Source: Escherichia coli (GTDB taxonomy: Bacteria; Pseudomonadota; Gammaproteobacteria; Enterobacterales; Enterobacteriaceae). From it: a DNA stretch of 1,249 nt. How positions within the stretch are numbered: position 1 is the first letter of the stretch; each line of letters starts with the position of its first letter. The stretch lies in the NCBI RefSeq assembly GCF_003334255.1, contig NZ_QOWU01000169.1, one strand, 5' to 3'. The position numbers and the translations under genes were made by a program. Under the pieces are notes generated by a model. The model saw only the letters and a program-made list of their open reading frames with translations. It searched no databases and was not told the origin of the DNA. Below are positions 1-1,249 of this stretch, one piece after another.

Positions 1-277
1 ATACATGATCAAATACTCCTTACATAAATAAGGTGAACAAATGGAACTTAAAAAATTGATGGAACATATTTCTATTACACCCGATTACAGACAAGCCTGG
101 AAAGTGGTGCATAAATTGTCAGATATTCTACTGTTGACTATTTGTGCCGTTATTTCTGGTGCAGAAGGTTGGGAAGATATAGAGGATTTCGGGGAAACAC
201 ATCTCGATTTTTTGAAGCAATATGGTGATTTTGAAAATGGTATTCCTGTTCACGATACCATTGCCAGAGTTGTATCC
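1..277 (+). repeat. Direct repeat copy A: 5' UTR plus first 79 codons of an ISAs1-family/H-rpt transposase gene; the repeat may extend upstream of the window
   Basis: Manual alignment of 1-277 against 381-657 (offset 380) gives 13 mismatches in 277 bp (~95% identity). Homology ends abruptly after position 277/657. The first 40 bp (1-40 vs 381-420) are identical. Confidence 0.9.
30..36 (+). promoter_or_regulatory. Shine-Dalgarno sequence (AAGGTGA) for the 41-295 ORF
   Basis: AGGTG core at 31-35, a 5-nt spacer, then ATG at 41. The identical motif sits before the copy B start. Confidence 0.6.
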
Positions 278-295
278 CAGGGAAAGATCACGTAA
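41..295 (+). CDS. Truncated ISAs1-family (H-repeat-associated) transposase N-terminal fragment, 84 aa; probably an inactive remnant
   Basis: ORF from the track ([84 protein letters not shown]). Residues 1-79 are collinear with the N-terminus of copy B. After codon 79 the sequence leaves the repeat and gives 5 unrelated residues (QGKIT) and TAA at 293-295. From memory the N-terminus resembles E. coli H-repeat-associated proteins (YhhI/YdcC/YbfL type); the 84-aa size is reminiscent of ybfQ, but this is unverified. Confidence 0.65.
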
Positions 296-380
296 CGCTA
301 CTTTTTTGTACTAAATAATTCGCATTTTATGTTTAAAAATTGAGATATTCCTTATTACCTAAAGCTGTTTTTCATAGCTT

Positions 381-657
381 ATACATGATCAAATACTCCT
401 TACATAAATAAGGTGAACAAATGGAACTTAAAAAATTGATGGAACATATTTCTATTATTCCCGATTACAGATAAGCCTGGAAAGTAGAGCATAAATTGTC
501 AGGCATCCTACTATTGACTATTTTTGCCGTTATTTCTGGTGCAGAAAGTTGGGAAGATATAGAGGATTTCGGGGAAACACATCTCGATTTCTTGAAGCAA
601 TATGGTGATTTTGAAAATGGTATTCCTGTTCACGATACTATTGCCAGAGTTGTATCC
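381..657 (+). repeat. Direct repeat copy B (partner of 1-277)
   Basis: Same alignment as copy A. Mismatches relative to copy A lie at copy-A positions 78, 79, 92, 106, 108, 123, 124, 127, 133, 144, 167, 211 and 259. Confidence 0.9.
410..416 (+). promoter_or_regulatory. Shine-Dalgarno sequence (AAGGTGA) for the copy B transposase start
   Basis: AGGTG at 411-415, a 5-nt spacer, then ATG at 421. Identical to the copy A site. Confidence 0.6.
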
Positions 658-1249
658 TGTATCAGTCCTGCAAAATTTCACGAGTGCTTTATTAACTGGA
701 TGCGTGATTGCCATTCATCAAATGATAAAGACGTCATTGCAATTGATGGAAAAACGCTCCGGCACTCTTATGACAAGAGTCGCCGCAGGGGAGCGATTCA
801 TGTCATTAGTGCGTTCTCAACAATGCACAGTCTGGTCATCGGGCAGATCAAGACGGATAAGAAATCCAATGAGATCACAGCTATCCCTGAACTTCTTAAC
901 ATGCTGGATATTAAAGGAAAAATCATCACAACTGATGCGATGGGTTGCCAGAAAGATATTGCAGAGAAGATACAAAAACAGGGAGGTGATTATTTATTCG
1001 CTGTAAAAGGAAACCAGGGGCGGCTTAATAAAGCCTTTGAGGAAAAATTTCCGCTGAAAGAATTAAATAATCCAGAGCATGACAGTTACGCAATGAGTGA
1101 AAAGAGTCACGGCAGAGAAGAAATCCGTCTTCATATTGTTTGCGATGTCCCTGATGAACTTATTGATTTCACGTTTGAATGGAAAGGGCTGAAGAAATTA
1201 TGCGTGGCAGTCTCCTTTCGGTCCATAATAGCAGAACAAAAGAAAGAGC
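421..1249 (+). pseudogene. ISAs1-family (H-repeat-associated) DDE transposase gene, interrupted by an in-frame TAA at codon 18 (472-474); 3' end lies beyond the window
   Basis: Frame-1 translation from ATG 421 reads [17 protein letters not shown] then stop (TAA at 472-474; copy A has CAA there). The same frame then stays open from 475 to the window end (about 258 codons): ...[258 protein letters not shown]. From memory this matches E. coli H-rpt ORF-H proteins (YhhI/YdcC/YbfL-like). Candidate DDE aspartates fall at 745-747 (VIAIDGK) and 934-936 (ITTDAMG); the catalytic Glu would lie beyond the window. The ORF track missed this frame because it has no stop inside the window. Confidence 0.8.

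Follow-up and report, generated by a model that had tools for sequence, protein, structure and literature searches.

How did two nearly identical copies of the start of one transposase gene come to lie head-to-tail beside an Rhs element of Escherichia coli, and what has become of them since? The question is raised by a stretch of DNA of 1,249 nucleotides (hereafter, the window), in which an earlier note, made from the letters of the sequence, had described a 277-bp direct repeat carrying an untranslated region, a Shine-Dalgarno sequence and 79 codons of an H-rpt/ISAs1 transposase. The note had proposed that the two copies diverged as functional paralogs before they were juxtaposed, that they were not produced by a recent local duplication, and that a repeat of this size is a substrate for deletion or amplification. 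Here we place the window in its genome, describe the anatomy of the repeat, compare its copies with their paralogs and follow the locus through the complete genomes of the species.

Results

Identity of the locus and of the transposase

A megablast comparison with 5426 complete E. coli genomes matched the window at 100% identity to the chromosome of a K-12 J53 derivative (NZ_CP068706.1) and at 99.8% to MG1655 (736405-737653), the two mismatches with MG1655 falling at window positions 1188 and 1224, both outside the repeat. In the J53 derivative and in MG1655 the gene order is rhsC-ybfB-orphan RHS core fragment-ybfC-ybfQ-ybfL-ybfD-ybgA, the last gene being a conserved neighbour, and the window sits at the distal end of the RhsC element, 3' of rhsC, where it covers ybfQ and the start of ybfL. 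It is essentially certain that the window is the opening part of the H-rpt array of RhsC in E. coli, and between the window and the K-12 RhsC copies there is no structural difference, since sequence, gene order and pseudogene calls are the same. The three genes ybfQ, ybfL and ybfD are presumably the H-rptC1, H-rptC2 and H-rptC3 of the naming of Zhao et al. 1993 (J Bacteriol 175:2799). All three are called ISAs1-family transposase pseudogenes by PGAP ('missing C-terminus', 'internal stop' and 'missing C-terminus', respectively), while the annotation of MG1655 gives ybfQ as a CDS, 'inactive transposase YbfQ'. The array stands downstream of the rhs core gene and of orphan C-terminal tips, the placement of an Rhs-associated H-repeat, and the layout of the rhs locus was also found in 12 other strains; in some of these, the stretch displayed has no annotation for rhsC or for an orphan fragment. 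C-terminal tips of Rhs are known to be accompanied by H-repeats, and H-repeats have been entered in ISfinder (PMC3032704). The suggestion of the earlier note, that this is an Rhs locus with the clustered full and partial H-rpt copies that are a hallmark of such loci, is borne out by the order rhsC-ybfB-ybfC-ybfQ-ybfL-ybfD and agrees with those passages of PMC3032704 that cite Zhao et al. 1993. The same passages report that transposition of H-rpt has never been observed.

Membership of the ISAs1/H-rpt family, which the earlier note had assumed, was confirmed by protein profiles. With its stop read through, copy 2 scores 306 bits against NF033564, the curated NCBIfam model of ISAs1 transposases (E 2.9e-91; cutoff 70), and the fragment encoded by copy 1 scores 65 bits (E 5.7e-18, residues 29-79), just under the cutoff because only 51 of the 314 model positions remain. 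In the intact K-12 paralog YhhI, PF13808, the DDE_Tnp_1-associated N-terminal domain, is found at residues 8-94 (E 1.9e-33) and PF01609, the DDE_Tnp_1 catalytic domain, at residues 102-343 (E 1.7e-29). Copy 2 is collinear with YhhI over 378 codons; copy 1 keeps residues 1-79 only, so that it is cut inside the N-terminal domain (PF13808) and therefore has no catalytic domain. Related intact copies are named 'ISAs1-like element ISEc1 family transposase' by PGAP. The ends CAGGG...CCCTG are common to copy 2 and to the yhhI and ydcC elements, and copy 1 has the left repeat only. ISAs1 elements are about 1.2-1.5 kb long with short imperfect inverted repeats, and copy 2, at 1290 bp with 18-nt ends that pair at 16 of 18 positions, falls within this description. 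The likeness to the family thus extends to a DDE transposase that matches NF033564 and has PF13808 and PF01609, to a single open reading frame, and to about 1.29 kb of DNA bounded by imperfect terminal inverted repeats of 18 nt; the difference is that both copies of the window are dead and that a target duplication is not apparent. Inspection by eye of the aligned elements with their flanks showed no direct repeat around copy 2, yhhI or ydcC. Both flanks of copy 2 are other H-rpt copies, joined at their position 380 on the left and at about position 24 on the right, and any target duplication would therefore be lost.

Anatomy of the direct repeat

A repeat search and pairwise alignment reproduced the repeat with its untranslated region, Shine-Dalgarno sequence, 79 codons and about 95% identity. 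Positions 1-277 and 381-657 of the window are identical at 264 of 277 positions (95.3%), ungapped and with a start-to-start spacing of 380, and the probability of a 277-bp repeat arising by chance, given the base composition of the window, is about 1e-131. The 13 differences that had been counted lie at window positions 78, 79, 92, 106, 108, 123, 124, 127, 133, 144, 167, 211 and 259. Both copies are on the plus strand, and each has a leader of 40 nt with a Shine-Dalgarno sequence, then 79 codons in one reading frame, with the leader at 1-40 and codons 1-79 at 41-277 in copy 1 (H-rptC1, the ybfQ relic), and the leader at 381-420 and codons 1-79 at 421-657 in the second.

The 103-bp gap that seemed to separate the copies is not a gap: positions 278-380 are the inverted repeat and leader of copy 2. 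Homology runs 102 bp further upstream of window position 1, which makes the true unit 380 bp long, and two such units abut head-to-tail with zero spacer. The upstream extension ends at the motif CAGGGAAAGATCACG, which is the left inverted repeat of copy 1 itself (102 bp upstream of the window, L001 11898, plus strand), and the same motif starts at window position 278. The stump that is copy 1 thus comprises an inverted repeat, a 142-nt leader and 79 codons over 380 bp. At the junction (277..278), copy 1 stops with the last base of codon 79, and the very next base, the C of CAGGG, opens the left inverted repeat that belongs to copy 2. One consequence is the open reading frame of ybfQ (41..295, plus strand, 84 aa), in which the 79 N-terminal codons of the transposase are followed by QGKIT and a TAA read from the inverted repeat of copy 2.

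Copy 2 is a complete element of 1290 bp (window 278-1567). Its left terminal inverted repeat, CAGGGAAAGATCACGTAA, lies at 278..295 on the plus strand and pairs at 16 of 18 positions with the right arm, TTTCGTAATCTTTCCCTG, at L001 13550-13567 (window 1550-1567, outside the window); the left end and untranslated leader together (278..420, plus strand) have their homologue in window 1-40 and the 102 bp that precede it. The transposase pseudogene ybfL (H-rptC2; 421..1249, plus strand) is represented in the window by the first 276 of its 378 codons, and its frame is open to L001 13557 but for one stop. This single stop is an in-frame TAA at codon 18 (472..474, plus strand), where copy 1 and every other K-12 paralog have CAA, and all ten copy-2 alleles sampled have it, as do the two single-unit alleles described below. 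All five synonymous third-position changes that had been listed among the 13 differences are present, and the nonsense change CAA>TAA, which is also among the 13, had been overlooked. Judged from their reading frames, neither copy should be able to make transposase today, copy 1 being truncated at codon 79 and copy 2 carrying its nonsense codon at position 18. A third copy, ybfD, lies directly 3' of the right end of copy 2, lacks the first ~23 bases of the element and has an internal deletion of 313 bp. A scan of the window for promoters and terminators gave nothing above background save one hairpin, which is present in both copies of the repeat.

Relationships of the copies

The copies were compared in an alignment of the three RhsC copies with yhhI (RhsB), ydcC and yncI (RhsE) and the yafF fragment, all from MG1655. 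Over the 380-bp unit, the distance between copy 1 and copy 2 is 21/380 (5.5%), the smallest for either copy. When only the coding part is considered, copy 1 is 3.4% from yhhI and 5.5% from copy 2, and it is nearer to yhhI there because copy 2 has a long private branch. Raw pairwise distance was for this reason set aside as a misleading guide to relatedness, and site patterns were used instead. Seventeen derived sites are common to copies 1 and 2 against ybfD, yhhI and ydcC, eight of them in one 12-bp block beside the inverted repeat, and at no site is either copy paired with another paralog to the exclusion of its partner. The two copies are thus sisters within K-12, members of one H-rpt sub-lineage that we term here X-type. 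This paralog comparison is the first half of the refutation test that the earlier note had set itself, and it goes against the note: with 17 shared derived sites and 0 conflicting, the copies group as sisters. Being sisters, the copies are also compatible with a local origin, by a local hop or by duplication and divergence.

Private changes number 10-11 per copy and are differently placed. Those of copy 1 are mostly in the leader, with eight within 36 bp (window -57 to -22), and those of copy 2 are all coding, at 459-639. The eight leader changes of copy 1 resemble a conversion patch, not clock-like divergence. A search for an intact X-type element outside E. coli, with the exact 24-mer of the left end, found it absent from species-representative genomes bar two short MAG contigs that resemble E. 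coli contamination, which leaves the K-12 paralogs as the outgroups that polarise these changes.

Copy 2 itself is a mosaic. It carries 30 X-type or private sites in 278-721, two in 722-1403 and seven in 1404-1562 (Fisher p 8e-11), and it differs from yhhI at 8.2% of positions in the 380-bp unit compared with 2.2% in the remainder. This mosaic points to frequent gene conversion among H-rpt copies, by which any tree of them may be blurred.

Pattern of substitution

Between copy 1 and copy 2 there are seven synonymous and six non-synonymous steps, when the third-position steps of two doubly changed codons are counted, with an NG86 pN/pS of 0.23 (Fisher p 0.007). Polarised against the other K-12 paralogs, these changes resolve into seven synonymous and four non-synonymous (the nonsense change included) on the branch of copy 2, and one synonymous and two non-synonymous on that of copy 1; the stem shared by both copies has five synonymous and one non-synonymous. 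Transitions make up 10 of the 13 differences, a bias that lifts to ~30% the share of synonymous changes expected under neutrality. After this correction, 7 of the 11 changes on the copy-2 branch are synonymous against 3.5 expected (p 0.03), and in the whole X clade 13 of 20 are (p 0.002). The synonymous excess is real, only borderline once transition bias is allowed for, and it rests on 13-20 changes. The argument that the earlier note drew from synonymous changes is therefore right in its direction and a little stronger than the note had recognised, on a small number of events.

Age and spread of the tandem in E. coli

For the survey of the 5426 complete E. coli genomes we used probes of 50 and 40 nucleotides whose halves are too short to seed a match alone. 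A 120-bp probe of the junction had been rejected, given that half-matches from any single H-rpt were joined into one place and 5154 genomes appeared covered. The 50-mer across the junction of copy 1 and copy 2 was found in 2363 of the 5426 genomes, at 2370 places, nearly always once and always at ybfQ. The 50-mer that spans the left flank and the inverted repeat of copy 1 was found in 2741 genomes, and the 40-nt left end of X-type in 2821 (5293 places, median two per genome); 5' ends of H-rpt in general occupy about 26,000 places in these genomes. The X-type left end was found essentially only at the ybfQ-ybfL locus.

Ten carrier strains were then compared, picked at even steps down the match lists and otherwise arbitrarily. 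In all ten, 20 of the 21 differences between copy 1 and copy 2 are fixed together with the TAA, and only isolated later changes were seen. This fixation implies that the copies had diverged, and copy 2 had been inactivated, before the sampled carriers last shared an ancestor. The claim that the repeat is not a recent local duplication therefore stands, on a junction present in 2363 genomes and on differences (20 of 21) shared by 10 of 10 carriers.

Array forms and recombination between the copies

The array takes at least four forms among the strains inspected. K-12 and 675SK2 have ybfQ, ybfL and ybfD; seven strains have ybfQ and one hybrid, in which the 5' end of copy 2 with its TAA is joined to the deletion-bearing 3' part of ybfD type; two strains have ybfQ and a full-length copy, without ybfD; and E2865 and 2013C_3678 have a single unit and no ybfQ. 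In these last two strains, the leader of the single unit is that of copy 1, with its eight private variants all present, and the coding sequence is that of copy 2, again with every private variant and with the TAA. The longest stretch over which the two units are identical, ~98 bp, begins 21 bp before the window and reaches position 77, and a chimera of copy-1 leader and copy-2 coding sequence is what one crossover in this tract would produce. We also considered the single-unit allele as the ancestor of the tandem and rejected it on parsimony, given that at least three separate conversion tracts would be needed in the coding sequence of copy 1, sparing the interleaved X-type sites 109, 118, 121 and 190. 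The single-unit allele is read as a deletion product, and alleles of this kind show that the repeat recombines in nature.

The natural single-unit alleles of E2865 and 2013C_3678, as copy-1-leader/copy-2-coding chimeras, bear out the prediction that the direct repeat is a substrate for deletion. The comparison of 2741 with 2363 genomes suggests that roughly 14% of the carriers of the left flank are without the copy 1/copy 2 junction. Seven genomes carry the junction twice, which is how 2370 places arise in 2363 genomes, and in these the doubled junction may reflect amplification.

Discussion

Taken as a whole, the explanation that we find likely is that the window opens the H-rpt array of RhsC, that its repeat arose through an event at a transposase-recognised end, and that the repeat has later collapsed in some strains. 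For the origin of the repeat by itself, we put the odds in favour of such an event at roughly two to one. Either copy 2 would have inserted into an older relative, or an adjacent deletion mediated by its left end would have extended from there into a related copy next to it; an event at the element's end would account for the exact coincidence between the limit of copy 1 and the terminal base of copy 2. The insertion account needs a further deletion, because what follows copy 2 is a different copy, entered at about element position 24, and not the rest of copy 1. The sister status of the copies, the clustering of their private changes, the mosaic of copy 2, the want of a visible target duplication and the reported failure to observe H-rpt transposition also weigh against certainty. 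We favour a transposase-end origin because the junction falls on the terminal base, because RhsE offers a parallel, because of the synonymous bias and because the differences are old. At RhsE of K-12, the point at which yncI, an older element of the ISAs1 family, is truncated is exactly the point at which ydcC begins; there too, and again 3' of an rhs core, a complete H-rpt meets a truncated element with its left terminal base. The two loci differ in that yncI is a distant relative, with many mismatches to the H-rpt copies, and is cut near its 3' end; for that reason no long near-identical direct repeat is found there. The copies, ~5.5% diverged and mostly at synonymous sites, would have reached their present difference, and copy 2 would have acquired its stop, before the common ancestor of present carriers, and a crossover in the ~98-bp identical tract would then have removed one unit to give the single-unit alleles.

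The fact that the two units touch without a spacer and that each has the other as its nearest relative (17 derived sites in common, none in conflict) is also what would be expected if a 380-bp segment of one resident element had been duplicated in place, by slippage or unequal exchange, and had then decayed neutrally with patching by conversion from other H-rpt copies. The clustering of private changes, eight in 36 bp of the copy-1 leader together with the mosaic of copy 2, would suit such patching, and a single-unit allele that could in principle be the ancestor does exist. Duplication in place nevertheless has to let its endpoint coincide exactly with the terminal base of the element, at a locus whose junction of stump and complete element recurs at RhsE; it does not lead one to expect a synonymous bias between two dead copies; it must accommodate 20 of 21 differences already fixed in the ancestor of the sampled carriers, with only isolated changes since; and to derive the tandem from the single-unit allele it needs at least three conversion tracts that spare 109, 118, 121 and 190. 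We therefore hold duplication in place to be unlikely. Nor does the tandem fit a simple segmental duplication in its structure: the units are sisters, yet one endpoint is an element terminus, the 5.5% divergence has a synonymous bias, and the differences predate the ancestor of the carriers. Conversion could instead have made the similarity itself, if copy 2 had arrived in a yhhI-like state beside an old and diverged stump and its first 380 bp had been overwritten from that stump. The 8.2% distance of copy 2 from yhhI in the 380-bp unit against 2.2% in the rest, and the strongly uneven spread of its non-yhhI-like sites (Fisher p 8e-11), are in line with such overwriting. Against it, the diverged territory of copy 2 does not stop where homology with copy 1 stops, since the private sites 708, 717 and 721 lie beyond that point, and it reappears at 1404-1562; the 11 private coding changes of copy 2 are absent from copy 1 and so cannot derive from it; and a yhhI-like patch in the copy-2 leader (the equivalent of -57 to -22) would have to have escaped conversion. 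A similarity produced by conversion and bounded by the shared homology was rejected, as the diverged territory of copy 2 extends beyond the repeat, and we give the overwriting account in general a small chance, well below that of duplication in place.

As to what the stump might do, truncated-transposase regulators such as IS1 InsA, IS911 OrfA and the Tn5 inhibitor are encoded by design within active elements. YbfQ is likewise an N-terminal part of a transposase without the catalytic DDE domain; it differs from these regulators in being an accident of truncation, with a 5-aa tail from the neighbouring inverted repeat. By analogy, the 84-aa fragment could have kept a function, being expressed and acting in trans, maybe by binding H-rpt ends and repressing transposition. 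Of the PF13808 domain (residues 8-94) it retains the greater part (8-79), it is entered as a CDS in MG1655, and its reading frame is intact in 11 of 11 sampled alleles. These alleles have only one polymorphic coding site and are too similar for the conservation of the frame to carry weight. The branch of copy 1, with two non-synonymous changes against one synonymous, argues in the same direction, as do the pseudogene call of PGAP, the lack of a promoter-like site upstream of the frame within the window, and the ~14% of carriers that appear to have lost the stump by recombination. The Keio deletion strain of ybfQ has a reported phenotype in a worm-feeding screen (PMC12655312), and this phenotype says nothing on the molecular role of ybfQ. 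A retained function of YbfQ is therefore, to our judgement, very improbable, and it is just as far-fetched that the fragment has been co-opted as a putative trans-acting binder of H-rpt ends that silences the intact copies yhhI and ydcC. If it were true, such silencing might help to explain why H-rpt transposition has not been observed.

Returning to the transposase-end origin, the proposal that the copies diverged as functional paralogs before they were juxtaposed is plausible and unproven. The synonymous bias and the junction on the terminal base support it, and the sister status of the copies, the fact that both are now dead and the small number of changes weigh against it. What the repeat itself has demonstrably done is limited to one behaviour: it is 380 bp of 95% homologous direct repeat, and it collapses by recombination.

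The ybfQ and ybfL copies of RhsC are an already described feature, annotated as pseudogenes, in an array known for three decades. What the present analysis adds is the analysis of lineages and a view of the locus across the population: 2363 genomes with the junction, arrays of four types, and recombinants with a single unit. As pseudogenes of the best-studied bacterial genome, the copies have little value as a discovery. For those who annotate or assemble such genomes they call for caution, as strains have arrays of several lengths, owing to the 380-bp repeat and to the one of 1.27 kb behind it, and as conversion from paralog to paralog blurs the trees that are built from H-rpt elements. For the biology of these elements, the locus offers a clean natural case in which a complete insertion sequence set against the stump of a relative gives a few hundred base pairs of 95% identical direct repeat, and such a repeat persists in thousands of genomes yet collapses by recombination in a minority of them.

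Mosaic structure of the ybfL element

For the second H-rpt copy of the array, the complete ybfL element that runs from window 278 to position 13567 of L001, the K-12 locus that holds the window, we found a mosaic distribution of the sites that differ from the paralogs yhhI, ydcC and ybfD. These sites are dense in window 278-721 (30 sites), almost disappear in window 722-1403 (2 sites) and reappear in window 1404-1562 (7 sites), the window numbering being continued here into the K-12 locus. Since the differing sites are dense, then sparse, then dense again along the element, the alignment suggests that the middle of ybfL was converted by a yhhI-like copy.

The window differs from MG1655 only at positions 1188 and 1224, which lie 36 bp apart and read G and C in the window and A and A in MG1655. 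Both window bases are those found in the paralogs yhhI and ydcC, and the ybfL alleles of other strains carry all four combinations at the two positions (A/A, A/C, G/A and G/C). From the sequences compared, this is consistent with short tracts of gene conversion from the paralogs, or with recurrent mutation.

Within the 5' coding region of the transposase lies a hairpin that resembles a terminator and has a run of T after it (TCGGGGAAACACATCTCGA followed by TTTTTTG); the hairpin occurs twice in the window, at 189-217 in copy 1 (ybfQ) and at 569-597 in copy 2, because it is located within the repeat. Worms fed the Keio deletion strain of ybfQ (window 41-295) were reported in 2025 to have better UV-B tolerance (PMC12655312); a search of the text of that article returned no occurrence of the word 'transposase'.

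Variation of the array among strains

The interval between ybfC and ybgA is polymorphic in length, and in the other strains compared (L006-L017) it holds three, two or one H-rpt units. In strain ETEC1747 (L010 4016-4380) about 360 bp of AT-rich DNA, absent from K-12, separates the right end of the element from ybgA, and this stretch is found in strains that have a full-length second copy and lack ybfD. Its absence from K-12 indicates that the right flank of the K-12 array probably underwent a deletion. In strain 120899 the second copy, a 'hybrid', is not a simple recombinant between K-12 ybfL and ybfD; read by eye in the alignment, the middle of this copy carries yhhI/ydcC-like bases.

An IS5-family element in strain XH987 (L014 2815-3738) is inserted about 12 bp into the left end of copy 2, directly past the ybfQ junction, and it splits the match to the 50-mer probe centred on the border of the two copies, of which 37 of the 50 positions match. 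In strain RM7190, copy 2 has a left inverted repeat that begins with T (TAGGG; L017 3405) and not with C, a change of the terminal nucleotide of the element in this one strain.

The left-end sequence, the start of the H-rpt sub-lineage common to copies 1 and 2, was found in E. coli only, apart from two contigs of metagenome-assembled genomes (L018 1681-1704 and 2061-2084; L019 1283-1306). The label is Candidatus Nanosynbacter for contig JARKOR010000224.1 and Flavobacterium psychrophilum for contig QFQM01000662.1; one of the two has the 380-bp tandem, and both most likely represent E. coli contamination of the bins.

Related architectures in MG1655

A stump set against a complete element, as in ybfQ/ybfL, is also present in the RhsE element of MG1655, where the ISAs1-family pseudogene yncI, a more distant relative, adjoins ydcC (L003 ~6587-7675). 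The start of the complete ydcC H-rpt (CAGGG) is the exact point at which yncI is cut, near its 3' end. Furthermore, an isolated H-rpt 3' fragment, yafF (L004 9191-9379), lies in the b0215-b0221 interval of MG1655, which holds an rhs gene (rhsW1) in E. coli W and none in K-12 (Table 6, PMC3032704). The yafF fragment is probably all that remains of an Rhs element that has been lost.

Follow-up and report, generated by a model that had tools for sequence, protein, structure and literature searches.

What is the genomic setting of a short stretch of Escherichia coli DNA that carries H-rpt sequence, and does the biology of interest lie within it or beside it? The stretch that we analyzed (1,249 nucleotides, nt; hereafter, the window) had been assigned, as probable, to an Rhs locus in a preliminary description made from its letters alone. 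A megablast search of 5,426 complete E. coli genomes returned a 100% match in E. coli J53, a K-12 derivative, and MG1655 matched with 99.8% identity, at ybfQ–ybfL. In both genomes, the annotation at the matched site reads ISAs1 family transposase, partial pseudogene, for ybfQ, and ISAs1 pseudogene with an 'internal stop' for ybfL. The flanking context described below was inferred from these two annotated genomes containing the window sequence, and L001 denotes the coordinate system of the annotated J53 region around the window.

In the 31-kb annotated regions of J53 and MG1655, the gene order is kdpFABCDE, ybfA, rhsC, ybfB, ybfO, ybfC, ybfQ, ybfL, ybfD, ybgA, phrB, with ybfO being an RHS-core fragment that lacks the N-terminus. 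A synteny comparison with the K-12 RhsC region had been proposed beforehand; the gene content and the region were right, but the order given (ybfB-rhsC-ybfC-ybfO-ybfQ-ybfL-ybfD) has to be corrected to ybfA-rhsC-ybfB-ybfO-ybfC-ybfQ-ybfL-ybfD. The window is almost certainly the ybfQ–ybfL part of the K-12 RhsC element, i.e., the near part of a three-copy H-rpt array located between ybfA and ybgA. This array consists of H-rptC1, H-rptC2, and H-rptC3 (hereafter C1, C2, and C3; ybfQ, ybfL, and ybfD, respectively, or b4514, b0705, and b0706 of K-12) and closes the RhsC element distally in K-12-type E. coli. The three copies were reportedly described by C. W. Hill's laboratory; the locus is textbook material, and the window itself holds nothing new. 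In the E. coli W genome paper, the Rhs region b0699-b0706 is given as rhsC plus one C-terminal tip (PMC3032704).

The features of the window, numbered from its first nucleotide, are as follows:

Positions 1 to 277, plus strand: H-rptC1 remnant (5' stub), corresponding to element positions 105-381, from the 95% repeat of 381-657 and the three-copy alignment.
Positions 41 to 295, plus strand: ybfQ ORF, 84 aa, an N-terminal ISAs1 transposase fragment, from the ORF list, NF033564 positions 1-51, and annotation.
Positions 278 to 295, plus strand: left end of H-rptC2 with its terminal inverted repeat, CAGGGAAAGATCACGTAA (18 nt; 89% complementarity with L001 16550-16567).
Positions 278 to 1249, plus strand: first 972 nt of H-rptC2, from inverted repeats at L001 15278 and 16568; the other 319 nt lie past the window end.
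Positions 421 to 1249, plus strand: ybfL pseudogene, codons 1-276 of 378, from translation; the frame runs off the window end.
Positions 472 to 474, plus strand: in-frame TAA at codon 18 of ybfL, CAA in other copies, which inactivates ybfL.
Positions 1188 to 1224, plus strand: G1188 and C1224, which differ from MG1655 ybfL and equal yhhI, from sequence comparison.

H-rpt is an ISEc1-like insertion sequence of the ISAs1 family, 1291 bp long, with 18-19-nt terminal inverted repeats and a single DDE-transposase ORF of 378 codons. Within the window, positions 1-277 recur at 381-657 as a direct repeat of 277 nt (95% identical, 13 mismatches). Because this identity over 277 nt is beyond chance and the ISAs1 model NF033564 matches both ORFs, the tandem of one partial and one full H-rpt copy is real, as the preliminary description had held when it read the window as partial and full copies in a row. 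The three copies were resolved by inverted repeats and alignment over L001 14700-17700. The left inverted repeat of C1 lies 104 nt upstream of the window, with the head (G)CAGGGAAAGATCACGTAA at L001 14897 and the 18-nt repeat sequence running from 14898; the copy is 381 nt long and ends abruptly at L001 15277, with the very next base opening the inverted repeat of C2. Bounded by 18-19-nt arms that are 89% complementary (far repeat, L001 16550-16568), C2 is a complete ISEc1-like (ISAs1-family) element of 1291 bp, and it shares 95-96% identity over 1291 nt with the intact K-12 copies ydcC and yhhI. C3 (ybfD) abuts C2, lacks the first 25 nt (i.e., starts at element position 26), carries an internal deletion of ~313 nt, and is defective.

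No target-site duplication was found around C2, the flanks of which (GTTGTATCC on the left and TTTTTGTAC on the right) do not form direct repeats, or around the whole array; C2 is flanked by other H-rpt copies, and its original target has probably been rearranged. Insertion of C2 into one ancestral element was considered and rejected: C1 extends to element position 381 and C3 begins as early as position 26, and since these coordinates overlap, C1 and C3 are not halves of a single interrupted element. The C1/C2 junction may have arisen when one H-rpt copy inserted into or beside another.

Two further observations concern the H-rpt copies. First, a 16-nt stretch directly left of the C1 repeat (L001 14882-14897, TTTTGCGTTCCATTTG) is 88% complementary to the H-rpt ORF start (CAAATGGAACTTAAAA); this could be a leftover of an H-rpt copy in inverted orientation, or a coincidental match. 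Second, each H-rpt copy contains, within the sequence coding for the transposase N-terminus, a terminator-like hairpin with a T-run after it (TCGGGGAAACACATCTCGA TTTTTT; window positions 189-207 and 569-587 on the plus strand, and L001 16836-16854); this hairpin might attenuate transposase transcription, or be a coincidence. Terminator-like hairpins recur at the same two sites in each H-rpt copy. An Rfam scan of the window (E ≤ 1) returned no RNA family, and promoter-like sites were not in excess (9 found versus 9.3 expected).

We then consider the coding content. After repair of the codon-18 stop (TAA to CAA), YbfL matched the NCBIfam ISAs1 transposase model NF033564 over positions 1-314 of 314 (414.6 bits, E 2.5e-124; curated whole-protein cut-off, 70 bits), and Pfam placed PF13808 (DDE_Tnp_1_assoc) at residues 8-94 (E 9.9e-32) and PF01609 (DDE_Tnp_1) at residues 102-343 (E 7.1e-31). 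YbfQ matched the same NCBIfam model over positions 1-51 (E 5.7e-18, 65.1 bits), a score short of the 70-bit cut-off, as expected for a fragment; the C2 left inverted repeat supplies the final five codons of ybfQ and its stop. Assignment to the ISAs1 family is thus carried by a full-length, above-cut-off transposase, the PF13808-PF01609 order, and terminal repeats on a single-ORF element of ~1.2-1.3 kb; two other hallmarks of the family, a target-site duplication and an intact transposase ORF, were not seen in these copies (C1 is truncated after codon 79, and C2 carries TAA at codon 18). Relative to the paralogue consensus, YbfL shows three substitutions plus the stop. Of the six sampled loci with C2 or a C2 hybrid, five carry the codon-18 TAA, namely, the K-12 type (J53, MG1655) and four natural strains; CAA stands at this codon in strain Res13. 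Neither window copy can work, and the window is inert mobile-element debris. H-rpt elements are filed as IS elements in ISfinder, and their transposition has not been observed (PMC3032704).

A different reading of ybfQ is that it represents a retained and expressed DDE_Tnp_1_assoc fragment acting in trans, e.g., by inhibiting ISEc1 transposition or by serving as a domesticated DNA-binding factor. Truncated transposases inhibit transposition in other IS families (Tn5 Inh and IS1 InsA), which provides a precedent. Moreover, (i) 6/6 sampled C1-bearing loci (K-12 type in J53/MG1655 plus four natural strains) keep the 84-codon ORF undisrupted and ending at the same stop; (ii) AAGGTG is located 7 nt upstream of the ybfQ ATG; and (iii) only two residues of YbfQ deviate from the paralogue consensus, compared with the substitutions and stop of YbfL. 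In addition, a 2025 paper attributed radio-tolerance in Caenorhabditis elegans to a diet of the Keio ybfQ deletion strain (PMC12655312), and this host-level phenotype would fit a functional YbfQ. However, the sampled ybfQ copies are almost identical in DNA, so that ORF intactness is no evidence of selection; the promoter scan detected no promoter-like site upstream of ybfQ on the plus strand; C1 was lost through recombination in strain EH031, in which the context is otherwise intact; RefSeq lists ybfQ as a pseudogene; and the deletion phenotype could be polar or unrelated. We therefore regard a retained, trans-acting fragment as quite improbable, and the more specific proposal, that YbfQ is expressed and inhibits or regulates ISEc1/H-rpt transposition in trans, as slightly less probable again. 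If true, a trans-acting YbfQ would help to explain the lack of observed H-rpt movement. On the preferred reading, what is called the ybfQ 'gene' is a transposase stub formed where two IS copies meet, so that deletion phenotypes need caution, and polar or recombination effects on neighboring H-rpt or Rhs genes deserve checking.

We turn to the upstream flank; the preliminary description had expected the more interesting biology to lie next to the window. The rhsC stop codon lies 2.6 kb upstream of the window start. RhsC (1397 aa) matches the RHS core equivalog model NF041261 along its entire length (2676.3 bits; cut-off 2000), as well as TIGR01643 (YD repeat, E 1.5e-39), YD_repeat_2x, and Rhs_assc_core; residues 1238-1247 read PISNIDPLGL, after which comes a 150-aa tip. 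Downstream, the orphan fragment (ybfO) matches positions 908-1261 of the RHS-core profile, and its DNA is 97.2% identical to rhsC nt 2695-3738. It parts from RhsC exactly at the motif and continues into an unrelated 152-aa tip of its own. Each tip is followed by a small ORF, i.e., ybfB (108 aa) after the rhsC tip and ybfC (189 aa) after the orphan tip. The G+C content is 61.7% in the core, 36.8% in the rhsC tip plus ybfB, 39.6% in the orphan tip plus ybfC, and 40.1% in H-rptC2, compared with 56.3% in the neighboring kdp genes. The flank hence presents what is expected of an Rhs element: a core ORF with YD repeats, a demarcation motif, an orphan core fragment with another tip, small ORFs, and the corresponding G+C pattern.

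The orphan demarcation motif reads PVQYIDSMGL (L001 13790-13820, residues about 345-354), in which DP is changed to DS, making it an inexact version of PxxxxDPxGL. Rhs tips are known to be released by autoproteolysis, a step that this variant might affect. YbfB (L001 12372-12698) is almost wholly hydrophobic and looks like a membrane protein, and the N-terminus of YbfC (L001 14246-14815) resembles a signal peptide or lipoprotein (MKRVLFFLLMIFVSFGVIADC). Should YbfB and YbfC prove to be immunity proteins, the membrane may be the site of action of the RhsC tip, and the periplasm that of the orphan tip. No Pfam match was obtained for the RhsC tip or the orphan tip, and none from NCBIfam for either tip, ybfB, or ybfC, with only core models matching in RhsC and the orphan. 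A C-terminal displacement model has been put forward for Rhs (PMC2935791), and the PxxxxDPxGL motif and orphan modules have been described for Rhs/CDI loci (PMC3150448). From the architecture and the literature on other Rhs systems, we infer that the tips and their small ORFs form putative toxin/immunity pairs. The Rhs-locus context proposed in the preliminary description thus holds, with rhsC, ybfB, the RHS-core fragment, and ybfC immediately upstream in the genomes containing the window. Its suggested searches for an rhs core ORF and for small downstream ORFs with an orphan tip yielded YD repeats and PISNIDPLGL in RhsC, and ybfB, ybfC, and the orphan core-plus-tip fragment, respectively. Its expectation of toxin/immunity modules in the flanks was borne out by the putative pairs on the upstream side but not on the downstream side, which contains only the remainder of the H-rpt array (the rest of ybfL and the third, defective copy ybfD) followed by the housekeeping genes ybgA and phrB; the annotated matching genomes showed no toxin/immunity module there.

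How widespread is this arrangement? The ybfC-to-H-rpt junction was found in 2,729 of 5,426 complete genomes (about half), and a contiguous match across the C1/C2 junction was present in 27 of 60 evenly spaced rows (~45%). A larger figure, 4,961/5,426 genomes at ≥80% window coverage, was rejected as a measure of prevalence, as a single H-rpt matches both repeat copies of the query. With such an internally repeated query, two pieces become joined on one H-rpt (e.g., the 381-bp places at ydcC), which inflates coverage counts; for this reason, prevalence was taken from the ybfC junction and from the contiguous-junction sample. The other two full-length H-rpts of K-12 likewise mark the distal ends of Rhs elements (rhsE-ydcD-yncI-ydcC and rhsB-yhhH-yrhC-yhhI).

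Among the five natural strains that we examined, the rhsC...ybgA context was observed in 5/5 and the C1/C2 junction in 4/5, with array sizes from one to three copies. Res13-Lact-ER02-39 (L005 1-4380) has three copies; in its C2, codon 18 reads CAA and the transposase ORF is intact over all 378 codons. In this strain, ybfB and ybfO have been lost, and rhsC and ybfC cut short, through an IS5 insertion. Res13 C1 and C2 look homogenized to the consensus in their 5' parts. MS10495 (L007) and WCHEC115106 (L009) carry C1 and C2, HUSEC2011 (L006) carries C1 and a C2/C3 hybrid, and EH031 (L008) has a single hybrid copy and hence no C1/C2 junction. These variants, found within unchanged flanks in HUSEC2011, MS10495, EH031, and WCHEC115106, are what homologous recombination and gene conversion among tandem repeats would be expected to generate. 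The copy-number polymorphism of the H-rpt array is useful for annotation.

Might the window instead be an isolated ISAs1/ISEc1 element that lies in a plasmid, an O-antigen cluster, or another unrelated setting lacking an Rhs element close by? H-rpt/ISEc1 copies are indeed found singly at other sites (median of 5 places per genome, and 22-30 places on plasmids), and small true plasmids with one H-rpt copy exist. However, the window holds the C1/C2 junction, which is absent from a single element, and every inspected record with a contiguous junction match displays the rhsC...ybgA context, so that the unrelated setting against which the preliminary description had weighed its own reading was not encountered. 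In the plasmid collection, junction matches occurred only on records of 0.28-4.8 Mb, namely, CP061260.1 (L010), CP061270.1, CP099174.1, and NZ_OL790696.1. CP061260.1 (280 kb) has ybfA, ybgA, pxpB, and pxpA around the junction match, and because these are chromosomal genes, we consider it a mislabelled chromosome fragment; the other three records are probably mislabelled chromosome fragments as well. No true plasmid or O-antigen context for the C1/C2 junction was found in the plasmid collection or the inspected records. A plasmid context for this diagnostic junction was accordingly rejected; small true plasmids carry single H-rpt copies only. We view a stand-alone insertion as barely tenable.

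We also compared the window and its surroundings with MG1655 base by base. Only two bases of the window differ (1188 and 1224). They open a yhhI-like patch that starts at 1188, spans at least 136 nt, and continues past the window, with five more differences beyond it (L001 16296-16323); all seven differences between J53 and MG1655 ybfL (7/7) equal yhhI. Similarly, the 32 differences between J53 and MG1655 rhsC (L001 8739-11748) equal rhsB without exception (32/32). The two donors, yhhI and rhsB, both reside in the RhsB element. These J53 patches are either gene conversion from RhsB to RhsC or a short-read polishing error in a hybrid assembly. That the partial-plus-full tandem is itself an assembly artefact, i.e., a mis-joined repeat, is a negligible prospect: the sole 100% match is indeed a hybrid assembly (J53-p1-pV-hybrid-1) with paralogue-derived bases in its rhsC and ybfL, but MG1655 has the junction as well, as do roughly 45% of the complete genomes sampled, which come from many laboratories and platforms.

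On the reading that we favor, with the window as part of the RhsC element, recombination between tandem H-rpt copies would shift the array size between one and three among strains, and gene conversion would swap patches between H-rpt paralogues; the observable behavior of the window would then amount to supplying homologous repeats. The functional biology would be located upstream, where the 150-aa rhsC tip and ybfB are followed by a displaced orphan core with its 152-aa tip and ybfC, a layout that would correspond to the classical polymorphic toxin/immunity arrangement, with the pairs being putative. The biological weight of the window is small; its letters by themselves allowed an anonymous 1.2-kb stretch to be placed correctly in the RhsC element, and the stretch is now tied to named K-12 genes.

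Finally, the locus can be compared with three known systems. The upstream flank resembles the orphan tip/immunity arrays of Rhs/CDI loci in that a full rhs gene with a small ORF precedes a core fragment, which bears an unrelated tip and has a further small ORF behind it; unlike those arrays, it has one orphan only, its tips contain no recognized toxin domain, the orphan motif is off consensus, and the architecture lies outside the window. The H-rpt copies are like the ISEc1/ISAs1 elements ydcC and yhhI in size (1291 bp), terminal inverted repeat, 378-codon ORF, DNA identity (95-96%), and full-length NF033564 match; in contrast to intact copies, those of the window are defective, with a truncation at element position 381 in one, a nonsense codon at position 18 in the other, and no visible target-site duplication. 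With H-rptC1/C2/C3 of K-12, the window shares the locus itself, 99.8-100% nucleotide identity, the gene order, and the internal stop of ybfL.

Follow-up and report, generated by a model that had tools for sequence, protein, structure and literature searches.

Why should two 40-bp leaders in one stretch of Escherichia coli DNA be identical when the transposase reading frames that follow them have diverged? The stretch analyzed here, 1,249 nt in length and hereafter called the window, carries the same 40 bp at positions 1-40 and 381-420, and a preliminary description of it had counted 13 substitutions between the adjoining segments of 237 bp (41-277 and 421-657). Both counts proved exact, as did the placement of a GATC Dam site at 7-10 and 387-390 and of an AAGG(TG) SD sequence 5 nt 5′ of the ATG. 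Constraint on an element terminus or on a regulatory region, gene conversion, and chance had each been proposed as the reason for the identity. The explanation that we regard as very probable, taken as a whole, is that the 40 bp are the end of the leader of a duplicated insertion sequence, that they are identical by common descent with no unusual constraint, and that they carry putative signals for transposase expression.

Two Defective H-rpt Copies at the RhsC Locus

The window consists of two adjacent defective copies of H-rpt/ISEc1, an element of the ISAs1 family, at the RhsC locus of E. coli K-12. The chromosome of a K-12 derivative matches all 1,249 nt at 100%, and sequence related to the window is found in 5,343 of 5,426 complete E. 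coli genomes, at roughly 26,000 places in all. According to the annotation, the order of the neighboring genes is rhsC, ybfB, a Rhs core fragment, ybfC, ybfQ, ybfL, ybfD, ybgA, and phrB, with ybfQ described as an ISAs1 family transposase missing its C-terminus, ybfL as an ISAs1 transposase with an internal stop, and ybfD as a truncated ISAs1 transposase. These last three genes are the RhsC-linked array of three tandem H-rpt (H-repeat)/ISEc1 copies of E. coli K-12; the H-rpt names and the first description reportedly go back to the early 1990s and the group of C. W. Hill. The window is that locus and shows no difference from it. Neither the element nor the locus is new, both having been annotated before, and the present analysis adds a detailed map of the leader and a comparison of it among copies.

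A full H-rpt element contains a single reading frame of 378 codons. Of 14 full copies measured, 12 are 1290-1291 bp long and the others 1285 and 1292 bp. The left inverted repeat (IRL) is CAGGGAAAGATCACGTAA and the IRR is CAGGG(A/C)AAGATTACGAAA; the repeats span 18-19 nt and are 89% complementary, and the CAGGG..AGATC end is common to H-rpt and distant members of the ISAs1 family. Family assignment was made with the ISAs1 transposase model NF033564, which has a curated cut-off of 70 bits. An intact yhhI-type copy scored 412 bits, and the frame of the ybfL copy, searched from the codon after its stop, scored 306 bits. The 84-aa product of the ybfQ copy reached 65 bits, slightly below the cut-off, because it is only a fragment. 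Insertion of ISAs1 family elements produces a direct repeat of 8-10 bp at the target site. No such flanking repeats were seen around the 14 full H-rpt copies, and these insertions without visible target duplications may be old or rearranged. An Rfam search of the window gave no match at E ≤ 1.

The anatomy of the two copies was established by reading 6 kb of flanking sequence on each side, position 6001 of the extended sequence being position 1 of the window. The window contains a direct repeat with a period of 380 (1-277 and 381-657), formed by two copies on the + strand. The first, the ybfQ fragment (C1), retains only the 5′ 380 bp of the element, breaking off at element position 380; it starts 103 bp upstream of the window, and its last 277 bp (element positions 104-380) occupy 1-277. 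The second, the ybfL pseudogene (C2), runs from its left end at 278 to 1249 and extends beyond the window. The left inverted repeat is found at positions 5898 (C1) and 6278 (C2) of the extended sequence, the latter corresponding to 278-295 of the window and holding a GATC of its own at 286-289, and a matching C2 IRR at 7550-7567 gives an element of 1290-1291 bp. The two 40-mers cannot be an element terminus, as had been suggested, given that CAGGGAAAGATCACGTAA is found 103 bp before the window begins in C1 and at position 278 in C2. In C1 the 5′ untranslated left end is 143 nt long, and positions 1-40 show no more than its final 40 nt; that of C2 is present in full (143 nt) at 278-420, and most of the corresponding C1 sequence, which differs from it at eight positions, falls outside the window.

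Both copies are dead, C1 being truncated after codon 79 of the transposase and C2 being stopped at codon 18. The ybfQ ORF (84 aa; 41-295, + strand) comprises transposase codons 1-79 and then crosses the junction into the left inverted repeat of C2. The transposase frame of C2 has its start codon at 421-423 and a premature TAA at 472-474, where the other copies have CAA. An origin of the tandem structure by insertion of C2 into C1 was rejected: the DNA after C2 belongs to the ybfD copy, which starts at element position ~24-26, and not to the rest of C1.

Divergence between the Two Copies

When C1 and C2 are compared over the full 380 bp, they differ at 21 positions, 8 of them in the 143-nt untranslated leader (5.6%) and 13 in the 237 bp of coding sequence (5.5%). 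All eight leader differences fall at element positions 46-81, outside the window, and the upstream 103 nt of the leader have diverged by 7.8%. The counts inside the window are correct, but over the entire leader the supposed difference in conservation between leader and gene disappears; it is an artefact of a window that starts in the middle of the leader, the window edge hiding most of it. The mismatch-free run also straddles the ATG instead of ending where the leader meets the gene. The first mismatch between C1 and C2 is at window position 78, so that the perfect run continues 37 bp into the coding sequence, and its length is 77 bp when counted within the window and 99 bp when the genomic sequence is followed upstream (element positions 82-180, window -21 to 77). 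The conservation signal vanishes once the full 143-nt leader is considered, and the finding itself matters little, concerning as it does two pseudogenes, both already annotated, of an insertion sequence long familiar in E. coli. It does carry the lesson that where a window happens to begin can make a leader look conserved and the gene next to it diverged.

A given stretch of 40 bp is expected to be free of mismatches about one time in ten. From the data inside the window, with 13 mismatches in 277 bp, the probability is 0.125; over the full 380 bp it is 0.09; and it is 0.096 if each site is given a weight according to how variable it is in 15 independent H-rpt copies, all from outside the group to which C1 and C2 belong. 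In those 15 copies the last 40 bp of the leader account for 10.6% of the variability and 10.5% of the length. The preliminary description had itself called the signal weak and possibly due to chance, and for the identity of C1 and C2 the data do favor chance (P ~0.09-0.13). Simple chance is not the whole story, since the mismatches are unevenly spread: 11 of the 13 in the window are clustered at 78-167 (partner positions 458-547), and a post hoc test of the longest identical run (99 bp) gave P = 0.03 with uniform sites and 0.06 with weighted sites.

This patchiness is the main support for a reading under which gene conversion or some other recombination homogenized a block of ~99 bp between C1 and C2, from element position 82 to 180. 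The perfect block is flanked by two clusters of mismatches (P = 0.03-0.06), 8 at element positions 46-81, with the changes on the C1 side, and 11 at 181-270, mostly private to the C2 lineage. Alleles shared between copies point the same way. The C2 ortholog of Ec-042 has the common C79/G87/T99/T102, where C2 of K-12 has the C1-like T79/A87/C99/A102, and the yafV-locus copies are mosaics of C1-type and C2-type alleles, that of L072 being C1-type at 181-270 and C2-type thereafter. The longest-run test is, however, marginal as well as post hoc, and the Ec-042 copies are still identical over 103-180 although they are without the 87-102 patch, so the identity of the 40 bp needs no event specific to K-12. 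The direction and the donor of any exchange cannot be told, and the T34 and the 1-bp deletion shared by C1 and C2 would follow equally well from a common ancestor of the two types. We therefore consider homogenization of this block a rather unlikely source of the identity. Recombination among H-rpt copies in general is likely, because the mismatches are patchy and the alleles are mosaic between strains (in Ec-042 C2, O178, and L072, a small sample), but it is not required for the 40-bp identity, given the Ec-042 copies. Of the earlier proposal of gene conversion, a possible contributing role survives.

Variation of the Leader among H-rpt Copies

If the 40 bp were under special constraint, other copies of the element should preserve them. 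The copies compared were those at yhhI, ydcC, the yafV locus, and RhsC in O157, AF58, Ec-042, and ACN001, together with further H-rpt copies from other species obtained in one scan of species-representative genomes. Fifteen of the 40 positions and one indel are variable among 28 alignable H-rpt copies, and the changes include both arms of the hairpin described below and the GATC itself, which is GTTC in three Escherichia sp. copies and AATC in E. whittamii. The neighboring ybfD copy differs from C1 and C2 by three substitutions and one indel over the 40 bp. Normal variation of this kind in other copies is what the preliminary description had named as the finding that would overturn its observation. 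Nucleotide diversity (pi) is 0.069 in the 40 bp, compared with 0.060 in the coding sequence, 0.123 at third codon positions, and 0.095 in the remaining untranslated region, and 28 of 231 pairs of distinct H-rpt copies are identical over the 40 bp.

The haplotype shared by C1 and C2 has AAGGTG in place of AAGGAG and one A fewer 5′ of the ATG. It is present in 9 of the 28 copies, all of them within the group formed by C1, C2, and the yafV-locus copies (O178/L072), and it is a derived haplotype that weakens both the SD and the hairpin and shortens the spacer relative to the ancestral AAGGAG form.

These comparisons bear on the proposal that the two 40-mers are kept identical by purifying selection acting on regulatory sequence, namely the Dam site, -10, and SD. 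The TGATC motif and the SD-pairing arms are kept in leaders of ISAs1 family members with 43-96% protein identity, and the 40 bp are roughly half as diverse as third codon positions, as selection would have it. The comparison with synonymous sites that had been put forward as a check gave a count of segregating sites not significantly below that of third codon positions (Fisher p = 0.24), and the more strongly diverged upstream 103 nt belong to the same leader. Selection on the expression signals of C1 and C2 is also implausible because both copies are dead, one by truncation and the other by its stop codon, and the haplotype that they share is the weakened one. Purifying selection is thus largely refuted by the variation in other H-rpt copies, at sites that include the GATC and both arms, and we hold it to be very improbable. 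The description of the 40 bp as a region with an SD and a Dam site is right as to content, and constraint on that content is not the reason why C1 and C2 agree. The identity of the 40-mers is a matter of common descent within one H-rpt sublineage, perhaps with patchy recombination in addition.

A Dam Site within a Promoter-Like Block

What the 40 bp might do in a living element is a separate matter from why two dead copies share them. The 9-mer TGATCAAAT at 6-14 (second copy 386-394, + strand) can be read as TG-n-TCAAAT, an extended -10-like sequence that incorporates the Dam GATC at 7-10. We compared the 60 nt upstream of ~55 ISAs1 family transposase genes whose products have 43-96% protein identity, and 43 leaders anchored on TGATC gave the family consensus TTGAC(C/G), 14 nt, TGATC(A/T)NAT. 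The -35-like TTGAC(C/G) lies exactly 17 bp from TCNNAT, with TG upstream of the latter, and matches at five or more of six positions in 26 of the 43 leaders; a -35 at 17 bp was found only for the TCNNAT register. The GATC occupies the same register in most of the 43, and many ISAs1 members have two or three GATC sites across the -35, spacer, and -10 region. A further GATC is conserved at nt 9-12 of the family IRL, where the IRR of H-rpt has GATT instead.

The same 9-mer occurs at nt 66-74 of the left end of IS10, a sequence that we verified at 100% on R100 and other plasmids. A scan of the leader with a consensus sigma-70 model found no site on the + strand, because that scan demands A at -11 and the -10 hexamer here has C at -11; the promoter reading is based on conservation in the family and on the IS10 parallel, not on the consensus scan. 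The family -35 is absent from the Escherichia H-rpt group, the window included, which has TGTTTT in its place. At the level of sequence, the overlap of the GATC with the -10 region is what would be expected of a Dam-sensitive transposase promoter. Genomic SELEX, a method of low resolution, has placed RNA polymerase binding near yhhI and ydcC (PMC5493296). The papers searched on H-rpt, ISEc1, IS1358, and a link between ISAs1 and Dam, a set that stopped short of the older IS literature, gave no account of regulation by the leader.

A Candidate SD-Pairing Hairpin

Directly after the 9-mer, the leader contains a predicted hairpin in which an anti-SD left arm, CTCCTTA (16-22; second copy 396-402), pairs with a right arm that holds the SD, TAAGGTG (29-35; second copy 409-415), both on the + strand. 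In the window copies the derived T34, a change from AAGGAG, breaks one pair. A hairpin is found in this place in almost every ISAs1 family leader: the left arm begins at position 8-12 in 45 of 48 leaders, and the SD is inside the right arm in 34 of the 36 in which an SD is recognizable. The arms themselves differ, with 40 distinct arm pairs among the leaders and lineage-specific stems such as CTCCC/GGGAG, ACTGGCT/AGCCAGT, GCCTTT/AAAGGC, CGGGAAAT/ATTTCCCG, CAAGCA/TGCTTG, and TAATTC/GAATTA.

Relative to dinucleotide shuffles the hairpins have a mean z of -2.9, with p < 0.05 in 75% of the 48 leaders, and native arm pairs have a mean fold energy of -7.0 kcal/mol compared with -3.7 for chimeras in which leader halves were swapped. 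These shuffle and chimera tests, written in Python, were added beside a covariance model that was built from seven seeds and recruited only leaders of the CTCC/GGAG type, so that the covariation figures under-sample the lineages with different stems. In the alignment fitted by that model (25 distinct sequences), 91.7% of cells are paired, compared with 38-76% when partners are slid, and double changes occur at four of the six pairs; the RNAalifold covariation term is small on the subset aligned in this way. A MAFFT alignment of the 48 leaders was excluded from the pair counts because differing loop lengths had left the right arms misaligned. The hairpin of the window itself is weak, at -3.5 kcal/mol with z between -1.2 and +0.25. 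Folding predictions therefore point to an SD-sequestering stem-loop whose stability across the family exceeds chance, and to weak folding in the copies of the window.

Proposed Control of Transposase Expression

The 40 bp would represent the core of the transposase expression signals. The extended -10 TGATCAAAT would place the promoter under the influence of Dam methylation through its GATC, as in the pIN promoter of IS10, and the anti-SD arm, located between the -10 and the predicted transcription start, could pair with the SD. Transcripts that read in from upstream rhs genes would include the left arm, with the SD masked and translation poor, whereas transcripts from the element's own promoter would be without the left arm and have the SD free. 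Read-through is a realistic hazard; H-rpt is co-oriented with the upstream full-length rhs gene at all six of the loci that have one. If transcription begins 7 nt after TCNNAT, a position for which IS10 is the only model, the left arm would be largely or wholly upstream of the start in most leaders.

A first parallel is IS10 (Tn10). Its Dam site overlaps the -10 of pIN, and Dam methylation regulates expression of its transposase (PMC5006887). The 9-mer stands ~26-33 nt upstream of the transposase ATG in both IS10 and H-rpt, and the presence of GATC in the ISAs1 IRL and GATT in the H-rpt IRR recalls the single methylation-sensitive end of IS10. In IS10, moreover, upstream sequence pairs with the translation start and blocks translation of read-through transcripts. 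The IS10 transcript RNA-IN starts at nt 81, 7 nt after the -10 hexamer. A start at that nucleotide fits the 35-nt overlap of RNA-IN and RNA-OUT (PMC5006887). The two elements differ in that the transposase of IS10 belongs to the IS4 family and not to ISAs1, in that the Escherichia H-rpt group is without a -35, and in that antisense control of the RNA-OUT type is a property of IS10, the H-rpt leader offering only a promoter-like match on the opposite strand; the shared 9-mer could reflect convergence or chance. A second parallel is IS50 (Tn5), in which GATC sites make the transposase promoter T1 Dam-sensitive (PMC4265352), much as many ISAs1 members also have more than one GATC in the promoter region. 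The sequences of IS50 and H-rpt are unrelated, however, and the inhibitor protein and second promoter of IS50 have no H-rpt counterpart. By analogy with these two systems, we infer that the H-rpt leader is subject to a similar kind of control.

The direction in which the hairpin acts depends on where transcription starts, and the -10 register is ambiguous, with CATGAT/TATGAT, TCNNAT, and (T/A)ATACT overlapping. In the CATGAT/TATGAT register the start would fall at approximately window position 16 and the hairpin would be transcribed, so that a stem-loop after TGATCNNAT in every native transposase mRNA could serve as a constitutive translational brake or a 5′ stabilizer. There is a precedent in IS200: a report on that element (PMC4513863) describes structure at the ribosome-binding site in the 5′ UTR of the tnpA mRNA, sequestering the SD and suppressing transposase synthesis. 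The structure described there is in the native mRNA, whereas in H-rpt the predicted native start is downstream of the left arm, and IS200 is of another IS family. The TTGAC -35 is found at 17 bp only with the TCNNAT register, which also fits the -10 block of IS10 with its identical 9-mer and its RNA-IN start 7 nt downstream, and which leaves most or all of the left arm untranscribed in most leaders. We consider a constitutive hairpin doubtful on these grounds.

The arrangement that we tentatively propose, as a possibility somewhat short of an even chance, is that in Dam-positive gammaproteobacteria, across the whole ISAs1 family, the leader at the left end forms a hitherto undescribed, multi-layer brake of the IS10 type with three parts. 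These would be the GATC of the IRL, a TTGAC-17-TGnTCNNAT promoter with one to three GATC sites, and an anti-SD arm between the -10 and the start, with the outcome that the SD is sequestered in read-through transcripts only. No description of this three-part architecture in ISAs1 was found in the literature searched, the older IS literature again falling outside its scope. In E. coli, H-rpt would have only a decayed form of this leader, the -35 having been lost, and in the sublineage of the window the SD would have been weakened too. If this is true, it could help explain why movement of H-rpt has never been seen. More generally, the leaders suggest that ISAs1 elements keep their transposase low by the logic of IS10 and IS50, through Dam-sensitive promoter signals and a fold that masks the SD, and confirmation would bring one more IS family under a known regulatory scheme. 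The family-wide, IS10-like architecture of the leader is a modest lead of a known kind.

The H-rpt Array at RhsC and Its Single-Copy Form

In the K-12 derivative chromosome (locus L001, in which window position 1 is 6001), the right end of the second H-rpt copy (C2, the ybfL pseudogene) adjoins a third copy (C3, ybfD) at a junction at L001 7567-7570. C3 has undergone two losses: its first 23-25 bp, corresponding to the left terminal inverted repeat (IRL), are missing, and an internal deletion removes approximately element positions 913-1223, the site of which lies at L001 8455-8457. Because C3 adjoins C2, lacks the IRL, and carries this internal deletion, the RhsC H-rpt array consists of a 5′ fragment (C1, ybfQ), one full copy, and one copy with two deletions; a scenario in which one copy simply inserted into another does not account for this make-up.

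At the RhsC locus of E. coli AF58 (L088 2501-3791), a single H-rpt copy is found where K-12 carries C1 and C2. The upstream flank is the same as in K-12 (..CCATTTG|CAGGG), and over the whole of the initial 385 bp the single copy is C2-type. In E. coli, therefore, the 380-bp C1 unit is polymorphic. At a coverage cutoff of at least 80%, a junction-type query was matched in 2,530 of 5,426 genomes, some of which may carry the single-copy form.

Variation in the Left End of H-rpt

Alignment of H-rpt copies revealed two quite different haplotypes of the inner IRL (element 13-28; window 290-305 in C2), reading either CACGTAACGCT(A/G)C or CATCA(G/A)AAGT(T/A)CAC. The distribution of these haplotypes among the aligned copies is out of step with the remainder of the element, which is a further sign of H-rpt mosaicism. 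The leader GATC, a Dam site at window 7-10, is replaced at the equivalent position by GTTC in three copies (L023, L024, and L081) from a single genome, Escherichia sp. MOD1-EC7003, and by AATC in one Escherichia whittamii copy (L008); thus, the Dam site in the leader is not kept by every Escherichia H-rpt lineage.

Regulatory-Like Matches and Short Repeats

On the minus strand, a promoter-like match, TTTCCA-18-AATAAT, runs from window 483 to 454 (L001 6483-6454) within C2 codons 12-21; it agrees with the promoter consensus at 9 of 12 positions, and chance alone is expected to produce matches of this kind in that region. Most H-rpt copies have GATAAT in place of AATAAT. A transcript from this site, if the site is a genuine promoter, would run antisense to the C2 start codon and Shine-Dalgarno sequence, in the manner of RNA-OUT, the antisense RNA of IS10. 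In both C1 and C2, the plus strand of the transposase coding region also contains a hairpin that resembles a terminator and leads into a T run (TCGGGGAAACACATCTCGA TTTTTT; window 189-207 and 569-587), two such sites being found versus 0.3 expected in shuffles.

Directly 5′ of the C1 IRL, at L001 5882-5897, lies TTTTGCGTTCCATTTG, which matches the H-rpt start region CAAATGGAACTTAAAA in reverse complement (88%); it could be due to chance or be a remnant of an inverted copy. The 12-mer TTAAAAAATTGA occupies codons 3-6 of both C1 and C2 (window 48-59 and 428-439), and its recurrence, altered at one position, as TTTAAAAATTGA in the leader of C2 (window 332-343; element 55-66) is probably chance in AT-rich sequence.

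A Second ISAs1-Family Element at yafV

In an O178:H19 strain, the yafV locus carries, at L004 1915-3041, a second, distinct ISAs1-family element, frameshifted and with ∼67% DNA identity to H-rpt, directly upstream of an H-rpt copy. Four contigs (L071, L072, L074, and L075) from metagenome bins labeled Sporosarcina, Bacillota, Planococcaceae, and Flavobacterium show the arrangement of the E. coli yafV locus, in the order second ISAs1 element (58% identical) and then H-rpt, with flanks that are nearly identical; these contigs probably represent Escherichia DNA that was mis-binned.

Follow-up and report, generated by a model that had tools for sequence, protein, structure and literature searches.

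The ochre codon at positions 472-474 of the window (the whole 1,249-nt stretch of Escherichia coli DNA analysed here, from contig NZ_QOWU01000169.1) is best explained as a C-to-T nonsense mutation, converting CAA to TAA (Gln18 to ochre), which makes ybfL a pseudogene and is carried as an inherited allele, a reading to which we give a probability of about 0.9. The window is an RhsC-linked tandem array of H-repeat elements (ISEc1-like, ISAs1 family), and the stop is the already documented reason for the pseudogene status of ybfL; there is nothing new in the lesion itself. The survey presented here places the allele in ~40–50% of complete genomes and shows that it has been copied between two Rhs-linked H-repeat loci, which should be of use to IS annotators and Rhs researchers. 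As ybfL also shows, a pseudogene with one clean lesion is not necessarily the product of an error or of a mutation that is private and very recent.

Identity of the locus

The window is 100% identical to E. coli J53 (record L001) and shows two differences from K-12 MG1655 (L002/L011), at positions 1188 and 1224, both of which are synonymous. The mutated codon corresponds to NC_000913.3 736876-736878, with 736876 the mutated base, and the gene order at the locus is rhsC-ybfB-(Rhs core fragment)-ybfC-ybfQ-ybfL-ybfD-ybgA-phr. The interrupted frame is labelled ‘ISAs1 family transposase; internal stop’ by PGAP and ‘pseudogene ybfL, b0705’ in NC_000913.3, where the feature starts at the TTG at window position 496. 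Nothing on the codon-18 stop itself turned up in a literature search on ybfL and its H-repeat element.

Compared with MG1655 ybfL, the J53 hybrid assembly has seven synonymous differences between CDS positions 768 and 903 (up to L001 5323). All seven sites carry the yhhI base, and two of them (1188 and 1224) lie inside the window. This yhhI-type patch reflects either gene conversion with yhhI as donor or an artefact of polishing between repeats.

Organisation of the H-repeat array

Within the window, a 277-nt direct repeat (1-277 and 381-657, 95% identical) marks two H-repeat copies, both on the plus strand. Copy A (1-277) is the 5′ part of an H-repeat (ISEc1-like) element whose left end lies upstream of the window; the junction read in L001 shows element position 379 as its last, with the copy B left inverted repeat starting at the very next base. 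It carries ybfQ (b4514; 41-295, plus strand), an 84-codon ORF annotated in NC_000913.3 as ‘inactive transposase YbfQ’, which starts at the ATG at position 41 and consists of the first 79 transposase codons followed by five codons contributed by the copy B inverted repeat. Codon 18 of ybfQ (92-94), homologous to the TAA at 472-474, is CAA (Gln).

Copy B, the ybfL-bearing element (278-1249, plus strand), is represented by positions 1-972 of its 1290 bp, the remainder lying beyond the window; in J53 its left inverted repeat starts at L001 4278 and its right inverted repeat ends at L001 5567. The left terminal inverted repeat, CAGGGAAAGATCACG (278-292, plus strand), agrees at 14/15 positions with the reverse-complemented right end (CAGGGAAAGATTACG), and the right end closes the 1290-bp element 10 nt after the ybfL stop. 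In copy C, bearing ybfD, ~22 nt are missing from the start of the left end, and an internal deletion puts a stop at codon 254. The layout of the array is thus A[1-379]-B[1-1290]-C[defective], in one common orientation, and with copies A and C abutting copy B on either side, no ordinary target sequence is readable around it in which a target-site duplication could be sought.

The junction between copies A and B, at 277/278, coincides with the first base of the copy B terminal inverted repeat. Because copy A ends exactly at this terminal repeat, the truncation of ybfQ looks transposase-made, through insertion into, or deletion next to, an element, as opposed to a random duplication.

Both copies contain a terminator-like hairpin, TCGGGGAAACACATCTCGA, followed by a T-run, at 189-207 and 569-587, inside the 5′ part of the transposase frame; the window holds three terminator-like sites, compared with 0.6 expected by chance. 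An Rfam search of the window, at E-values up to 1, returned no structured RNA, and a promoter scan of the window was uninformative, with five sites against 4.3 expected by chance.

The interrupted reading frame

The ybfL frame starts at an ATG (421-423) preceded at a distance of 5 nt by the Shine-Dalgarno sequence AAGGTG (410-415, plus strand), which forms a duplex of -4.9 kcal/mol with the 16S 3′ end. The residual translatable ORF (421-474, plus strand) comprises 17 codons and a stop, the ochre TAA at codon 18 (472-474, plus strand) standing where ybfQ, ybfD, yhhI and ydcC, the ydcC of strain 2/0 included, all have CAA (Gln). Beyond it, codons 19-276 of the transposase frame (475-1249, plus strand) are open throughout, and since 258 codons without a stop from the TAA to the window edge would occur with a chance of only ~1e-8 at the base composition of the window, this is a real gene frame. 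In J53 and MG1655 the frame extends to a stop after codon 378, and codon 18 is the sole in-frame premature stop. The same single lesion in a 378-codon frame is found in EC416, ET670, EC21Z-101, isolate 410, FAHZZU6724 and FAHZZU6014, and copies linked to yafV (see below) likewise have stops at codon 18 and at the frame end only.

The earlier note on this DNA, made from the window sequence, had described this TAA as codon 18 of the ORF from ATG 421 against CAA in copy A, with a frame open for at least 258 codons to the window edge, and reading the sequence confirms both. Its prediction of a stop near 378 aa beyond the window was borne out in J53 and MG1655 with no other lesion, so that its central claim, that one ochre codon interrupts an otherwise full-length transposase frame, holds for what is an ISAs1 family gene annotated as a pseudogene with an internal stop.

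As to where translation might resume, the note was right that the next in-frame ATG, at codon 94 (700-702, plus strand), is without a convincing Shine-Dalgarno sequence, but it overlooked earlier TTG codons. The first possible restart is the TTG at codon 26 (496-498, plus strand), the start chosen for the NC_000913.3 feature, and further in-frame TTG codons at 514 and 592 also precede ATG 700. Pairing at these candidates ranges from -2.5 to -3.8 kcal/mol, compared with a window-wide background mean of -2.0 and -4.9 kcal/mol at the true start; TTG 496 and ATG 700 are both weak by this measure, and none of the candidate restart codons has a convincing Shine-Dalgarno sequence. Codon 26 is TTG in ybfL and ybfQ, and TTA in yhhI, ydcC and ybfD.

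Transposase family and domains

For profile searches the protein was used with Gln restored at codon 18. It matched the ISAs1 transposase model NF033564 with 414.6 bits (cutoff 70; E 2.5e-124), and contained both PF13808 DDE_Tnp_1_assoc (aa 8-94, window 442-702; E 1e-31) and PF01609 DDE_Tnp_1 (aa 102-343, from window 724 onwards; E 7e-31). ISAs1 family elements have ends that begin CAGGG, as catalogued in ISfinder. Copy B, at 1290 bp and with terminal repeats matching at 14/15 positions, fits the ISAs1 pattern of a single-ORF element of about 1.2–1.5 kb with short terminal inverted repeats, and the ybfL element is a defective member of this family (H-repeat/ISEc1) whose transposase gene is interrupted by the codon-18 TAA.

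YbfL and its intact paralogues share the motifs AIDGK (107), TTDAMG (170) and HVENK (304) without a difference, and past codon 43 YbfL differs from intact YhhI at four residues (101, where Asn is specific to ybfL, 147, 198 and 225); for the candidate catalytic aspartates that the earlier note called intact, this is an indirect check. A search for a solved-structure homologue on which to map the DDE catalytic residues found none. Between ybfL and the intact yhhI and ydcC genes, dS is 0.14–0.17 and dN/dS is 0.06–0.08; nearly all ybfL divergence therefore arose under purifying selection.

Distribution of the ochre allele

The population was queried with 265 nt (window 296-560) spanning the TAA. 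Of 5348 matching records, 2187 showed at least 99% identity, and in a sample of 60 evenly spaced matches, 20 were 100% identical, hence TAA. Among the 30 sampled matches with at least 97% identity, TAA was present in 26 (20 exact, six read) and CAA in none; the six confirmed by reading were H51, H53, H55, H56, H57 and H58, and the exact match H31, which was also read, has TAA. Further genomes that were read and carry the full-length copy have TAA as well. The CAA version of the query was exact in two records only (357900 and VCSW8), its other top matches showing a one-base mismatch. Altogether, the TAA haplotype is found in about 2,100–2,700 independent complete E. coli assemblies, or ~40–50% of complete genomes, and also in the reference genomes of MG1655 and W3110; as an allele it is ordinary and inherited, present in the genome and not an artefact.

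In 357900 and VCSW8 (L006 and L007, both 3177-3179), which are unrelated, CAA sits on the ybfL-type haplotype (G28, F35, S43); it may represent the ancestral intermediate, have arisen by true reversion, or have come from a neighbouring copy by short conversion. A search of one genome per species, the E. coli representative included, with a 46-nt ybfL-type haplotype carrying Y at the mutated base gave 0 exact matches, a result uninformative on the age of the mutation.

Several arrangements of the RhsC locus carry the allele: the three-copy form of K-12; ybfQ and ybfL without ybfD (isolate 410, EC21Z-101, FAHZZU6014); ybfQ with a ybfL/ybfD hybrid (120899, H1); and a single hybrid copy without ybfQ (2013C-4081). 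It is also found at a second locus, where a full-length H-repeat with TAA lies beside yafV/ivy, an Rhs site absent from K-12, as seen in 20.1 (L016 1644-2780), O104:H4 2011C-3493 and STEC309 (L017 and L018, both 2644-3780). Over positions 1-260 the yafV-linked CDS is the same as ybfL, save for one private change in 20.1 (L016), and it differs further up- and downstream. Because the yafV-linked copy has both the TAA and this ybfL-identical stretch, the comparison implies that a nonsense-bearing block was exchanged between paralogous copies or loci.

Age, decay and exchange

Around the stop (-60 to +260), carriers at the RhsC locus differ at 0–3 of 320 positions and yafV-linked copies at 3–4 of 320; in a wider block (-143 to +260), RhsC-locus carriers differ by 0–2%. 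A stop results from 4.4% of random substitutions in the 1080 nt of frame downstream and, with indels assumed at one-tenth of the substitution rate, a divergence of 0.1–1% predicts 0.16–1.6 additional disabling events. Because the low divergence among carriers predicts so few, the intact downstream frame is unremarkable, and its absence of decay, which the earlier note had taken as a sign of recent inactivation, a strain-specific SNP or an error, needs no special explanation.

The claim of ‘no secondary decay’ holds for K-12, where the downstream ybfL frame was found to contain no further lesion, but does not hold for H1 and VREC0761, which carry frameshifts. These are 1-nt deletions in TAA copies, at CDS 554 in H1 (L020 1626-2383) and CDS 56 in VREC0761 (L022 1626-2761), and could be either real secondary decay or assembly indel errors. 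Recent inactivation is likewise a matter of the yardstick: the lesion is young relative to H-repeat paralogue divergence (dS ~0.15), but older than the spread of the allele to ~40–50% of genomes.

Exchange among copies has been extensive. Marker patterns reveal frequent patchwork exchange among H-repeat copies, refreshing their sequence, and the differences among TAA-bearing alleles are mostly conversion patches from other copies. In many strains, the C-terminal third of ybfL has been replaced through recombination by the deleted ybfD version. Over codons 1–79, the ybfL-specific changes comprise ~6–7 synonymous against three missense and the stop. This pattern, which shows no excess of missense changes of the kind that follows long neutral evolution, is consistent with a young lesion and is no proof of lost constraint.

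The Rhs-linked ybfC is 0–0.18% diverged between strains, compared with 3.5–3.9% in the adjacent core ybgA-phr (L001 3246-3815 against 6597-8521; L004-L007). On these divergences, the accessory segment has a common ancestor much younger than that of its surroundings, which fits spread of the whole segment.

Recombination between ybfQ and ybfL

The segment duplicated in ybfQ contains the stop as well as all three missense changes specific to ybfL (D28G, C35F and G43S). In FT130 (L012 1644-2780) and 2 HS-C (L019 2644-3780) the array contains one element without the 380-bp unit, with an intact 378-aa ORF (WP_124047000.1), followed by ybfD. The markers in both are ybfQ-type through codon 73 and ybfL-type thereafter, and ~30 records match the recombinant junction at 99% identity or more, FT130 and 2 HS-C being the two read, both intact. 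The downstream part of the recombinant has the private markers of K-12 ybfL, and its flanking genes encode K-12-identical proteins; from these we infer both its origin in the K-12 form, through a deletion between the repeats, and the direction of that change. The TAA allele would thus occasionally be removed by recombination with the neighbouring ybfQ fragment.

Proposed history and alternative explanations

Built on the observed sequence, annotation, population distribution, family membership and dN/dS, a likely course of events can be outlined in which ybfL is the middle, full-length copy of a three-copy H-repeat array downstream of RhsC. Ribosomes would start at ATG 421, with its good Shine-Dalgarno sequence, and stop after 17 residues, leaving the remaining 361 codons, with most of the DDE_Tnp_1-associated domain and the whole DDE domain, untranslated. 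The mutation was probably a late event in a copy with a history of strong purifying selection, and the allele may afterwards have travelled along with the RhsC element and have passed between H-repeat copies by recombination or gene conversion. The downstream frame would still be open as too little time, counted in substitutions, has passed, and exchange with intact paralogues would overwrite parts of it. Both the lack of a protein product and this order of events are what we infer. A common allele at two loci, with a downstream frame that is usually intact, would be equally compatible with the frame having kept some use.

The alternative in which the gene is really intact and the TAA reflects a private SNP or faulty sequencing or assembly, causes that the earlier note had allowed for, is almost certainly wrong. 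An error would indeed look like one lesion in a frame with no other fault, and the J53 hybrid assembly does have a suspicious yhhI-type patch further downstream, but the same TAA is present in MG1655, in W3110 and in at least about 2,100 independent complete assemblies; it recurs across several structural contexts and at a second locus. The population counts (2187 records at 99% identity or more, and only two with exact CAA) rule out both error and a strain-specific SNP. It is very unlikely that the frame is still used, through restart at TTG 496, TTG 514, TTG 592 or ATG 700, giving a shortened ISAs1 protein that might act as an inhibitor or regulator. TTG 496 lies only 22 nt past the stop and is where the original K-12 annotation began the ORF; codon 26 is TTG only in the ybfL/ybfQ lineage; and most sampled carriers of this common allele have an open frame downstream. 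Against this, Shine-Dalgarno pairing is weak at every candidate codon, low divergence already explains the open frame, and the loss of the C-terminal third in many strains, with extra frameshifts in two, argues against selection on the frame.

An even smaller probability attaches to the stop having been favoured by selection, for example by silencing a harmful transposase in a manner reversible with ybfQ via the 380-bp deletion. The frequency of the allele, its presence at two loci, the confinement of the stop and of G28, F35 and S43 to the ybfQ-duplicated segment, and the exact ybfQ/ybfL recombinant with an intact ORF in FT130 and 2 HS-C, with ~30 records matching its junction, could all be read in this way. 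However, the frequency is explicable by hitch-hiking with the RhsC element, given the low divergence of ybfC relative to the core; recombination between direct repeats is expected anyway and bears no sign of regulation; intact yhhI and ydcC coexist in the same genomes, such that silencing one copy gains little; and the E. coli W genome paper states that no transposition of H-repeats has been observed (PMC3032704). No less doubtful is the suggestion that the TAA copy is not inert, with a 17-codon leader followed by restart at TTG 496 to yield a shortened protein that dampens the intact H-repeat transposases, and with ybfQ as the route back. If true, such dampening would account for the commonness of the allele and its copying to a second Rhs locus, and the ybfQ fragment would provide a recombinational return to an intact gene, as in the ~30 genomes above. 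An inherited nonsense allele in a pseudogene remains the preferred reading.

Comparison with related systems

The Tn5 inhibitor protein (Inh) and the restart fragments of lacI early-nonsense mutants provide analogies for internal starts. As in these systems, an early stop followed by in-frame starts could in principle yield an N-terminally shortened protein from ybfL; unlike them, the candidate starts of ybfL pair weakly, and many strains have further lesions.

Closer relatives are found in the array itself. Both ybfQ and ybfD belong to the same element family as ybfL, in the same orientation and directly abutting it, but they are disabled by truncation or deletion, and both have kept CAA at codon 18. 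The intact paralogues YhhI (b3484, RhsB-linked) and YdcC (b1460, RhsE-linked) share with ybfL a length of 378 aa, the same domains and the same element ends, and their proteins are ~97–98% identical to the ybfL product, with 8–11.5 amino-acid-changing differences; where YhhI and YdcC have CAA at codon 18, D28, C35 and G43, ybfL has TAA, G28, F35 and S43. The K-12 ybfL (b0705) is the same gene as that in the window, with identical position, flanking genes and internal stop, the two synonymous sites that set them apart (1188 and 1224) both being of the yhhI type in the window.
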